DNA of 64,000 nt from Gallionella sp. (GTDB lineage Bacteria > Pseudomonadota > Gammaproteobacteria > Burkholderiales > Gallionellaceae), in assembly GCA_035605585.1 (NCBI GenBank), contig DASTGP010000011.1, forward strand, positions 3,834 through 67,833. Direction: 5' to 3'. Positions 1 to 64,000 of this stretch are shown here, in pieces; positions within the stretch are counted from its first letter, which is position 1, and every line of letters starts with the position of its first letter. The notes below the pieces were generated by a model. It worked only from the letters and a program-made list of their open reading frames with translations, ran no database searches and was not told the origin of the DNA. Position numbers and translations under genes: made by a program.

Positions 1-1
1 C

Positions 2-1165
2 ATGGTATTGGCGGCTGAGGATCGCGGCCTCCAGCTTGTCGGTCACCTCGAATGCGCTCATCTCCGGTTGCAGGTCGTAAGTGGCGACCTTGGGCGACGG
101 CACCAGGATGCGGTCCTCGCCGGGATAGGGTTGTTCCTTGCCGCCGCTGAAGAAGTAGGTGACGTGTGCGTACTTCTCCGTCTCCGCAATCCGCAGCTGT
201 TTCAAGCCGAGATTGGAAATGTATTCGCCGAAACCGTTATGGATGGATTCCGGGGCGTAGGCGCAGGACAGGTAGTTGAAGTCTTCGCCGTAGCTGCTCA
301 ACGTAACGAAGGCGGCCAGCTTCGGGAAGCGTGCGCGCGCAAAGCCGTTGAAGGTTTCATCCGTCAGGGCGCGGGTGAGTTCGCGTGCGCGGTCGGCGCG
401 GAAGTTCATGAACACCGCCACATCGCCATCCTGCATGCCGGTAGCTGTGATCGCGGTCGGCTTGACGAACTCGTCGGTCTCGCCGCGCGCATAAGCCTGC
501 TCCAGCCCGCTCAAGGCATCGGCAGCGCGGAATTCGGCGCGGCCTTCGGTGAGCAGTTCATATGCGGGTTGCACGCGCTCCCAGCGGTTGTCGCGGTCCA
601 TCGCATAGAAGCGGCCGACGATGCTGGCGATCTGGCCGACGCCGAGCGCATCGCATTTCTGTTGCAACAGTTTCAGCGACTGCATCGCGCTCTTGGGCGG
701 GGTATCGCGCCCGTCGAGGAATGCATGCAGATGCACTTTCTTCAGGCCGTTGCGTGCGGCCATTTCCAGCATGGCGAGGATGTGGTGTTCGTGACTGTGA
801 ACACCGCCTGGCGACAGCAGTCCCATGATGTGCAGGGTGCTGTCGTTTTGTTTGGCCTGGGCGACGGCTGCGCTCAACGCCGGGTTGGTGTAGAAGCTGC
901 CGTCCTCGATGGCCACGTCCACACGGCTGAGTTCCTGATAGATCACACGTCCGGCGCCGATGTTGAGGTGCCCCACCTCGGAGTTGCCCATTTGCTCGGA
1001 AGGCAGGCCGACATGTTTCTCGGAGGCGTCGATCAGGGTGTGGGGGTAATCGCGCCAGAGCGCGTCCCAGTTCGGCTTGCGCGCCGCCAGGATTGCATTG
1101 AAATCGGTATCTTCGCGGTAGCCGAAACCGTCCAGGATCAGCAGTAAGACAGGAGTGACATTCAT
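2..1165 (-). CDS. gpmI: 2,3-bisphosphoglycerate-independent phosphoglycerate mutase (partial, continues off left edge)
   Basis: Manual translation from ATG 1165: [19 protein letters not shown]...[26 protein letters not shown] and GNSEVGH are iPGM motifs. The listed + ORF 2..1147 is its antisense shadow. Confidence 0.95.
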
Positions 1166-1263
1166 TGGATAGAATATAAGCGGATGATGATTTGTGCAGG
1201 CGCGTATTTTAGCCGAATTCGGCTGGTTCCGCGCGCGGCACGCTGGGATAACTGGAGGAAAAC

Positions 1264-1566
1264 ATGGCAGGCAGGCTGATCGATCGGGAAGAGGACATTC
1301 AACAGGCGGCGCAGGCGATGAAGGCGATCGCGCATCCGTTGCGGCTACGGATTTTGTGCGTGCTCGGCGATCAGGAGGTGAGCGTGCAGGACATCGTCGA
1401 GCAGGTCGGCACCTCGCAGAGCAATATCTCGCAGCATCTGGCGATCCTGCGCGAGAAGGGCGTGCTGGCGACCCGCAAGGACGCGAACCGGGTGTACTAC
1501 CGCATCGGCGACCTGCGCACGCTGAAGCTGGTCGGCATGATGCGCGACGTATTCTGCAGCGCGTAG
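1264..1566 (+). CDS. ArsR/SmtB-family repressor with BigR/SqrR/YgaV-like two-Cys pattern
   Basis: HPLRLRILC, w[16 protein letters not shown], Cys32 and C-terminal Cys98 (DVFC); GGAGG RBS upstream. Confidence 0.9.
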
Positions 1567-1569
1567 GTC

Positions 1570-1605
1570 TTGCGCCGCGGCTTAAATATTAGTATATTCT
1601 AATAT
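1570..1605 (+). promoter_or_regulatory. Sigma70-like promoter with an inverted-repeat operator over the -10 box
   Basis: TTGCGC (1570-1575), 17 bp, TATATT (1593-1598); perfect IR ATATTAG-N6-CTAATAT (1586-1605). Confidence 0.65.
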
Positions 1606-1632
1606 GCGAAAATTCCAGATGGAGCAAAGGCC

Positions 1633-2649
1633 GTGAAAAGAACGTGGATCTTGTATTTCCTGCTGATGGGGGCCGCCGCTGTGCAGGCTGCGGGCCAGCC
1701 TGACGTGGCGCCTGCGCAGTACCGCGAGGTGGCGCAGACCTACAGCGCGGACGGTTTGGTGGAGGCGACGCGGCAGTCCACCGTGTCCGCGCAGATCGGC
1801 GGGCGTGTCAAGGAAGTGCTGTTCGATGTTGGCGACCGCGTCGCCAAGGGGCAGGTGATCCTGCGCATCGACGAGCGCGAGGCTGCACAGGCCTTGGCGG
1901 GCAGCCAGGCACAGGTTCTGCAGGCGCAGGCCAATATGCAGAATGCGAAGGCGAACTACGAGCGCGCCAAGCAGCTGTTCGCGCAGAAATTCATCAGCCA
2001 GGCGGGACTGGACAAGGCACAGGCCGATTACAAGGTGGCGCTGGCCCAGGCGGCGGCGAGCGAAGCGGGCGCGGGGCAGGCAAGTTTGGCACACGGCTAT
2101 ACCTCGGTGATCGCTCCTTACGGCGGCGTGGTGGCGGCGCGGCTGGTCGAGGTCGGCGAGATGGTGATGCCGGGCAAGCCGCTGATGACCGGCTTCGATC
2201 CGTCCGAGATGCGCGTGGTCGTGAGCGTGCCGCAATACAAGCTGGCCGATATCGGATCGCATCCCGAAGTGTCGGTGGAGATCCCCTCGTTGAACCGCTG
2301 GATCAAGGCCGCTTCGGTCACGGTGCAACCCATTGCCGACGCGCGCACCCACAGCACCCAGGTGCGCGTGTACCTGCCCGCCAATGAGGCGGGCGTCTAT
2401 CCCGGCATGTTCGTTCGTGCCCATTTCGTCGTGGGAAAAGCGAAGAGACTGACCATTCCGACCAGTGCAGTCTTGCGTCGCAGCGAAGTGGTCGCCGTCT
2501 ACGTGGCGGATGACAAGGGCAATATGAAGCTGCGCCAAGTCCGTTTGGGGGAGGAGAGCGATGGTCTGGTCGAAGTGCTTGCGGGCCTGAAGCCGGGCGA
2601 GCAGGTTGCGCTGGACCCGATCAAGGCCGGCATGGCCGTCAGGAAGTAA
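1633..2649 (+). CDS. RND efflux periplasmic adaptor (membrane fusion protein)
   Basis: Signal peptide, lipoyl-like VSAQIGGRVKEVLFDVGDRVAKGQVIL, coiled-coil hairpin, APYGGVV, YPGMFVRA; GTG start. Confidence 0.93.
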   Translation: MKRTWILYFLLMGAAAVQAAGQPDVAPAQYREVAQTYSADGLVEATRQSTVSAQIGGRVKEVLFDVGDRVAKGQVILRIDEREAAQALAGSQAQVLQAQANMQNAKANYERAKQLFAQKFISQAGLDKAQADYKVALAQAAASEAGAGQASLAHGYTSVIAPYGGVVAARLVEVGEMVMPGKPLMTGFDPSEMRVVVSVPQYKLADIGSHPEVSVEIPSLNRWIKAASVTVQPIADARTHSTQVRVYLPANEAGVYPGMFVRAHFVVGKAKRLTIPTSAVLRRSEVVAVYVADDKGNMKLRQVRLGEESDGLVEVLAGLKPGEQVALDPIKAGMAVRK

Positions 2650-2653
2650 AGCC

Positions 2654-5600
2654 ATGGGTATCTCGGGGCGTATCGCCAAGCTGTTCCTGCATTCGCAGAT
2701 GACGCCGCTGCTGGCGTTGGTTGCGGTGCTGCTGGGTTTGTTCGCCGTGGCCGTGACGCCGCGTGAGGAGGAACCGCAGATCAACGTGACCATGGCGAAT
2801 GTCCTGATCCCGTATCCCGGCGCATCGGCAAAGGACGTTATGCAGACCGTGGCGACGCCCGCCGAGCAGGTGCTGGCGCAGATCGCCGGGGTGGACCATG
2901 TCTACTCGGTGTCTCAGCCCGGCATGGCGGTCATCACGGTACAGTTCAAGGTGGGCGAGGAGCACGTGCCCTCGCTGGTTAAACTGTACGACGTCATCCA
3001 TTCCCATGCCGATTGGTTGCCGCCCACCCTGGGCGTGGCGCCGCCCATCATCAAGGCCAAGGGCATCGACGATGTGCCGGTGGTTGCGCTGACGCTGTGG
3101 CGCGAGCAGGACGCCGGCGGCGGTGTCGAGCTGACCCAGGTGGCGCATTCCATCGAGGCCGAGTTGAAGCGCGTGCCGGGCACGCGCGAAGTGAGCACGC
3201 TGGGGGCGACGCAGCGCATGGTGCGCGTGCTGCTGAATCCGGAAAACCTGAATGCCTACCGGCTGACCATGCAAGATGTGCGCGCCGCTTTGCAATCCGC
3301 GAACGTGTCGCAGAATTCCGGCAATCTGGTGCGGGACAACCGCGAGGTGCTGGTGCAGACCGGCAGTTTCCTGAGCGACGCGAACGAGGTGCGGCAACTG
3401 GTGATCGGCGTGGCCGACGGTAAGCCCGTCTTCCTGCGCGATGTCGCCGAGGTGCAGGATGGCGCCGACCAGCCCGGCAGCTATGTGTGGCTCGGAACAG
3501 GACCTGCCGCGGAAGACAAGCAGATCAAGGCCAAAGGGGAATTCTCCGCCGTGACCGTGGCGATCACCAAAAAGCCGGGCGCGAATGCGGTGGAGATCGC
3601 CGACAGACTGATGGCGCGCGTGGACGAACTCAAGGGCAGCGTGATTCCGGACGACGTGCAGGTCAGTGTGACGCGCAACTACGGCGAGACCGCGAACGAC
3701 AAGGCGATGAAGCTGATCCAGAAGTTGCTGTTTGCGACGGTCGCGGTGGTCGCGCTGGTGTGGTTCACCATGGGGCGGCGCGAGGCACTGGTGGTCGGTA
3801 TCGCGGTACTGCTGACGCTGGCGGCCACGCTGTTCGCCTCCTGGGCCTACGGCTTCACGCTGAACCGCGTGTCGCTGTTCGCGCTGATCTTCTCCATCGG
3901 TATCCTGGTGGACGACGCCATCGTGGTGGTGGAGAACATTCACCGCCGGCGTGCCATGGCCGAGCATCAATCCCTGTCCGAGATCATCCCCGAGGCGGTG
4001 GACGAGGTCGGCAGTCCGACCATACTGGCGACCTTCACCGTCATCGCCGCATTGCTGCCGATGGCGTTCGTCAGCGGCCTGATGGGGCCGTATATGAGCC
4101 CGATCCCGATCAACGCCAGCATGGGTATGCTGATCTCGCTGGCGGTCGCGTTCGTCATCACGCCTTGGCTGGTGTACCGCTTCGCCGGCGCGCAGCATGA
4201 GGCCGTGCACGACGAGCAGAATACTGCGATCAACCGCTTCTTCCGCGATCGGCTCGGCCCGTTCCTGAACGGGGAGCACGGCAAGAACGCGCGCCGCAAG
4301 TTGTGGCTCGGCATCCTCGCCGCGCTGATGCTGGCGGTGTCGCTGGCGGTGGTGAAACTGGTGGTGCTGAAGATGCTGCCGTTCGACAACAAGTCGGAAT
4401 TCCAGGTTGTGGTGGACATGCCCAGCGGCACGGCACTGGAACAGACTAGCGCCGTGCTGCACGACATCGGCGACTACCTCGCGACCGTACCGGAAGTCAC
4501 CGATTACCAGGCCTATGCGGGCACGGCCTCGCCGATTAATTTCAACGGCCTGGTGCGTCAGTACTATCTGCGCAGTGCCGCCGAGCAGGGCGATATCCAG
4601 GTGAACCTGCGCGACAAGCATCATCGCAACCGCAGCAGCCACGAGATCGCCACCGCCGTGCTCGAACCAATCCAGAAGATCGCGAACAACTGGGGCGCGA
4701 AGGTGAAGATCGTCGAAGTGCCACCCGGCCCGCCGGTGATGTCGCCCATCGTCGCCGAGATCTACGGCCCGGATTACGAGGGCGCGCGCCAGGTCGCCGG
4801 CAAGGTGCGCGAACAGTTCGGCAAGACCGAAGGCATCGTCGGTATCGACGATAGTGTTACCGAGTCCGCGCCCAAACTGTTGCTGCACGTGCTGCAGAGC
4901 AAGGCCGCGCTGCTGGGCGTGTCGCCGCACGACATCGTGGATGTGATCGGCGTGGCGCTGGCGGGGCAGGATGTGGCCTCGCTGCACGACGAGAACGCGA
5001 AATATGCGCCGCCGTTGCGCATCGGCCTGCCCGCCGAGAAGCGCAGCCGGATCGACGATGTGCTGAAGCTCAAGGTGCGCGCGCGTGACGGCGTGCTGGT
5101 GCCGCTGTCGGAGGTGGTGCAGGTGGTTCCCGCGCAGCGCGACTACCCGATTTACCACAAGGATCTGCTGCCGGTGGTGTATGTGTTCGGCGATATGGCG
5201 GGCAAGCTGGATAGTCCGCTGTACGGCATGTTCGGCATCAACAGCAAGGTGAGCGGTGCGCCGCTGGCGCAGGGGGGCGAGCTGGAGAGCTATTTCTTCA
5301 AGCAGCCCAGCGACCCCTATGCCGGTTACGCGCTGAAATGGGACGGCGAATGGCAGGTGACCTTCGAGACCTTCCGCGACATGGGCATCGCCTACGGTGT
5401 GGGGCTGATCCTGATCTACCTGCTGGTGGTGGCACAGTTCAAGTCGTACCTCGTGCCGCTCATCATCATGGCGCCCATCCCGCTCACCATCATCGGCGTG
5501 ATGCCGGGACACGCGCTGTTCGGCGCGCAGTTCACCGCGACCTCGATGATCGGCATGATCGCGCTGGCGGGCATCATCGTGCGCAACTCCATCCTGCTGG

Positions 5601-5866
5601 TGGACTTCGTCAATCTGCAACTCAAGGATGGTGTGGATCTGCAGGATGCGGTGATCAACGCGGCCGGGGCGCGCGCCAAACCGATCCTGCTGACGGGGCT
5701 GGCGGCGATGCTGGGCGCGCTGTTCATCCTCGACGACCCGATCTTCAACGGGCTGGCGCTGTCCTTGATATTCGGCATCCTGGTCTCCACCTTGCTGACG
5801 CTGGTAGTGATTCCGGTGCTGTACTACGCCACCCTGTACCGAAAACGAAGTTTCAGTGAAGGCTAA
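2654..5866 (+). CDS. RND efflux permease (AcrB/AcrD/AcrF family)
   Basis: About 1070 aa; TM4 GILVDDAIVVVENI, TM10 IVRNSILLVDF, RAKPILLT. ATG 2654 chosen over the ORF-track start 2606. Confidence 0.95.
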   Translation: MGISGRIAKLFLHSQMTPLLALVAVLLGLFAVAVTPREEEPQINVTMANVLIPYPGASAKDVMQTVATPAEQVLAQIAGVDHVYSVSQPGMAVITVQFKVGEEHVPSLVKLYDVIHSHADWLPPTLGVAPPIIKAKGIDDVPVVALTLWREQDAGGGVELTQVAHSIEAELKRVPGTREVSTLGATQRMVRVLLNPENLNAYRLTMQDVRAALQSANVSQNSGNLVRDNREVLVQTGSFLSDANEVRQLVIGVADGKPVFLRDVAEVQDGADQPGSYVWLGTGPAAEDKQIKAKGEFSAVTVAITKKPGANAVEIADRLMARVDELKGSVIPDDVQVSVTRNYGETANDKAMKLIQKLLFATVAVVALVWFTMGRREALVVGIAVLLTLAATLFASWAYGFTLNRVSLFALIFSIGILVDDAIVVVENIHRRRAMAEHQSLSEIIPEAVDEVGSPTILATFTVIAALLPMAFVSGLMGPYMSPIPINASMGMLISLAVAFVITPWLVYRFAGAQHEAVHDEQNTAINRFFRDRLGPFLNGEHGKNARRKLWLGILAALMLAVSLAVVKLVVLKMLPFDNKSEFQVVVDMPSGTALEQTSAVLHDIGDYLATVPEVTDYQAYAGTASPINFNGLVRQYYLRSAAEQGDIQVNLRDKHHRNRSSHEIATAVLEPIQKIANNWGAKVKIVEVPPGPPVMSPIVAEIYGPDYEGARQVAGKVREQFGKTEGIVGIDDSVTESAPKLLLHVLQSKAALLGVSPHDIVDVIGVALAGQDVASLHDENAKYAPPLRIGLPAEKRSRIDDVLKLKVRARDGVLVPLSEVVQVVPAQRDYPIYHKDLLPVVYVFGDMAGKLDSPLYGMFGINSKVSGAPLAQGGELESYFFKQPSDPYAGYALKWDGEWQVTFETFRDMGIAYGVGLILIYLLVVAQFKSYLVPLIIMAPIPLTIIGVMPGHALFGAQFTATSMIGMIALAGIIVRNSILLVDFVNLQLKDGVDLQDAVINAAGARAKPILLTGLAAMLGALFILDDPIFNGLALSLIFGILVSTLLTLVVIPVLYYATLYRKRSFSEG

Positions 5867-5931
5867 CCTTCAGGTTATGCCGTAACTAAAATTCCGGTAA
5901 AATTCGCGGCTAATTTTTTAGGAGAGTCACT

Positions 5932-6144
5932 ATGACTGCTGAACGCATCGTCCGTATCGTTGCCGGGTTCTTTGTCCTGTTGTCCCTGTCCCTGGGTGTG
6001 GAAGGTAGCCCGCTGTTCGTGAACCAGAACTTCCTGTGGTTCACCGCCTTTGTCGGCGTCAACCTGTTCCAGAGCGGTTTCACCACCTTCTGCCCACTGA
6101 ACAACATTCTCGCAAAATTCGGCATCAAGAGCGGTTCTTGCTAA
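5932..6144 (+). CDS. DUF2892/YgaP-like small membrane protein
   Basis: ERIVRIVAG...two TM segments...GFTTFCPLN; AGGAG RBS. Confidence 0.85.
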   Translation: MTAERIVRIVAGFFVLLSLSLGVEGSPLFVNQNFLWFTAFVGVNLFQSGFTTFCPLNNILAKFGIKSGSC

Positions 6145-7919
6145 AGACCTTTCCGGGCTCGCTGCGCTTGGCCCACATCAGCCTGGCCTTGGCCGGGGTG
6201 ATGTGGGTCTTGCCTTTTCTGCACTATCGCCACCAATACCCGCTGACCACCTTCTATCAGGAGTGGTGGAGCGCACTACTCGGTGTGCTGGCGCTTACCC
6301 TGCTGGCGGCGCGCGATTACTGGCAACAACCGCAAGTGCCGCGCATCGCGCAGCTGCCGGTCGCGCTGATCGTCCTGGCGCTGCTACAGTCGGCACTGGG
6401 CAAGGTGGCCTATTTCGATCAGGCGCTGCTGTATGTGTTGTACCTGCTGTTCGCGTCGATGCTGATGCTGCTCGGGGCACGGCTGCGCGAATGTTTCGGC
6501 ATGGATCGGTTGGCACTGGTGCTGGCGATCTGTCTGCTGGTCGGCGCGGAAGCGAGTGCGCTGATCGGTGTGCTGCAGCATTTTCGTTGGCATACACCGC
6601 TGGATGCCGTTGTGGTGGTGAAGGTCTCAGCAGGCGTGTACGGCAACGTCGCGCAGCCCAACCATTTTGCCAATTACATCGCGCTGGGCCTGGTCTCGCT
6701 CGGTCTGTTGCTCCGGCAAAATCGCTTGAAGGTGCGCTATGTGGTGTTACTGGCGCTGCCGTTGTTGTTTGTGATGTCGTTGAGCGGGTCGCGCAGCTCC
6801 TGGCTGTACCTACTGTTCATGAGCGGTCTCGCGTGGTGGTGGGCGCGGCGCGATGCCGCCCAACGACCGCTGTTGCACTACAGTCTGTTGCTGTTGGCGG
6901 GTTTCGGCCTGATGCACGGGGTGGTGCAGCTGCCGTTCATGGCCGGGGCGGGCAACAGCATCGACACCATGCAGCGCCTGTTGGGGCCGGACGTTTCCGG
7001 CGGAATCCGCCTGTATCTGTGGCGCGAGGCAGGGTTGATGTTCAGCCAGTCGCCGTGGCTGGGCGTGGGTTTCGGTCAGTTTGCCTGGCACCATTTCCAA
7101 CTGGTGCCGGTGCTGCAGCCGGGCAATATCCAGGGGCTGTACAACAATGCCCATAACCTGGTGTTCCAGCTGGCGGCAGAGACGGGACTTGCTGGGCTGC
7201 TGGCGCTTTTTGTTTCGCTGGGTGTCTGGCTGTACGGCTTGCGTCGGGCGCCGCTCGATGCCGCCCACTGGTGGGGATGCGCGGCGCTGGGCGTGCTGGG
7301 CATCCACAGCCTGCTCGAATATCCGTTGTGGTATGCCTATTTCCTCGCGGTCGCAGCGCTCTTGCTGGGAGCGCTGGACCAGACGCACTATCAACTGGAA
7401 CTGCGCCGTATGGGGCGCTTGTCCGTGGCAGCGGTCATCTTGCTCGGCCTGGCGACGCTGGCGCAGCTGCTCATCAGCTACCAGCAACTGGAGCAGACGT
7501 TGCGGATACGCCCGGCCTCGGCTGCCGACCGCGGCTCATTCGAACGTACGCGCGACGGCCTTGCTGCGGTGCAGGGAGGCTCGTTGCTGTCGCCCTATGC
7601 AGAGCTGTTCATGAGTTCGCTGATCGAGGTGAGCGACGAGCGCCTCAAGGAGAAGCTGGAGCTGAACACGCGAGTGATGCGTTTCGTGCCGATCGGCATG
7701 GTGGTATATCGCCAATCCTTGCTGCTGGCGCTGGCCGGCCGGCAGGATCAGGCCCGGATCACGCTGGAACAGGCCATCTGGTCGTATCCGGGAGATTTTG
7801 CCAATGCGCGCAAGCAATTGGCGGAGCTGGCGGAGAAGGACCCCGCGCACTTTTCGGCTCTGCTAGAATTCGCCCTCCAAAAAGATCAGGAGTACAGGCG
7901 TGCAGTTCATCAGCAATAA
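6138..7919 (+). CDS. PglL-like O-oligosaccharyltransferase (Wzy_C / O-antigen ligase family)
   Basis: Multi-TM; GNVAQPNHFANY, SGSRSSWL, YNNAHNLVFQLAAETG, IHSLLEYPLWYAYFL. Start uncertain (TTG 6138 assumed). Confidence 0.85.
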   Translation: MLKTFPGSLRLAHISLALAGVMWVLPFLHYRHQYPLTTFYQEWWSALLGVLALTLLAARDYWQQPQVPRIAQLPVALIVLALLQSALGKVAYFDQALLYVLYLLFASMLMLLGARLRECFGMDRLALVLAICLLVGAEASALIGVLQHFRWHTPLDAVVVVKVSAGVYGNVAQPNHFANYIALGLVSLGLLLRQNRLKVRYVVLLALPLLFVMSLSGSRSSWLYLLFMSGLAWWWARRDAAQRPLLHYSLLLLAGFGLMHGVVQLPFMAGAGNSIDTMQRLLGPDVSGGIRLYLWREAGLMFSQSPWLGVGFGQFAWHHFQLVPVLQPGNIQGLYNNAHNLVFQLAAETGLAGLLALFVSLGVWLYGLRRAPLDAAHWWGCAALGVLGIHSLLEYPLWYAYFLAVAALLLGALDQTHYQLELRRMGRLSVAAVILLGLATLAQLLISYQQLEQTLRIRPASAADRGSFERTRDGLAAVQGGSLLSPYAELFMSSLIEVSDERLKEKLELNTRVMRFVPIGMVVYRQSLLLALAGRQDQARITLEQAIWSYPGDFANARKQLAELAEKDPAHFSALLEFALQKDQEYRRAVHQQ

Positions 7920-8310
7920 CATTTTCCCCATTCTCATCGCTTTGTTCAGCGGGGCCATGCTGTTCTGGTCGATGTTCGGCAACCGCATCCGCGGCATCAA
8001 GGACGTGGATTGCGTCGCGGCCACGCAGTTCATCAATCACAAGAATGCGCTGGTGCTGGATGTGCGCGAAGAAAACGAATACAAGGCCGGCCATATCCTG
8101 AACAGCAAGCTCATCCCGCTGGGCAAATTGGCCGAGCGTGTCGGCGAACTGAAAAAATACAAGGATCAGCCCATCGTGGTGGTGTGCCGCAGCGGCAACC
8201 GCTCCGGTACCGCTTGCGCCCTGCTGGGCAAGCAGGGATTCACCCAGGCCTACAATCTGGCGGGCGGCGTGATCGCCTGGCAAAAAGCCAATCTGCCGCT
8301 GGAGAAGTGA
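7900..8310 (+). CDS. Membrane-anchored rhodanese-like sulfurtransferase (YibN position)
   Basis: N-terminal TM, LDVREENEYKAGHI, active loop CRSGNRS, LAGGVIAW. Confidence 0.9.
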   Translation: MQFISNNIFPILIALFSGAMLFWSMFGNRIRGIKDVDCVAATQFINHKNALVLDVREENEYKAGHILNSKLIPLGKLAERVGELKKYKDQPIVVVCRSGNRSGTACALLGKQGFTQAYNLAGGVIAWQKANLPLEK

Positions 8311-8567
8311 TGGCGAAAGTCGTGATGTATTGCACGGCCGTCTGTCCCTACTGCGTTCGTGCCGAGCAGCTGTTGCAGCGCAAGGGCGTGACGGAGATCG
8401 AAAAGATCCGCGTCGACCTGCAGCCGGAATTGCGCGTGGAGATGATGGAGAAAACCGGGCGTCGCACGGTGCCGCAAATCTATATCGCCGGCGAACATGT
8501 CGGGGGCTATGACGACATGGTCGCGCTCGATCAGGCGGGCAAGCTGAACGAATTGTTGGCAAGATAA
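8310..8567 (+). CDS. grxC: Glutaredoxin 3
   Basis: MAKVVMYCTAVCPYC...RRTVPQIYI...GGYDD; ATG overlaps the upstream stop. Confidence 0.95.
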   Translation: MAKVVMYCTAVCPYCVRAEQLLQRKGVTEIEKIRVDLQPELRVEMMEKTGRRTVPQIYIAGEHVGGYDDMVALDQAGKLNELLAR

Positions 8568-8591
8568 CGAATAATCAACCGAGGAAACGAC

Positions 8592-9059
8592 ATGACTGAA
8601 GCCGCACAAGCAAACAATCAACCCGTGTTCAACATGGAAAAGATCTATGTGAAGGACATCTCGCTGGAGATTCCTCATGCACCGCAGATCTTCCTCGAGC
8701 GCGAGAATCCGCAGATCGATGTCCAGTTGCACAGCCAGGCTGCCTCGGTCGAAGACGGCGTATTCGAAGTGGCCGTGATGTCCACCGTGACTGCCAAGAT
8801 CGGCGACAAGGTGATGTTCCTGATCGAGGCCAAGCAGGCCGGCATCTTTCAGGTGCGCAACGTACCGAACGAAGAACTGGAACCCATCCTTGCGGTCATG
8901 TGCCCGAACATCCTGTTCCCGTATTTGCGTGAAGTGGTTTCCGATATCGCGGTGCGTGCCGGTTTTGCGCCGGTGTTGCTGAACCCGATCAACTTCGACG
9001 TCCTCTACCAGCAGCAGAAACAGCAGCAGGCACAGGCCGCCGGCGCGACTACTCATTGA
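8592..9059 (+). CDS. secB: Protein-export chaperone SecB
   Basis: IYVKDISLEIPHAPQIF, QAGIF, CPNILFPYLRE; grxC-secB-gpsA synteny. Confidence 0.97.
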   Translation: MTEAAQANNQPVFNMEKIYVKDISLEIPHAPQIFLERENPQIDVQLHSQAASVEDGVFEVAVMSTVTAKIGDKVMFLIEAKQAGIFQVRNVPNEELEPILAVMCPNILFPYLREVVSDIAVRAGFAPVLLNPINFDVLYQQQKQQQAQAAGATTH

Positions 9060-9508
9060 TGATGAGCCTGCCGCTGCGTCTGGTTGCATTGTCGGCGCTG
9101 CTCTTTGGCGCCAGCGCGGCCTGCGCGGTGGATTATGTGTCGGTCGGCGAGAGCAGCGCGATACTCTACGATGCGCCTTCGCTCAAGGCGAAAAAGCTGT
9201 TCGTGGTGAACCGCTACATGCCTTTCGAGCAAGTCGTCACACTGGACAACTGGGTCAAGGTACGCGACCGCTCCGGCGGTCTGTACTGGGTCGAAAAGCG
9301 TGTGCTGAGCAGCAAGCGCTACGTGTTTGCGCTGCCGCCGCTGCTAGACGTGCGCGCGGAACCGGATTCCGGTTCGCCGCGCCTGTTCCAGGTGCGCCAG
9401 CAAGTGGTGCTGGAACGTCTCGAGTCGACCGGCACCGGATGGGTCAAGGTGCGGCACCAGGACGGCGAGGTGGGATATGTGCGCAGCACCGAAGTCTGGG
9501 GCGAATAG
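9059..9508 (+). CDS. Secreted tandem SH3-domain protein
   Basis: Signal peptide then two SH3b-like repeats (WVKVRDRSG; WVKVRHQDGEVGYV). Confidence 0.85.
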   Translation: MMSLPLRLVALSALLFGASAACAVDYVSVGESSAILYDAPSLKAKKLFVVNRYMPFEQVVTLDNWVKVRDRSGGLYWVEKRVLSSKRYVFALPPLLDVRAEPDSGSPRLFQVRQQVVLERLESTGTGWVKVRHQDGEVGYVRSTEVWGE

Positions 9509-9510
9509 TG

Positions 9511-9726
9511 GGCACCTCGAGAAACCTACTGCGTGGTACTCGAATGGGTATGTGGCTTCGACATAACCTGAAGGTTAGTCTTCGCCGAAACTCGCAAAGC
9601 TCGTTTTCTCGTCGCTCCGTTGACCAGCGACTTGGCTGGCGTTCTTTGCCAGCCTTAGTCGAATGGCCATGCAAGGCTCCGTGCGCCTTGCACTCGAACC
9701 GCTCGCTACGGTTTTTCGAGGTGCGC
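9511..9726. repeat. MITE-like element with terminal inverted repeats
   Basis: GCACCTCGAGAAACC (9512-9526) versus GGTTTTTCGAGGTGC (9710-9724), 14/15 complementary; subterminal sequence shared with 59897-60018. Confidence 0.7.
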
Positions 9727-9748
9727 TAGTGTCAGCGGGTCTTTTATT

Positions 9749-10747
9749 ATGAATATCACCGTTATCGGCGCGGGCGCATGGGGAACCGCACTCGCGATCA
9801 GTCTGGCCGCGAACCATCGCGTCACGCTGTGGGCTCGCGCTGCCGAGCAGGTCGAGGCGATGCGCGCCGCGCGTCGCAACCAGCGCTACTTGCCGGATAC
9901 TCCATTTCCTCCCAACCTCGCGCTGAGCGCGAACCTGTCCGCTGCATTGGCAGTCGCCGATCTGGCGATCATCGCCGTGCCGACCGCCGCGTTGCGCACC
10001 ATCCTGCAACAGATCGCCGGGATGCCCAACCGCTTCGGCGTGGTGTGGCTATGCAAGGGGTTCGAGGCGGAGAGCTCCAAGCTGCCGCATCAGGTGGTCG
10101 CCGAAGTGTTGCCGGCAGAATTCCGCTATGGCGTGCTGTCCGGCCCCAGCTTCGCCCAGGAAGTCGCGCGCGGGTTGCCCACCGCATTGACGCTTGCTTC
10201 CGGCGATGCGGAGTTCGCGCGCGATACGGCACAGGCGCTCCACCATGCGCGTTTGCGCATCTACGCCAGCACCGATGTGGTGGGGGTGGAAGTCGGCGGG
10301 GCAGTGAAGAACGTGATGGCGATCGCCGCCGGTATCTGCGACGGCATGGGGTTCGGCTATAACGCACGTGCGGCCTTGTTGACGCGCGGCCTGGCCGAGA
10401 TCACCCGACTCGGTCTGAAGCTCGGCGGGCGGCCTGAGACGCTCTCCGGATTGTCCGGTGCGGGCGATCTGATCCTGACCTGCACCGGGGACTTGTCGCG
10501 CAACCGGCAGGTCGGCCTGCTGCTGGCACAGCAGCACGATCTGGCGGAGATTCTGCATCGGTTGGGGCATGTCGCAGAAGGCGTCTATACCGTGCGTGAA
10601 GTGCACAGCCTCGCGCAACGTCTGGGCGTGGCGATGCCGATCTCCGACGCGGTCTACCGCATCATCTACGAGAAGGTTCCGGCGCGCGAAGTGGTGGCCG
10701 ACCTGCTCAGTCGCACACCGAACTACGAGTTCGACCTCAACCAGTAA
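9749..10747 (+). CDS. gpsA: NAD(P)H-dependent glycerol-3-phosphate dehydrogenase
   Basis: [44 protein letters not shown]. Confidence 0.97.
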
Positions 10748-11207
10748 CCGCGCCTTCGAAGCCGCATTGCCGCCACGCCTCGAATACCGTCACCGCTACG
10801 GCGTTGGACAGGTTCAGGCTGCGGTTGTCCGGCAGCATCGGCAGCCGCACGCGTTGTGCGGCATCGAATTGCGCCAGCACTTCCGCGGGAAGGCCGCGGC
10901 TCTCCGGCCCGAACAAGAATGCGTCCCCGGCTTGATAGCGGACTTGATGGAATGGCCGGGAGCCCTTGGTGGTGAAAGCGAAGACGCGCGCCGGATCGAA
11001 AGCCGTCAGGCATTCCTTCAGTGTGTCGTGCACACGCAACGTGGCGAATTCGTGGTAATCCAGGCCGGCGCGAATGAGCTGCTTGTCTTCCAGCGTAAAG
11101 CCGAGCGGCCTGACCAGATGCAACTGGCAGCCGGTGTTGGCGCACAGGCGGATGATGTTGCCGGTGTTGGGCGGAATTTCCGGCTGATACAGAATGACGT
11201 GGAACAT
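10737..11207 (-). CDS. trmL: tRNA (cytidine/uridine-34 2'-O)-methyltransferase
   Basis: [38 protein letters not shown]. Confidence 0.96.
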
Positions 11208-11227
11208 GAAAAAGTGCCCGTTAAGGC

Positions 11228-11256
11228 TTGTCAGTGTAAGAAAAAAGGGCTAACTT
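11228..11256 (+). promoter_or_regulatory. Candidate sigma70 promoter of mshE
   Basis: TTGTCA-17 bp-TAACTT. Confidence 0.5.
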
Positions 11257-11304
11257 CACCGGCTGTTATGGCCTCGTTGCAGTAAAACCACTCAGGGAAG
11301 AATT

Positions 11305-13008
11305 ATGGCGCGTCCGGAAAAAGTTCGCTTAGGCGATTTGCTGGTTCAGCAAAAACTTATTTCCCTCGATCAGCTCAAGTTTGCGCTGGAGCAGCAGAAG
11401 CGCAGCGGACGCAAGCTCGGCCGGGTGCTGGTGGACAACGCCTTCGTTACCGAGGAGCAGATCTCCGAGGCGCTCGCCAAGCAGCTCAACATTCCCTACA
11501 TCAACCTCAAGTACTACAACCTCAATCTCGAGCAGGTCCGGTTGCTGCCGGAGAACCAGGCGCGACGTTTTCGCGCCGTCGTGCTGGAGGAACGCAACGG
11601 CATGTTGCTCATCGGCATGGCCGATCCCACCGATCTGTTCGCCTTCGACGAGATCAGCCGCATCGTCAAGCGCGACATCGATGTCGCGGTGGTCACCGAG
11701 GGACAGTTGCTGGAAAGCATCGACCGCGGCTACCGGCGCACCGACGAGATCTCCGGTCTGGCGCGCGAACTCAGCGAAGAGCTGGGCGATACCTATGTCG
11801 ATTTCGGCACCCTGACCGGGGCGGTCGGCGCCGAAGAGGCGCCCGTGGTCAAGCTGCTGCAGACCATGTTCGACGATGCGACGCAGATCCGCGCATCCGA
11901 CATCCATATCGAGCCGCAGGAAGGCAGGCTGATGATCCGCTTCCGTATCGACGGCGCGCTGCACCTGCAAACCGAAGCCGACAACAAGATCGCGCCGGCG
12001 CTGGTGCTGCGCCTGAAGCTGATGTCCGGCCTGGATATCTCGGAGAAGCGACTGCCGCAGGACGGCCGCTTCCAGGTGCGGGTGCGCGATCAGGGCGTGG
12101 ACGTGCGTATCGCCACTTGCCCGACGCAATACGGCGAGTCGGTGGTGATGCGTCTGCTGCGGCAGGAAGGCGGGATGATCAGCCTGGACAAGATCGGCAT
12201 GCCGCCGGAGATGCTGAAGCGCTTCCGCGAGGTCATCAGGCGCAGCAACGGCATGGTGCTGGTCACCGGGCCGACCGGCAGCGGCAAGACCACCACGCTG
12301 TACTCGGCCCTGGCCGAGATCAACACCATCGACCAGAAGATCATCACCGTGGAAGACCCGGTTGAATACCGCCTGGCCGGTGTCAATCAGGTGCAGGTGA
12401 ATGAGAAGATCGACCTGTCCTTTTCGCGCGTGCTGCGTTCCGCCTTGCGCCAGGACCCGGACGTGATCCTGGTCGGCGAAATGCGCGACGTCGAGACGGC
12501 GCAGATCGGCCTGCGCGCCGCGATGACCGGACACCTGGTGTTTTCCACCCTGCACACGCGCGATGCCGCGGGTACCCTGTTTCGCCTGGTGGACATGGGG
12601 ACGCCGCGCTTCATGGTGGCATCCTCGGTGCAGGCAGTGATCGCGCAACGCCTGTTGCGCCGCATCTGCGAGAGCTGCAGCGAGCCGCATATACCCACGC
12701 CGCAGGAAAGCGAGTGGCTGGAGGCCGAGGGCGTGTTGCCCGACCAGTGCCATGGCCTCCTGCATGGGCGTGGGTGCTCGCACTGCAACGGCACCGGCTA
12801 TCACGGGCGCATGGGCGTATACGAGATGCTGGAGATGGGGCGCGAGCTGGTCGAGGCCGCCGCGCATGACAGCTCTACCCATTTCATCCAGGTCGCGCGC
12901 CAGCACATGCGCGGCAAAACCATACTCGACCACGCATTGGCTCAGATGAAGCTGGGGCATACCACAGTCGCCGAAGTGATGCGCATCAGCAACCAGGTCG
13001 AGGATTAA
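11305..13008 (+). CDS. mshE: MSHA-type pilus assembly ATPase (GspE/PilB family, N-terminal MshEN domain)
   Basis: RLGDLL...QQ tandem motif, Walker A GPTGSGKTT, LRQDPDVILVGEMRD, Zn-binding CxxC pairs. Confidence 0.92.
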   Translation: MARPEKVRLGDLLVQQKLISLDQLKFALEQQKRSGRKLGRVLVDNAFVTEEQISEALAKQLNIPYINLKYYNLNLEQVRLLPENQARRFRAVVLEERNGMLLIGMADPTDLFAFDEISRIVKRDIDVAVVTEGQLLESIDRGYRRTDEISGLARELSEELGDTYVDFGTLTGAVGAEEAPVVKLLQTMFDDATQIRASDIHIEPQEGRLMIRFRIDGALHLQTEADNKIAPALVLRLKLMSGLDISEKRLPQDGRFQVRVRDQGVDVRIATCPTQYGESVVMRLLRQEGGMISLDKIGMPPEMLKRFREVIRRSNGMVLVTGPTGSGKTTTLYSALAEINTIDQKIITVEDPVEYRLAGVNQVQVNEKIDLSFSRVLRSALRQDPDVILVGEMRDVETAQIGLRAAMTGHLVFSTLHTRDAAGTLFRLVDMGTPRFMVASSVQAVIAQRLLRRICESCSEPHIPTPQESEWLEAEGVLPDQCHGLLHGRGCSHCNGTGYHGRMGVYEMLEMGRELVEAAAHDSSTHFIQVARQHMRGKTILDHALAQMKLGHTTVAEVMRISNQVED

Positions 13009-13010
13009 AG

Positions 13011-14249
13011 ATGGCCGTATTTGCCTACAAGGGGCGCAACGGACGCGGCGACCTGGTGGAAGGCACGCTGGACGGCGACGACAGCAGCGCCATTGCCGAC
13101 CAGTTGATGCATACCGGCATCATCCCGATCGAGATCAGGCCATTCCGCGGCGTGACGGGGGCGGCAGCGAACAAGCCGGACTGGTTCAAGAAGCTGTTCA
13201 CCGAGAAACCCATCACGCCGATGGACCTGATGCTGTTCAGCCGCCAGATGTACACCCTGCTCAAGGCCGGCGTGCCCATCCTGCGGGCCTTGGCGGGTTT
13301 GCAGGAGTCCACCCAGAATCCCACCTTCGCCGCTATGATCCAGGACTTGCGCGAGAGCCTGGACAGCGGGCGCGAGCTCAGTACGGCGATGCGCCGCCAT
13401 CCCAAGGTGTTCTCGCCGTTCTACGTCAGCATGGTGCAGGTCGGGGAGATGACCGGCATGCTCGACGAGACCTTCATCCGGCTGTATGACCACCTCGAGT
13501 TCGAGCGCGAAACGCGCGAGCGGGTCAAGGCCGCCATGCGTTACCCGACGTTTGTGGTGGTTGCGATGGCGATCGCCATCGTGGTCATCAATCTGTTCGT
13601 TATTCCCGCTTTCGCCAAGGTCTATGCAGGCTTTCATGCCGAGCTGCCGATGCTCACCAAGATACTGATCGGTTTCTCCAACTTCATGGTGCAGTACTGG
13701 GTGCTGATGCTGGCGATGCTGATCGGGGCCGTGATGGGCTTCCGTTATTACATCAATACACCGGACGGGCGATACAACTGGGATAAGTACAAACTCAAGC
13801 TTCCCATCGCCGGCAAGATCATCTTCAAGTCGACGCTGTCGCGCTTCGCGCGCAGCATGGCCTTGTCGTTCAAGAGCGGTATGCCGATCCTTCAAGGACT
13901 GAACGTGGTCGGGATGGTGGTGGACAACGAATTCATGCGCAGCCGCATCGATCAGATGCGCGAAGGCGTGGAGCGCGGCGAGAGTATTCTGCGCACCGCG
14001 GTCGCGACCGGTGTGTTCAATCCCGTGGTGCTGCAGATGATCGCCGTCGGCGAAGAGACCGGCGACATGGATGGCCTGATGTTCGAGATTGCCGAAATGT
14101 ACGAACGCGAAGTCGATTATGAGGTGAAGACCCTGAGCGCGCAGATCGAGCCGATCCTGATCGTGGGGCTGGGCATCCTGGTACTGATCCTTGCGCTGGG
14201 CGTGTTTTTGCCGATGTGGGACCTTGGCAAGGCTGCGATGCATCGATGA
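13011..14249 (+). CDS. mshG: Pilus inner-membrane platform protein (GspF/PilC family)
   Basis: LFSRQMYTLLKAGVPI, VGEMTGMLD, AMRYPTFV, AVGEETGDMD. Confidence 0.92.
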   Translation: MAVFAYKGRNGRGDLVEGTLDGDDSSAIADQLMHTGIIPIEIRPFRGVTGAAANKPDWFKKLFTEKPITPMDLMLFSRQMYTLLKAGVPILRALAGLQESTQNPTFAAMIQDLRESLDSGRELSTAMRRHPKVFSPFYVSMVQVGEMTGMLDETFIRLYDHLEFERETRERVKAAMRYPTFVVVAMAIAIVVINLFVIPAFAKVYAGFHAELPMLTKILIGFSNFMVQYWVLMLAMLIGAVMGFRYYINTPDGRYNWDKYKLKLPIAGKIIFKSTLSRFARSMALSFKSGMPILQGLNVVGMVVDNEFMRSRIDQMREGVERGESILRTAVATGVFNPVVLQMIAVGEETGDMDGLMFEIAEMYEREVDYEVKTLSAQIEPILIVGLGILVLILALGVFLPMWDLGKAAMHR

Positions 14250-14839
14250 CTTTTCAGGATGCGGGATATGGGATGAGGGATATGGGATACGGGCGGCAGC
14301 GGTCTGTATCCTGTATCCCATATCCCGTATCCTCAAAAGGTTTCACCCTCATCGAACTGGTCGTGGTCATTATCATCATTATGGTGACGATGGGGCTGTT
14401 CCTCGATCGGGCGCGGTTTTACCAAGAGCAAGCTGAGAAGGCTGCGATGGAGCAAGTGGTTGGAGCCATACAAAGCGCATTGACCATGCAATATGGCGAG
14501 ATACAGACGCGCGGCAAGGCATCCGATGTGGCTGCCTTGGCGCAAGACAATCCGATGAACTGGCTGCAGAAGAAACCGCACAACTATGCCGGCGAGTTCT
14601 ACGACCCCACGCCGTCGTCCATCGACTCCGGCAACTGGGTGTTCGATCTCAAGTCGCGCGATCTGATCTACGTCGTGCACAATATTGATTACTTTAAACC
14701 GGGCAGGGACGGAAAGAAATGGATACGTTTCCACGTCGTCGTGAGCCGCGAACCCTCGCGCCTACCTTCTCTGCAAGGTGCTCAGCCGGAGTTGACCGGT
14801 TTGCTGTTCGAACCGGTGGAGCCGTATTCGTGGTTCTGA
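14246..14839 (+). CDS. Type IV pilin-like protein (MshB/MshF position)
   Basis: Class III signal SKG|FTLIELVVVIIII; ATG 14246 overlaps mshG stop; leader lengthened by a repeat hairpin. Confidence 0.8.
   Translation: MTFQDAGYGMRDMGYGRQRSVSCIPYPVSSKGFTLIELVVVIIIIMVTMGLFLDRARFYQEQAEKAAMEQVVGAIQSALTMQYGEIQTRGKASDVAALAQDNPMNWLQKKPHNYAGEFYDPTPSSIDSGNWVFDLKSRDLIYVVHNIDYFKPGRDGKKWIRFHVVVSREPSRLPSLQGAQPELTGLLFEPVEPYSWF
14255..14334. repeat. Heptamer-based inverted repeat inside the prepilin leader
   Basis: GGGATAT/GGGATAC units (14255-14293) face ATATCCC/GTATCCT units (14304-14334). Confidence 0.8.
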
Positions 14840-14848
14840 TGGAACCTT

Positions 14849-15460
14849 ATGCACACTGAATTGATAGAAAAAATTCTGTGGCAAGCCCTTGGCGTGTTTT
14901 TGCTGTTGGGCGCCCTGCTCGGCATCCTGGCCGGGCTGCTGCTCATCCTCAAGCCTCAGCTGGTGCATGCGACCAATCGTGCGGCCAGCCACTGGATATC
15001 CACGCGCCGCCTGAACCTGATACTGGACCGCAGCATCAACATCGAGCATTGGTTCTACCGCCATCATCGCCTAACGGGTACGGTTGCCGTGCTGGGTGCG
15101 GCCTACCTTTTTACTTTTTTCGGCCTGTTGTTCGACAAAACGTCAGCCGTTCAGCGCACGGGTGCTTACCTCCCGTTCAAGCTGCAGGAAGGGTTGCTCG
15201 ATGCCCTCGTATTGGGCTCGCTGGCCGGCGCGGCGGTTGCGCTCCTGGCGGGGCTGTTCCTGTGGTTGCGACCCAGCCTGTTGCGCGGCATCGAGGCGGA
15301 TGCTAATCGGTGGGTGTCTACACGGCGCGTCAACAGGGTGCTGGATATGCCGCGCGACCAGGTGGATCGCTTTGTTGAGCAACATGCGCGGAGCATGGGT
15401 TGGTTGCTGTTGCTGGGAAGCTTTTACCTGTTTGTTGCCATGGTCGGCTGGCTGTTGTAG
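14849..15460 (+). CDS. Hypothetical membrane protein with internal duplication
   Basis: Four hydrophobic segments; W(I/V)STRR(L/V)NxxLD occurs twice, 106 aa apart. Confidence 0.8.
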   Translation: MHTELIEKILWQALGVFLLLGALLGILAGLLLILKPQLVHATNRAASHWISTRRLNLILDRSINIEHWFYRHHRLTGTVAVLGAAYLFTFFGLLFDKTSAVQRTGAYLPFKLQEGLLDALVLGSLAGAAVALLAGLFLWLRPSLLRGIEADANRWVSTRRVNRVLDMPRDQVDRFVEQHARSMGWLLLLGSFYLFVAMVGWLL

Positions 15461-15609
15461 TGTCATTGCCGGATGGCCGGTTGCGTGTGCGGAGGGCTTC
15501 GCTTATAGTGAAAGCACTTTGTTGGATTCCGTGTTGCGGCAGGGGATTAACGGGGCGGTTGATGGAGTCAATAATCGGAACTGCGGTTCCGGAATTTTAG
15601 GAGAGCAAA

Positions 15610-16056
15610 ATGAGAAATCAAGCTGGTTTTACCTTGATCGAACTGATCATGGTTATCGTGATTCTGGGTATTTTGGCGGCGACAGCACTGCCGCGCTTTG
15701 CAAACCTGCAAACAGATGCGCGTGCAGCCTCGGCCAATTCCGCACGGGGGGCGATGAGCTCCGCTGCAAACATAGCCCATGCAACGTTTCTTGCGCGTAA
15801 TACGGCAGCAGGGGCGACTATTCAGATCGAAGGGCAAAATGCCACCAATACGAATGGTTATCCGACAGCCGCTGAAATTGCTGCGCTGGCAGGCCTCGGT
15901 GCCACGGGGCAGAATTATGATTGGGCTGTTGCCGGTACAACATTGACCGTGACCCCGGTGGGTGCCGCCGCGACTTGCACTGCCACTTACACCGAAGCCG
16001 CTGCGGCTAATACGCCTCCTACATTTAGCGCTCCGCGGACCGCTGCCGATTGTTGA
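15610..16056 (+). CDS. mshA: Major MSHA-type pilin
   Basis: MRNQAG|FTLIELIMVIVILGILAATALPRF, NGYP motif, two C-terminal Cys, AGGAG RBS, own terminator. Confidence 0.85.
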   Translation: MRNQAGFTLIELIMVIVILGILAATALPRFANLQTDARAASANSARGAMSSAANIAHATFLARNTAAGATIQIEGQNATNTNGYPTAAEIAALAGLGATGQNYDWAVAGTTLTVTPVGAAATCTATYTEAAAANTPPTFSAPRTAADC

Positions 16057-16122
16057 TTCCGGGTGTGATGGAACCGTTTGGAGTGCAATAAACGCAGTGC
16101 ACTGCAATCGATGCTGGTAAGG

Positions 16123-16155
16123 AACAAGGGAGGCTTCGGCCTCCCTTGTTTGTTT
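16123..16155 (+). terminator. Rho-independent terminator after the major pilin
   Basis: AACAAGGGAGGC-TTCG-GCCTCCCTTGTT followed by TGTTT. Confidence 0.85.
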
Positions 16156-16233
16156 CCCGGCTGCGGTTTTTGCTACACTGCGCCCATTATTCCTTTCGGC
16201 GCCAACGGTTGCTGTTGCCTCGCCCCATGCGAT

Positions 16234-16737
16234 ATGGACAAGAGTAACTCTTCAAGGAACGACATTCCGTTTCAACGCGGCTTCACCATGGTGGAGCTTA
16301 TAACCATCATGGTCATCGCCGGCATTCTCGCTGCCGTTGCCGCGCCGCGCTTTTTCGACAACAACGTATTCCAGTCGCGCGGCTTCGCCGACGAGGTAGT
16401 GGCGTCGTTGCGCTACGCGCAGAAGATCGCCATCGCTCAGCGCCGCACTGTCTGCGTCGCATTCGCCGCCGATTCGGTCACGCTGACGATAGACAGCGAC
16501 ATCCCCGCCGATGGCGCTTGCAACCCGGCTCCGGCGGGGAACGTGCAAACGCCGACGGGCGGCCCGGCTTACGTCGTTACCGCGCCTGCGGGCGTCACCT
16601 TCGCCGTGGTGCCGGCGGGTTTCGGCTTCGATGCGCTGGGTGTGCCTTCGTTTGTGGCGCCCCTGGCGATCAATATCGCCGGCGCCACGAACGGCATCAC
16701 CATCGAGTCAGGGACGGGTTATGTGCACTCGCCATAA
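16234..16737 (+). CDS. mshC: MSHA minor pilin MshC-like
   Basis: QRG|FTMVELITIMVIAGILAAVAAPRFF...SLRYAQKIAIAQRR. Confidence 0.8.
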   Translation: MDKSNSSRNDIPFQRGFTMVELITIMVIAGILAAVAAPRFFDNNVFQSRGFADEVVASLRYAQKIAIAQRRTVCVAFAADSVTLTIDSDIPADGACNPAPAGNVQTPTGGPAYVVTAPAGVTFAVVPAGFGFDALGVPSFVAPLAINIAGATNGITIESGTGYVHSP

Positions 16738-17194
16738 CCAGCGCGGCGTCAGCCTGGTCGAGCTGATCATGTTCATTGTCATCGTCGGCGCTGCGCTGGC
16801 GGGCATCCTGACGGTGATGAATACCGTCACCCGCGGCAGCGCCGATCCGCTGGTCCGCAAACAGGCTCTGGCGATCGCGGAATCGTTGCTGGAAGAGATC
16901 GAGTCGCAGGATTTCGCCAATCCGGCAGGCGGATTCGCGGGGGCGGCAACGCAGGCCAATCGCGCGCAGTTCGACGACGTGATGGATTACAACGGCTACG
17001 TCACTGCGGGAGCGTTTTCCATCGACGGAGCCGCACCCGCGGCAGGGTTGGGCAACTATGGCGTTGCCGTGGGCGTGGTGCCTCAAGGGGTGTGGAATGG
17101 TATTGCGGCGGGGAACTCGGTGCTGATCACGGTGACGGTGGCTGCGCCGAATGGCGAATTGGTAACGGCAACGGGGATCAGGACGGCATACTGA
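16721..17194 (+). CDS. mshD: MSHA minor pilin MshD-like
   Basis: QRG|VSLVELIMFIVIV...SADPLVRKQALAIAESLLEEI...FDDVMDYNG. Confidence 0.82.
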   Translation: MCTRHNQRGVSLVELIMFIVIVGAALAGILTVMNTVTRGSADPLVRKQALAIAESLLEEIESQDFANPAGGFAGAATQANRAQFDDVMDYNGYVTAGAFSIDGAAPAAGLGNYGVAVGVVPQGVWNGIAAGNSVLITVTVAAPNGELVTATGIRTAY

Positions 17195-18072
17195 TGAGCA
17201 TGTCATACCGCCAACAAAACGGTTTTACCCTGGTCGAGATGATCATGGTGATCGCGATCACCGGCATCCTCGGCGGTATGGTCGCCATGTTCCTCAATGC
17301 GCCGATCCGGCAATACATGGATGTGTCACGCCGTGCGGAACTGACCGACGTCGCCGATACCGCCCTGCGCCGTCTTGCGCGCGACATCCGCACGGCCGTG
17401 CCGAACAGCATACGCGTCCCGGTTCCGGGTGGCGTCAATACTTTCATCGAATTTCTGCCGGCCAGGGATGGCGGGCGCTATCGCGCCAACGCTGCGGGCG
17501 GTGCGGGCGGCTGTGCGGCGGTTCCCGGCGACACGGGCGGCGATGCGCTGGATTTCACGGGTAACGATACCTGTTTCGAGATCATCGGGCCGCCGATGAC
17601 TTTTGGCGTGGGCGACCAGATCGTGATCGGCAGCACGCAGTCGGATGGCAATCCGCCCTACGATGCGACGGCGGCCGGAATCCTGCGGCCTTACAACGGT
17701 GCGGTGGGAGCGCCGCAAGCGATGGCCGTGATCCCGGCGCTGCGGTTTCCTGCTTTTGCCGAACTGCAGAGCCAGCGGTTCGATGTGGTGACCGGTCCGG
17801 TGACTTTCGCGTGCATCGGTGCGTTGGGGGCGGATGCCAATGGGAACGGGACAGCATCACTAGTGCGCTATGCGGGCTATGGTTTCACCGTCGCGCAGGT
17901 GGCCCCGCCATTCGCCGGGGGAACCCTCCTTGCCAGTAATGTGAGCGGCTGCGCTATCGAGTATTCCCTGCCAAACCAGCGCAACGGCTTGGTGTCCATC
18001 ACACTGACGCTTACCCGCGGCGGCGAGAACGTCAGCCTGCATCACGAAATCCATGTGAGCAATGCGCCATGA
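17194..18072 (+). CDS. mshO: MSHA minor pilin MshO-like
   Basis: QNG|FTLVEMIMVIAITGI...ALRRLARDIRTAVPNSIRV...HEIHVSNAP. Confidence 0.82.
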   Translation: MSMSYRQQNGFTLVEMIMVIAITGILGGMVAMFLNAPIRQYMDVSRRAELTDVADTALRRLARDIRTAVPNSIRVPVPGGVNTFIEFLPARDGGRYRANAAGGAGGCAAVPGDTGGDALDFTGNDTCFEIIGPPMTFGVGDQIVIGSTQSDGNPPYDATAAGILRPYNGAVGAPQAMAVIPALRFPAFAELQSQRFDVVTGPVTFACIGALGADANGNGTASLVRYAGYGFTVAQVAPPFAGGTLLASNVSGCAIEYSLPNQRNGLVSITLTLTRGGENVSLHHEIHVSNAP

Positions 18073-18491
18073 AAAGTTTGCACCAAAAAGGTTTCAGTCT
18101 GGTTTCCGCCATCTTCCTGCTGGTGGTGGTCGCGGCGCTGGGCGCATTTGCGGTAACGATCTCGACCACGCAGAACCAAAGCCAGTCGATGGACCTGATG
18201 GGATCACGCGCCTATCAGGCGGCGCGCGCCGGTATCGAATGGGCGGCATTCAATGTTGCGAATGGCCCCGTGCCATGGGCAGGGTGTCCCGCGGCCCCCG
18301 GCGCACCTGTTGCCATGGACGGGAATCTGGCTGTTTTTACCGTGACTGTGACTTGTGTTTCGGCTCCGTTTGTCGAAGGGGGTGCCACGGTATGGGTGTA
18401 CGATGTAACGTCGACTGCGGTTGTGACCGGTGCTGTTCCGGGCAGCCCGGATTATGTCGAGCGCCAATTGAATGCCAGGCTGGGCGGATGA
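18069..18491 (+). CDS. mshP: MSHA minor pilin MshP-like
   Basis: QKG|FSLVSAIFLLVVVAALG...RAYQAARAGIEW...DYVERQL. Confidence 0.82.
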   Translation: MKSLHQKGFSLVSAIFLLVVVAALGAFAVTISTTQNQSQSMDLMGSRAYQAARAGIEWAAFNVANGPVPWAGCPAAPGAPVAMDGNLAVFTVTVTCVSAPFVEGGATVWVYDVTSTAVVTGAVPGSPDYVERQLNARLGG

Positions 18492-18602
18492 TCTGCGGGT
18501 GATAAAATAAATCGTTTGGTACATCCTTTAGGGGGTGTCGGGTTAAGGACGTGGTGCGAGTTTGGTGGGCCGCTCGTGGCGCCCTCTGGGGGGATTGTGA
18601 AA

Positions 18603-21600
18603 ATGCGGAAAAATCTTTTGATCAAATCGGGAATGCTGGCCGCTTTAATGTTGCTGCCATTGAATGCGGCGCTGGCAGCGACCTGCACCAGCCTGAGCGC
18701 GGGCAACTGGAATGCAGCCGGGCGCTGGTCTTGCGGACATATCCCGGTTGCGGCCGATACGGTGGTGATCGCGCACAACAATGTCAGGCTGACCAATAAT
18801 TACACGGTAGCGGGGCTGACCATCAATGCCGGTGCAGTGCTGGACGACAACGGCAACGATCTCTCCGTGACCGGTAGCGTGGTCAACAACGGCACTTTCG
18901 GCGTTAACGGCGGGGGCGGCAGGCTGTTGATGACGGGAGCCGGGAGTACGATATCCGGCGCTGGCACGTTTGCCGATTCGCGTCTCTACATCGATGCCGC
19001 CAACATCACGCTGCCGGCCGGTTCGAGCATGAACTTCACCAATGGCGCGCAGATCCGCGTCGGCAGCAACACGGCAGGTTCGTTCACCATTGCAGGTACC
19101 GTTACCGATACCGGTATTACGGCGGGAAACCGTATTTTGCGCGTTTATAACGCCTCTACCCTGACGATCAGCGGGACGTTCAATACACCTGCGTCCTATG
19201 CACAGATCCGTTCCGGCGGGACGGTGATTAACAACGGTACGGTCAATTTGCGATACCTCGATGGCAACGGCGCGGCAACGGCAACCTGGACACAGGGTGC
19301 GAGTTCCAACGTCACGTTTACCCAGCCTGCGGTTTCCTGGGCTGGGTCATTCAACGCCTCGGCTACCGGCAATACGGTTACCTATAATTCGCCTGCGACG
19401 CCGATCACGCCGACCACCAATACCTACTACAACCTGGGCGGAACCGGCGTGACCTGCCCGCATACTTTCATCGTGCTGGGATCGAATCCGTGTACCGCCC
19501 CGCCGGGTTCCGGTTTTGTGGTATCGAGCCCATCTACATGCAGCAGCGTGACCGGGGTCGGAACAATCCCCTGGCAGTTCCCGCAGAATGCGACGGCAAG
19601 CGACAATGTGTATGCCACGGCCCTGATGCTGCCAAACAGCACTTCCAACTATCTGAACTGCACCGGCTTCAACTTCAGCGCCATTCCCGCCGGCTCGACC
19701 ATCAGCGGGATCACCGTCAGCATCGAGCGCAAGGCCAGCAGCAATCGCAGGGCAAGGGATGCGTTCGTGTACCTGATCAAGGGAGGGATGATCGGCACTG
19801 CCTTCAACGGCGCGACGGCGACCCAATACACTACGGCCGATGTCGTGGCGGCGCATGGCGGCATGACCAGCCTGTGGGGGACGACCTGGACGGACACGGA
19901 CGTGAAGGCGGCCAATTTCGGTGTGGCTTATGCGGTGACTTCGACCAGGTTACTAACCGTGAGCGTCGATCACATCCAGGTTCGGGTGGATTACAGCTTT
20001 CCTGTCGCTGTAACGCCTTCGGATTTCAATATCTATGACACATCCACGTCACCTGCGAACAAGATCGACGGCGTCATTGGAACCAAGATCGCCGGGCAGC
20101 CTTTCACGCTGGACATTGCAGCATTGAATACGGCGGGCAATGCATTATTGACGTCCTTTACAGGGACGGTGAAAGTGGAGCTACTGGACGCCAGCGACAA
20201 CACCGGGGCGTTGATCAACGGTTGCCGTTCTACGTGGACGACGCTCCAGACTTTGGCCAACAACCAGACTTTTGCGGCAGGGGATGCGGGAATTACCGGT
20301 TCGGCGGGCAGGCACCGTATTACGCCCGCAATTACGGTGGGCAACGCTTACAAGGATGTGCGCGTGCGGGTGAGTTATCCGGCGACGGGGACGCCGACCA
20401 AGGTCGGATGTTCCACCGACAACTTCGCCATTCGCCCCGCCAGCCTCTCCGCGGTTTCGGTGAGCGATGCCGATTGGCAGACAACCGGTACGGCGCGTAA
20501 TCTGACCAATACCGCCGCGACGGGCGGGGTTGTACATAAGGCCGGGCAGCTGTTCACCATCGTGGCAACCGCCTACAACGCCGCGGCGACACCGGTAGTC
20601 ACGACCGGCTATGACGGCAGTCCGGTGGCGGTTGTGAACACGACCTTGCCTGTCGGCGGGGTCGATGGGGCGCTGACTTTCACCAACCCGACATGGGCGG
20701 TCAATGCGGGAACGGTGACCAACACGACTGCGCAATACGATGAAGTCGGCGTTTTCGACATGACGCTGGAAGACCATACCTTCGCTGCCGTCGATAGCGG
20801 CGACGGGACGGCGGCTTCGTGCGCGGGTTACTACGTCTGTTCGGCGGCGGTCGCGGTCGGGCGTTTCGTGCCGGATCACTTTGAACTGGTGGATGCGTCG
20901 GCCGATCCCGTGCTGGACCCGCTGGTCAACACTGCGGTCGATGCATGGTTGCCGACTACGGCGCATCAGTTCCGCACCTTCGATGCGACCGATGCTTCCT
21001 GCAATGCCGCGGCTGCAGCGCCCCAACGCTCCTTTACATACATCGGGCAGCCTTTCGGCTATGTCACTCCGCCCCAGGCCACGGTCAAGGCGATGGACGC
21101 TGTGGGCGGTGCGATCCAGAACTATGACCCCAACAAGTTTGACCCACTTACTCCTCCACTCGATGTGGCGGTGACTCAGGTTTACAGCGCGGCGGGCAGT
21201 GCATTGGATACCGGGCTGGCCATGCAACCGGCAATGCTCGCACCGAATGCCAATTATGCGGCGGGAACTAGTCCCATCGTCGGAACCGTGACGTTGAATA
21301 GCGCCGACAAACTGGCGTTTGTTCGCACTGTGCCGGTGGCGCCCTTCAATGCCAATATCACCCTGGCGCTTGATGTGAAGGATGCCAGCGAGAGTGGGGT
21401 GGCGGGCAATGGCATCATCATGGCCGATACACCTCTCATCTTCGCATCCATCCCATTCGATTCGGGCAACCAGATGCGTTTCGGCCAGATCAAGATGTCC
21501 AATGCGTATGGTTCGGAGCGGCTCGATTTGCAAGTTCCCCTGATGACGCAGCATTTCAACGGCGCGGGGTTCGTCACCAACACGGCGGATCACTGTACCA

Positions 21601-21914
21601 ACCTGATGGCGGCGAATATCGCTTTGGGGAATTATCGGGGGGGCATCACCGCAGCCAATCTTGGTGCCGGGCATGTCAATTTCGCGGGGCCATTTATCTC
21701 GGGAGCGGGAAGTCTGGTGTTGCGCAAGCCGAACCCCGTCCCCGCTGCAAGCGGCAGCGCCGATGTGGCGGTCGATCTGGCGGTTGAGGGGAAGAGCTAT
21801 CTCCAAGGCAAATGGAATGGATCGGCAAGCTACGATCAGAATCCATCCGCGCGCGCTACTTTTGGCGTCTATAAGGGCAAGAGTGTATTCATCTATCGGC
21901 GCGAGGCATATTGA
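18603..21914 (+). CDS. mshQ: MshQ-like pilus-associated adhesin
   Basis: Signal peptide MRKNLLIKSGMLAALMLLPLNAALA; C-terminal GRFVPDHF, RFGQIKMSNAYGSE, ATFGVYKG...IYRRE; follows mshP. Confidence 0.78.
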   Translation: MRKNLLIKSGMLAALMLLPLNAALAATCTSLSAGNWNAAGRWSCGHIPVAADTVVIAHNNVRLTNNYTVAGLTINAGAVLDDNGNDLSVTGSVVNNGTFGVNGGGGRLLMTGAGSTISGAGTFADSRLYIDAANITLPAGSSMNFTNGAQIRVGSNTAGSFTIAGTVTDTGITAGNRILRVYNASTLTISGTFNTPASYAQIRSGGTVINNGTVNLRYLDGNGAATATWTQGASSNVTFTQPAVSWAGSFNASATGNTVTYNSPATPITPTTNTYYNLGGTGVTCPHTFIVLGSNPCTAPPGSGFVVSSPSTCSSVTGVGTIPWQFPQNATASDNVYATALMLPNSTSNYLNCTGFNFSAIPAGSTISGITVSIERKASSNRRARDAFVYLIKGGMIGTAFNGATATQYTTADVVAAHGGMTSLWGTTWTDTDVKAANFGVAYAVTSTRLLTVSVDHIQVRVDYSFPVAVTPSDFNIYDTSTSPANKIDGVIGTKIAGQPFTLDIAALNTAGNALLTSFTGTVKVELLDASDNTGALINGCRSTWTTLQTLANNQTFAAGDAGITGSAGRHRITPAITVGNAYKDVRVRVSYPATGTPTKVGCSTDNFAIRPASLSAVSVSDADWQTTGTARNLTNTAATGGVVHKAGQLFTIVATAYNAAATPVVTTGYDGSPVAVVNTTLPVGGVDGALTFTNPTWAVNAGTVTNTTAQYDEVGVFDMTLEDHTFAAVDSGDGTAASCAGYYVCSAAVAVGRFVPDHFELVDASADPVLDPLVNTAVDAWLPTTAHQFRTFDATDASCNAAAAAPQRSFTYIGQPFGYVTPPQATVKAMDAVGGAIQNYDPNKFDPLTPPLDVAVTQVYSAAGSALDTGLAMQPAMLAPNANYAAGTSPIVGTVTLNSADKLAFVRTVPVAPFNANITLALDVKDASESGVAGNGIIMADTPLIFASIPFDSGNQMRFGQIKMSNAYGSERLDLQVPLMTQHFNGAGFVTNTADHCTNLMAANIALGNYRGGITAANLGAGHVNFAGPFISGAGSLVLRKPNPVPAASGSADVAVDLAVEGKSYLQGKWNGSASYDQNPSARATFGVYKGKSVFIYRREAY

Positions 21915-21943
21915 AGATATGGACTTTTGTTTTATGGAAAAAC

Positions 21944-21984
21944 AATTGACACCAATGGGTTATTGAATTAACTTCGTGTCAATT
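21944..21984 (+). promoter_or_regulatory. Candidate sigma70 promoter bracketed by a 9-bp inverted repeat
   Basis: TTGACA (21946-21951)-17 bp-TAACTT (21969-21974); AATTGACAC (21944-21952) / GTGTCAATT (21976-21984). Confidence 0.6.
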
Positions 21985-22941
21985 ATGAGAATTCCGTTTA
22001 TTCCTGCGATATTCAACTCAAAAAAGCGCGACTCAGGCTGGTTTGCCGTTGCATTGGGTTCACATGGCGTTTATCTGGCCAAGATTCAATTCAACGGGGC
22101 CATGCCGCGCGTGGTTCGCTGTGAATATCACGAGGACGGCACGGTGTCGGCGGCTTCGCTGGAGAAGTTGCGCCGTGAGGCGGGGCTCGGTAAAGAGCAT
22201 TTCACGACCTTGCTTGCCCCCGGCGAATACCAGATGTTGCTGGTCGAGGCCCCCAATGTTCCCGCCAACGAGTTGAAGACGGCGATCCGATGGAAAATCA
22301 AAGATGGCTTGAATTTCCACATAGACGACGCCACGGTTGATGTTTTGCAGATTCCGGCCAGCAAGTACGGCTCCGATCGGCCGTCCTCGATGTATGCAAT
22401 CGCCGCTTCGAATACCACGCTCCAGAAGCGCATCGAGATGTTCGAGCAGGCCAAGATCCCCTTGGATGTGATCGATATTCCCGAAACGGCGCAGCGGAAT
22501 ATTGCCGCGCTGTTCGAGCAGGAAGAGCGGGCATTGGCGCTGCTGGCGTTCAACGAGTATGGCGGATTGCTGACGTTCTCTTCCGGGGGCGAGTTATATC
22601 TGTCGCGACGCATCGAGATCAGTGTGGGGCAGTTGCAGGATGCCAACGAAGATCTACGCGCGCAATATCGTGATCGTGTCGAGCTGGAGTTGCAGCGCTC
22701 GCTGGATTACTTCGACAGGCAATATAACCATCTGCCGGTCAGCCGTGTGTTGGTTTGTGCGCCGGAGAGTACACGGCTGGTGGAGTTCCTCGTTTCGGCA
22801 GTAGATGCCAAGGTGGAGAAACTGGATCTATCCCAAGTCCTGGATATCAGCGCGGTCCCCGCGCTTGGCGATGACGAGTTCATCTCGCTTGCGTTGCCAG
22901 CTCTGGGCGCAGCCTTGCGACAGGAGAAGCGCACGCTATGA
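21985..22941 (+). CDS. mshI: MshI/PilM-like pilus assembly protein
   Basis: YQMLLVEAPNVP, LDVIDIPETAQRN, LELQRSLDYFDRQ; start could be 21976 or 21985. Confidence 0.75.
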   Translation: MRIPFIPAIFNSKKRDSGWFAVALGSHGVYLAKIQFNGAMPRVVRCEYHEDGTVSAASLEKLRREAGLGKEHFTTLLAPGEYQMLLVEAPNVPANELKTAIRWKIKDGLNFHIDDATVDVLQIPASKYGSDRPSSMYAIAASNTTLQKRIEMFEQAKIPLDVIDIPETAQRNIAALFEQEERALALLAFNEYGGLLTFSSGGELYLSRRIEISVGQLQDANEDLRAQYRDRVELELQRSLDYFDRQYNHLPVSRVLVCAPESTRLVEFLVSAVDAKVEKLDLSQVLDISAVPALGDDEFISLALPALGAALRQEKRTL

Positions 22942-23579
22942 GCCAGCAGATCAACCTGTTTAACCCGGTTTTCATGAAGCAGCGCAAATATTTTTCGCTG
23001 CTCACCATGTTGCAGGCGTTGGGTATGATCGTCGCGGGATCACTGTGCTTTTACGCCTATGCGGTTTACCAGGTTGGGCAGCTTGGCAAGCAGGTGCGGG
23101 AGAGTACCGCGAGGTATAACGCCGAGCAGGCTCGTTTGGTGCGTTTCTCTGCCGAATTTTCCCCGCAACAGGCTGGGCAGTTGTTGCAGGATGAGATTAA
23201 ACGGCTGGAGAAGCAGGCTTCAGAGCAGAGCGAGTTGATCGAGACGCTGAAATCCGGGGCGGTCGGGAATACCTCCGGTTACTCGGAATACATGCGTGCA
23301 TTTGCGCGCCAAGCAGTGCCCGGGCTGTGGTTGACCGGCTTCACTGTAATAGGCGATGCAGCCCAGATCAGACTGACCGGCAGGACTCTGAGTCCGGAAT
23401 TATTGCCGGTGTATATCCAGCGCTTGGGCAAGGAGAGCATCATGCGGGGAAAGACTTTCGCTGCCCTGCAGATGCAACAGCCCAAGGCTGAGGGGAGGGC
23501 GAATGCGGTTCCCGTTCCCACGCCGCATTATGTGGAGTTTGTTTTGAATTCCTCCCCCGACAGCGAGGCCAAGAAATGA
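22938..23579 (+). CDS. PilN-like (MshI2) pilus assembly protein
   Basis: MSQQINLF, one TM, coiled coil, GLWLTGF, LPVYIQRL. Confidence 0.75.
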   Translation: MSQQINLFNPVFMKQRKYFSLLTMLQALGMIVAGSLCFYAYAVYQVGQLGKQVRESTARYNAEQARLVRFSAEFSPQQAGQLLQDEIKRLEKQASEQSELIETLKSGAVGNTSGYSEYMRAFARQAVPGLWLTGFTVIGDAAQIRLTGRTLSPELLPVYIQRLGKESIMRGKTFAALQMQQPKAEGRANAVPVPTPHYVEFVLNSSPDSEAKK

Positions 23580-24268
23580 TGCGGCGTTACTGGGAGTCGG
23601 CGCGCGGCAAGATAGACGACATGTCATTGCGCGAGCGCGTGCTGATTTTTGCCGCAGCGGCCTTCGTGGTGATTTCGCTCATGGATACGTTCTTGCTGGA
23701 GCCGTTGTTATCTCGCCAAAAAGACTTGTCGGTAAAATTGGTGCAGCAGCAGGAAAAAATGAAGGAGATACATGCGCAGATGCAGGCATTGCTGCAGGCC
23801 AAGAGCGATGATGAGCATTCTCCGTTGCGCAGCCACCTCGGGCAGCTCCGGCAGCAATTGCAGGAACAGGATGGCTTTTTGCAAAGTCGCCGGGATCGTC
23901 TAGTCGAACCGGGAAAGATGGCCAATACGCTCGAACAGGTATTGAACAGAAACGGCCAGCTGGAACTGGTCGCCCTGAATACGCTGCCTGTTGAGCCATT
24001 GATCGAAAAGCCATTGCAGGAAGGGGCGGCGGCCCAGCATGCTGTTTCCGATCAGGATGCGGGACAGAAACAGATTTTTAAGCATGGCGTAAAGATAACC
24101 GTGCGCGGCAGTTACCCGGACCTGATGCAATATCTCATGGCTCTGGAGAGGATGCCGGTTCAAATGTTCTGGGGCGAAGCGAGCCTGAGTGTGGACCAGT
24201 ATCCTGTAGCGTCGCTTACGCTCACTTTGTACACCTTGAGTTTGGATAAGACATGGCTCGCGGTTTAA
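23576..24268 (+). CDS. mshJ: MshJ/GspM-like pilus assembly protein
   Basis: MSLRERVLIF, IFKHGVKITVRGSY, LYTLSLDK. Confidence 0.8.
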   Translation: MMRRYWESARGKIDDMSLRERVLIFAAAAFVVISLMDTFLLEPLLSRQKDLSVKLVQQQEKMKEIHAQMQALLQAKSDDEHSPLRSHLGQLRQQLQEQDGFLQSRRDRLVEPGKMANTLEQVLNRNGQLELVALNTLPVEPLIEKPLQEGAAAQHAVSDQDAGQKQIFKHGVKITVRGSYPDLMQYLMALERMPVQMFWGEASLSVDQYPVASLTLTLYTLSLDKTWLAV

Positions 24269-24684
24269 GAAAATACGGTGCACTCCTGGCGCTTGCACTG
24301 CCGGCATGCGCACTTGCTGAGGATCTGCCCGATCCGACGCGCCCACCTGCCGCAATCATGGCGCCGTCCGCAGCTGGGACGGGGGCCGAGGAGGGGGCAT
24401 CAACCGGCTTGCAGTCGGTCATCATTTCCGGTCACCGCCGCGCCGCGATCATTGACGGCCAAACCGTTGAATTGGGCGGAAAACATGGCGATGCCAGATT
24501 GATCGAGGTAAACGAAGGCAGTGTAGTGTTACAGGGGCCTCAGGGCCGGCAAGTGCTGAAACTGTTTCCAAGTGTCAGGATGGTCAGTAAAAAAGAATTG
24601 GATGTAAGGCCGCAACAAGCGGCAAGCAAGGCGCGGGCACGGAAAGCGACGAATAAACCGGCAGCGCACAAGGAGAAGAAATGA
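24253..24684 (+). CDS. mshK: MshK-like pilus assembly protein
   Basis: Signal peptide, LPDPTRPP, LQSVIIS...AAIIDG. Confidence 0.75.
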   Translation: MARGLRKYGALLALALPACALAEDLPDPTRPPAAIMAPSAAGTGAEEGASTGLQSVIISGHRRAAIIDGQTVELGGKHGDARLIEVNEGSVVLQGPQGRQVLKLFPSVRMVSKKELDVRPQQAASKARARKATNKPAAHKEKK

Positions 24685-26441
24685 GAATTCTGTTATGGCT
24701 AAGCGCGGCGCTGATGATGGCGGGCTGTGCGGTTCCGGCTGGCAAGAATCAAACCGTAGACACCATCCAGCGGGAGATGAATCAGGCCGCGCTGAACGGC
24801 ACGCAGACTAAAGCCGATGCGGTGAACAATGCCCTGTTGCCGCCGCTGGCGGCTGAGATGCCTAAAGTGGAGAGCAAGCCGCTGGAAACCAGGTTCGACC
24901 TGTCAGTGAACAATACGCCGGTCAGCCAAGTGTTCATGGCCATCGTTTCCGGCACACGCTACAGCATGTTGCTGCACCCGGATGTCGGCGGAAATATTTC
25001 ACTGAATCTGAAGGACGTGACGGTGTTCGAGGCGCTTGAGGCGATTCGGGAGATGTACGGCTACGATTACAAGATCGATGGAACGCGTATCTATATTCAG
25101 CCGCTGACGATGCAGACGCGGTTGTTCCAAGTTAGTTATTTAACCGGGACTCGTGCGGGGACTTCGTCGGTGCGGGTGACATCCAGTGCGCTGACGGATA
25201 GCTCCACCGGCTCGACCAGCACAGGCGCCCCCGGACAATCGAACAACCAAGGCACGACGATAGTGGGCGATGCCGAGAACAAGGGGTTGAAGTTCGAACG
25301 AGGCATGGACAACAGCAGCAAGGTGACTACCACGACTGCCAGCGATTTCTGGGATGAATTGGCCCAAGCGTTAATGCTGATTTTGGGAGGGGAAGAAAAG
25401 TCGGATAGGAAGGGATTGAAGCTTCCTCAAGGTCGCAGTCTTTCCGTGAGCCCCATGTCCGGAGTAATAGTTGTTCGAGCCATGCCGGACGAATTGAAAA
25501 ATATTTCGGCTTTCCTCAAGGCTTCACAGATTTCCGTTGAACGTCAGGTGATTCTCGAAGCCAAGATCATCGAGGTGCAGTTGAACGACGGATTCCAATC
25601 CGGTGTGAACTGGGCCGCATTCAAAAACGGGCCGAATAGCACGACTTCGATCGGACAGATCGGCAGCGGCGGATCCCTGGCTCCAATTGTCGGAGGTGTT
25701 CCCTCGTTGATCAGCGGAGGTGGAACGCTGAGTTCGATACCGGGAACGGATTTGATCAATGCGGCGACGGTTGGCGGCGGGTCCTTGTTCGGTTTAGCGT
25801 TCCAAACCAGTAACTTCGCCGCGCTGTTGAGCTTCCTCGAATCCCAGGGCAATGTGCATGTGTTGTCCAGTCCGCGCATTGCAACCTTGAACAACCAGAA
25901 GGCTGTGTTGAAGGTTGGAACGGATGAGTTCTTTGTGACCGAGGTTACCGGCGGGACTCAGGCTACTGCTAATATTGCGGGAACCGCACCCACGGTCAAG
26001 GTCCAGCCGTTCTTTTCCGGGATTGCGCTGGATGTGACGCCACGCATCGACGAGAATAATGAAATCATTCTGCATGTCCACCCTGCGGTCAGCACTGTCT
26101 CGACAGTAAACAAAACACTGAACTTGGGCGTGACTATGGGGACTTTCAATCTCCCATTGGCTTCCAGTTCCGTTTCCGAGACCGACAGTATCGTGCGAGC
26201 CCGAGACGGGCAGATCGTTGCTATCGGCGGCTTGATGCGCCAGGCGACCTTCGACGACCAGTCCGGTTTGCCGGGGCTGCCCAAGACGGTGTTCGGACAG
26301 ACCAATAAGCGCAACGAGAAGCGCGAACTGGTGATCTTGTTGAAGCCGACCGTGGTGGACAACGACAAGGACTGGTCGCAGGACATCACGCAAAGCCGCG
26401 ACCGCTTCAATGGCATGACGGGTTCCGCCGGCAAGCAGTGA
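24681..26441 (+). CDS. mshL: MSHA-type secretin
   Basis: Lipobox LMMAG|C, RQVILEAKIIEVQL, VLSSPRIATLNNQKAVLKVG, PFFSGIALDVTP, RELVILLKP. Confidence 0.92.
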   Translation: MRILLWLSAALMMAGCAVPAGKNQTVDTIQREMNQAALNGTQTKADAVNNALLPPLAAEMPKVESKPLETRFDLSVNNTPVSQVFMAIVSGTRYSMLLHPDVGGNISLNLKDVTVFEALEAIREMYGYDYKIDGTRIYIQPLTMQTRLFQVSYLTGTRAGTSSVRVTSSALTDSSTGSTSTGAPGQSNNQGTTIVGDAENKGLKFERGMDNSSKVTTTTASDFWDELAQALMLILGGEEKSDRKGLKLPQGRSLSVSPMSGVIVVRAMPDELKNISAFLKASQISVERQVILEAKIIEVQLNDGFQSGVNWAAFKNGPNSTTSIGQIGSGGSLAPIVGGVPSLISGGGTLSSIPGTDLINAATVGGGSLFGLAFQTSNFAALLSFLESQGNVHVLSSPRIATLNNQKAVLKVGTDEFFVTEVTGGTQATANIAGTAPTVKVQPFFSGIALDVTPRIDENNEIILHVHPAVSTVSTVNKTLNLGVTMGTFNLPLASSSVSETDSIVRARDGQIVAIGGLMRQATFDDQSGLPGLPKTVFGQTNKRNEKRELVILLKPTVVDNDKDWSQDITQSRDRFNGMTGSAGKQ

Positions 26442-26442
26442 G

Positions 26443-27399
26443 ATGTACCTACAACATTTCGGCCTGCGCGAACCGCCGTTCGGTTTAACGCCTGACACCA
26501 GTTTTTTCTTCGCCTGCACCAGCTACCAGGAGGCGCTCAACACCCTGCTGGTCGCGGCGCGCAACGGCGAGGGTTTCATCAAGATCACCGGCGAGGTGGG
26601 CAACGGCAAGACGCTGCTGTGCCGCAAGTTTCTCGCCACGCTCAATCAGGGACGGCAATCCACCACGCTGATCGGCACTCAGGACGAAACGGCCGATGCG
26701 CCTCCTGCGCCGCGCTTCATCACCGCCTATATCCCCAATCCCTATCTCGAGCCGCGCAGCCTGCTGCTGGCACTGGCGGAGGAGTTCCGAGTGCCGCTGG
26801 AGAAGGATACCGACCAGCACCTGTTGCTGAAGGGCCTGACGCGTGCGCTGCTGGATTGCGCGCGCAACGGCCAGCGTGCGCTGGTGTGCCTGGACGAGGC
26901 GCAGGCCATGCCGCTGGAGAGCCTGGAAGTGTTGCGCCTGCTGACCAATCTCGAAACCGAAAAACGCAAGCTATTGCAGGTGGTGCTGTTCGGCCAGCCC
27001 GAGTTGAACGATCGTTTGCGTCATCACTCGGTCCGCCAGCTGCGACAGCGCATCAGCTTCCAATACGATCTGCGAGGCTTGCAGCGCGACGAGCTGGAAC
27101 GCTATCTGCGCCATCGGGTGGCGGTTGCGGGGTTCGCCGGCGACACGCTGTTCGGCAAGGGGGCGGTGGCCAAGCTGCACCGCATCACGGGCGGCACGCC
27201 GAGGTTGGTCAACATCGTCGCGCATAAATCGTTGATGCTGGCCTTCAGCGAGGGAAGGCGGCAGGTGTTGACCAAGCATATTCGCGATGCGGCGGCCGAT
27301 ACGCCGGAGGTGCGCCGCGACTGGCTCCCGTGGGCGCTGACATTGTCCGGCGTGGCGCTCATCGCCTCGATGGCTGCTGCGTGGATGGCCCTTCAATGA
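26443..27399 (+). CDS. mshM: ExeA-family AAA ATPase
   Basis: MYLQHFGLREPPFGLTPD, GEVGNGKT, DEAQ, LFGQPEL. Confidence 0.88.
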   Translation: MYLQHFGLREPPFGLTPDTSFFFACTSYQEALNTLLVAARNGEGFIKITGEVGNGKTLLCRKFLATLNQGRQSTTLIGTQDETADAPPAPRFITAYIPNPYLEPRSLLLALAEEFRVPLEKDTDQHLLLKGLTRALLDCARNGQRALVCLDEAQAMPLESLEVLRLLTNLETEKRKLLQVVLFGQPELNDRLRHHSVRQLRQRISFQYDLRGLQRDELERYLRHRVAVAGFAGDTLFGKGAVAKLHRITGGTPRLVNIVAHKSLMLAFSEGRRQVLTKHIRDAAADTPEVRRDWLPWALTLSGVALIASMAAAWMALQ

Positions 27400-28421
27400 G
27401 CGTCATCAACCAGGTGCTCAACCAGCTTGAGCAACGCGGGGCGAACACCGCGCCGGAGCAGACCATGGTGCGCGCCGTGCCGCCCGTCAGGCGCAGCCTG
27501 CTCAAGCCGGCCTTGCTGGTGCTGGTATTGATCGCCGCCGGGAGTGCGGCATGGTTGCTGGTTCGTAAGCCGGCTGCCGTGGTGCCGAACGTCACGCGGC
27601 CTGCCTCCGCCGCTATATCGGCCGAGGAGAACGGGCTGGCGATGCTGCCCCCCGCTTCGCGTCTGAGCTTCGAGTTGAATTCCGTGCCGCTGCCTACTCG
27701 TTTGCCCGAGCCAAAAAATAGCACTGCCCCCAAATCTACTTCCGTGCCACCGCCGTCAAGCGTTCCAGATAATCTGCAAACGCCACCGGCCGCGATTCCG
27801 AATGCGCCTGCCGTCCAGGCAAGTATCGGTGACTTGCCGATCAAGCAGATCAGCCGGGCGCAGCAGGCCGATGCGGAATTCCGCAGGGGAGTCGCGTTGA
27901 TGCAGCAGGGGCGTATCGCCGAGGCGATCGGCGGTTACGAGGCGGCGTTGCAATTGGATGCCGGGCATCATGCGGCGCGCCAGGCGCTGGTGGCCTTGTT
28001 GCTGGAGGGCAAGCGCGGCGCGGATGCCGAGCGTGTGCTGCAGGAGGGGCTGAAGATCGGGCCGGACCAAATCGGTTTCGCCATGCTGCTGGCGCGCCTG
28101 CAGGTCGAGCGCGGCGCGGTCGATCAGGCCATGGCGACGCTGGATAAGTCTCTGCCGTATGCGGGCAACCTGGCGGATTATCAGGCATTCATCGCCGCGC
28201 TGTTCCAGCGCCAGGGGCGGCACAAGGAAGCAGTCGATCATTATCAGCTCGCGCTGCAGCTCGTCCCGAACAATGGCGTCTGGCTGATGGGTTACGGCAT
28301 CTCGTTGCAAGGCTTGCAGCGTAATACCGATGCGAAGGAGGCGTTCATGCGAGCGCTCGATTCACAGACCCTGAGCCCGGAACTTCAGAAGTTCGTGCAG
28401 CAGAAACTCAAGGTGCTTTGA
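27396..28421 (+). CDS. mshN: TPR protein MshN-like
   Basis: MSVINQVLNQLEQR, TM, Pro-rich linker, TPR repeats, WLMGYGISL. Confidence 0.82.
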   Translation: MSVINQVLNQLEQRGANTAPEQTMVRAVPPVRRSLLKPALLVLVLIAAGSAAWLLVRKPAAVVPNVTRPASAAISAEENGLAMLPPASRLSFELNSVPLPTRLPEPKNSTAPKSTSVPPPSSVPDNLQTPPAAIPNAPAVQASIGDLPIKQISRAQQADAEFRRGVALMQQGRIAEAIGGYEAALQLDAGHHAARQALVALLLEGKRGADAERVLQEGLKIGPDQIGFAMLLARLQVERGAVDQAMATLDKSLPYAGNLADYQAFIAALFQRQGRHKEAVDHYQLALQLVPNNGVWLMGYGISLQGLQRNTDAKEAFMRALDSQTLSPELQKFVQQKLKVL

Positions 28422-28461
28422 GACTCAACTCGTTTCTATCCACGAGAATTGCAGGTTCGTT

Positions 28462-28516
28462 GTAGGAGTGAGCCCTGCACGCGACCGCGGCTATCGCGTG
28501 CAGGGCACGCTCCTAC
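28462..28516. repeat. GTAG-type REP doublet
   Basis: 23-bp arms (21/23 complementary) GTAGGAGTGAGCCCTGCACGCGA / TCGCGTGCAGGGCACGCTCCTAC between convergent genes. Confidence 0.85.
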
Positions 28517-28573
28517 GAAAATCTGCCGAGCTTCTTGGGTTGAACGGGGGTAAAAGAATTCCCGCGTTACGGT

Positions 28574-29296
28574 CTACGATCGACTGTGCGGCAGCGTCCG
28601 CGCTACTACCCATGCTTCAATGTCAACCGCACCGCGTTGCCTGACGGCTTCGGCGAGTGCATTCAGGCTGGCACCGGTGGTCAGCACGTCATCCACCAGC
28701 GCGACGCGCTTGCCGACCAGGTCTGCTTCGCAGCGGAACGCGTTGCGCATGTTCTTCTTGCGTTCTTTCCACGGCAGGCCGGACTGCGGCGCGGTGTCGC
28801 GCACGCGCCGGCAGGCATCGGGCAACAGTTCGAGGTCGAGTGAGCGCGCGATGGGCGCGGCGAGCAGCTGCGACTGGTTGTAGCCGCGTTCCCGCAATTT
28901 GGCGGGGTGCAGGGGCATGGGAATGACGCAGTCCGGCAGGTTGTCGCGGGGGATCTGCTGCACCAGCTTGGCCGCGAAGGTGTGCGCCAGCGCCAATTGT
29001 TCGCCGTATTTCATCGCCTGGATCAGCTTGTCGAGCGGGAAGGCATAGCCGAATGCGGCGACGGTGCGCCCGAACAGCGGCGGGTGCCGAAGGCAGTGTC
29101 CGCACAGTTCGCCGGACGGCACTGGCAGCGCGCAGGCCGGGCAGTGCGGCATGTCGAGATAAGGCAAGCCCGCGTCGCAGGCCGCGCACCACAGGCCATC
29201 ACGACTCATCCCTCCGCACAACACACAGGGTTGCACAGGCTCGATGCGCTTAATTCCTGAGCGAATGTTCAGCAAAGCATTGCGCAAAATTGACAA
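28574..29296 (-). CDS. comF: ComF-family phosphoribosyltransferase-like protein
   Basis: N-terminal CxxC motifs, ERGYNQS, LVDDVLTTGAS; divergent from bioB; TTG 29296 start assumed. Confidence 0.9.
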   Translation of the reverse strand: MSILRNALLNIRSGIKRIEPVQPCVLCGGMSRDGLWCAACDAGLPYLDMPHCPACALPVPSGELCGHCLRHPPLFGRTVAAFGYAFPLDKLIQAMKYGEQLALAHTFAAKLVQQIPRDNLPDCVIPMPLHPAKLRERGYNQSQLLAAPIARSLDLELLPDACRRVRDTAPQSGLPWKERKKNMRNAFRCEADLVGKRVALVDDVLTTGASLNALAEAVRQRGAVDIEAWVVARTLPHSRS

Positions 29297-29348
29297 GCCA
29301 TTGCCCTTTCTAGGATGATGCCGCGTTCCCATGATACCCAGTTAGACC

Positions 29349-30344
29349 ATGAATACCCAGACCATAGAATTCCATCGTCCGATCAAGACCAATGCCGCAT
29401 CGCAACGCTGGAGCGTGGCGGAGATCGAGGCGCTGTTCAAGCTGCCTTTCTCCGATCTGCTGTACCGCGCCCAGCAGGTGCACCGCGAGCATTTCGACCC
29501 GAACGCGGTGCAGCTTTCCACGCTGCTGTCGATCAAGACCGGAGGCTGCTCCGAGGACTGTGGCTACTGTCCGCAATCGGCGTTCCACAACGCGGGCGTC
29601 GAGAACCGGAAGATGCTGGATGTGAGCGAGGTGGTGAAGGCCGCCAAGGCCGCGCAAGACGCGGGCGCGGACCGTTTCTGCATGGGCGCTGCTTGGCGTG
29701 AGCCGACCGAGGAGGACATGGCCGCTGTGGTCGAGATGGTCAAGGAAGTGCGTGCACTGGGCATGGAGACCTGCGCGACGCTGGGCATGCTCAACGACGA
29801 ACAGACCGAGCAACTGCGCGCCGCCGGCCTGGATTACTACAACCACAATCTCGACACCACGCCGGAGTTCTACGGCAACATCATCAGCACCCGCGACTAT
29901 CAGGACCGTCTCGACACGCTGGAGCGCGTGCGGAAGGCTGGCATGCATGTGTGCAGCGGCGGCATCGTCGGCATGGGCGAGAACCTCACGCAACGCGCCG
30001 GTCTGATCGCGCAACTGGCGAACATGGAACCGTATCCGGAGAGTGTGCCGATCAACAATCTGGTGAAAGTGGAAGGCACGCCGCTGGCCGACCAGGAGGA
30101 CCTCGACCTGCTGGATTTCGTGCGCACCATCGCCGTGGCGCGCATCACCATGCCGACGGCGCGCGTGCGCTTGTCCGCCGGGCGCCAGCAGATGAGCGAC
30201 GCGGTGCAGGCCCTGTGTTTCCTCGCCGGGGCGAACTCCATCTTCTACGGCGACCAGCTGTTGACCACCGGCAATCCCGATGTGGAGCGCGACCGTGCGC
30301 TGATGGACAAGCTGGGCATGTACCCCTTCGCCGAAAGTCATTAA
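29349..30344 (+). CDS. bioB: Biotin synthase
   Basis: CSEDCGYC radical SAM motif, [22 protein letters not shown]. Confidence 0.97.
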
Positions 30345-30354
30345 ACGTAGCCAC

Positions 30355-30430
30355 GTAGGATGGGTTGAGCGCAGCGATACCCATCAATGTACAGCGATGG
30401 GTATCGGCCGTCGGCCTCAACCCATCCTAC
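30355..30430. repeat. GTAG-type REP with nested inverted repeats
   Basis: GTAGGATGGGTTGAG / CTCAACCCATCCTAC (perfect 15 bp) enclosing CGATACCCATC / GATGGGTATCG. Confidence 0.88.
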
Positions 30431-30438
30431 CGATAACG

Positions 30439-31593
30439 ATGCCATTCACCCAACTTCAAACCGAACTCGACGAACGCGCAGCGCAAGGGCTGTTGCGGAA
30501 CCGTCGCACGCTGGAAAGCCCGCAGTCGCCGCATATCGTTGTGGACGGTAAATCCTATCTCGCGTTTTGCAGCAACGATTATCTCGGCTTGGCGAACCAT
30601 CCGCGGCTCGTCGCGGCCATGCAGCAGGCTGTATTGCAGCATGGCGTGGGGGCGGGGGCGGCGCATCTTGTGAGCGGTCACAGCAGTGCTCATCATCAAC
30701 TCGAGCAGCGGCTCGCCGCCTTTGTCGGCAAGCCTGCAGCGCTGCTGTTCTCCACCGGCTACATGGCGAACCTCGGCACGGTGCAGGCGCTGGTCGGGCG
30801 AGGCGACACGGTATTCGCCGACAAGCTCAACCACGCCTCTCTCAATGATGCGATGCTGCTGTCCCGTGCCGAGGTGAAACGCTATCGCCACGGCGACCTG
30901 GCGCAACTGGCGCAGCTGCTGGAGCAAACAAAGACCGGGCGCAAACTCATCGTCACCGACACCGTGTTCAGCATGGATGGCGACATCGCACCGTTGCGCG
31001 AATTGCTCGCGTTGTGCGAGCAGCATGACGCCTGGCTGTATGTGGACGACGCGCACGGCTTCGGCGTGCTGGGAGAACAGGGGCGCGGATCGCTCTCGCA
31101 TTTCGGCATCGCGTCGAAGCGCATCGTCTACATGGCAACGCTGGGCAAGGCTGCCGGTGTGTTCGGCGCCTTCGTTGCGGCGGAGCCCGCGGTCATCGAT
31201 ACGCTGGTCAATCATGCGCACAGCTATGTCTATACCACCGCCACGCCGCCGGCGCTGTCCGTCGCTTTGCTGGAAAGCGTGAACCTGATCGAGCAGGGCG
31301 CAGCGTTGCGCGAACAGCTGCATCGCCTCATCGAAAAATTACGCGAGGGACTCGCGGACTTGCCCTGGCAGCTGATGCCGTCCGATACGGCGATCCAGCC
31401 GCTGCTGATCGGCGACAACCTGCAGGCACTGAAGTTGAGCGAGGGGCTGCGCGAGCGCGGCATCTGGGTCGCGGCGATCCGTCCGCCCACCGTGCCGATG
31501 GGCACTGCACGGCTGCGTATCACCTTGTCCGCCGCGCACAGCGGAGCGGACGTCGAACGGCTGGTCGAGGCATTGCATGAGCTTGCACGTTGA
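30439..31593 (+). CDS. bioF: 8-amino-7-oxononanoate synthase
   Basis: FCSNDYLGLA, DKLNHASL, VFSMDGD, DDAHG, TLGKAAG; ATG 30439. Confidence 0.96.
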   Translation: MPFTQLQTELDERAAQGLLRNRRTLESPQSPHIVVDGKSYLAFCSNDYLGLANHPRLVAAMQQAVLQHGVGAGAAHLVSGHSSAHHQLEQRLAAFVGKPAALLFSTGYMANLGTVQALVGRGDTVFADKLNHASLNDAMLLSRAEVKRYRHGDLAQLAQLLEQTKTGRKLIVTDTVFSMDGDIAPLRELLALCEQHDAWLYVDDAHGFGVLGEQGRGSLSHFGIASKRIVYMATLGKAAGVFGAFVAAEPAVIDTLVNHAHSYVYTTATPPALSVALLESVNLIEQGAALREQLHRLIEKLREGLADLPWQLMPSDTAIQPLLIGDNLQALKLSEGLRERGIWVAAIRPPTVPMGTARLRITLSAAHSGADVERLVEALHELAR

Positions 31594-32353
31594 AGCATTT
31601 GGCAGCGGCGAGCCGTTGCTGCTGATCCACGGCTGGGGCATGCACGGCGGCATGTGGGGCGACGTGGCCGACAGGCTGGCGGAGGACTTTCGCGTGCTGG
31701 CGGTGGACTTGCCGGGGCACGGTCACAGTCCACGGATCGAGGACCGGGAATCGAGCTCTGCGCTGGATGCCATCGTCGATGAGCTGGCTGCGCAGTTCGA
31801 CGAGCCTCTCACGGTGTGCGGCTGGTCGCTGGGCGGACAGATCGCGTTGCGCTGGGCGGCGCGCCATCCGCTGCAGGTCAGTCGCCTAGTGATGGTGGCG
31901 AGCACGCCGTGTTTCGTGCGCCGGCCGGGATGGGATTGCGCGATGGCGCCGGACACCCTGGCGCAGTTCGCCGCGGCGCTGCAGCAGGATCATGCGGCGA
32001 CCTTGCGCCGTTTTCTCGCGCTGCAGGTGCGGGGCAGCGAGAACGAACGCGAGTTGCTGGCGCGGTTGCGCTCGGCTTTGTTCAGCCGCGGGGAGCCGGA
32101 CATGGCTGCGTTGCGATCCGGGCTGGATATCCTGCGCGACAGCGACCAGCGTGCGGTGTTGCCGGAGATCGAACAGCCGGTGCTGGTGATCGCCGGAGAA
32201 CGTGATACGCTCACCCCGCCGCAGGCTTCGCGATACAGTGCGGAACATCTGCCCGATGCGCGGCTGGAAATTATTGAAGGTGCGGCGCATGCGCCGTTCC
32301 TGTCGCATCCGGAAAAGTTTATGGAAAGTTTGAAGAGTTTTTTGCATGAATGA
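31577..32353 (+). CDS. bioH: Pimeloyl-ACP methyl ester carboxylesterase
   Basis: HGWG, DLPGHG, GWSLGG, HAPFLSHP. Confidence 0.93.
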   Translation: MSLHVEAFGSGEPLLLIHGWGMHGGMWGDVADRLAEDFRVLAVDLPGHGHSPRIEDRESSSALDAIVDELAAQFDEPLTVCGWSLGGQIALRWAARHPLQVSRLVMVASTPCFVRRPGWDCAMAPDTLAQFAAALQQDHAATLRRFLALQVRGSENERELLARLRSALFSRGEPDMAALRSGLDILRDSDQRAVLPEIEQPVLVIAGERDTLTPPQASRYSAEHLPDARLEIIEGAAHAPFLSHPEKFMESLKSFLHE

Positions 32354-33215
32354 GTTTGAGATAGACAAGCGCCAGGTGCGCCGCTCCTTCAGCCGAGCGG
32401 CCGCGGATTACGACGCGGCGGCGGTGTTGCAGCGGGAGGTGTGTTCGCGCATGCTGGAGCGGCTGGACTACGTCAAGCTGCAACCCTCGCGCGTCCTGGA
32501 TGTGGGCAGCGGCACGGGCTGGGGAACGCGTCAGCTTACACAACGCTATCCTGCCGCGCAGGTGATCGCGCTGGATATCGCCATCGGCATGCTGCAGACC
32601 TCTCGGGGGCAGGCGGGCTGGTGGCAGAAGTTGTTCGGCGGCGCGAAGCAGGGCTATGTCTGCGCCGACGTCGAGGCTCTGCCGCTGGCGGCGAACAGCG
32701 TCGAGCTGGTGTGGTCGAACCTCGCGCTGCAGTGGTGCAACGATCTGCCGGCAACCTTCGCGGGGCTGCATCGCGTGTTGAAGGTGGACGGGCTGCTGAT
32801 GTTCAGCACCTTCGGGCCGGACACGCTGAAGGAATTGCGCCAGGCATTCCATGGCGTGGACGGGCACAATCACCTGAACCGCTTCGCCGATATGCACGAC
32901 ATCGGCGATATGCTGACACGCAGCGGTTTCGCCGAGCCGGTGATGGACATGGAATACCTGACGCTCACCTACGACGATGTGCGCGGCGTGCTGCATGACC
33001 TGAAGCGCATCGGCGCGCATAATGCCACCGGGGGGCGCGGGCAGGGCCTGATGGGCAAACAGGCCTGGGCCCGGTTGCTGGATAATTACGAACGGTTGCG
33101 CCGCGACGGCAAGCTTCCGGCCACTTATGAAGTGGTCTACGGCCACGCATGGAAGGCGCAGCCGCGCATGACCAAAGAGGGGGCGGCGATCATCCGCACG
33201 CCATTCAAACTATGA
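32346..33215 (+). CDS. bioC: Malonyl-ACP O-methyltransferase
   Basis: VRRSFSRAA, LDVGSGTG, SNLALQW, DMHDIGD, ATYEVVYG. Confidence 0.94.
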   Translation: MNEFEIDKRQVRRSFSRAAADYDAAAVLQREVCSRMLERLDYVKLQPSRVLDVGSGTGWGTRQLTQRYPAAQVIALDIAIGMLQTSRGQAGWWQKLFGGAKQGYVCADVEALPLAANSVELVWSNLALQWCNDLPATFAGLHRVLKVDGLLMFSTFGPDTLKELRQAFHGVDGHNHLNRFADMHDIGDMLTRSGFAEPVMDMEYLTLTYDDVRGVLHDLKRIGAHNATGGRGQGLMGKQAWARLLDNYERLRRDGKLPATYEVVYGHAWKAQPRMTKEGAAIIRTPFKL

Positions 33216-33892
33216 GCTACTTCGTCACAGGCACCGACACGGGGGTGGGCAAGACCCTGATTTCTTGCGCGCTGCTGCACGCTTTTGCCGCGCAGGGCAA
33301 GCGGGTGATCGGCATGAAGCCGGTCGCAGCGGGCTGCGGCGATGACGACCAGCACGAGGATGTGGTGCGCCTGCGAGCGGCGAGCAACGTGCTTGCCGGC
33401 AAGGGGCAGGTCAACCCGTATTGTTTCCCGCGCCCGGTTGCGCCCCATCTGGCCGCGAAATTCGTCGGTGTCAGTGTCCATTTCTCGCGCATCGTGGCGT
33501 CGTTCAGCGAACTGAACGGAATGGCGGACGAGGTCATCGTCGAGGGCGCCGGCGGACTGCTGGTGCCGCTGAATGAGGAAGAGGATAGCGCCGACCTGAT
33601 CGGGGAGATGGGGCTTCCCGTCATACTGGTCGTCGGAATGCGGCTGGGTTGCCTGAACCATGCGTTGTTGACGGTCGATGCGTTGAAGTGGCGCGGCCTG
33701 AAACTGGTTGGTTGGGTGGCGAACGTGGTGGATGCGGACATGGCGATGCTGGACGAAAACGTCGCTGCACTGCAGCAACGCATCGCCGCACCGCTGCTGG
33801 GCATTGTGCCGCATCAGGCGCAACCCGATGCGCGAGAAGCCGCCAAATTGCTCGATCTGAATTTGCTGGAGCAAGCGGAAGCGGATGACTGA
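33212..33892 (+). CDS. bioD: Dethiobiotin synthase
   Basis: FVTGTDTGVGKT, MKPVAAG, EGAGG, LGCLNHALLT. Confidence 0.96.
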   Translation: MSYFVTGTDTGVGKTLISCALLHAFAAQGKRVIGMKPVAAGCGDDDQHEDVVRLRAASNVLAGKGQVNPYCFPRPVAPHLAAKFVGVSVHFSRIVASFSELNGMADEVIVEGAGGLLVPLNEEEDSADLIGEMGLPVILVVGMRLGCLNHALLTVDALKWRGLKLVGWVANVVDADMAMLDENVAALQQRIAAPLLGIVPHQAQPDAREAAKLLDLNLLEQAEADD

Positions 33893-34595
33893 ATTCAGCA
33901 TCTTCGCGGTGTTCCTGGTCGGACTGCTGGGCGGCGTGCACTGCCTCGGCATGTGCGGCAGCATCGTCGGCATCTTCACGACGCAGGCGCCCAAGGATGA
34001 GCCGCGCTGGCCGTTCCATCTGGCCTACAGCAGCGGGCGCATTGCGAGCTATGCAATCGCAGGCGCATTGGCCGGGGCCGTGGGGCAGGCCGGTCTGCTG
34101 ATGCGCGATGCGGTTCCGGTGCAGCACTTGCTGTTTGCGCTGTCCAGCCTGATGCTCGTCGTCCTGGGGATGTATCTCGCCGGACTGTGGGGGGCGGCGC
34201 GTCAGCTCGAACGCTTGGGGGGCGGTCTGTGGAAACGCCTGCAACCCTTCACCGCCAGACTGTTGCCGGTGAACACCGTGCCGCGCGCATTGGGACTGGG
34301 CGTTTTGTGGGGCTGGTTGCCGTGCGGGCTGGTGTACAGCGTGCTGGTCACTTCGCTGGCGAGCGGCAGCGCATCGCAGGGCTCGCTCATCATGCTGGCG
34401 TTCGGCCTGGGCACGCTGCCGAACCTGCTGGCAATCGGTCTGTTCTGGGAAAGCATCAAGCGCTGGGCGCAGTCGCCGGGCGTGCGGCTGGCCGCCGGCC
34501 TGCTGGTGACGGGATTCGGCATATATGGCCTGGTCAAGGTGGGCTACACTTTCCACACCTACGGCTGGGCGGGGAGTTGTCATGTGGCTGCGTAA
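33885..34595 (+). CDS. DsbD_2/TauE-like membrane protein of the type usually found in cco assembly loci
   Basis: GLLGGVHCLGMCG, GWLPCGLVY, MLAFGLGTLP. Confidence 0.85.
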   Translation: MTEFSIFAVFLVGLLGGVHCLGMCGSIVGIFTTQAPKDEPRWPFHLAYSSGRIASYAIAGALAGAVGQAGLLMRDAVPVQHLLFALSSLMLVVLGMYLAGLWGAARQLERLGGGLWKRLQPFTARLLPVNTVPRALGLGVLWGWLPCGLVYSVLVTSLASGSASQGSLIMLAFGLGTLPNLLAIGLFWESIKRWAQSPGVRLAAGLLVTGFGIYGLVKVGYTFHTYGWAGSCHVAA

Positions 34596-35172
34596 TCTGT
34601 TCTTGTGTTCGCTCGTCGTTTTGCTCGGCGCTTGCGGCGAACCCAAGCTGCCATCCCCATTCCATGCCAGCGAGGTCGGCGAGAAGTTTTCACAGGCGGA
34701 TTTCCATCTGACGGACCACAACGGCAAACCGCGCACGCTGGCGGATTTTCGCGGCAAGGCGGTGGTGCTGTTCTTCGGTTATACCCATTGCCCGGACGTG
34801 TGCCCCACCACGCTGGCCGATCTGGCTCATGCGATGCGCTTGCTGGGGAAAGATGCGGACAGGGTGCAGGTGCTGTTCGTCACGGTCGACCCGGAGCGCG
34901 ACAAACCGGAGATGCTGGCGCAATACATCCCGGCTTTCCATCCCTCCTTCCTTGCCCTGTCCGGGGATGCCCAAGCCACGGCGCAGGTTGCCAAGGCGTT
35001 CGATGTGACCTACCAGAAACAGCCGACCACTTCGGGATACAACATGGACCATAGCGCCGGAACGTTCCTGATCGATCCCACCGGCAGGGTTCGGCTGCTT
35101 GCCCCTTATGGGCAGCGCGCCGAGTGGCTGGCCGACGATATCCGCCTGTTGCTGGCGTTGCATCGCAACTGA
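34582..35172 (+). CDS. Sco/SenC-family copper chaperone lipoprotein
   Basis: Lipobox LLGA|C, FFGYTHCPDVCP, VTVDPERD, MDHSA. Confidence 0.92.
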   Translation: MWLRNLFLCSLVVLLGACGEPKLPSPFHASEVGEKFSQADFHLTDHNGKPRTLADFRGKAVVLFFGYTHCPDVCPTTLADLAHAMRLLGKDADRVQVLFVTVDPERDKPEMLAQYIPAFHPSFLALSGDAQATAQVAKAFDVTYQKQPTTSGYNMDHSAGTFLIDPTGRVRLLAPYGQRAEWLADDIRLLLALHRN

Positions 35173-35174
35173 TC

Positions 35175-36593
35175 ATGCAAAAGATTCGCGATTACCTCTT
35201 CTCGCAGACCCACAGCGATATCGACGAGGTGAATTTTCCGGTCCGAGCCGAACAGATCCGGGCGCGCCTTAGCAACTATCCGTTGATGGTGGGCGGGCAG
35301 GTACTGCTGGCGCCGTTGCTGTGCGCGTTGATGTGGCCGGTAGTCGATCACGGCGTGTTGTTGTCGTGGCTATCGCTGGTGTATATCGCGCATCTGGCTG
35401 AAATAAGTTATTGGGCTGTTTACCGCAAGGCGAGCGGCACGATAGCGGAGTGCAAGCGGTGGCGCACGCGTTTCATCCTGTTCGTCGCGATACTGGGTAC
35501 GCTGTGGGGCAGCATCGGTGTCCTGATGTTCGTCCCCGGCGATCTGGCCTACCAGGCGATGCTGATCTGCGTCATCCTGGGTCTGGCTGCAGGGGCGGTG
35601 ACCGTCAACCCGGTGTTTCCGCCGGCCCTCTACATCTATGCCACTTTGCTGATTCTGCCGGTCATAGGCAGCTGCTTGCTGGTGGGCGACTATCCGCACC
35701 TTATCCTGGCGGTGATGCTGGCGGTGTACCTGGCGTTCGTGCTGAATGCCGGCCGCGAACTGGCGGGAACTTTCGAGTTGTCGCTGCACCGGGGGCTGGA
35801 GAATGCAAAACTGGTCGAGCAACTGACCGAGGAAAAACATCGAGCCGAACAGGCGCAACTCTCGGCCGAGCAGGCCAATCGGATGAAATCGAAGTTCTTC
35901 GCCGCCGCCAGCCATGACCTGCGCCAACCCGTGCATGCGCTCACCCTGTTCGTGGACGTACTGAAAAACCGCGAACACGATGCGCAGACGACCCAGTTGG
36001 TCGGGCAAGTAGAACAATCCGTCGAAGTGCTGGGTTCGATGTTCGATGCCTTGCTGGACATTTCCAGGCTCGATGCCGGGGTGGTGCAGCCGCGTTACGA
36101 GCGTTTTCCCATCCAGCCGTTGCTGGACCGGATGTATGCGGAATTTTCCTGGTTGGCGCTGGACAAGGGGTTACGCTTCGAGATGGCGAACAGCAGTGTG
36201 GCGGTCTACAGCGATTCGCTGTTGCTGGAACGCATCCTGCGCAACCTGATTGCCAATGCGATCCGCTATACCGAGCGGGGCGAGGTGGTGGTGAGCTGCC
36301 GGCTGGCGGACGACGGCCTGCAGCTCGAGGTGCGCGACACCGGCATCGGCATCACGCCCGAGCATTTGCCGCATATCTTCGAGGAGTATTACCAGGTCGG
36401 CAACCGCCAGCGCGATCGCAGCAATGGCTTGGGATTGGGCCTGGCGATCGTCAGGCGCCTGGAGCAGTTGCTTGGCTACCGCATGACGCTGGATTCCACA
36501 CCCGGCGCGGGCAGCCGTTTCGCCTTTGTTGTGCCGCTGGCCGATGCTACGGCATCTCCTGATGCTATGATTCGCCCCGTCGAATCGGCCTGA
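35175..36593 (+). CDS. Multi-TM sensor histidine kinase (no receiver domain)
   Basis: H-box AASHDLRQP, N-box NLIANAIRYT, DTGIG, GLGLGL. Confidence 0.92.
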   Translation: MQKIRDYLFSQTHSDIDEVNFPVRAEQIRARLSNYPLMVGGQVLLAPLLCALMWPVVDHGVLLSWLSLVYIAHLAEISYWAVYRKASGTIAECKRWRTRFILFVAILGTLWGSIGVLMFVPGDLAYQAMLICVILGLAAGAVTVNPVFPPALYIYATLLILPVIGSCLLVGDYPHLILAVMLAVYLAFVLNAGRELAGTFELSLHRGLENAKLVEQLTEEKHRAEQAQLSAEQANRMKSKFFAAASHDLRQPVHALTLFVDVLKNREHDAQTTQLVGQVEQSVEVLGSMFDALLDISRLDAGVVQPRYERFPIQPLLDRMYAEFSWLALDKGLRFEMANSSVAVYSDSLLLERILRNLIANAIRYTERGEVVVSCRLADDGLQLEVRDTGIGITPEHLPHIFEEYYQVGNRQRDRSNGLGLGLAIVRRLEQLLGYRMTLDSTPGAGSRFAFVVPLADATASPDAMIRPVESA

Positions 36594-36610
36594 GGAGAAG
36601 GAAGGCAACC

Positions 36611-37285
36611 ATGAAGATTTTGCTGGTAGATGATCATGCGCTGTTCCGCGAGGGGTTGCGCTACGTGCTGCAACAATTGCCGGAAGAAGTCGAGATCCTG
36701 GAGGCGGGTAATTTCCCCGATGGGTTGAGGCTGGCGGAGTTGCATCCGGAGTTGGATCTCGCACTGCTGGACCTTAACATGCCCGGTAGCGAAGGGGCGA
36801 TCTCGATCAAGTTCTTCCATCAGCGATATCCCCATATCCCGGTCGTTGTGGTGTCCGGCGAGGATGGCCGCGGGATCATGGAAACGGTGATGAACTATGG
36901 TGCGATGGGCTTCGTATGCAAGAATTCCACGGCGCCGGTGATGCTGGGCGCACTGAAGCTGGTGCTGTCCGGCGGCGTGTACATCCCGCCTCAGATATTG
37001 CAGCAGCACAGCGTGGCCGAGCCGAGGCCGCGTGAAGGAGAGCGAGTAGACCGGCGCAGCCTGCGCACCAACGAATACGGCCTGACGGCGCGCCAGATGG
37101 AAGTCCTCAAACACCTTGCGGCGGGCCTGTCCAATAAGGAGATCGCCCAGGCGGTGTATCTCGCCGAAGGGACCGTGAAGATACATGTTGCCGCGATATA
37201 TCAGCTGTTGCGGGTAAACAGCCGCATGGAGGCGGTGCGAGCCGCCGAGCAACTGGGCTTGATCGGTGGGACCTCGCATGGCTGA
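36611..37285 (+). CDS. NarL/LuxR-family response regulator
   Basis: [20 protein letters not shown]...SNKEIA...GTVKIHV. Confidence 0.94.
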
Positions 37286-39548
37286 GGTGAAGGGCGAGCT
37301 GCCGGGAAACAAGCTGTTCGTTTTGCTGCGCGAGTCGCGCTGGCTGCTGCTGGCTGCCGGTGCGGCGTATTTCGCCATGGCGTTGTACGGCTACGACCCA
37401 GCCGATCCGGCCTGGTCGCATAGCGCCACCGGCGCGCAGACCGGCAATCCCGCCGGTGCGCTCGGGGCGCATCTTGCGGACCTGTTGTTCTACCTGTTCG
37501 GCGTCTCTGCCTGGTGGCTGGTGGCGTTCATGGTGCAGCGCGTGTGGGCGGGCTACCGAGGCCTGCGCCCAGACAGCGTTTTCTGCAAGCGCACTTTCTG
37601 GGTTTCCGTTGGCGGTTTTGCGGTGCTCCTGCTGGCCAGCAGCGCACTTGAAGCCATCCGTTTGCACACCCTGCAAGTCGCGCTGCCGCTGGCTCCCGGC
37701 GGCATGCTCGGCGCGGTGTTCGGAGATGCGCTGGCTCAGTTGTTGGGATTCACGGGCGCGACGCTGGTTCTGCTGGTGTTGATCGCCACCGCTTTTAGCG
37801 TGTTCAGCGGCCTGTCCTGGCTACGTTTCATCGATAGCCTCGGCGCAGTACTGGAAGAGGCTTATCGCCGGGGATATCTGGCGTGGCAGACGCGGCGCGA
37901 CAAGCGCATCGGGGCGCAGGCGATGCAGGAACGCAGCATCGTGGTGAAAGAAGAGAAGAAGCGCGTCGAGGAACACCAGCCCATCCACATCGAGATGCCT
38001 GTCGTCGAGATCCCGCGCTCGAAGCGCGTGGAAAAGGAGAAGCAGGTCTCGCTGTTCACCGAGATGCCGGATTCGCCGCTGCCGCCGCTGCACCTGCTGG
38101 ACGAGGCGACGCAGCAGGTCGAAGTGGTTTCCGCCGAAACGCTCGAGTTCACTTCGCGCCTGATCGAACGCAAGCTCAAGGACTTCGGCGTGGAGGTCAA
38201 GGTGGTCGGCGCCTATCCCGGCCCGGTCATCACGCGCTACGAAGTCGATCCAGCGGTCGGCGTGAAGGGCAGCCAAGTGGTCAATCTGATGAAGGACTTG
38301 GCGCGCGCGCTGTCGGTCGTCAGCATCCGCGTGGTCGAGACCATTCCCGGCAAGACTTACATGGCGCTCGAACTGCCCAACCCGAAACGGCAGATGGTGC
38401 ACCTGTCCGAGATACTCGGCTCTCAGGTGTATGCCGACATGAGCTCGATGCTGACCATGGCGATGGGCAAGGACATCTCCGGCAAGCCGGTGGTCGCCGA
38501 CCTGGCGAAGATGCCGCACGTGCTGGTGGCGGGTACCACCGGCTCCGGCAAGTCGGTGGCGATCAACGCGATGATCTTGAGCCTGCTGTATAAGGCCACG
38601 CCGCAGCAGGTGCGCCTGCTGCTGGTCGATCCCAAGATGCTGGAGCTTTCCGTATACGAGGGCATTCCTCATCTGCTGTGTCCGGTGGTTACCGACATGC
38701 GTCAGGCCGCATCGGGGCTCAACTGGTGCGTGCAGGAGATGGACCGGCGTTACAAGCTGATGTCCGCGCTGGGCGTGCGCAACATCGCCGGTTACAACCA
38801 GAAGGTGCGCGACGCGATCAAGGCCGAGAAGCCGCTGACCAATCCGTTCACGCTGACACCGGAGAACCCCGAGGCGCTGGAGGAACTGCCGCTGCTCGTG
38901 GTGTTCATCGACGAGTTGGCCGACCTGATGATGGTGGTGGGCAAGAAGATCGAGGAGCTGATCGCGCGTCTCGCGCAGAAGGCGCGCGCTTCCGGCATCC
39001 ACTTGGTGCTGGCGACCCAGCGCCCGTCGGTCGACGTGATCACCGGCCTGATCAAGGCCAACGTGCCGACGCGCGTGGCGTTCCAGGTGTCGTCCAAGAT
39101 CGACTCGCGCACCATCCTCGACCAGATGGGCGCGGAAGCGCTGCTGGGACAGGGCGACATGCTGTACCTGCCGCCGGGCACCGGTTATCCGCAGCGCGTG
39201 CACGGCGCATTCGTGTCCGACCAGGAAGTGCATCGCGTCACCGAGCACCTCAAGAGCCAGGGCGAGCCGCAATATATCGACGGCGTGCTGAATTCGCTGG
39301 AGGAAGCGGGTGGTGAAGAGGGCGGAGGCGGTCCTGCGCTGGATGCGGAAGCCGATCCGATGTACGACCAGGCCGTAGAGATCGTGCTCAAGTCTCGTCG
39401 TGCCTCGATCTCCTCGGTGCAGCGCCAGCTGCGCATCGGTTACAACCGCGCAGCGCGTTTGATCGAGCAGATGGAGGCTGCAGGTCTCGTCAGCGCGATG
39501 CAGAGCAACGGCAACCGCGAGGTGATCGCCCCAGCCAGACAGGAGTGA
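37278..39548 (+). CDS. ftsK: DNA translocase FtsK
   Basis: N-terminal TMs, [35 protein letters not shown], gamma domain [10 protein letters not shown]. Confidence 0.97.
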
Positions 39549-39622
39549 GGATCGCGGATTGAGGGAACTGAGGCCTTTGCGTTGACTCAATCCCCAATCT
39601 TCGATTCTCGATCTCCAATCCT
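39547..39622. repeat. Heptamer-based imperfect inverted repeat (ftsK-lolA spacer)
   Basis: GAGGATC GCGGATT GAGGGAA facing CTCAATC CCCAATC TTCGATT CTCGATC TCCAATC. Confidence 0.65.
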
Positions 39623-39637
39623 TATTTGAGAAAAGAA

Positions 39638-40249
39638 ATGAAACCTATCGTTGCCCTCTTGCTGTTGTGCCTTGCGCCGTTTGCCCACGCAGGCGGCATC
39701 GACAAGCTCAAGGAATTTGTCGCTTCCACCCGTTCCGCGCAGGCGGATTTCAGTCAGGTGGTGTTGGACCAGGGCGGCAAGCGCCTCCAGAGCGCATCCG
39801 GCGTGATGCAGTTCGTGCGTCCGGGCAAGTTCCGCTGGACCTACCAGAAGCCGTACGAGCAGCTCATTGTCGGCGACGGCGCGAAGTTCTGGCTGTATGA
39901 CGTGGACCTGAACCAGGTGACGGTAAAACGGCTCGACGCCGCGCTGGGCAGCAGTCCGGCGGCGTTGTTGTCCGGCAGCAACGAGATCGAACGCGGCTTT
40001 GCGCTCAAGGAGAGCGGCAGCCAGGACGGCCTGGAATGGCTGCAAGCTACGCCCAAGGCGCAGGACAGCAGTTTCAACGGCATCCGGATGGGATTCAACG
40101 CGCAGGCCGAGTTGGTGGTCATGGAGTTGAACGACCAGTTCGGCCACAAGACCGTGCTGCGGTTTTCCGGACTGAAGCGCAATCCGCAACTGTCGCCGCA
40201 ATTATTCAAGTTCGAGCCGCCGAAAGGCGCGGATGTGCTGAGCGAGTGA
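39638..40249 (+). CDS. lolA: Outer-membrane lipoprotein carrier LolA
   Basis: Signal peptide, RPGKFRW, YDVDLNQVT, SSPAALL; ftsK-lolA-rarA synteny. Confidence 0.95.
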   Translation: MKPIVALLLLCLAPFAHAGGIDKLKEFVASTRSAQADFSQVVLDQGGKRLQSASGVMQFVRPGKFRWTYQKPYEQLIVGDGAKFWLYDVDLNQVTVKRLDAALGSSPAALLSGSNEIERGFALKESGSQDGLEWLQATPKAQDSSFNGIRMGFNAQAELVVMELNDQFGHKTVLRFSGLKRNPQLSPQLFKFEPPKGADVLSE

Positions 40250-41556
40250 TGGACGATCTGTTTGCCCCAAACCAGCCCGCCGCGCCGCTCGCCGAGCGGT
40301 TGCGTCCCAGGCATATCGATGAGGTCATCGGCCAGTCGCATCTGCTGGGAGAGGGCAAGCCGCTGCGCCTCGCGTTCCAGTCGGGCAAGCTGCATTCGAT
40401 GATCCTGTGGGGGCCGCCGGGCGTGGGTAAGACCACGCTGGCGCGCCTGATGGCCTCCGCGTTCGATGCCGAATTCGTGCCGCTGTCGGCGGTGTTGTCT
40501 GGCGTGAAGGACATCCGCGAAGCCATCGCGCAGGCCGAGCTTACCCTGCAACAGAGCGGTCGCCACACCATCCTGTTCGTCGACGAAGTCCACCGTTTCA
40601 ACAAGTCGCAGCAGGACGCATTCCTGCCGTTCGTCGAGCAGGGGCTGGTTACCTTCATCGGCGCGACCACCGAGAACCCTTCGTTCGAATTGAACAACGC
40701 CTTGCTGTCTCGGGCACAGGTGTACGTGCTGCAATCCCTGTCCGAAGCCGAGATGGGGCAGCTGTTCGAACGCGCGCAGCAGGCCGCGCTGCGGGACATC
40801 TCATTCGACGCGGCAGCGAAGGAGCGCGTGATCGGCTATGCCGATGGCGATGCGCGCCGCCTGCTCAACGTGCTGGAGCAACTGCAAACGGCGGCGGAGG
40901 CGGCAAAAACCACCAAGATCGACACCGAGTTTCTGGACGCCACACTGGCGCAGAAGATGCGCCGCTTCGACAAGGGCGGCGAGGCCTTCTACGACCAGAT
41001 CTCTGCGCTGCACAAATCGGTGCGCGGCTCCAATCCCGATGCTGCCCTATATTGGCTCGTGCGCATGTTGGATGGCGGCGCCGATCCGCGCTACCTGGCG
41101 CGGCGCATCGTGCGCATGGCCTGGGAGGATATCGGCTTGGCCGATCCGCGCGCCATCCAGTTGTGCAACGATGCCGCCGCCACCTACGAGCGCCTGGGCT
41201 CGCCTGAGGGCGAGCTGGCGCTGGCGCAGGCCGTGCTGTACCTGGCCGTTGCCGCCAAGTCGAACGCGGGATACGTCGCGTATAATGCCGCCCGCGCCTG
41301 GGTCAGGCAGGACGGTTCGCGCGAAGTGCCGCTGCGCTTGCGCAATGCCCCGACCAAATTGATGAAGCAACTGGATTACGGCAAGGATTACCGCTACGCG
41401 CACGACGAAGCGGAAGCCTATGCGGCGGGCGAAAACTATTTTCCTGATGACATGCCTGAAGTGAGCTTCTATGAGCCGACCGACCGAGGTCTGGAAGGCA
41501 AGATCGCCGAAAAGTTGGCGCACCTGAGAGAACTGGATGTAAGAGCGAAGAAATAG
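40249..41556 (+). CDS. rarA: Replication-associated recombination protein A (MgsA)
   Basis: PLAERLRP, GPPGVGKT, DEVHRF, ATTENPSF, YDQISALHKSVRGS. Confidence 0.96.
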   Translation: MDDLFAPNQPAAPLAERLRPRHIDEVIGQSHLLGEGKPLRLAFQSGKLHSMILWGPPGVGKTTLARLMASAFDAEFVPLSAVLSGVKDIREAIAQAELTLQQSGRHTILFVDEVHRFNKSQQDAFLPFVEQGLVTFIGATTENPSFELNNALLSRAQVYVLQSLSEAEMGQLFERAQQAALRDISFDAAAKERVIGYADGDARRLLNVLEQLQTAAEAAKTTKIDTEFLDATLAQKMRRFDKGGEAFYDQISALHKSVRGSNPDAALYWLVRMLDGGADPRYLARRIVRMAWEDIGLADPRAIQLCNDAAATYERLGSPEGELALAQAVLYLAVAAKSNAGYVAYNAARAWVRQDGSREVPLRLRNAPTKLMKQLDYGKDYRYAHDEAEAYAAGENYFPDDMPEVSFYEPTDRGLEGKIAEKLAHLRELDVRAKK

Positions 41557-41557
41557 T

Positions 41558-42325
41558 ATGAGTAGCAATTCAAACGAATACCAAACCAATTCCAATCAAT
41601 GGCCGGAACATGCGGCGGCACCCAACACGCACAACCGCGTGTTCGAACTGGTAAGGCAATATTTGACCGCCCCTGAGGGCAAGAAGGTGTGTGACCTGCC
41701 GTGCGGCGCGGGGGCGTTCTCCGCGCGCCTGGCGCAACTGGGCGCGGATATCACCGCGGTGGATATCGAGGCGGTCGAGCCGTTCTACTATGACCGTGGC
41801 CATCGGATCCTGGCCGACGCGAATCTGCCTCTGCCGTTCGCCGATGGCGAGTTCGATGCGATGGTCTCCATCGAGGGGATCGAGCATCTGGAGAATCCCT
41901 CGTTCTTTTTGCGCGAATGCGCGCGTGTGGTCAAGCCGGGCGGCCTGGTGTTTCTGTCCACGCCTAACATCGATAGTTTCCGTTCACGCCGTTCGACGTT
42001 CTTGCATGGCTTCCCGAAATATTTCCGGCCCAAGACTGCGGACCGCAAGGACGCCTACCATCTGCATCCGATCGACATGACATTCGTGCGCGGTGCATTG
42101 CGCAAAACCGATCTTTCCATCGTCGAGTTGGCGGTGAATCGGTTCAGCGGGCGCAATATATTCAGGGAGCTTTTGCGTCCGCTCTTTACGGCGAAGCTGC
42201 CTGAGGAGATGCGTGGACAGATCCCGTTTTACGGAGAAGTGCTGATCTATGTGTTGCGCAAGAAGGTCGCTGAGGTGAGTGCCGGTGAGGGGGCTTTGCC
42301 TCATCGCGAATCCGATTTTGCATAA
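41558..42325 (+). CDS. Class I SAM-dependent methyltransferase
   Basis: Motif I DLPCGAG, ITAVDI, LPFADGEFD, EGIEHLENP, KPGG. Confidence 0.88.
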   Translation: MSSNSNEYQTNSNQWPEHAAAPNTHNRVFELVRQYLTAPEGKKVCDLPCGAGAFSARLAQLGADITAVDIEAVEPFYYDRGHRILADANLPLPFADGEFDAMVSIEGIEHLENPSFFLRECARVVKPGGLVFLSTPNIDSFRSRRSTFLHGFPKYFRPKTADRKDAYHLHPIDMTFVRGALRKTDLSIVELAVNRFSGRNIFRELLRPLFTAKLPEEMRGQIPFYGEVLIYVLRKKVAEVSAGEGALPHRESDFA

Positions 42326-42345
42326 ATTTACTGGAGTTCTTGTTA

Positions 42346-44043
42346 ATGGTCATTCTTGGCATCAACGGCAACCGTCGCGAGCATAACTCTGCGGCGTCGG
42401 TCATTGTCGACGGCAAGCTGGTTGCGTCTGTCGAAGAGGAACGCATCTCCAGAATCAAGGGCGACAATGCCTATCCGGCCGGGGCCATCGCGGAGGTGCT
42501 GTCCATCGCGGGGTTGCGCGAGCAAGATGTCGATGTGGTTGCGCAGGCCAATTTGTCGCGCTGGGACCAGAAGCCTTATCTGGATCGACTTTTCCAACGC
42601 GTCGCGCAACTCGGTAAGCAGGAGCCGGAGCTCAGCAAGTTCTACTGGAAGCACCAGGTCGAGCGTTACGTGCGGGTGTTGCGTCCGCGCAAGAAGCCCG
42701 CGGGCGTGTTGGCGGATAAGCCGACACAGACCGTCGAACACCATCAGGCGCATGCTGCTTCGGCTTATTACGCCAGCCCGTTCGGCGACGAGCGCGTCGG
42801 CGTGATCACGCTGGATGGCGCGGGAGACTTCTCCTGGGGTTCGGTGTGGGTCGGCGAGAACGGGAAGATGCGTGAGATAGCGCACCTGCCCTACCTGAAC
42901 AGCATCGGCCTGCTTTATTCCGCCGTCACCCATCATCTCGGTTTCATCGCCGGTCGCCACGAGGGCAAAGTGCTGGGCTTGGCGGCTTTCGGCAATCCGG
43001 AGCCTTTCCTGTCGCGCCTCATGGCTCATACCAATGCGGCCGACTGGAATGCGCTGTTCGACGGGAAGCTGGCGCGCATTGCGCTGCGGCCGGTGTCGCC
43101 CATGGGGACCAGCGTTGTTGCGGAGCTGTGCGGCAGCCTGTCGCGCGAAGACATTGCGGCCGGTCTGCAGGCCTATACCGAAAAGATGATCTGCGCCTGG
43201 GTGCAGGAGCAGGTGGGCAAGCTGAACGTCAGCAAGTTGGCGTTGGCGGGCGGCGTATTTTCCAACGTCAAGCTGAACCAGCGCATCCTCGCCCTGCCCG
43301 GCGTCGAGGACATCTACGTCCACCCCAACATGGGCGACGGCGGCCTGGCGACAGGGGCTGCGTTCGAGGTTTACTCGCGCCTGCGCGGAGGCCTGCCTCC
43401 CGAACTTGCGCCGGTCTACCTGGGTACCGAGATCAACCGAGAGAATGCGCTGCAGGCACTGGGCAAGCTCGGCGTCAGCTACGAGGAACCGGAGAATTTG
43501 GCGCAGGCTGTCGGACGCCTGCTCGCCGACGGCAAGGTGGTGGCGCGCGCAGACGGGAAGATGGAATACGGCCCACGTGCGCTGGGCAACCGCACGGTGA
43601 TGGCACCCTGCCACGACCCGAGCATCAATCAGTGGCTCAACAAGAAATTTGCACGCACTGAGTTCATGCCCTTCGCGCCGGTCATCCTGCAGGAGCATGC
43701 GCAGGAGTATTTCCCTGACTGGAACGAGGATCAGATCGCTGCGCGTTTCATGACGATCACTTATGACGCGTCCGATATCGCCAAGAAGAACATCCCGGCT
43801 GCGGTGCATGTCGACGGCACGGCGCGCCCGCAGGTGATCCGGCGCGAGGACAATCCGGGGTACTACGACATCCTCAAGGAATATTGCGCCATCACGGGTG
43901 TGGCGAGCGTGATCAACACCAGCTTCAACATGCACGAGGAGCCCATCGTGCGCACTGCGGAAGAGGCGATCGTCGCCTACCAGACCGCGGGGCTGGACGC
44001 GCTGGTGCTGGGGCCTTTCCTGTGCAAGGCGAAGGCCGAATAG
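42346..44043 (+). CDS. NodU/CmcH-family carbamoyltransferase
   Basis: HNSAA, EHHQAHAASA, DGAGD, HEGKVLGLA, LAGGVFSNV, EYGPRALGNR, MPFAP, HVDGTARPQ, NTSFN. Confidence 0.93.
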   Translation: MVILGINGNRREHNSAASVIVDGKLVASVEEERISRIKGDNAYPAGAIAEVLSIAGLREQDVDVVAQANLSRWDQKPYLDRLFQRVAQLGKQEPELSKFYWKHQVERYVRVLRPRKKPAGVLADKPTQTVEHHQAHAASAYYASPFGDERVGVITLDGAGDFSWGSVWVGENGKMREIAHLPYLNSIGLLYSAVTHHLGFIAGRHEGKVLGLAAFGNPEPFLSRLMAHTNAADWNALFDGKLARIALRPVSPMGTSVVAELCGSLSREDIAAGLQAYTEKMICAWVQEQVGKLNVSKLALAGGVFSNVKLNQRILALPGVEDIYVHPNMGDGGLATGAAFEVYSRLRGGLPPELAPVYLGTEINRENALQALGKLGVSYEEPENLAQAVGRLLADGKVVARADGKMEYGPRALGNRTVMAPCHDPSINQWLNKKFARTEFMPFAPVILQEHAQEYFPDWNEDQIAARFMTITYDASDIAKKNIPAAVHVDGTARPQVIRREDNPGYYDILKEYCAITGVASVINTSFNMHEEPIVRTAEEAIVAYQTAGLDALVLGPFLCKAKAE

Positions 44044-46162
<2,119 letters not shown>

Positions 46163-46166
<4 letters not shown>

Positions 46167-47548
46167 CGCAGCAGGCGTTTCAACGGTTCGACCAGCCGAT
46201 ACGAAATCGCGCCTGAAGCGAAGGCAGTCTCATCAGGAGCTAGCCGCTTGAGCATGTCATGGTAGCTTCGGATGCTTTCCACCAATATCACTGCTTCGCC
46301 GCCGCGCGCGTAGCCGTATTTGAGCGTCTCGTAATAGCCGGGCTGGTTCAATGAGGGCATCCATTTCTTCACGTCGGCCCAGCTGTCGGGATTCATCCCC
46401 ATGCGTTTGGTCAGGATGCGTGCATCTTCCAGATGTCCGTAACCTTGGTTGTATGCGGCGAGCGACATCCACGTGCGGTCCGGTTCGGCGATGCGTTCCG
46501 GCAGTTGTTCCTTGATCAAGGCTAAGTACTTCGCACCTGCAATGATGCTCTCGCGGGCATCAAGCCGATTGCCGACGTTCATCCGGTCGGCCGTTTCCTC
46601 AGTCAGCATCATCATGCCGCGCACGTTGGTAAACGAGGTGGCGAGCGGATCCCATTGAGATTCCTGGTAGGCCAGTGCCGCCAGCAACCGCCAGTCCGAT
46701 CCGGTCAACGTCGCGGCCTCTTCGAACAGGCTGCGGTATTTCGGCAGCACCTGGTTGATGTTGGCGACGAAGGACGCGGCATCCAGTGTTTGCAGCCTGT
46801 TGTTGTGCCCATAGTAGCGTTCCAGCAGACGGCTCAATGTACCATCCCGCTCGATGCGGGAGAAGAAGACTTGCGCCTCCTTGAACAATGCGGGATCGAC
46901 ATCCCTTGAGAAGGCCCAGGCCAGCTTGGAGGGGGTGCCGATATCCATGGTCGCGACCAGGTTCGAGTAATAATTTCGCGCACTGGCGTATCGATTTTCA
47001 TTTGCTACCGTACAGTCCAGTGTTCCGTCGGCGACCTCGCGGATCAGGTCGTCTGTCGTCGCGTTGCGACGGGTGTCCCATTTGAGGGAAGGGAAATTAG
47101 CCTTGGCTTCTATCAGGGCCGCTTCCGGGGCCGAGCCAGCGGGTACGGCGAGGCTCATGTCTTGCAGATTGGCGAGGCGCCGTGGTTGCCTGTGATCCCT
47201 GTTGCAGATCAATTGCTCGCGCACGGTTTGATAAGTGGGGCCGAAGTGAAGAGCGGAAACGTTGATTTCGCTGCGTAGCGAAGCGGCTGCCAGATGGGCG
47301 CGATGTCTGCGCAGTGCACGGTCGATCTTGTTCGTGGAGCTGGGAAGCAACTCGACGGTGGAGTGCAGGTGTTCTGCAAAAAGCGTAGCCAGTTCGCGCT
47401 CGAATTCGGCCTCCGATCCTTGTGCGGTATCGGGGACGATCACCAGTAGCTTGCCATTCCGCCAGGAGGGGAGTTGGGGGACGTAACTGTACAGCAGCAA
47501 GCCGATGCCAAGGGTTATTGCAATCAAATATCCGGTTAGATTACGCAT
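46163..47548 (-). CDS. mltF: Membrane-bound lytic murein transglycosylase F
   Basis: Substrate-binding-like N-domain plus SLT domain YQESQWDP, RGMMMLT, AYNQG; ATG 47548 assumed. Confidence 0.9.
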
Positions 47549-47578
47549 GTGAACATGATGCACGAAATGGCAGGTTAC

Positions 47579-47587
47579 TGGTAGAAT
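47579..47587 (+). promoter_or_regulatory. Extended -10 promoter of tRNA-Ser
   Basis: TG-G-TAGAAT followed by GC-rich discriminator GCGCGCC. Confidence 0.6.
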
Positions 47588-47614
47588 GCGCGCCGCTGTA
47601 ATAGACCGCATCCT

Positions 47615-47705
<91 letters not shown>

Positions 47706-47712
47706 GATTAGG

Positions 47713-47744
47713 AAAGACATCCGCAAGGGTGTCTTTTTTATTTT
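47713..47744 (+). terminator. Rho-independent terminator after the tRNA
   Basis: AAAGACATCC-GCAA-GGGTGTCTTT then TTTATTTT. Confidence 0.85.
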
Positions 47745-47762
47745 GCGAACGTTTTTTGATAT

Positions 47763-47803
47763 TTGATTTACGTCAAATACCCCATCCCGATTCTGCATAC
47801 TAT
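47763..47803 (+). promoter_or_regulatory. FNR box with class II-like -10 upstream of ccoN
   Basis: TTGAT-TTAC-GTCAA (47763-47776), TACTAT (47798-47803). Confidence 0.7.
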
Positions 47804-48003
47804 CCCTACGCGCAATCAGCGCCAATCCTGACCATCCTGCGTGGTTATGCGCGTAATTAGTACGGTTTTCCCCTTTACGTGTCCCTGATTGGTGTGCCAT
47901 GATTGCGCAGCTTTTAAAGCTGTAACGAAGAGATGTGTTACTTGCTTGGCTGTATTTGAGGTAACACATTGTTTTTTAACTTGGCTCTGGGGAGGAGACT
48001 ACT

Positions 48004-49437
48004 GTGGAAGCAACTCAAGCGACACCAGTAAAGTACGACATGGAAGTGGTTCGATGGTTCACCATCGCGGCCGCTATCTACGCTGTAGTAGGTACGCTCA
48101 TCGGTGTGTATATCGCATCGGAATTGGCGTTCCCGTTTTTAAACTTTGACATTCCGTATATCACCTTCGGGCGTCTGCGTCCGTTGCATACCAATGCGGT
48201 GATCTTTGCATTCGGCGGTTGTGCGTTGATGGCGACCGGTTTCTACATGGTGCAGCGCACCGGCGCGACCAAGCTGTGGAGCAATGGCTTGGCATGGTTC
48301 ACCTTCTGGGGTTGGAACCTGATCATCGTGCTGGCCGTGATCACTCTGCCGCTGGGTCTGACTTCCGGCAAGGAGTATGCGGAGCTGGAATGGCCAATCG
48401 ACATCCTGATCGCCGTTGTGTGGCTGTCCTTCGGTCTGAACCACATCATGACCGTGTCGATCCGCAAGACCTCGCACATCTATGTGTCCAACTGGTTCAC
48501 CATGGGCATGATCGTGATGATCACCTATCTGCATGTGGTTAACAGCTTGGCCATTCCGGTCAGCCTGACCAAGTCCTACTCCATCTACACCGGCGTGCAA
48601 GACGCGATGGTGCAATGGTGGTGGGGTCACAATGCGGTGGGTTTCTACCTGACTGGCGGCTTCCTGGGCATCATGTACTATTTCGTGCCTAAGCAAGTTG
48701 GCAAGCCCGTGTTCTCCTATCGTCTGTCTGTGTTGCACTTCTGGGCGCTGACCTTCGGTTACGTTTGGCTGGGTGCTCACCATCTGCAATACACTGCTCT
48801 GCCTGACTGGACTGGTTCCTTGGGTGCTGCAGTTTCCCTGGCGATGATCATTCCGTCCTGGGGTGGTGCGATGAACGGTATGATGACTCTGTCTGGTGCA
48901 TGGGACCGTCTGCGTACCGACTACATCCTGCGCTTCCTGGTTGTGGCTCTGGCGTTCTACGCGATGTCCACCTTCGAAGGTCCGGTGATGTCCATCAAGA
49001 CCGTTAACGCTCTGTCTCACTACACTGACTGGACTGTTGGTCACGTGCACTCCGGCGCATTGGGCTGGATGGCGATGGTTGCCTACGGTGCGATGTACCA
49101 CATGGTGAAGAAGCTGTGGGGCGTGGACAAGATGTACTCCGAAGGCCTGGTGAACGTTCACTTCTGGCTGGCTACCATCGGTACGGTGGTTTACGTCGTG
49201 GCGATGTGGGTGTCCGGCATTATGCAGGGTCTGATGTGGCGTGACTACGACGAGTACGGCACTCTGACCTATACCTTCGTTGAGTCTGTATCCGCAATGC
49301 ATCCGTACTACGCGATGCGCGCAATCGGCGGTGCAATCTTCAATCTGGGTACCTGGATCGCGCTGTACAACATCGTGATGACAGTGCGTACGGCAAGTGC
49401 TGTGCGTGCCGCTAACGCTGTTCCGGCTAACGCATAA
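48004..49437 (+). CDS. ccoN: cbb3-type cytochrome c oxidase subunit I
   Basis: [50 protein letters not shown]; GTG start with GGAGGAG. Confidence 0.98.
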
Positions 49438-49447
49438 GGAGTGAGAC

Positions 49448-50245
49448 ATGTCTGATCACGACAAAATCTATTCGACAAAATTTCAGGACAAGATCGAACG
49501 CAACACGCTCCTGATGTTTGTAATGACCGCTTTCGCCGTGGCGATCGGCGGTATCGTGGAAATCGTTCCGTTGTTCTACTTGCCCAATACCGCGATGTCC
49601 GGCGGCGACGGCACGTTCAACGGTACGGCCCACAAGGACCAGAACGGCAACGTCATTCCGATGGACAAGATCGTCTGGAATCCGGCTACTTCCGCGCACA
49701 AGACGCTGGAAGACTGGCAGCCCGGCGACGGCGTTCGTCCTTACAAGCCGCTGGAACTGGCAGGCCGTTACGTTTACATCCGCGAAGGCTGCTTCCTGTG
49801 CCACTCGCAGATGATTCGTCCGTTCCGCGACGAGAAGGATCGTTATGGTCACTACTCGATCGCAGAAGAGTCCATGTACGACCACACCTATCAGTGGGGC
49901 TCCAAGCGTACAGGCCCGGATCTGGCTCGTGTTGGCGGCAAGTACTCGGACGAGTGGCATCGCCGTCACCTGCGCTATCCGCGTCAAGTGGTGCCTGAGT
50001 CCGTCATGCCGAACTACTTCTGGCTGGAAAACAGTCCTGTGAGAGTCGCGGAAACGGTTCAGACCATGAAGGTTATGACCATGATGCCGTTCAACCCGGT
50101 TCCTAAGACCATCTACTCGGATGCCTACATCGACGGCGCAGCTGCGCAGTTGGAAGGCAAGACTGAAATGGATGCGTTGATTGCCTTCCTGCAAGGCTTG
50201 GGCAATCACGTCAAGTTTGAAGAGGGTGTGAATTACCGTGACTAA
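49448..50245 (+). CDS. ccoO: cbb3 oxidase subunit II (monoheme) with extra N-terminal periplasmic segment
   Basis: [33 protein letters not shown]. Confidence 0.96.
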
Positions 50246-50447
50246 GCTGCTCGGGTACCTTGGGATGGACGTGGAAGTCATGACCACGAACGATTGGCTG
50301 GGAGTGTTCTTTGCCCTGGTTTCGGCGATCGGCATGGTGGCGATCTATTTCATGGTATTCCGGCCAGCCAACAAGGAATCGTTCGAGTCCCAGGGCGTTC
50401 TCGCCCTGGATGACGAAGACCCTATCAATATGGGAGAAAAAAGATGA
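50238..50447 (+). CDS. ccoQ: cbb3 oxidase small subunit
   Basis: Single TM then [10 protein letters not shown]; lies between ccoO and ccoP. Confidence 0.85.
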
Positions 50448-51379
50448 GTGAAAAACACGATGTAGGTGGCGTGACAACGACAGGCCACGTGTGGGACGAC
50501 GATCTGGGGGATCTGACCAATCAACCACCCAAGTGGTGGATGCTGGGCCTGACCGCCAGTGCGATCTGGGTGGTGGTGTACTTCCTGTACTACCCGTCGA
50601 TTCCGGTTTCTAACGCAAACAGCTTCTTCAAGGGGCTCGGTGGCTGGACCGCGATCACTGAGATGGAAGCCGACAAGAGCGTGGTGGACAATGTCCGTAA
50701 GCAATATGAAGACAAGCTGAAGAACATGACTCCGGCCGCAATCTTGGCGGATAGCCAGTTGACCGAGTACGTTACTCGTTCCGGCAAGGTGTTGTTCGGT
50801 GACAACTGCGCGGCCTGTCACGGTCAGAATGGTGTGGGCACGACCGATAAGCAAGGTCTGTTCGCTCCTATCCTGAACGACGACGACTGGTTGTACGGTG
50901 GCAAGATCGACGACATCTACGCTTCCATCACTGGTGGACGTCAGGGCATGATGCCTGCACACAAGGACATCTTGTCCGCTGCCGAGATCGATACGCTGGC
51001 TAACGCAATTGCAGCAAGCAAGCCGACTTCCACGCCGTTGTTCGCGGAAAAGGGTTGTACCGCCTGTCACGGTCCGGATGGCAAGGGTATCCAGGCCATG
51101 GGTTCGGCTAATTTGACCGACAAGATCTGGCGTTTTGACGGCTCCGTCGAAGGTATCAAGTACACCATCGCCAACGGTGTGAACGCCGGCGTTCCCGGCA
51201 CCCGTGTGGCGGTGATGCCATCCTTCCAGGCTGCAGGCAAGCTGAGCGATGCGGAAATGAAGAAGCTGGCTGTCTACGTGTACAAGTTTGGCGGTGGCCA
51301 AGCTGAAGCACCGGCACCCGCTGCAACTGCAGAGGCAGCAGCCTCCGCAGTTGAAGGGGCCGCACCCGCAGCACAGTAA
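50444..51379 (+). CDS. ccoP: cbb3 oxidase subunit III (diheme)
   Basis: TGHVWDD, PPKWW, CAACH and CTACH, MMPA and VMPSF; Ala/Pro-rich tail. Confidence 0.96.
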   Translation: MSEKHDVGGVTTTGHVWDDDLGDLTNQPPKWWMLGLTASAIWVVVYFLYYPSIPVSNANSFFKGLGGWTAITEMEADKSVVDNVRKQYEDKLKNMTPAAILADSQLTEYVTRSGKVLFGDNCAACHGQNGVGTTDKQGLFAPILNDDDWLYGGKIDDIYASITGGRQGMMPAHKDILSAAEIDTLANAIAASKPTSTPLFAEKGCTACHGPDGKGIQAMGSANLTDKIWRFDGSVEGIKYTIANGVNAGVPGTRVAVMPSFQAAGKLSDAEMKKLAVYVYKFGGGQAEAPAPAATAEAAASAVEGAAPAAQ

Positions 51380-51389
51380 TTTGTCTCAA

Positions 51390-51415
51390 TCCGTGCGGAA
51401 GCGATTCCGCACGGA
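51390..51415 (+). other. Perfect 11-bp hairpin with GNRA loop and no U-tract
   Basis: TCCGTGCGGAA-GCGA-TTCCGCACGGA. Confidence 0.8.
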
Positions 51416-51440
51416 ACTTACCTACAAGGAGATATGAGAG

Positions 51441-51560
51441 ATGAATCATGATATGGTGTTTTACGGCGTGATCGTTTGCGTAGTGGGCGCTGCCGCCGTT
51501 ATGGGTTGGCTGTTCTACATGTTGTATCGGAACGCAGTCAAAGGTACTGACAGTCAGTAA
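51441..51560 (+). CDS. 39-aa single-TM small protein (below the ORF-track cutoff)
   Basis: AAGGAG at 51426-51431, then MNHDMVFYGVIVCVVGAAAVMGWLFYMLYRNAVKGTDSQ*; terminator directly after. Confidence 0.75.
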   Translation: MNHDMVFYGVIVCVVGAAAVMGWLFYMLYRNAVKGTDSQ

Positions 51561-51577
51561 CTGCAGGAACGTTTGGG

Positions 51578-51607
51578 AAGGAGGAGAGTCATATCTCCTC
51601 CTTTTTT
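51578..51607 (+). terminator. Rho-independent terminator ending the ccoNOQP-smORF unit
   Basis: AAGGAGGAGA-GTCATA-TCTCCTCCTT then TTTT. Confidence 0.82.
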
Positions 51608-51725
51608 CGTATTGTGAACAGGATGACTCCGGATTGATTCTGCCTGTGTCGCAGAGCCTATCGGGAGCCATCTTGAAATTTGGCGATAGACCAAATCAAC
51701 GCAGGGCATATTGAGGAGCGAGGAC

Positions 51726-53156
51726 GTGGACAAGGAAGTCGAGCATAAGGAAGTCGGTGCTGTCACCAGCATTTATCACGAGTTTGAGAATTGGAATGTC
51801 AACAAGGGCGACAAGACCATACATGCCAAGCGCATGCCGGGGTTCTTCCGCACCGTAAAGAACTATACGCAATTGGCCCTGTGGCTTCCGTTCTTCCTGC
51901 TGCCCTACATGCGCTGGAACGGCAAGCAGGCAATTTTGTTCGATATCCAGAATCGCCAGTTCCACTTCTTCAATCTGACGGTTTTGCCGCAGGACATCTG
52001 GATGTTGTCGCTGCTCCTGCTGGTGCTGGCAATGACCCTGTTTGCGGTCACTTCCGTCGCATCGCGAGTGTGGTGCGGCTATTTCTGCTTCCAGACCGCC
52101 TGGACCGACTGGTTTACCTGGATCGAGGACAAGATCGAGGGGAATCCGACGGCGCGACGCAGGCTGGAAGAGGCTCCGTGGGACTTCGACAAGATCAAGA
52201 AGAAGGTCTCCAAACACTTCATCTGGATGGTGATTGCCCTGTTCACCGGCATCAGCTTCTCCGTCTGGTTCGTGGATGCCTATGATTACTGGCGCGACCT
52301 GGTACATTTCCAGTTGCCGATGGTGGGCTGGGTGGTCATTACCATGTTCTTCCTGGGCACCTACATTCTGGCCGGGCTGCTGCGTGAGCAAACCTGTTTC
52401 TGGCTGTGCCCATACGCCCGTATCCAGGGGGTGATGTCTGACGCGCAGACGATCTTGCCGACCTACGATTTCAATCGAGGCGAACCGCGCGGCAAGTTGC
52501 GCCGGGGCGGCGAGGTCGTGGCACAACAAGGTGACTGTATCGACTGCTTCCAGTGCGTTCAGGTCTGCCCGACGGGAGTGGACATCCGCGAAGGCCAGCA
52601 ACTGGGCTGTATCACTTGCGGCCTGTGCATCGACGCCTGCGACTCCATCATGGACAAGATCGGCAAGCCGCATGGCCTGATTCGTTATGCCTCGCTGGAC
52701 GAACTGGAGGGCAAGCCGGCGAAGAAGATGTACCAGCATCCCCGCACGCTCGTATATATCGGCATTATCCTTCTGGCGTTGGCTGGCATCGTGTATGGCC
52801 TGACGCACCTCGGGTCGATGACCTTGAAGGTGATTCCGGAGCGCCAGCCGCTGTTCGTGACGCTGAGCGATGGCTCGATCCAGAACAAGTACGAATTCAA
52901 GGTGCTTAACAAGACCGACAAGGACGTGTTTGTGACAGTCGCGGCTGTAGGCGGCATCAAGGGGCAGCAAGTCATCGGGGCCGAGAAGCCGTTGCTGACC
53001 CATCATGGCCGCGGTACCTCGTTCACCATTTTCGTCAAGGCACCCGGCGAGAACATCAAGCAGGAAGTGACCCCATTGGAGTTCCGTGTGCAGTCCGTCG
53101 ATGATCCGATGATCGCGGCCGAGTATTCGACGAAATTCAATGGCCCCAAGCATTAA
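51726..53156 (+). CDS. ccoG: cbb3 accessory protein CcoG/FixG
   Basis: RVWCGYFCFQT, CFWLCPYARIQ, CIDCFQCVQVCP, CITCGLCIDAC; GTG 51726 after GAGG. Confidence 0.96.
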   Translation: MDKEVEHKEVGAVTSIYHEFENWNVNKGDKTIHAKRMPGFFRTVKNYTQLALWLPFFLLPYMRWNGKQAILFDIQNRQFHFFNLTVLPQDIWMLSLLLLVLAMTLFAVTSVASRVWCGYFCFQTAWTDWFTWIEDKIEGNPTARRRLEEAPWDFDKIKKKVSKHFIWMVIALFTGISFSVWFVDAYDYWRDLVHFQLPMVGWVVITMFFLGTYILAGLLREQTCFWLCPYARIQGVMSDAQTILPTYDFNRGEPRGKLRRGGEVVAQQGDCIDCFQCVQVCPTGVDIREGQQLGCITCGLCIDACDSIMDKIGKPHGLIRYASLDELEGKPAKKMYQHPRTLVYIGIILLALAGIVYGLTHLGSMTLKVIPERQPLFVTLSDGSIQNKYEFKVLNKTDKDVFVTVAAVGGIKGQQVIGAEKPLLTHHGRGTSFTIFVKAPGENIKQEVTPLEFRVQSVDDPMIAAEYSTKFNGPKH

Positions 53157-53181
53157 CTACTGAATCCTGGAGTTAGAGAAA

Positions 53182-53697
53182 ATGATTTCACAGAGCAATA
53201 AGGCCGGTTTTCGAAATCCCTGGCTGATCGGCATGATAGGGCTGATCATAGTGGTGCTTGGGGTGAACATCACCTTCATCTGGTATTCGGCCAACGGCAG
53301 CCGCTCTTCGCTCGTCGATCAGGATTACAAGACCAAGGACCGCAAGGCGAATGAAGAGTTGTTGAAGGAGCTGCGCGAGCAGCAGGCGCTCGCTTGGCAG
53401 ACTTCCATCAAGAAGCCTTCATCGCTGGTCATGGGTACGCCCGCCACGTATGAAATCAGCGTGGTGGATCGCGACGGCAAGCCCGTGAGCGGAGCGATGT
53501 CGGTCGAGGCGTACCGTGCCTCGGATGCCAGCAAGGACTTCACCACCGAGTTCAAGGAAGTCTCTCCCGGCAACTATCAGGGGGCCATCAATTTTCCGTT
53601 GAAGGGTTACTGGGAGTTGCGCATCCATGTCAAAAGGGGGGAGGACGATTTCGGCGTGAATACCGACAGGTTCATGGTCGCCGAAACCGCACCGTAA
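53182..53697 (+). CDS. ccoH: FixH/CcoH-family protein
   Basis: RNPWLIGMIG, TM, LVDQDYK, YtkA-like LKGYWEL; between ccoG and ccoI. Confidence 0.85.
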   Translation: MISQSNKAGFRNPWLIGMIGLIIVVLGVNITFIWYSANGSRSSLVDQDYKTKDRKANEELLKELREQQALAWQTSIKKPSSLVMGTPATYEISVVDRDGKPVSGAMSVEAYRASDASKDFTTEFKEVSPGNYQGAINFPLKGYWELRIHVKRGEDDFGVNTDRFMVAETAP

Positions 53698-53704
53698 TCC
53701 TTCG

Positions 53705-56167
53705 ATGATGCAGTACCGCGAGCCCTCCGCCGGCGTTTGTTACCATTGCGGCTTGCCGATCGGTCCGGAGGCCGATTATCGCGCGGTGCTGGACGCGGCG
53801 GAGCGGCGTTTCTGCTGTTTCGGCTGTCAATCGGTTTCCACCGCCATCCATGAGGCGGGGCTGCAAGGCTACTACCAGCGCACTCCCGAGGGAGCGTTGC
53901 TCGCGCCGCCGCCCGAACCGCCGAAAGATGTAGAGATCTACGACTTCGACGAAGTGCAGCAGGAATTCACCACCTGCTCCGGCGATGTTCGCGACATCCA
54001 CTTGCTGGTTGAGGGCATCCACTGTGCGGCCTGCGTGTGGCTGATTGAACGCGGCTTGCAGCGCATCCCCGGCGTGATCTCCGCCAATGTCAACCTGGCC
54101 GCCAAGCGCCTGCACCTGCGCTGGGATAACAGCAAGAGCAAGCTTTCCGACCTGATACGCGCGCTTGCCAAGATCGGCTACGCAGCCGTCCCGTACGACC
54201 CGGAGAGTGCGGAGGGCTCGATCAAGAAGACCAACCGGGCCATGCTGTTCCGTCTGTTCTTCGCCGGCTTTGCCATGATGAACATGATGTGGATCTCCAT
54301 CGCGCTATACAGCGGCGCGAACCAGGACGAGTTCCGCGAGTTCTTCCACTGGATGGGGCTAGTGCTGGCCACGCCGACGCTGCTGTATTCCGGCTATCCC
54401 TTCTATCGCGGCGCCATCGGCGGGCTACGCGGCGGGCGTTTGACCATGGATATGCCCATTGCCATCGGCCTGTCCGTTACCTATTTGTACTCCCTGTATG
54501 TCACGGTCACCGGCAGCAAGACCGGGGAAGTGTATTTCGATACCGTTACCAACCTGACCTTCGTGATCCTGATTGGCCGTTATCTGGAGGGCATGTTCCG
54601 TCACCAGGCCGTGTCCGCCACCAAGCGCCTGATGGAGCTGCAACCGCGCGTCGCCATCGTGATGCGCGACGGGTTGGAGCAGATGACGCCGATACGGGGC
54701 GTGAAGCTGGGCGACCATGTCCTGATCAAGCCCGGACACAAGGTGCCGGTGGATGGCGTGGTGCTCGAAGGCCACAGCGCAGTGGACGAATCCATGCTGA
54801 GCGGCGAGTCGGTCCCGGTGAGCAAGGCGGCCGGCGCGCAGGTGTCTGCGGGCACGGTGAACACGACCGGCGCCCTGTTGGTCGAGGTGCGTTCGCTGTT
54901 GCAGGATACCACCCTGTCCAAGATCATCCGCCTGGTGGAGGAGGCGCAGTCCTCCAAGGCTCCGATCCAGCGGCTGGCCGATACCATCGTGCCGTGGTTC
55001 GTGCTGGTCACCCTGATCTGTGCTGCGTTGACCTTCTTCGTCTGGAATCAGCACGACTTCGAGGTTGCGCTGATGGCGGCGACTTCGGTGCTCATCATTA
55101 CATGCCCGTGTGCGCTGGGCATGGCGACGCCGATGTCCATTGCGGTGGCTTCCGGACTGGGGGCGAAACACGGCATCCTGGTCAAGAACGGGCTGGTGCT
55201 GGAGACGTTATCCAAGGTGACCCACTTCGTGTTCGACAAGACGGGGACGCTGACCGAGGGCAAGATGAGCGTCGCGCAGCTGCATGTCGCAGCCGGGAGC
55301 AACGAGCAAGAGGTGTTGAGCACTGCCGCTGCAGTGGAGCGCTACAGCGAACACAGCGTGGCAAAGGCCATCGTTGCGGAGGCGGATGCGCGGCAACTGG
55401 GTTATCGCGATATCGCCGTGGGTGGCTTCCATGCCACGGCCGGCTTGGGCGTGGAGGCGAGCGTTGCCGGGCAGGCACTGCTGTTAGGCAGCGCCGAATG
55501 GCTGGTCCGGCGCGGCATTGCCTTGGATGCCGAGCTGCAAGCCAGGGCGAATGAGCTGGAGGCGCAGGCGATGAGCTGCGTGCATGTTGCGCAAGGCGGG
55601 AAACATGTCGCCATTCTCGCGCTGGCCGACAAGTTGCGTTCCGATGCGCTGCAGCTGGTGAATGAATTGCGGGCGGAAGGCATCGCAATGACGCTGCTTT
55701 CCGGCGACCGCAGGCCGGTCGCCGAGGCCATTGCGCGACAACTGGGCGGCATGGATGTGATCGCCGAAGTGCTGCCGCAGGACAAGGATCAGGTGATCCA
55801 GAAATTGCAGCAGGCAGGTGCGGTGGTGGCGATGGTGGGAGACGGCATCAACGATGCGCCGGCGCTGATCCGTGCCGACGTCGGCATTGCGCTGGGGTCG
55901 GGCACGGACGTTTCAGTGGAAAGCGCCGACATCGTGCTGATGCACAACGAGTTGGACAAGGTGCGTCAGGCCGTACAGCTGTCGCGCCGCACCTTGCGTA
56001 CCATCAAGCAGAATATCGGGCTGTCTTTCGTGTATAACGCCATCATGGTGCCGCTGGCGATGATGGCCAAGGTCAGCCCGCTGGTGGCGGCGATCACCAT
56101 GCCGATCAGTTCGCTGGTGGTGATCGGCAATGCGGCGCGGATACGCACGCTGTTTAAGAACCAATAG
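53705..56167 (+). CDS. ccoI: Copper-translocating P1B ATPase CcoI/FixI
   Basis: CYHCG..CCFGC, HCAAC, SGES, CPC, DKTGTLT, GDGINDAP. Confidence 0.96.
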   Translation: MMQYREPSAGVCYHCGLPIGPEADYRAVLDAAERRFCCFGCQSVSTAIHEAGLQGYYQRTPEGALLAPPPEPPKDVEIYDFDEVQQEFTTCSGDVRDIHLLVEGIHCAACVWLIERGLQRIPGVISANVNLAAKRLHLRWDNSKSKLSDLIRALAKIGYAAVPYDPESAEGSIKKTNRAMLFRLFFAGFAMMNMMWISIALYSGANQDEFREFFHWMGLVLATPTLLYSGYPFYRGAIGGLRGGRLTMDMPIAIGLSVTYLYSLYVTVTGSKTGEVYFDTVTNLTFVILIGRYLEGMFRHQAVSATKRLMELQPRVAIVMRDGLEQMTPIRGVKLGDHVLIKPGHKVPVDGVVLEGHSAVDESMLSGESVPVSKAAGAQVSAGTVNTTGALLVEVRSLLQDTTLSKIIRLVEEAQSSKAPIQRLADTIVPWFVLVTLICAALTFFVWNQHDFEVALMAATSVLIITCPCALGMATPMSIAVASGLGAKHGILVKNGLVLETLSKVTHFVFDKTGTLTEGKMSVAQLHVAAGSNEQEVLSTAAAVERYSEHSVAKAIVAEADARQLGYRDIAVGGFHATAGLGVEASVAGQALLLGSAEWLVRRGIALDAELQARANELEAQAMSCVHVAQGGKHVAILALADKLRSDALQLVNELRAEGIAMTLLSGDRRPVAEAIARQLGGMDVIAEVLPQDKDQVIQKLQQAGAVVAMVGDGINDAPALIRADVGIALGSGTDVSVESADIVLMHNELDKVRQAVQLSRRTLRTIKQNIGLSFVYNAIMVPLAMMAKVSPLVAAITMPISSLVVIGNAARIRTLFKNQ

Positions 56168-56177
56168 AGGTGTTGCT

Positions 56178-56375
56178 ATGAATGTGATCTACAGTTTGAT
56201 TCCCGGCATGATGTTCTTCGGTGTCCTGCTCGTCGTGGTGCTGATTGTCGCGGTAAAGAAGGGGCAGTACGAGGACATGGAGGGTAGCGGCAGCCGCATC
56301 CTGCTGGATGACGACGAAGACATGATGCCGCACCCCGCCGGCCGGCAGGATGCGGTCAAGAAGGCTACTGACTGA
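56178..56375 (+). CDS. ccoS: cbb3 maturation protein CcoS/FixS
   Basis: TM then AVKKGQYEDMEG..RILLDDD. Confidence 0.9.
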   Translation: MNVIYSLIPGMMFFGVLLVVVLIVAVKKGQYEDMEGSGSRILLDDDEDMMPHPAGRQDAVKKATD

Positions 56376-57042
56376 TCAGTTCACCGTCCGCCAGCAGGGG
56401 GCGGGTCAGCTTGTCGAATTCTTTCGGCGGTACGTATTGCAGCAGGGGTTTTTCTTCCCCGCCCAGCGCGATATCGAGCCCGCTCTGTGGATACAGCCAG
56501 TGGATCACGCCGGTCTTCTTTTCCCGGACGCGCTGAGCCGGCTGGCCGAAACGCTTGAGGAACAAGTCCTCCTCCACGCGTGATCCGGGCATATAGGTCA
56601 GGCTGCTGATCGGCAGCGTGCGCAGCTTGGCAATGTCTTCAGGCGTCATGGTGATCTTCTTGCCGCTTCCAGTCGCAGCCATGCGCAGACCGCGTTCATA
56701 CATGGACAGCATTTCCGCATCAGGAACGGCGATCGTCAGGACGATCTTGGAGCGCAGCCCGGCCAGATCGACTTGCTCGAAGAACACTTCGGCGACCAGT
56801 TTTCCGTCAGGAGACTTGAAGAGGCTGGGCTTGGCCTCTTCCTTGAAGCGTTTTTCCGCATCGTTGGCGGTGGACTCTCCCAATGTCAGGCCGAAGACCC
56901 GCACGGTGTCCTGCGTGGAGTGCTCGATGTGCCAAGGCAAGTCTTCTTTCTTCCTGGGATCGCCCGGGATGAAAAAAGAGCCGACGAAGATCAGGACCGA
57001 CAGGATGCCGACCCACCAATAGATTTTGCGTTCAGTTGTCAT
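56365..57042 (-). CDS. Hypothetical membrane-anchored protein
   Basis: N-terminal TM, LPWHIE, VFGLTLG, HWLYPQSGL; coding-like codon pattern. Confidence 0.8.
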   Translation of the reverse strand: MTTERKIYWWVGILSVLIFVGSFFIPGDPRKKEDLPWHIEHSTQDTVRVFGLTLGESTANDAEKRFKEEAKPSLFKSPDGKLVAEVFFEQVDLAGLRSKIVLTIAVPDAEMLSMYERGLRMAATGSGKKITMTPEDIAKLRTLPISSLTYMPGSRVEEDLFLKRFGQPAQRVREKKTGVIHWLYPQSGLDIALGGEEKPLLQYVPPKEFDKLTRPLLADGELISQ

Positions 57043-57060
57043 GCGGGAGTCAAAGCCGGG

Positions 57061-57579
57061 TTATTGAGCCAGAACGGACTGCGCTTCCGGATCTTGTTCG
57101 ATGAGGCGTTTCGGCAACGTGCCGTGGCGAGCCTGGTACATGGAGTCGTTCCCCATGACGATCAGCACCAGCAGCGCCACCATGAATGGAAGCAATCCCA
57201 CGCCGCCGATCAGGGCGATGGTGGGGATCTTGGCCCAACCCATCATCTTGGAAAGCAGCAGGGCACTGCCGCAGATCGTGAGGGTCGCGGTCAGCAGCTT
57301 CATGAAGGTGCGGTTGCGCTTGGCGGCGATCCTCCAGTGCACCCTGACGAACCAGGTGTCGCTGGCGACGGTGGCACTGCGGGACTTGAGCTCGATATAG
57401 CCGATGATGCAGAACGAAGTGACCGGAACGACCAGTACGAAATACGGGAAGGTACTGAATACGCCCAGCGTGGAAGCGAACACCAGGATATGGTTGAATA
57501 CCAAATTGATCAGGAAGATCTCATGCGGCCACTTGGCGCGCGTCGATTCTTCGAGCGAAACGCTGAATTGTTGATGCAT
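57061..57579 (-). CDS. Hypothetical integral membrane protein
   Basis: Strong AAGGAG RBS; four hydrophobic segments; PHEIFLINLVFNH. Confidence 0.8.
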   Translation of the reverse strand: MHQQFSVSLEESTRAKWPHEIFLINLVFNHILVFASTLGVFSTFPYFVLVVPVTSFCIIGYIELKSRSATVASDTWFVRVHWRIAAKRNRTFMKLLTATLTICGSALLLSKMMGWAKIPTIALIGGVGLLPFMVALLVLIVMGNDSMYQARHGTLPKRLIEQDPEAQSVLAQ

Positions 57580-57621
57580 TTTCCTCTCCTTGGGTGGTTA
57601 TTCCGGGGCTAAGCGTCGCGC

Positions 57622-57650
57622 AGCATACCTACTTTAAGGCGGGATGTGAA
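57622..57650 (-). promoter_or_regulatory. Candidate sigma70 promoter for the two hypothetical genes
   Basis: Minus strand TTCACA-17 bp-TATGCT. Confidence 0.5.
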
Positions 57651-57670
57651 TGAGGCACAAAACCGTGCAC

Positions 57671-58429
57671 TCATTTCCCCACGAAACCGTGCAGGCGCGG
57701 CAGGTCGAGGATCTCCACCGACCGTACCTTGACGCTGATCAGGCCGTCTTCCTGGAAATGGGAGAATGCCCGGCTGACGGTTTCCAGCTTCAGTCCCAGA
57801 TAGCTGCCGATCTCGCGGCGCGACATGCGCAACTGGAAGCTGGTCGGCGAGAGGCCGCGTGCCGCAAAGCGCTGAGACAGGTTGAGCAGGAAGGCGGCGA
57901 GCCGTTCCTCGGCACGCATCGAGCCGAGCAGCAGCATGATGCCCTGGTCCCGCACGATCTCGCGGCTCATGATCTTGTGCAGGTGGCGCTGCAGGCTGGG
58001 CATCTCGCGGCTCAGGGCCTCCAGTTTGTCGAACGGCAGCTCGCAGACCTCGCTGTCCTCCAGCGCGACCGCGTCGCAAGTGTGGTGTTCGGTGCTGATC
58101 GCATCCAGGCCGATGATCTCGCCGACCATCTGGAAGCCGGTCACCTGCTCGCGCCCGTCCTCGTGCAGCACCTGGGTCTTGAACGAGCCGCTGTGGATGG
58201 CGTACAGCGCCTGGAACTTGTCCCCGCTGCGATACAGGTAGTCGCCGCGCGCGTAGCCGCGCTTGAGGTGGCTGATCTCGTCCAACAGCTGCATTTCGTC
58301 CTCGCTCAGGCCGACGGGCAGGCAAAGCTCGCGCAGGTTGCAGTTGGAGCAGGCGATTTTTAGGCGTGAGGGCGAAACGGGTCGTTGCACGTCGAGATAT
58401 CCGGTTTGTTTCGATTGCCAATATGACAC
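57671..58429 (-). CDS. fnr: Fe-S oxygen sensor Fnr/Anr
   Basis: CSNCNLRELC plus fourth Cys (HHTCD), HTH EIGSYLGLKLETVSR; start may be 58390 rather than 58429. Confidence 0.95.
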   Translation of the reverse strand: MSYWQSKQTGYLDVQRPVSPSRLKIACSNCNLRELCLPVGLSEDEMQLLDEISHLKRGYARGDYLYRSGDKFQALYAIHSGSFKTQVLHEDGREQVTGFQMVGEIIGLDAISTEHHTCDAVALEDSEVCELPFDKLEALSREMPSLQRHLHKIMSREIVRDQGIMLLLGSMRAEERLAAFLLNLSQRFAARGLSPTSFQLRMSRREIGSYLGLKLETVSRAFSHFQEDGLISVKVRSVEILDLPRLHGFVGK

Positions 58430-58434
58430 GGATT

Positions 58435-58476
58435 TTGATATATATCAAACTAATATACTCGGTTAACTGTCATAGT
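58435..58476 (+). promoter_or_regulatory. Consensus FNR box between divergent fnr and hemN
   Basis: TTGAT-ATAT-ATCAA (58435-58448); TG-T-CATAGT at 58468-58476 fits -41.5 geometry for hemN. Confidence 0.85.
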
Positions 58477-58503
58477 TCGCGGCACAATTTTTGGGGAAAT
58501 TCA

Positions 58504-59898
58504 ATGGATAAGGAAGTCAATCAACTGGTGGTGGATCTGGAGCTGATACGCAGGCTGGACAAGAACGGCCCGCGCTATACCTCCTATCCCACGGCAGACC
58601 GCTTCGTCGAGGCGTTCAATGCCGAAAGCTACCGCCAGTGGGTGGCCAAGCGCGAGATCGGCGGCATCGCCCGCCCGCTGTCGCTGTATATCCATATCCC
58701 GTTCTGCAACACGCTGTGCTTCTACTGCGCCTGCAACAAGGTCATCACCAAGGACCGCAGCAAATCCGCCGAGTACGTGCGCTACCTGCTCAAGGAAATG
58801 GCGATGCAGGCAGAACTGCTTGGCCCGGGCCAGGTCGTCGAGCAGCTGCACTTTGGCGGCGGCACGCCGACCTTCCTCAGCGACGACGAGATCCGCGAAG
58901 TGATGGCGGCGATCCGCAAGCATTTCAAGCTGGTGGAGGATGGCGAATATTCCATCGAGATCGACCCGCGCAAAGTCAGCGACGACACCATCGCGCTGCT
59001 CGGACAGACGGGCTTCAACCGCATCAGCATCGGCGTACAGGACTTCGACGAAGAGGTGCAGAAAGCGGTGAACCGCATCCAGAGCGAGGAAGAGACGCTG
59101 CGCATCATCCATGCCGCTCGCGGAAACGGCTTCAAGTCGGTCAGCATCGACCTGATCTACGGCCTGCCCAAGCAGACGCTGGAAGGTTTCGGCAAGACCC
59201 TGGACAAGGTGATCGCCGCCAACCCGGATCGCCTGTCGATCTACAACTATGCGCACATGCCGACCATCTTCAAGCCGCAGCGCCGCATCAACGATGCGGA
59301 CATGCCCGCCGGGCAGTTGAAGCTGGACATCCTCAGCATGGCCGTGAACAAGCTGACCGCCGCCGGATATGTCTATATCGGCATGGACCACTTCGCCAAG
59401 CCGGAAGACGAGCTGGCCGTGGCGCAGCGCCAGGGACGTTTGCACCGCAACTTCCAGGGTTATTCCACCCATTCCGATTGCGACCTGGTGGCACTGGGGG
59501 TGAGCGCCATCGGCAAGATCGGCCCGACCTATAGCCAGAACTACCGCGAACTGGAAGATTACTACGACGCTCTCGACCGCAACGAGTTGCCCATCATGCG
59601 TGGGCTGGAACTGAATGCCGACGACCTGGTGCGCCGCGCGATCATCCAGGCGCTGATGTGCCACTTCGAGATTTCCAAGGAATCGTTCAATATCGCCTAC
59701 CTGATCGACTTCGACCAGTACTTCGCCACCGAAATGGTCGAACTGCGCGAGTACGAGCGCGAAGGCCTGCTGGAGATCTCGCCGCAATGGATCAGCGTCA
59801 CGCCCAAGGGCCGCATGTTGATCCGTAACATCTGCATGGTGTTCGACAAGTACCTGCGGACTCGCACCGAGCACGCTCGTTACTCCAAGGTAATCTGA
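58504..59898 (+). CDS. hemN: Oxygen-independent coproporphyrinogen III oxidase
   Basis: GPRYTSYPTA, CNTLCFYC, HFGGGTPT, GMDHFA, HRNFQGY. Confidence 0.97.
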   Translation: MDKEVNQLVVDLELIRRLDKNGPRYTSYPTADRFVEAFNAESYRQWVAKREIGGIARPLSLYIHIPFCNTLCFYCACNKVITKDRSKSAEYVRYLLKEMAMQAELLGPGQVVEQLHFGGGTPTFLSDDEIREVMAAIRKHFKLVEDGEYSIEIDPRKVSDDTIALLGQTGFNRISIGVQDFDEEVQKAVNRIQSEEETLRIIHAARGNGFKSVSIDLIYGLPKQTLEGFGKTLDKVIAANPDRLSIYNYAHMPTIFKPQRRINDADMPAGQLKLDILSMAVNKLTAAGYVYIGMDHFAKPEDELAVAQRQGRLHRNFQGYSTHSDCDLVALGVSAIGKIGPTYSQNYRELEDYYDALDRNELPIMRGLELNADDLVRRAIIQALMCHFEISKESFNIAYLIDFDQYFATEMVELREYEREGLLEISPQWISVTPKGRMLIRNICMVFDKYLRTRTEHARYSKVI

Positions 59899-60018
59899 AA
59901 ACCTACTGCGCGACGCCGATTGCGGCGTTGCGCGGTGCTCGAAATCCTCATGTACTAAATGTACATTCCGGTTTCTCTGCGCCGTGCGCCTTGCACTCAA
60001 GCCGCTCGCTACGGTTTT
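59897..60018. repeat. Second member of the 9.5-kb repeat family (same ends, different core)
   Basis: AAACCTACTGCG start and CCGTGCGCCTTGCACTCAAGCCGCTCGCTACGGTTTT end match 9522-9533 and 9679-9715. Confidence 0.75.
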
Positions 60019-60064
60019 GCCTCCGCTATAATCCACCTCCCCTTTCCTGTGTGAGGCGAAGAAC

Positions 60065-62182
60065 ATGAACAAGATCCTCAAATACACCCTGATCGGCACG
60101 GGCGGCGTGTTCGGCATCGCCGTGGCCGGAGCGGCCTACTTGGCCGCGACCTTTAATCCCAACGATTACAAGGATCAGATCATCAAGACGGTGAAGGAGA
60201 GCAAGCAGCGCGACTTGCGCCTCGACGGCGACATCACGCTGTCATTCTTTCCCTCCATCGGCGCGAACCTTGGCAAGGTGTCGCTCTCCGAGTACAGGAG
60301 CGATCAGCAGTTTGCCGCGGTCGAATCGGCACGCGTCTCGCTTGCTTTGATGCCGCTGCTTTCCAGGAAGGTGGTGGTGGACGAAGTGGCGGTGAGCGGC
60401 CTGCAGGCGACGCTGATCAAGCACAAGGACGGCACCACCAACATCGATGACCTGCTGGGCAAAAGCGAGCAGAAGCCTGCAGAGAAACAGCAGGTCGAGT
60501 TCGATATCGCCTCGGTAGCCGTCGAAAAGACGGCGCTCACTTACCGCGACGAAGGCTCGGGGGCGCAATACGCCATCAAGGATTTCAACCTGCACACTGG
60601 GCGCATCGCCAACGGCGTGCCCAGCAAGATCGACCTGTCCGCCAAGGTCCAGGCCAACCAACCCAAGCTGGATATCAACACCCGGCTCAAGACCACGCTG
60701 ACCTTCGATCTGGACAAGCAGCAGTACCGCGTGGAAGGGCTGGATCTGCAGGCCGACGGTGCGGCGCTGGACATCAGCGGCCTCAAGCTGCAGGCAAGCG
60801 GCGACGCGAACGCCGATCTGGGGGCACAGCAGTTCGGCGCGCAGAAGCTCGCATTGAAGGCCAGCGGCGTGAAGGGCAAGGACGCCTTCGAGTCGACGCT
60901 GGATGTGCCGCGCATCGAAGCGACCAAGGACAGCTTCAGCGGCGACAAGCTGGCGCTGAGCGCGAGGCTGAACGGCGCGAACGACATCACCGCCACGCTA
61001 TCGCTGCCCTCGATTCAGGGCAATGCGCGGGCTTTCGGCAGCCAGGCCCTGACCCTGTCGTTCGATGCAAAGGGCGATGCGCTGCCCGGCAAGCAGGTCA
61101 AGAGCGAGATGAAGGGCAGCTTCGCCTTCGATGCGGACAAGCAGCATGTCGAGGTCGCCCTTGCGGGCGGCTTGCTGCAGAGCCAGGTGAAGGCCAAGGT
61201 TGCGGTGAACGGTTTTGCCGAGCCTGCGATCGGCTTCGATGTGGACGTCGACCAGTTCGACGCCGACCTCTACATGCCGAAAAAGACGGCAGCGCCGAAG
61301 GCGGCCGAGCCCGAGCAGCCGCTCGACCTTTCCGCGTTGCGCAAACTCAACCTGGACGGCAGTTTGCGCATCGGCTCGCTCAAGGTGGCGAACGTGAAGT
61401 CCAGCAACGTGCGGCTGAACATGAAGGCGCGCAACGGCCAGGTCAACGTCGCTCCGCTGTCGGCCAACCTGTACCAGGGCAGCATGAACGGAAGCATCAG
61501 CGTCAATGCACAGGCCACTCCCAGTATTGCCGTCAACCAGACACTGAGCGGCGTCAATGTCGCTGCGCTGACCAAGGATGCAGCGAACTTCGACACGCTG
61601 GAAGGCAAGGGCAATGTCGGGCTGAATCTCACCATGCGCGGAGACACCGTGAGCGCGATGAAGAAGGCGCTCAACGGCACGATGTCACTGAACCTTGCCG
61701 ACGGCGCGATCAAGGGTATCAATATCGCCAAGAAACTGCGCGAGGCGCAGGGCATGTTCGGCAAGGGCGGCGCCAGCGCGCAGACCCAGTCCGCCGATAA
61801 TTCCGAGAAGACCGACTTCAGCGAGCTCAAGGCCAGCTTCAAGGTGAACAACGGCGTTGCGCACAACGAAGACCTGTCGCTGAAATCGCCGTTGTTGCGC
61901 GTCACCGGCAACGGCGACATCGACATCGGCAACGACCGCATGAACTACCTCGCCAAGGCCACGCTGGCCAAGACGCTGGAAGGCCAGGGCGGAAAGGACA
62001 TGGTCGGCGGCATCACCGTGCCGGTGCGCGTCAGCGGCCCGTTCGCCGACCTGAAATACACCCTCGACTTCGGCGCGATGGTGGGCGAAGCCGCCAAGCA
62101 GAAGATCGAGGCCAAGAAGGAAGAAGTGAAGACCAAGGTGCAGGATAAGCTGAAAGAAAACCTCAAGGGCTTGTTCCGGTGA
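60065..62182 (+). CDS. asmA: AsmA-family protein
   Basis: N-terminal TM, FNPNDYKDQI, SFFPSIG, KTDFSELKASF, SPLLRVTGNG; asmA-mutY synteny. Confidence 0.9.
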   Translation: MNKILKYTLIGTGGVFGIAVAGAAYLAATFNPNDYKDQIIKTVKESKQRDLRLDGDITLSFFPSIGANLGKVSLSEYRSDQQFAAVESARVSLALMPLLSRKVVVDEVAVSGLQATLIKHKDGTTNIDDLLGKSEQKPAEKQQVEFDIASVAVEKTALTYRDEGSGAQYAIKDFNLHTGRIANGVPSKIDLSAKVQANQPKLDINTRLKTTLTFDLDKQQYRVEGLDLQADGAALDISGLKLQASGDANADLGAQQFGAQKLALKASGVKGKDAFESTLDVPRIEATKDSFSGDKLALSARLNGANDITATLSLPSIQGNARAFGSQALTLSFDAKGDALPGKQVKSEMKGSFAFDADKQHVEVALAGGLLQSQVKAKVAVNGFAEPAIGFDVDVDQFDADLYMPKKTAAPKAAEPEQPLDLSALRKLNLDGSLRIGSLKVANVKSSNVRLNMKARNGQVNVAPLSANLYQGSMNGSISVNAQATPSIAVNQTLSGVNVAALTKDAANFDTLEGKGNVGLNLTMRGDTVSAMKKALNGTMSLNLADGAIKGINIAKKLREAQGMFGKGGASAQTQSADNSEKTDFSELKASFKVNNGVAHNEDLSLKSPLLRVTGNGDIDIGNDRMNYLAKATLAKTLEGQGGKDMVGGITVPVRVSGPFADLKYTLDFGAMVGEAAKQKIEAKKEEVKTKVQDKLKENLKGLFR

Positions 62183-62193
62183 TTGGCGGTAAC

Positions 62194-62248
62194 GTAGGAG
62201 CGGGCCTTGCCCGCGACCAGAAAGTTCGCGGGCAGGGCCCGCTCCTAC
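62194..62248. repeat. GTAG-type REP doublet (same family as 28462)
   Basis: GTAGGAGCGGGCCTTGCCCGCGA / TCGCGGGCAGGGCCCGCTCCTAC. Confidence 0.85.
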
Positions 62249-62259
62249 AGCGGCATTGA

Positions 62260-63357
62260 ATGCATAGTTTCCCCTCCCGCCTCATCCGCTGGCAGCGCCA
62301 GCATGGACGCCACGACCTGCCCTGGCAGGAGCAGGATGCCTACCGAGTGTGGCTGTCCGAGATCATGCTGCAGCAGACTCAGGTTGCCACCGTCATTCCC
62401 TATTACCAGCGCTTCGTCGATTCGTTCCCTAACATAGCCGCGCTTGCTGCGGCGACCGAGGACGAGGTGCTCGCGCACTGGAGCGGCCTAGGCTACTACG
62501 CACGCGGCCGCAACCTGCATAAGGCTGCAATGCTCATCGCGGAAAAGCACGACGGCGAATTCCCGCGAGAATTCGACCAGATACTCGAACTGCCCGGCAT
62601 CGGCCGCTCCACCGCCGCCGCCATCTGCGCGCAGGCGTACCACGAATCCCGGGCGATCCTCGACGGCAACGTCAAACGCGTGCTCGCGCGCTGGTGCGGC
62701 ATCGACGGTTGGGCGGGGAACAAAAAGGTCGAGGAACAGTTGTGGCAGCAGGCCGAAAATTTACTCCCTCCCCCTTGCAGGTGGCGGGGTGGGGAGGGGG
62801 TAGAAACTTCGCAGGTCGCCATTCCCGCGAAGGAGGAAAGGAGCGACATCGCCACCTACACTCAGGCATTGATGGACTTGGGCGCCACCGTCTGCACGCG
62901 CGGCAAACCGAAGTGCGGCGCGTGTCCGGTGAGTTCGGACTGCGTCGCATTGCAGTCCGGCCGTGTCGCCGAACTCCCCACCCCGCGCCCGAAGAAGGCC
63001 GTGCCGGAAAAGTACACCACCTTCCTGTTGTTGATGTCTGGCCGCGACATCCTGCTGGAGAAGCGTCCCGGCAGCGGCATCTGGGGTGGGCTGTGGTGCC
63101 CGCCGCAACTGGATGACGGGCAGGGGATCGTGGAGGATTATCTGCAGCTCAATGGTGTGGAGGTGAGCGAGCGCATCGACCTGCCCGAGTTCACCCATAT
63201 CTTCACGCATTTCAAGTTGCACATCACGCCCGTGCTGTTGCAGGTGGCGCACAAGCCGTTGCGGGTGCAGCAGGTGGGGAGTGTGTGGCTGGATGTGGAA
63301 GAGGCGTTGAGGGCGGCGATACCGACGCCGGTGCGGAAGGTGTTGGAGCAAATCTGA
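62260..63357 (+). CDS. mutY: A/G-specific adenine glycosylase
   Basis: VWLSEIMLQQTQV, WSGLGYYARGRNL, LPGIGRSTA, DGNVKRV, Fe-S CTRGKPKCGACPVSSDC. Confidence 0.97.
   Translation: MHSFPSRLIRWQRQHGRHDLPWQEQDAYRVWLSEIMLQQTQVATVIPYYQRFVDSFPNIAALAAATEDEVLAHWSGLGYYARGRNLHKAAMLIAEKHDGEFPREFDQILELPGIGRSTAAAICAQAYHESRAILDGNVKRVLARWCGIDGWAGNKKVEEQLWQQAENLLPPPCRWRGGEGVETSQVAIPAKEERSDIATYTQALMDLGATVCTRGKPKCGACPVSSDCVALQSGRVAELPTPRPKKAVPEKYTTFLLLMSGRDILLEKRPGSGIWGGLWCPPQLDDGQGIVEDYLQLNGVEVSERIDLPEFTHIFTHFKLHITPVLLQVAHKPLRVQQVGSVWLDVEEALRAAIPTPVRKVLEQI
62762..62839. repeat. Palindromic repeat-derived in-frame insertion in mutY
   Basis: TACTCCCTCCCC / GGGGAGGGGGTA (11/12 complementary) plus decayed ATTCCCGCGAAGGAGGAAA. 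Confidence 0.7.
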
Positions 63358-63358
63358 T

Positions 63359-63424
63359 CCGTTCGTGGTGAGCCACCAGAACCGTTCGTCCTGAGTAGGC
63401 GCAGCCGTATCGAAGGATGGGCGG
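63359..63424. repeat. Tandem CCGTTCGT(GG/CC)TGAG repeat units
   Basis: Two units at 63359 and 63382, the second followed by a hairpin and TATCGAAGGA. Confidence 0.55.
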
Positions 63425-63460
63425 AGCCCGCCGGTTTGCTAATTCAAAATCAAAAACGTT

Positions 63461-63662
63461 GGGGGTTGCCCGACAGCAAGTTACCTTTCTTGTCTTGCCA
63501 AGAAAGGTAACCCAAAGAAGGCGCCCCCGGTTTGCCGTCCCCTTTGGGGATTCCCTCCGTTGCTCAAACGGCCAGGCGGCTGCGGAACTCGCGCTGCGCG
63601 CTCAGACAGTCCTCGCCGACTTCCCCTGACCGTTTTCCGCTACTCGGCGGCGCACAGGGGAA
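63461..63662. repeat. Structured intergenic repeat / MITE-like element
   Basis: Perfect 13-bp hairpin GTTACCTTTCTTG / CAAGAAAGGTAAC (63480-63511) plus further stems. Confidence 0.6.
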
Positions 63663-63719
63663 AGTAAGGCATAAACCAAGATCGAAAACAATGAAGGCCG
63701 AAAAATCGGCCTTCATTGT

Positions 63720-64000
63720 TTAGCTTTCAATTTTGTCGCCTTTGCCTAGATTGCAATCGAAGCATAGGGTACGTAGATTTTCTTCAGTGTTTTGTCCGCC
63801 TTTTGACCAAGGATGAATATGGTCTACGTGCAGTTCTACGTTTGAATCCTTTGCTGGTGAGCGACCACATATAACGCATCGGAATCGGTCCCGCGATAAC
63901 ACTTTATATCGAAGCGATAAGCTGATGGACCTGGGCGGAGTTGCAGATGGAGTTGGTGAGGCAGCAATTTCACTGCTGCTTTTTTCGGAGACTATTTCTT
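63720..64000 (-). CDS. HNH endonuclease (3' end; starts beyond the right edge)
   Basis: Open to the edge: ...PPRSISLSLRYKVLSRDRFRCVICG...HVDHIHPWSKGGQNTEENLRTLCFDCNLGKG; AT-richer than flanks. Confidence 0.88.
   Translation of the reverse strand, partial: EIVSEKSSSEIAASPTPSATPPRSISLSLRYKVLSRDRFRCVICGRSPAKDSNVELHVDHIHPWSKGGQNTEENLRTLCFDCNLGKGDKIES

Follow-up and report, generated by a model that had tools for sequence, protein, structure and literature searches.

Repressors of the ArsR family such as BigR, SqrR and YgaV sense persulfides and polysulfides through a pair of cysteines, and HlyU-type relatives control other functions. In E. coli, the ygaVP genes join the YgaV repressor to YgaP, a fusion of a rhodanese with a DUF2892 domain. 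An operon of Azospira suillum PS (Dsui_3443-3440, encoding a membrane fusion protein or MFP, a sulfide:quinone oxidoreductase or SQR, an RND permease and a hypothetical protein) is strongly induced by H2S and was flagged by Bar-seq; deletion of the whole operon left the rate of H2S oxidation unchanged, and its authors favored metal-sulfide export (Mehta-Kolte et al. 2017, PMC5358917). RND pumps have also been listed by the Dahl laboratory among the neighbors of two-Cys ArsR sensors (PMC12423496). With an H2S-induced operon of the same order and an ArsR-RND pairing already in print, the remark in an earlier note on the DNA analyzed here that nothing of the kind was known is too strong.

The DNA in question, a 64-kb stretch (hereafter the window) from an iron-oxidizing member of the Gallionellaceae, carries a plus-strand run of genes whose functional unit we judge, with somewhat better than even confidence, to be ArsR-MFP-RND-DUF2892 (1264-6144), a sulfide-stress efflux module under a reactive-sulfur-sensing repressor. 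The features of the locus are as follows.

1174..1193, no strand: weak operator-like site of degenerate sequence (ATATAAG-N6-ATGATTT), in the promoter region between the divergent gpmI and arsR.
1264..1566, plus strand: ArsR/SmtB-family repressor, 100 aa; Pfam HTH_5, NCBIfam HTH_metalloreg.
1570..1598, plus strand: sigma-70-like promoter of the pump genes; -35 TTGCGC, 17-nt spacer, -10 TATATT.
1586..1605, no strand: operator-like site, a perfect palindrome (ATATTAG-TATATT-CTAATAT) with one arm on either side of the -10 box.
1633..2649, plus strand: RND periplasmic adaptor (MFP), 338 aa with a signal peptide; TIGR01730 RND_mfp, Pfam HlyD_D23.
2654..5866, plus strand: RND permease, 1070 aa; ACR_tran, of a divergent HAE-type clade.
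5932..6144, plus strand: DUF2892 / YgaP-like transmembrane (TM) protein, 70 aa with two TM helices; PF11127, E=7e-15.
6138..7919 (approximate), plus strand: membrane protein of the PglL/O-antigen-ligase type, about 592 aa; Pfam matches to Wzy_C_2, Wzy_C and PglL_A; context, outside the module.
7900..8310, plus strand: membrane-anchored single-domain rhodanese; Pfam Rhodanese, CRSGNRS loop; context.
8310..8567, plus strand: glutaredoxin 3 (GrxC); TIGR02181, CPYC; context.

The GrxC gene is followed by secB, an SH3 gene and gpsA; upstream of arsR, gpmI points the opposite way. The genes and motifs named in the earlier note are all present (ArsR C32 in RILC and C98 in DVFC, DUF2892 FCPL, rhodanese CRSGNRS, GrxC CPYC), and its picture of a co-oriented run with small gaps or overlaps holds as regards strand but not contiguity, as the 1.8-kb PglL-type gene, absent from that description, fills the interval between the DUF2892 and rhodanese genes and overlaps both. 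This gene also matches a gene call in F. kumadai, and it is variable among relatives, being missing in L008, L027 and L029 and present as a remnant in L006.

The repressor has exactly two cysteines, and its PDB matches (BigR 3pqj at E=1.5e-18, HlyU, YgaV 3cuo and SqrR 6o8l) align with it over the full length with both cysteines in register, which bears out its assignment to the two-Cys type of BigR, SqrR, YgaV and HlyU; it scores 78.9 bits with the NCBIfam equivalog model for BigR, whose cut-off is 155. The pair is retained in all co-oriented ArsR orthologues, while on inspection of the sequence the positions of the classical metal sites lack Cys and His, the alpha3 CXC and the alpha5 His/Asp/Glu ligands both being absent. 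On these sequence features, ArsR is a candidate sensor of reactive sulfur species.

The permease starts at a conserved ATG (2654), matches ACR_tran over its full length (516.8 bits), is devoid of cysteine, bears an HAE-type TM4 (VDDAIVVVEN) and falls below every NCBIfam subfamily cut-off, those of the multidrug families included; its adaptor exceeds the TIGR01730 cut-off at 220.6 bits. A search for an outer-membrane factor gene found none in the 64-kb window. The small protein encoded next to the permease resembles the TM domain of YgaP, as had been proposed: its C54, in FCPL, aligns with the TM2 Cys of the E. coli protein and is a Cys in at least 90% of 39 aligned neighbor proteins. It also carries an additional, C-terminal cysteine, C70, which the earlier description did not include. 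We regard the DUF2892 protein as a probable small partner of the pump.

How far this association extends is revealed by a survey of 80 species-level loci with RND permeases at least 57% identical. An MFP gene stands before the RND gene in 73 of 81 loci, and many of the exceptions end at a contig edge. Within the betaproteobacterial subclade, DUF2892 adjoins RND in 36/46 loci, often with a 4-nt overlap, and the genes near the pump encode ArsR (22/42) or CstR-like two-Cys regulators (7/42), SQR (11/42), thioredoxin 2 or Trx2 (8/42) and a TolC-like outer-membrane factor (7/42). The SQR adjoining the pump belongs to type I, scoring 637 bits with that of A. ferrooxidans; no SQR was found in the 64-kb window. 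The order ArsR-MFP-RND-DUF2892 recurs across many genomes, and a Gallionellaceae relative whose RND is 86% identical to the window copy displays ArsR-MFP-SQR-RND-DUF2892-PglL-Rhod-Grx-SecB. In the gammaproteobacterial pump subclade, which many sulfur oxidizers carry, neither DUF2892 nor any of these regulators occurs (0/20 loci). The earlier note had held that a lack of linkage between this RND clade and DUF2892 or ArsR would speak against its proposal; such a lack is not what emerges, because the clade is tied across genomes to DUF2892, thiol-based regulators and SQR.

The palindrome at 1586..1605 is the sole match within the 64-kb window, but since one or more matches also turned up in 19 of 100 shuffles, this single occurrence is weak evidence, and it is conservation at the same place that carries weight: over 20 loci, ranging from Gallionellaceae as far as a Chromatiales MAG, keep ATTAG-N6-CTAAT on both sides of the -10 box before the MFP gene (Gallionellaceae, L017, L025, L026, L029, L070 from Chromatiales, L102 and L108), at intergenic lengths varying from 85 to 277 bp. 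A consensus promoter scan made no call at 1570..1598 because the -35 box matches at only 3/6 positions; the layout of TTG, 17 nt and TATATT is found in relatives. The site at 1174..1193 fails a 2-mismatch operator search, and degenerate sites like it lie upstream of arsR in L022, L023 and L027; autoregulation of ArsR is a tentative possibility.

The earlier note had proposed that the whole run 1264-8567 is one unit, a split YgaVP with a captured RND pump. As a sulfur-trafficking operon, it would leave the loading or reduction of sulfane sulfur to the membrane rhodanese and GrxC, and DUF2892 would hand this sulfur on to the pump. The co-orientation of the genes, the overlaps DUF2892/PglL, PglL/Rhod and Rhod/Grx without a terminator predicted within the run, the placement kept across Gallionellaceae and a Hydrogenophilales MAG (with Trx2 between Grx and SecB), the catalytic Cys kept in the rhodanese where E. 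coli YibN has an aligned Asp, and the fact that in YgaP the TM domain of DUF2892 is fused with a rhodanese all fit this account, which we nevertheless consider improbable. The rhodanese is YibN-like, with 37% identity over 139 aa including the N-terminal TM segment (E=1e-25), and GrxC scores 112 bits with TIGR02181, over the cut-off. In E. coli the order is trmL / cysE-gpsA-secB-grxC-yibN <> gpmM-envC, an ancient arrangement opposite gpmM that has no such pump there, and both the yibN operon and a role of YibN with YidC are published. Moreover, one Gallionellaceae relative has Rhod-Grx behind the mla operon but no pump, the pump module does not adjoin the Rhod-GrxC cluster outside Gallionellaceae and a few allied betaproteobacteria and lies well away from it in most of the 80 loci, and in the window the variable PglL gene sits between. 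The rhodanese and glutaredoxin are ordinary housekeeping neighbors and not defining parts of the module, although they may be co-transcribed with the pump by read-through. The tight coupling of DUF2892-PglL-Rhod-Grx leaves room for functional co-expression.

Two further explanations retain the pump but change its task. General stress or xenobiotic efflux under a thiol-oxidation sensor of oxidants or electrophiles, with DUF2892 incidental, would suit a permease whose nearest PDB structures are HAE-1 multidrug pumps (about 232 bits), relatives with OsmC, AhpD-like and Bcp redox genes near the pump, and other members accompanied by a second ArsR type (C-x3-C motif) or LysR regulators. SqrR and BigR are reportedly selective for persulfide over peroxide (Giedroc and Masuda laboratories), which argues against it, as do a pump under all multidrug-family cut-offs, DUF2892 adjacency far above chance and often translationally coupled, and SQR repeatedly inserted within the operon; with the published same-order operon induced by H2S (PMC5358917), we find this explanation unlikely. 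Slightly less credence still is given to a metal or metalloid resistance unit whose ArsR senses a thiophilic metal and whose pump exports metal ions or metal-sulfide complexes: the permease scores 268 bits against an HME cut-off of 701 bits, its TM4 is HAE-type, the CusA Met triad (M573, M623, M672) is replaced by V, F and N, the ligand-free repressor offers only its BigR-type pair, and the neighbors elsewhere are SQR, Trx2 and CstR-like genes, not metal genes. These observations have to be set against the classically metal-sensing character of the ArsR/SmtB family, the partial CzcB/CusB-type similarity of the MFP (TIGR00999 156.7 bits; Pfam BSH_CzcB and CzcB_C), the iron-oxidizing host and the metal-sulfide export suggested for Azospira (PMC5358917).

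The sulfide-stress efflux module that we favor draws on gene content, Cys alignment, the conserved operator, cross-genome linkage and synteny, together with the H2S induction elsewhere of an operon of the same gene order; what we infer are the inducing signal, the part played by DUF2892 and the compound exported. An ArsR dimer would bind ATTAG-N6-CTAAT across the -10 box before the adaptor gene and thereby repress the pump, until sulfide-derived persulfides or polysulfides link its two cysteines, Cys32 to Cys98, in the manner of SqrR and BigR, whereupon the repressor would leave the DNA and the pump would be made. The latter would consist of a proton-driven HAE-type RND permease, its periplasmic adaptor and the Cys-bearing DUF2892 partner, with an outer-membrane channel presumably encoded elsewhere, and would clear a product of sulfide stress from the inner membrane or periplasm. 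The likeliest substrate would be hydrophobic zero-valent sulfur or polysulfide, as made at the membrane by type I SQR; zero-valent sulfur is a plausible choice. The module itself would have entered the housekeeping locus gpmI / yibN-grxC-secB-gpsA as an accessory insert.

Compared with SqrR (Rhodobacter capsulatus), BigR (Xylella, Acinetobacter), YgaV (E. coli) and HlyU (Vibrio), ArsR shares fold and length, the sensing Cys pair aligned with C32/C98 and the lack of metal ligands, and it is likewise predicted to repress neighboring genes from a palindrome that covers their promoter; its operator-like site differs from the SqrR box (ATTC-N8-GAAT), and its predicted target is an RND pump instead of the sqr, pdo or blh of known two-Cys sensors. 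The pump shares with AcrAB-AcrZ and HAE-1 systems the full-length ACR_tran domain, the DD pair in TM4 and R-N in TM10, as well as an adaptor gene of its own and an adjacent gene for a small membrane protein, but it is only about 25-28% identical to HAE-1 pumps, under the family cut-offs, and its presumed partner, a two-helix Cys-bearing protein, is unrelated to AcrZ, their physical association being our supposition. The surroundings match E. coli yibN-grxC-secB-gpsA / gpmM-envC in order and orientation, including trmL on the downstream side and, past gpmI, an M23 peptidase, except that 5-6.7 kb of inserted DNA (ArsR, pump, DUF2892, PglL) separates gpmI from the rhodanese gene, the SH3 gene lies between secB and gpsA, and the rhodanese retains its catalytic Cys. 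With Azospira Dsui_3440-3443, compared by gene order only, the locus shares the succession of MFP, RND and small hypothetical protein; the window copy is without SQR and has ArsR in front, whereas the Gallionellaceae relatives L021 and L108 exhibit the exact Azospira order with SQR between MFP and RND. Finally, like E. coli ygaVP, the module unites in one co-oriented unit a repressor 35% identical to YgaV, with the Cys pair in alignment, and a protein 33% identical to the TM part of YgaP, with the TM2 Cys in alignment. The nearby rhodanese is the counterpart of YibN and no detached YgaP domain; unlike YgaP, the DUF2892 protein lacks a rhodanese domain, stands alone and is coupled to an RND pump.

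The module formed by ArsR, the RND periplasmic adaptor (MFP), the RND permease and DUF2892 at 1264-6144 is a typical member, one lacking a sulfide:quinone oxidoreductase (SQR), of a widespread and uncharacterised kind of RND module, and we consider that it probably constitutes a pump that is derepressed by reactive sulfur species (RSS) and clears a product of sulfide stress. Positions 1-11200 of the window, which is from a Gallionellaceae genome, carry the following genes.

2-1165, minus strand: gpmI
1264-1566: ArsR-family protein (HTH_5, E=6e-13)
1633-2649: RND adaptor (MFP)
2654-5866: RND permease (PF00873)
5932-6144: DUF2892/YgaP-like_TM protein, 70 aa (PF11127)
about 6138-7919: PglL_A/Wzy_C/Wzy_C_2 membrane protein, about 592 aa
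7900-8310: rhodanese with an N-terminal TM segment
8310-8567: glutaredoxin 3
8592-9059: SecB
9056-9508: SH3-domain protein
9749-10747: GpsA
beyond GpsA, minus strand: trmL

An identical layout was found in Ferrigenium kumadai An22, whose gene calls are independent of ours and whose RND is 96% identical to that of the window; an Rfam scan of positions 1-12000 returned no RNA family. The motifs quoted in the earlier note are all present, namely C32 (RILC) and C98 (DVFC) as the sole cysteines of the ArsR, together with FCPL, CRSGNRS and CPYC, but it overlooks a 1.8-kb PglL-type gene that sits between DUF2892 and the rhodanese. This gene, of the PglL/O-antigen-ligase type (6138-7919; PglL_A, Wzy_C, Wzy_C_2), overlaps both the DUF2892 and the yibN-like rhodanese genes and is variable among close relatives, being present in some, absent from others and reduced to a remnant in one locus, L006. 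Since it lies 3.4 kb from a downstream MshE/T2SSF/prepilin block, glycosylation of those pilins is possible, and its product may be the enzyme responsible.

How general the module is can be judged from a survey in which one genome per species was scanned, yielding 80 loci with an RND 57-86% identical to that of the window, annotated by tblastn, by clustering of ORFs and by looking up a representative of each cluster in Pfam and PDB. A FastTree phylogeny separates a betaproteobacterial (beta) subclade (54 rows, the window included) from a gammaproteobacterial (gamma) subclade (25 rows), and neighbours were counted at those loci with enough flank only; intergenic distances in these counts are approximate, since each ORF was taken from its first start. 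The cross-genome linkage of ArsR, RND and DUF2892 envisaged in the earlier note is borne out in the beta subclade, where DUF2892 adjoins the pump at 36/46 loci and an ArsR at 22/42; further neighbours there are SQR (11/42), thioredoxin 2 (8/42), a two-Cys, CstR-like regulator of the CsoR family (7/42), a TolC-like outer-membrane factor (7/42) and LysR (1/42). The gamma subclade, which includes many sulfur oxidisers (Thiohalophilus, Thioalkalivibrio, Allochromatium, Thiothrix and others), has DUF2892 at 0/20 loci, LysR at 4/12 and each of the remaining neighbours at 0/12. Two members of a 41%-identical RND clade were looked at, and neither ArsR nor DUF2892 was found beside them. Within the genus, 14/24 genomes drawn carry a pump orthologue at no less than 82% identity. 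One complete genome of this genus (G008, locus L018, 1501-4691) has its RND gene broken into two overlapping frames that cover residues 1-692 and 689-1065; this probably reflects either a pseudogene created by a frameshift or an error in the sequencing.

The SQR found beside the pump belongs to type I, scoring 637 bits with the enzyme of A. ferrooxidans and 379 with that of Aquifex, and lies between MFP and RND at four loci (L021, L042, L050 and L108), the last of which, a Gallionellaceae contig whose RND is 86% identical to that of the window, reads ArsR-MFP-SQR-RND-DUF2892-PglL-Rhod-Grx-SecB. In the 64-kb window itself, tblastn gave no SQR match.

The regulator is a winged-helix protein of the ArsR/SmtB fold, about 100 aa long (NF033788, 87.5 bits against a cut-off of 55), and aligns over its full length with BigR (3pqj, E=1.5e-18), HlyU, YgaV (3cuo) and SqrR (6o8l). 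Its C32 and C98, in alpha2 and the C-terminal alpha5, are in register with C42/C108 of BigR and C41/C107 of SqrR, as well as with the cysteines of HlyU and YgaV, and the pair is retained in every co-oriented orthologue of the survey; the classical alpha3/alpha5 metal sites hold no Cys or His. With 78.9 bits against the cut-off of 155 of the curated BigR equivalog NF040642, the protein is a relative at subfamily level and not a BigR orthologue, and on these alignments it is to be regarded as a candidate RSS sensor of the BigR/SqrR/YgaV/HlyU type.

Two kinds of ArsR occur in the survey, in roughly equal shares: one has the BigR-like Cys pair, and the other is divergent, lacks the alpha2 Cys and carries a C-x3-C in the last helix. 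This second type (motif ALCDLVCG), whose gene is divergent and upstream of the same pump clade, occurs mostly in Comamonadaceae-like genomes (loci L052, L059, L062, L065, L066, L069, L078, L080, L085, L089, L093, L094 and L099) and may be a different thiol-based sensor of the same pump. At further loci (L037, L079, L080, L092-L096 and L100), DUF2892 and the pump are adjoined by CsoR/RcnR-family regulators with two Cys only and no metal-site His; with these CstR-like proteins the module has drawn in a third family of regulators, unrelated to the others.

The intergenic region that separates arsR from the MFP gene holds, at 1586-1605, the palindrome ATATTAG-TATATT-CTAATAT, whose arms flank the -10 box TATATT, 17 nt after TTGCGC; such a site occurs once in the 64-kb window. 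A scan for consensus promoters and terminators gave nothing above shuffled sequence and passed over the pump promoter, whose -35 is weak. The core ATTAG-N6-CTAAT keeps its place in Gallionellaceae, other betaproteobacterial MAGs and one Chromatiales MAG, within intergenic regions of 85 to 277 bp. This conserved candidate operator does not match the SqrR box, ATTC-N8-GAAT. A degenerate copy at 1174-1193, upstream of arsR, tentatively suggests that arsR may be autoregulated.

Other sites of this kind were seen in the relatives. In L029, a Hydrogenophilales MAG, a second good operator-like site (ATATTAGTACTTTCTTATAT, 20884-20905) precedes, by about 120 bp, a divergently oriented gene for a PAS-domain methyl-accepting chemotaxis protein, which hints at a chemoreceptor in the ArsR regulon. 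In L021, a Gallionella MAG, the operator-like site is kept (7130-7150) and an SQR lies between MFP and RND, while neither arsR nor gpmI is found within 10 kb upstream, so that the regulator gene is elsewhere or lost. Separately, a perfect 14-bp palindrome, AGCCGAATTCGGCT, is located at 1211-1224 of the window, 40 bp upstream of the arsR start, and is conserved in part among relatives, reading TTTTAGCCGAATT in the related locus L023.

The permease is a full-length ACR_tran protein (PF00873, 516.8 bits over residues 11-1058) of 1070 aa, with the TM4 Asp pair in an HAE-type context (VDDAIVVVEN at 419) and a basic residue in TM10 (R-N in IVRNSILLVDF at 975), and its gene adjoins that of its cognate adaptor. 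It fails the multidrug cut-offs (TIGR00915, 306 bits against 940; NF033617, 449 bits against 1250), scores below every curated subfamily cut-off and is only about 25-28% identical to HAE-1 pumps, so that it belongs to a distinct clade apart from the curated HAE-1/multidrug subfamilies. That the module serves general redox stress or the export of xenobiotics is, in our estimation, unlikely. Less likely still is a pump for metals or metal sulfides: the ArsR is without metal ligands, the score against the metal-type (HME) model TIGR00914 is 268 bits, under the cut-off of 701, the TM4 motif is of the HAE type, and M573, M623 and M672 of CusA align to V, F and N, the relay methionines being mostly absent; on these grounds the metal-pump reading was rejected. 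In 81 clade members, 17 Met/His positions of the RND are conserved in at least 90%. The permease contains zero cysteines, which is compatible with exposure to reactive sulfur and in itself proves nothing. No outer-membrane factor gene was found in the region surveyed of the window, and one is adjacent in 7/42 relatives.

The protein that accompanies the pump (PF11127, 55.3 bits) has two predicted TM helices, and its 70 aa comprise the TM domain only, the N-terminal rhodanese domain of YgaP being absent. Its Cys54 aligns with the TM2 Cys (GFCGM) of E. coli YgaP and is invariant, at a level of at least 90%, in 39 neighbours; a second Cys is usually present at the C-terminus or close to it. From the positive-inside rule we would place Cys54 at the cytoplasmic end of TM2. 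In Dechloromonas aromatica RCB, the DUF2892 gene overlaps the RND stop by 4 nt.

The earlier note regarded the rhodanese and GrxC as parts of a split ygaVP-like unit, a proposal that gives way before E. coli synteny, the match to YibN and a pump-less relative; derivation of the rhodanese as a split-off YgaP domain was rejected for the same reasons. The E. coli K-12 annotation reads trmL | cysE-gpsA-secB-grxC-yibN opposite a divergent gpmM-envC, and the frame here is the same out to its flanks, with trmL at one end and, past gpmI, an M23 peptidase at the other; the order TM-anchored rhodanese-grxC-secB-gpsA, divergent from gpmI, is found in both the window and F. kumadai. Over 139 residues that take in the N-terminal TM segment, the rhodanese shares 37% identity with YibN (E=1e-25), and it retains the catalytic Cys, a position aligned to Asp in the E. 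coli protein. YibN is reported to share an operon with grxC, secB and gpsA and to bind the YidC insertase (PMC11997395). On one Gallionellaceae contig, a rhodanese of 78% identity and then grxC come directly after the mla operon, without a pump, L110 being the only pump-less junction of the genus covered. Among the 80 pump loci, the rhodanese-grxC cluster adjoins the pump exclusively in Gallionellaceae and a small number of allied betaproteobacteria; therefore ArsR-MFP-RND-DUF2892 with the variable PglL is an accessory insertion between gpmI and yibN. The annotation of this genome is corrected accordingly, its rhodanese and glutaredoxin genes being the housekeeping pair yibN-grxC. Because DUF2892/PglL, PglL/Rhod and Rhod/Grx all overlap and no terminator is predicted, there is room for read-through from the pump promoter; a single sulfur-trafficking operon embracing rhodanese and glutaredoxin nevertheless seems to us improbable.

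In the RSS-responsive pump that we favour, ArsR would sit on the -10 palindrome until sulfane sulfur bridges Cys32 and Cys98, whereupon the RND/MFP/DUF2892 assembly, with an outer-membrane factor encoded elsewhere, would clear the sulfide-stress product from the membrane or periplasm. Such type I SQRs work on the periplasmic side of the membrane, and the periplasm or the outer leaflet is where RND pumps pick up their substrates. For the substrate, polysulfide or S0 is a plausible leading candidate, since these are the kind of products that type I SQR forms at the membrane, and its gene recurs inside the operon. A more specific proposal, which we hold to be doubtful, is that MFP-RND-DUF2892 is a first dedicated exporter of zero-valent sulfur with the Cys-bearing DUF2892 hairpin as its sulfur-relay subunit. 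DUF2892 would then take up sulfane sulfur from cytoplasmic or membrane carriers through Cys54 and the C-terminal Cys, the adjacent membrane rhodanese being a possible donor, or would alternatively mark the entry site of SQR-made polysulfide into the cysteine-free RND, and the pump would expel the sulfur through an outer-membrane channel.

The wider question is by what route hydrophobic zero-valent sulfur and polysulfides leave the bacterial membrane and periplasm, and we know of no RND pump with a demonstrated sulfur substrate. The recurrence of this clade beside SQR in many genera, under two or three unrelated regulator types (two-Cys ArsR, C-x3-C ArsR and CstR-like CsoR), makes it a concrete candidate for sulfur export, and its invariant-Cys DUF2892 partner points to a likely job for a little-studied protein family. 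Such an exporter, if real, would explain the disposal or extracellular deposition of sulfide-derived sulfur in many proteobacteria. For iron oxidisers a defence against sulfide and polysulfide would be ecologically sensible, we infer, because biogenic Fe(III) oxides and sulfide would give rise to S0 and polysulfides near the cell.

Comparable systems have appeared in print. In Azospira suillum PS, Dsui_3443-3440 (MFP, SQR, RND pump and a hypothetical protein) were among the most strongly H2S-induced genes and were singled out by Bar-seq, their deletion left the H2S oxidation rate unchanged, and the authors suggested metal sulfide export; a separate DUF2892 gene was about 10-fold induced (PMC5358917). 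The gene order is that of the Gallionellaceae loci L021 and L108, and it is on gene order that the link to Azospira rests, as the best 120 homologues of the RND of L042, another SQR-containing locus, are from Dechloromonas, Ferribacterium and Azonexus relatives only and include no Azospira. A 2025 survey of two-Cys ArsR sensors by the Dahl laboratory includes RND pumps among the genes found nearby and marks them in colour on its tree (PMC12423496). Beyond these two papers there is essentially no literature on stand-alone DUF2892 proteins, and neither addresses the DUF2892 partnership or the pump substrate; the pairing of sensor and pump has thus been noticed in print and left unexplained.

Follow-up and report, generated by a model that had tools for sequence, protein, structure and literature searches.

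A conserved small gene between ccoP and ccoG in the Gallionellaceae encodes a putative single-helix partner of the cbb3 oxidase

The window analysed here, a stretch of 64,000 nucleotides from Gallionella sp., has a cbb3 oxidase locus in which a frame of 39 codons (ATG to TAA; product MNHDMVFYGVIVCVVGAAAVMGWLFYMLYRNAVKGTDSQ) lies between ccoP and ccoG. Comparison with related genomes indicates that this small open reading frame (ORF) is almost certainly a real coding gene under purifying selection. Its product is probably an accessory subunit of the cbb3 oxidase specific to this lineage, or a stabiliser of that enzyme, as proposed from genetic linkage. The protein family is new, unnamed and lineage-restricted and is without a family model, and it is of a kind already known, namely the single-helix partners of cbb3 oxidases.

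The features of the locus are given in Table 1. Their order is ccoN-ccoO-ccoQ-ccoP, a hairpin, a ribosome-binding site (RBS), the small gene and a terminator. The stop codon of ccoP occupies positions 51377-51379, with a gap of 61 nt to the small gene, and ccoG begins approximately 100 nt past the terminator. A sequence-only reading of this DNA had described a 39-aa ORF at this place, an RBS at 9-nt spacing, and a slot after ccoP and before the terminator. Each of these details was upheld by the frame itself and by related loci, where an SD-like pentamer is found 5′ of the start codon in 35 cases out of 35. The description of the gene as operon-encoded in that reading was also supported, by its synteny, by its co-occurrence with ccoP and by the retention of the terminator after ccoP in genomes without the ORF.

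Table 1. Positions in the window of the genes and signals of the cbb3 oxidase locus.
Feature	Position	Strand	Remarks
FNR/ANR-type box TTGATTTACGTCAA	47763..47776	+	One mismatch to TTGAT-N4-ATCAA; approximately 230 nt 5′ of ccoN
ccoN, cbb3 catalytic subunit	48004..49437	+	ORF; identity taken from neighbouring genes
ccoO (FixO)	49448..50245	+	PF02433, E-value 4.7e-70
ccoQ	50238..50447	+	Weak FixQ match (PF05545, E-value 2.5e-4, below cut-off); orthologues kept in all related loci
ccoP (FixP), dihaem cytochrome c subunit	50444..51379	+	PF14715, PF13442, PF00034
Stem-loop HP1	51390..51415	+	Perfect 11-bp stem, loop GCGA, approximately -20 kcal/mol; between ccoP stop and RBS of small gene
Shine-Dalgarno sequence AAGGAG	51426..51431	+	Spacing of 9 nt to ATG of small gene; read from sequence
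Small gene, 39-aa single-pass membrane protein	51441..51560	+	ORF, homologue searches, selection tests, AlphaFold; N-out/C-in predicted
Intrinsic terminator GGGAAGGAGGAGA-GTCATA-TCTCCTCC-TTTTTT	51575..51607	+	12-bp GC-rich stem and T6; 14 nt after stop of small gene
ccoG (FixG), opens the ccoGHIS assembly cluster	51711..53156	+	PF13746, PF11614
ccoH (FixH)	53182..53697	+	PF05751, E-value 5e-21
ccoI, inferred copper-exporting P-type ATPase	53705..56167	+	820-aa ORF; CPC and DKTGT motifs by eye; position after ccoH

The frame of the small gene is the sole frame consistently open among 35 related loci. The 117-nt test segment is free of stop codons in 32 of these, the remaining three being 38-aa versions. 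The default ORF listing has a cut-off of 60 aa, under which the small ORF falls. On the opposite strand, an antisense ORF of 171 aa (51156-51671, minus strand) overlaps the end of ccoP, the small gene and the terminator, and it may explain why the small gene is hidden in a simple ORF track. This antisense ORF was itself considered as a gene and rejected as a GC-driven shadow frame, as it spans the terminator and the antisense frames have stops in relatives.

A six-frame search of 40 relatives gave matches at the equivalent place in eight further genomes of the genus, and nine sequences made up the profile used for wider searches. With this profile, 189 clusters were retrieved from a collection of 5.8 billion proteins, none of them possessing a Pfam domain. 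When 1.84 billion representative proteins were searched exhaustively by profile, only 24 clusters came up, uniform in size and pattern. Family members are 38-40 aa in length throughout. Residues M1 and V6 are invariant, and conservation at D4, W8, I12, G16, N31, A32 and K34 is 90% or higher. Two long, unrelated proteins present in the same 90% clusters (P0147 and P0166), one of 618 aa and NADH-dehydrogenase-like, the other of 507 aa and low-complexity, are clustering artefacts and not fusions.

For the selection tests, 35 orthologues were compared over their first 32 codons. The mean pS was 0.76 against a pN of 0.29, and the median dN/dS was 0.18 for 118 unsaturated pairs (0.1 < dS < 1.5), synonymous sites being near saturation among the orthologues. 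Entropy at codon positions one, two and three was 0.77, 0.65 and 1.40 respectively, the third being approximately twice that of the first two. Conservation and dN/dS in the ccoP-ccoG spacers had been proposed in the sequence-only reading as a check on the ORF, and it is indeed conserved in these spacers with the low median ratio given above.

Within a sample of 201 genomes of the family, the small gene was identified in 115, all of which (115/115) have an orthologous ccoP, and in none of the 75 genomes without one. Orthologous ccoP is present in 126 of the 201 genomes, with a clear match to the small gene in 115 of the 126, and genera lacking a cbb3 oxidase lack the small gene. Its position is equally constant. 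In the genus and family samples, the gene is flanked by ccoP and ccoG in each of the 36 loci retrieved, and the order ccoP-small gene-ccoG was found in 53 of 53 named loci that a pattern scan across 185,579 species brought up. The distance from ccoP to the small gene is 60-120 nt across loci and that from the small gene to ccoG is 100-900 nt. Members are found in Gallionella capsiferriformans ES-2, Sideroxyarcus emersonii, Ferrigenium straubiae KS, Sideroxydans and many metagenome-assembled genomes assigned to Gallionellaceae or 'Nitrosomonadales', while no real match came from approximately 390 genomes outside the family, which represent some 60 families of the same order. As far as these genome searches reach, the small-gene family does not extend beyond Gallionellaceae, where it occurs in Gallionella, Sideroxydans, Sideroxyarcus and Ferrigenium.

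The 11 ccoP-positive exceptions (L049-L051 and L053-L060; genomes G054, G019, G014, G065, G085, G158, G163, G196, G205, G222 and G224) were inspected. One (G163) has a divergent syntenic copy and one a frameshifted remnant in which '...LAYRSATK' is still legible. Another has a degenerate spacer, seven have clean deletions that leave the terminator directly after ccoP, and in the last the deletion has taken the terminator too. The gene is lost or broken in about 10 of the 126 genomes that carry this operon; it is thus dispensable, the oxidase working without the small protein, and its repeated loss marks it as accessory and not core. The same terminator standing directly after ccoP in genomes with the ORF deleted places the small gene inside the ccoNOQP unit. 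Several losers of the same genus have in common a distinct region upstream of ccoG (GGTTACAATG...CCTATTGATTTTG). The same-genus losers may be one clade, with few loss events.

Dispensability in some lineages is what could be expected of an unrelated membrane peptide (a stress peptide, toxin-like peptide or transporter modulator) hitch-hiking in the ccoP-ccoG spacer, and hydrophobic peptides of small size abound, frequently with unrelated functions. It is, nevertheless, very doubtful that the small gene is of this type, as it is never found apart from ccoP (115 genomes, 89 loci), is absent from all genomes without this operon, has no visible antisense RNA or antitoxin-like partner, and occurs as a single copy per genome. 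Judging by its distribution, the gene is ancestral to its operon type in Gallionellaceae, selection keeping it in most lineages, and among the operons compared it is tied to one operon lineage only. Other types of ccoP occur in the family. A second, distant type (approximately 38% identity), found in L052/G048 and six other genomes of genus g25, has ccoG approximately 5 nt on and no small gene, and a further type of 50-57% identity is likewise without it.

RNA elements flank the small gene on both sides. The upstream element HP1, which the sequence-only reading had missed, has no U-tract after its stem in the window. HP1-like uninterrupted hairpins of at least 8 bp (8-12 bp, GC-rich), ending 19-33 nt before the ATG, were identified in 73 of 88 related loci (survey loci L002-L042 and L061-L113). 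Their arms have 45 distinct sequences among related loci, the structure thus being kept while the sequence drifts, and compensatory A-U to G-C changes are present in nine sequences. A T-run follows the hairpin in 18 of the 73 loci, mostly with Gallionella-type sequences, where it resembles a weak terminator, which is not the case in the window. In such loci the expression of the small gene could consequently be uncoupled from that of ccoP or lie below it. It may be speculated that HP1 sets how much small protein is made relative to CcoP, or that it shields the upstream mRNA.

The terminator downstream was missed by a simple consensus scanner because its stem runs into the T-run. It is conserved in related loci and, in genomes with the small gene deleted, is retained immediately 3′ of ccoP, and the distance from the small-gene stop to its stem is 7-21 nt in 35 loci of the genus and family samples. 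An Rfam search of positions 51300-51760 gave no match. The arms of this terminator are a perfect Shine-Dalgarno sequence (AAGGAGGAG) and its complement (CTCCTCCTT), which resembles the 16S anti-SD. The sequence of these arms, besides their structure, is conserved across the family, and this is the single such site in the window.

An ORF with its stop codon so close ahead of a terminator stem, with conserved RNA hairpins on both sides and with conserved SD and anti-SD-like sequence in the terminator arms, might act in cis, its translation modulating termination or read-through into ccoGHIS or stabilising the 3′ end of the ccoNOQP mRNA, with the peptide being incidental. This is regarded as highly improbable, given that amino acids are conserved along the helix and tail at a dN/dS of 0.18, which is unexpected for a spacer-type leader, and that the terminator is unchanged in genomes without the ORF, which indicates that it is independent of the ORF.

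The product of the small gene has one hydrophobic segment (residues 6-28, mean Kyte-Doolittle value 2.17), and AlphaFold modelling with the family alignment gave a single continuous helix of residues 3-37 with a pLDDT of 87. The family-average net charge is -0.9 for the N-terminus (first five residues) and +2.6 for the C-terminal tail, in which the window protein has R30 and K34. Its acidic N-terminus and basic tail lead, by the positive-inside rule, to a predicted N-out/C-in topology. The single transmembrane helix with a basic C-terminal side noticed in the sequence-only reading was thus borne out in prediction by the hydropathy, the modelled helix and the tail charge. With regard to the N-terminus, residue 3 is His in 106 of 129 members and Gln in 23 of 129 (approximately 18%), while residue 2 varies between types that retain and types that remove Met. 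An N-terminal metal site at His3 of ATCUN-like character was considered and rejected as unlikely, given the Gln3 members and the variable residue 2. The small protein also has no Cys and no Met-rich motif. Its calculated mass, for the formylated form of the window sequence, is 4383.1 Da.

Searches of Pfam and NCBIfam with the window protein and 63 members gave sub-threshold noise only (MerF, DUF7550, the FixH N-terminal helix and small_EYxxD), and no chain was matched in a PDB profile search at E-values up to 10. A literature search found no paper on the small gene, none citing its accessions, and no transcriptome or proteome table naming it. The transcriptome supplement for Sideroxydans lithotrophicus ES-1 has no cco entries, and the Ferrigenium preprint reports ccoNOQP only, with the small gene not listed. 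The earlier suggestion that the protein was possibly undescribed thus holds for family models, structures and papers. It does not hold for annotation, as WP_013292252.1 of Gallionella capsiferriformans ES-2 and BCK86551.1 of Sideroxyarcus emersonii are already annotated as 'hypothetical protein', and the exact MNHDMVFYGVIVCVVGAAAVMGWLFYMLYRNAVKGTDSQ protein has already been called by gene callers on a public contig.

The sequence-only reading had cited CcoM as a precedent for a separately encoded single-helix subunit of a cbb3 oxidase, and the published description agrees with this (PMC4742706). CcoM (PstZoBell_05036; printed sequence MFVDNVVLAGVVTVGLMVAFLAGFGYFIWRDAHKKS) of the Pseudomonas stutzeri cbb3-1 oxidase has 36 aa, a transmembrane segment at approximately residues 7-29, an N-out/C-in topology and a basic C-terminal tail (PMC4742706). 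It is non-essential, stabilising the complex while activity is unaffected, and its gene, found in Pseudomonas only, is remote from the cco operons and has its own ANR promoter (PMC4742706). Like CcoM, the small protein (39 aa) has one helix, with an N-out/C-in topology and basic tail predicted for it, and both genes are non-essential, the small gene being lost in some lineages. However, ccoM lies outside the cco operons of Pseudomonas, whereas the small gene lies inside the operon (89 loci) of Gallionellaceae, alongside that for CcoQ.

When the two proteins are set ungapped from residue 1, they have M1, D4, V6, Y26, R30, A32 and K34 in common, with W29/Y29 and D31/N31 being similar, and residues 29-34 read W-R-D-A-H-K in CcoM and Y-R-N-A-V-K in the small protein. 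The family profile scored 7.0 bits against the single CcoM sequence, a value equalled by 350 of 5000 block shuffles (7%), while hhalign of the family against that sequence gave a probability of 27% (P 6.6e-4) over 14 columns. The in-register score has a p of approximately 0.02, which is post hoc and to which the transmembrane segment adds no signal. The small protein appears CcoM-like in architecture, with homology to CcoM not being demonstrable.

CcoQ/FixQ (PF05545) also resembles the small protein in being small, single-pass and encoded in the same operon, and a juxtamembrane F-R-P-A-N-K in the local CcoQ can be likened to Y-R-N-A-x-K in the family. Alignment of the family with the local CcoQ by hhalign covered 21 columns (the second half of the helix plus the motif) with a probability of 32% and P of 5e-4, the score being equalled by 7 of 200 block shuffles (3.5%). 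PF05545 itself gave no match with the window protein or 63 members at E-values up to 1, nor with 10 members at E-values up to 10. The CcoQ encoded here has 69 aa, and its 17-residue N-terminal and 23-residue C-terminal extensions are absent from the small protein. With respect to paralogy, the operon already carries a CcoQ besides the small gene.

An aromatic-Arg-x-Ala-x-Lys pattern is present at the cytoplasmic end of all three proteins, at residues 41-46 of CcoQ (window positions 50358-50375), 29-34 of the small protein and 29-34 of CcoM. It could represent a docking motif, common ancestry or the usual aromatic-plus-basic membrane interface. A bolder reading, which we think unlikely, is that the small protein would be an operon-encoded counterpart of CcoM, possibly a very distant relative of it, occupying the same groove of CcoN, with the motif as a docking signature in CcoQ, CcoM and the family. 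If true, a 'fifth helix' would be a recurrent and overlooked feature of cbb3 oxidases, among them the enzyme that serves neutrophilic iron oxidisers as terminal oxidase.

In Campylobacter jejuni, CcoX (Cj1486, DUF4006) and CcoY (Cj1485, 33 aa) are single-helix proteins encoded just downstream of ccoP, deletion of ccoX abolishing oxidase activity and that of ccoY lowering it (PMC8267372). They offer the best positional precedent, as their genes, like the small gene, stand right behind ccoP and ahead of ccoH, an assembly gene. However, they belong to another phylum and have another set of genes downstream, and CcoY is likened to the small protein by position and size only. DUF4006 (PF13179) did not appear in the Pfam output for the window protein and gave no match in 10 members at E-values up to 10, and it was not among the 25 most-matched families for 63 members at E-values up to 1. 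Outside the cbb3 oxidases, CydX of cytochrome bd, subunit IIa of the ba3 oxidase and subunit IV of the aa3 oxidase are single helices that are encoded with or near the oxidase genes and aid assembly or stability. These follow the same general principle, but are from different oxidase families and have no sequence relation to the small protein.

From the linkage described, it is fairly likely that the product of the small gene is a genuine protein functioning together with the cbb3 oxidase, as either a subunit or an assembly helper. Genetic linkage by itself cannot tell these two apart. As the putative fifth cistron of a low-oxygen ccoNOQP operon, the small gene would be co-transcribed from the FNR-type promoter and translated into a single-pass protein of the inner membrane. 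Its acidic N-terminus (M-x-H/Q-D) would face the periplasm and its basic tail (Y-R-N-A-x-K...) the cytoplasm. The helix could then pack against the membrane part of the oxidase, at CcoN and/or CcoP, and by analogy with CcoM, CcoQ, CcoX and CcoY its role would be non-catalytic, as an aid to assembly or a stabiliser of the complex. The narrower claim that it is a stoichiometric subunit of the oxidase is given slightly less than an even chance.

A transient assembly helper, as distinct from a resident subunit, would work with CcoG, CcoH, CcoI and CcoS, for instance in the handover of CcoN/CcoP to CcoH or in copper insertion. Such a role would fit with the slot of the gene, which in all 89 loci has the structural genes on one side and ccoGHIS on the other, and with the conserved acidic residue and usual His at the periplasmic end, and C. 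jejuni proteins encoded in this slot (CcoX, CcoY and CcoZ) affect activity without being known subunits (PMC8267372). However, a strong terminator and 100-900 nt separate the small gene from ccoG, against 60-120 nt from ccoP. The replacement of His3 by Gln in approximately 18% of members speaks against a metal ligand, and the protein is devoid of Cys and Met-rich motifs. Overall, a purely transient helper appears a rather improbable identity for the small protein, and an accessory subunit or stabiliser is the preferred reading.

Microaerophilic iron oxidisers use the cbb3 oxidase as the terminal acceptor enzyme for electrons derived from Fe(II). In the literature on Gallionellaceae, the genes of this oxidase are presented as a 'classical ccoNOQP' operon. 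The comparison made here shows that most Gallionellaceae carry a conserved, uncharacterised fifth gene within it. The small gene is a target for annotation by means of a new family model, and lineages that have lost it naturally provide ready comparisons. The question of whether only Pseudomonas truly has CcoM-like helices is likewise affected. The claim made here is a modest one, small oxidase subunits being a familiar theme and the role of the small gene putative.

Upstream of ccoN, the FNR/ANR-type box likely places the whole cco unit under low-oxygen control, although sites with such a match number three in the window against 1.2 expected, making this one weak when taken alone. Translation of ccoG probably begins at the GTG at 51726, the mechanically assigned TTG at 51711 being too early, since relatives start at the equivalent GTG and GAGGAG lies ahead of it. 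Elsewhere in the window a perfect FNR-type box (TTGATATATATCAA) is present at 58435-58448, and a tRNA-Ser(CGA) gene (47615-47705) is found shortly before the promoter region of the cco genes.
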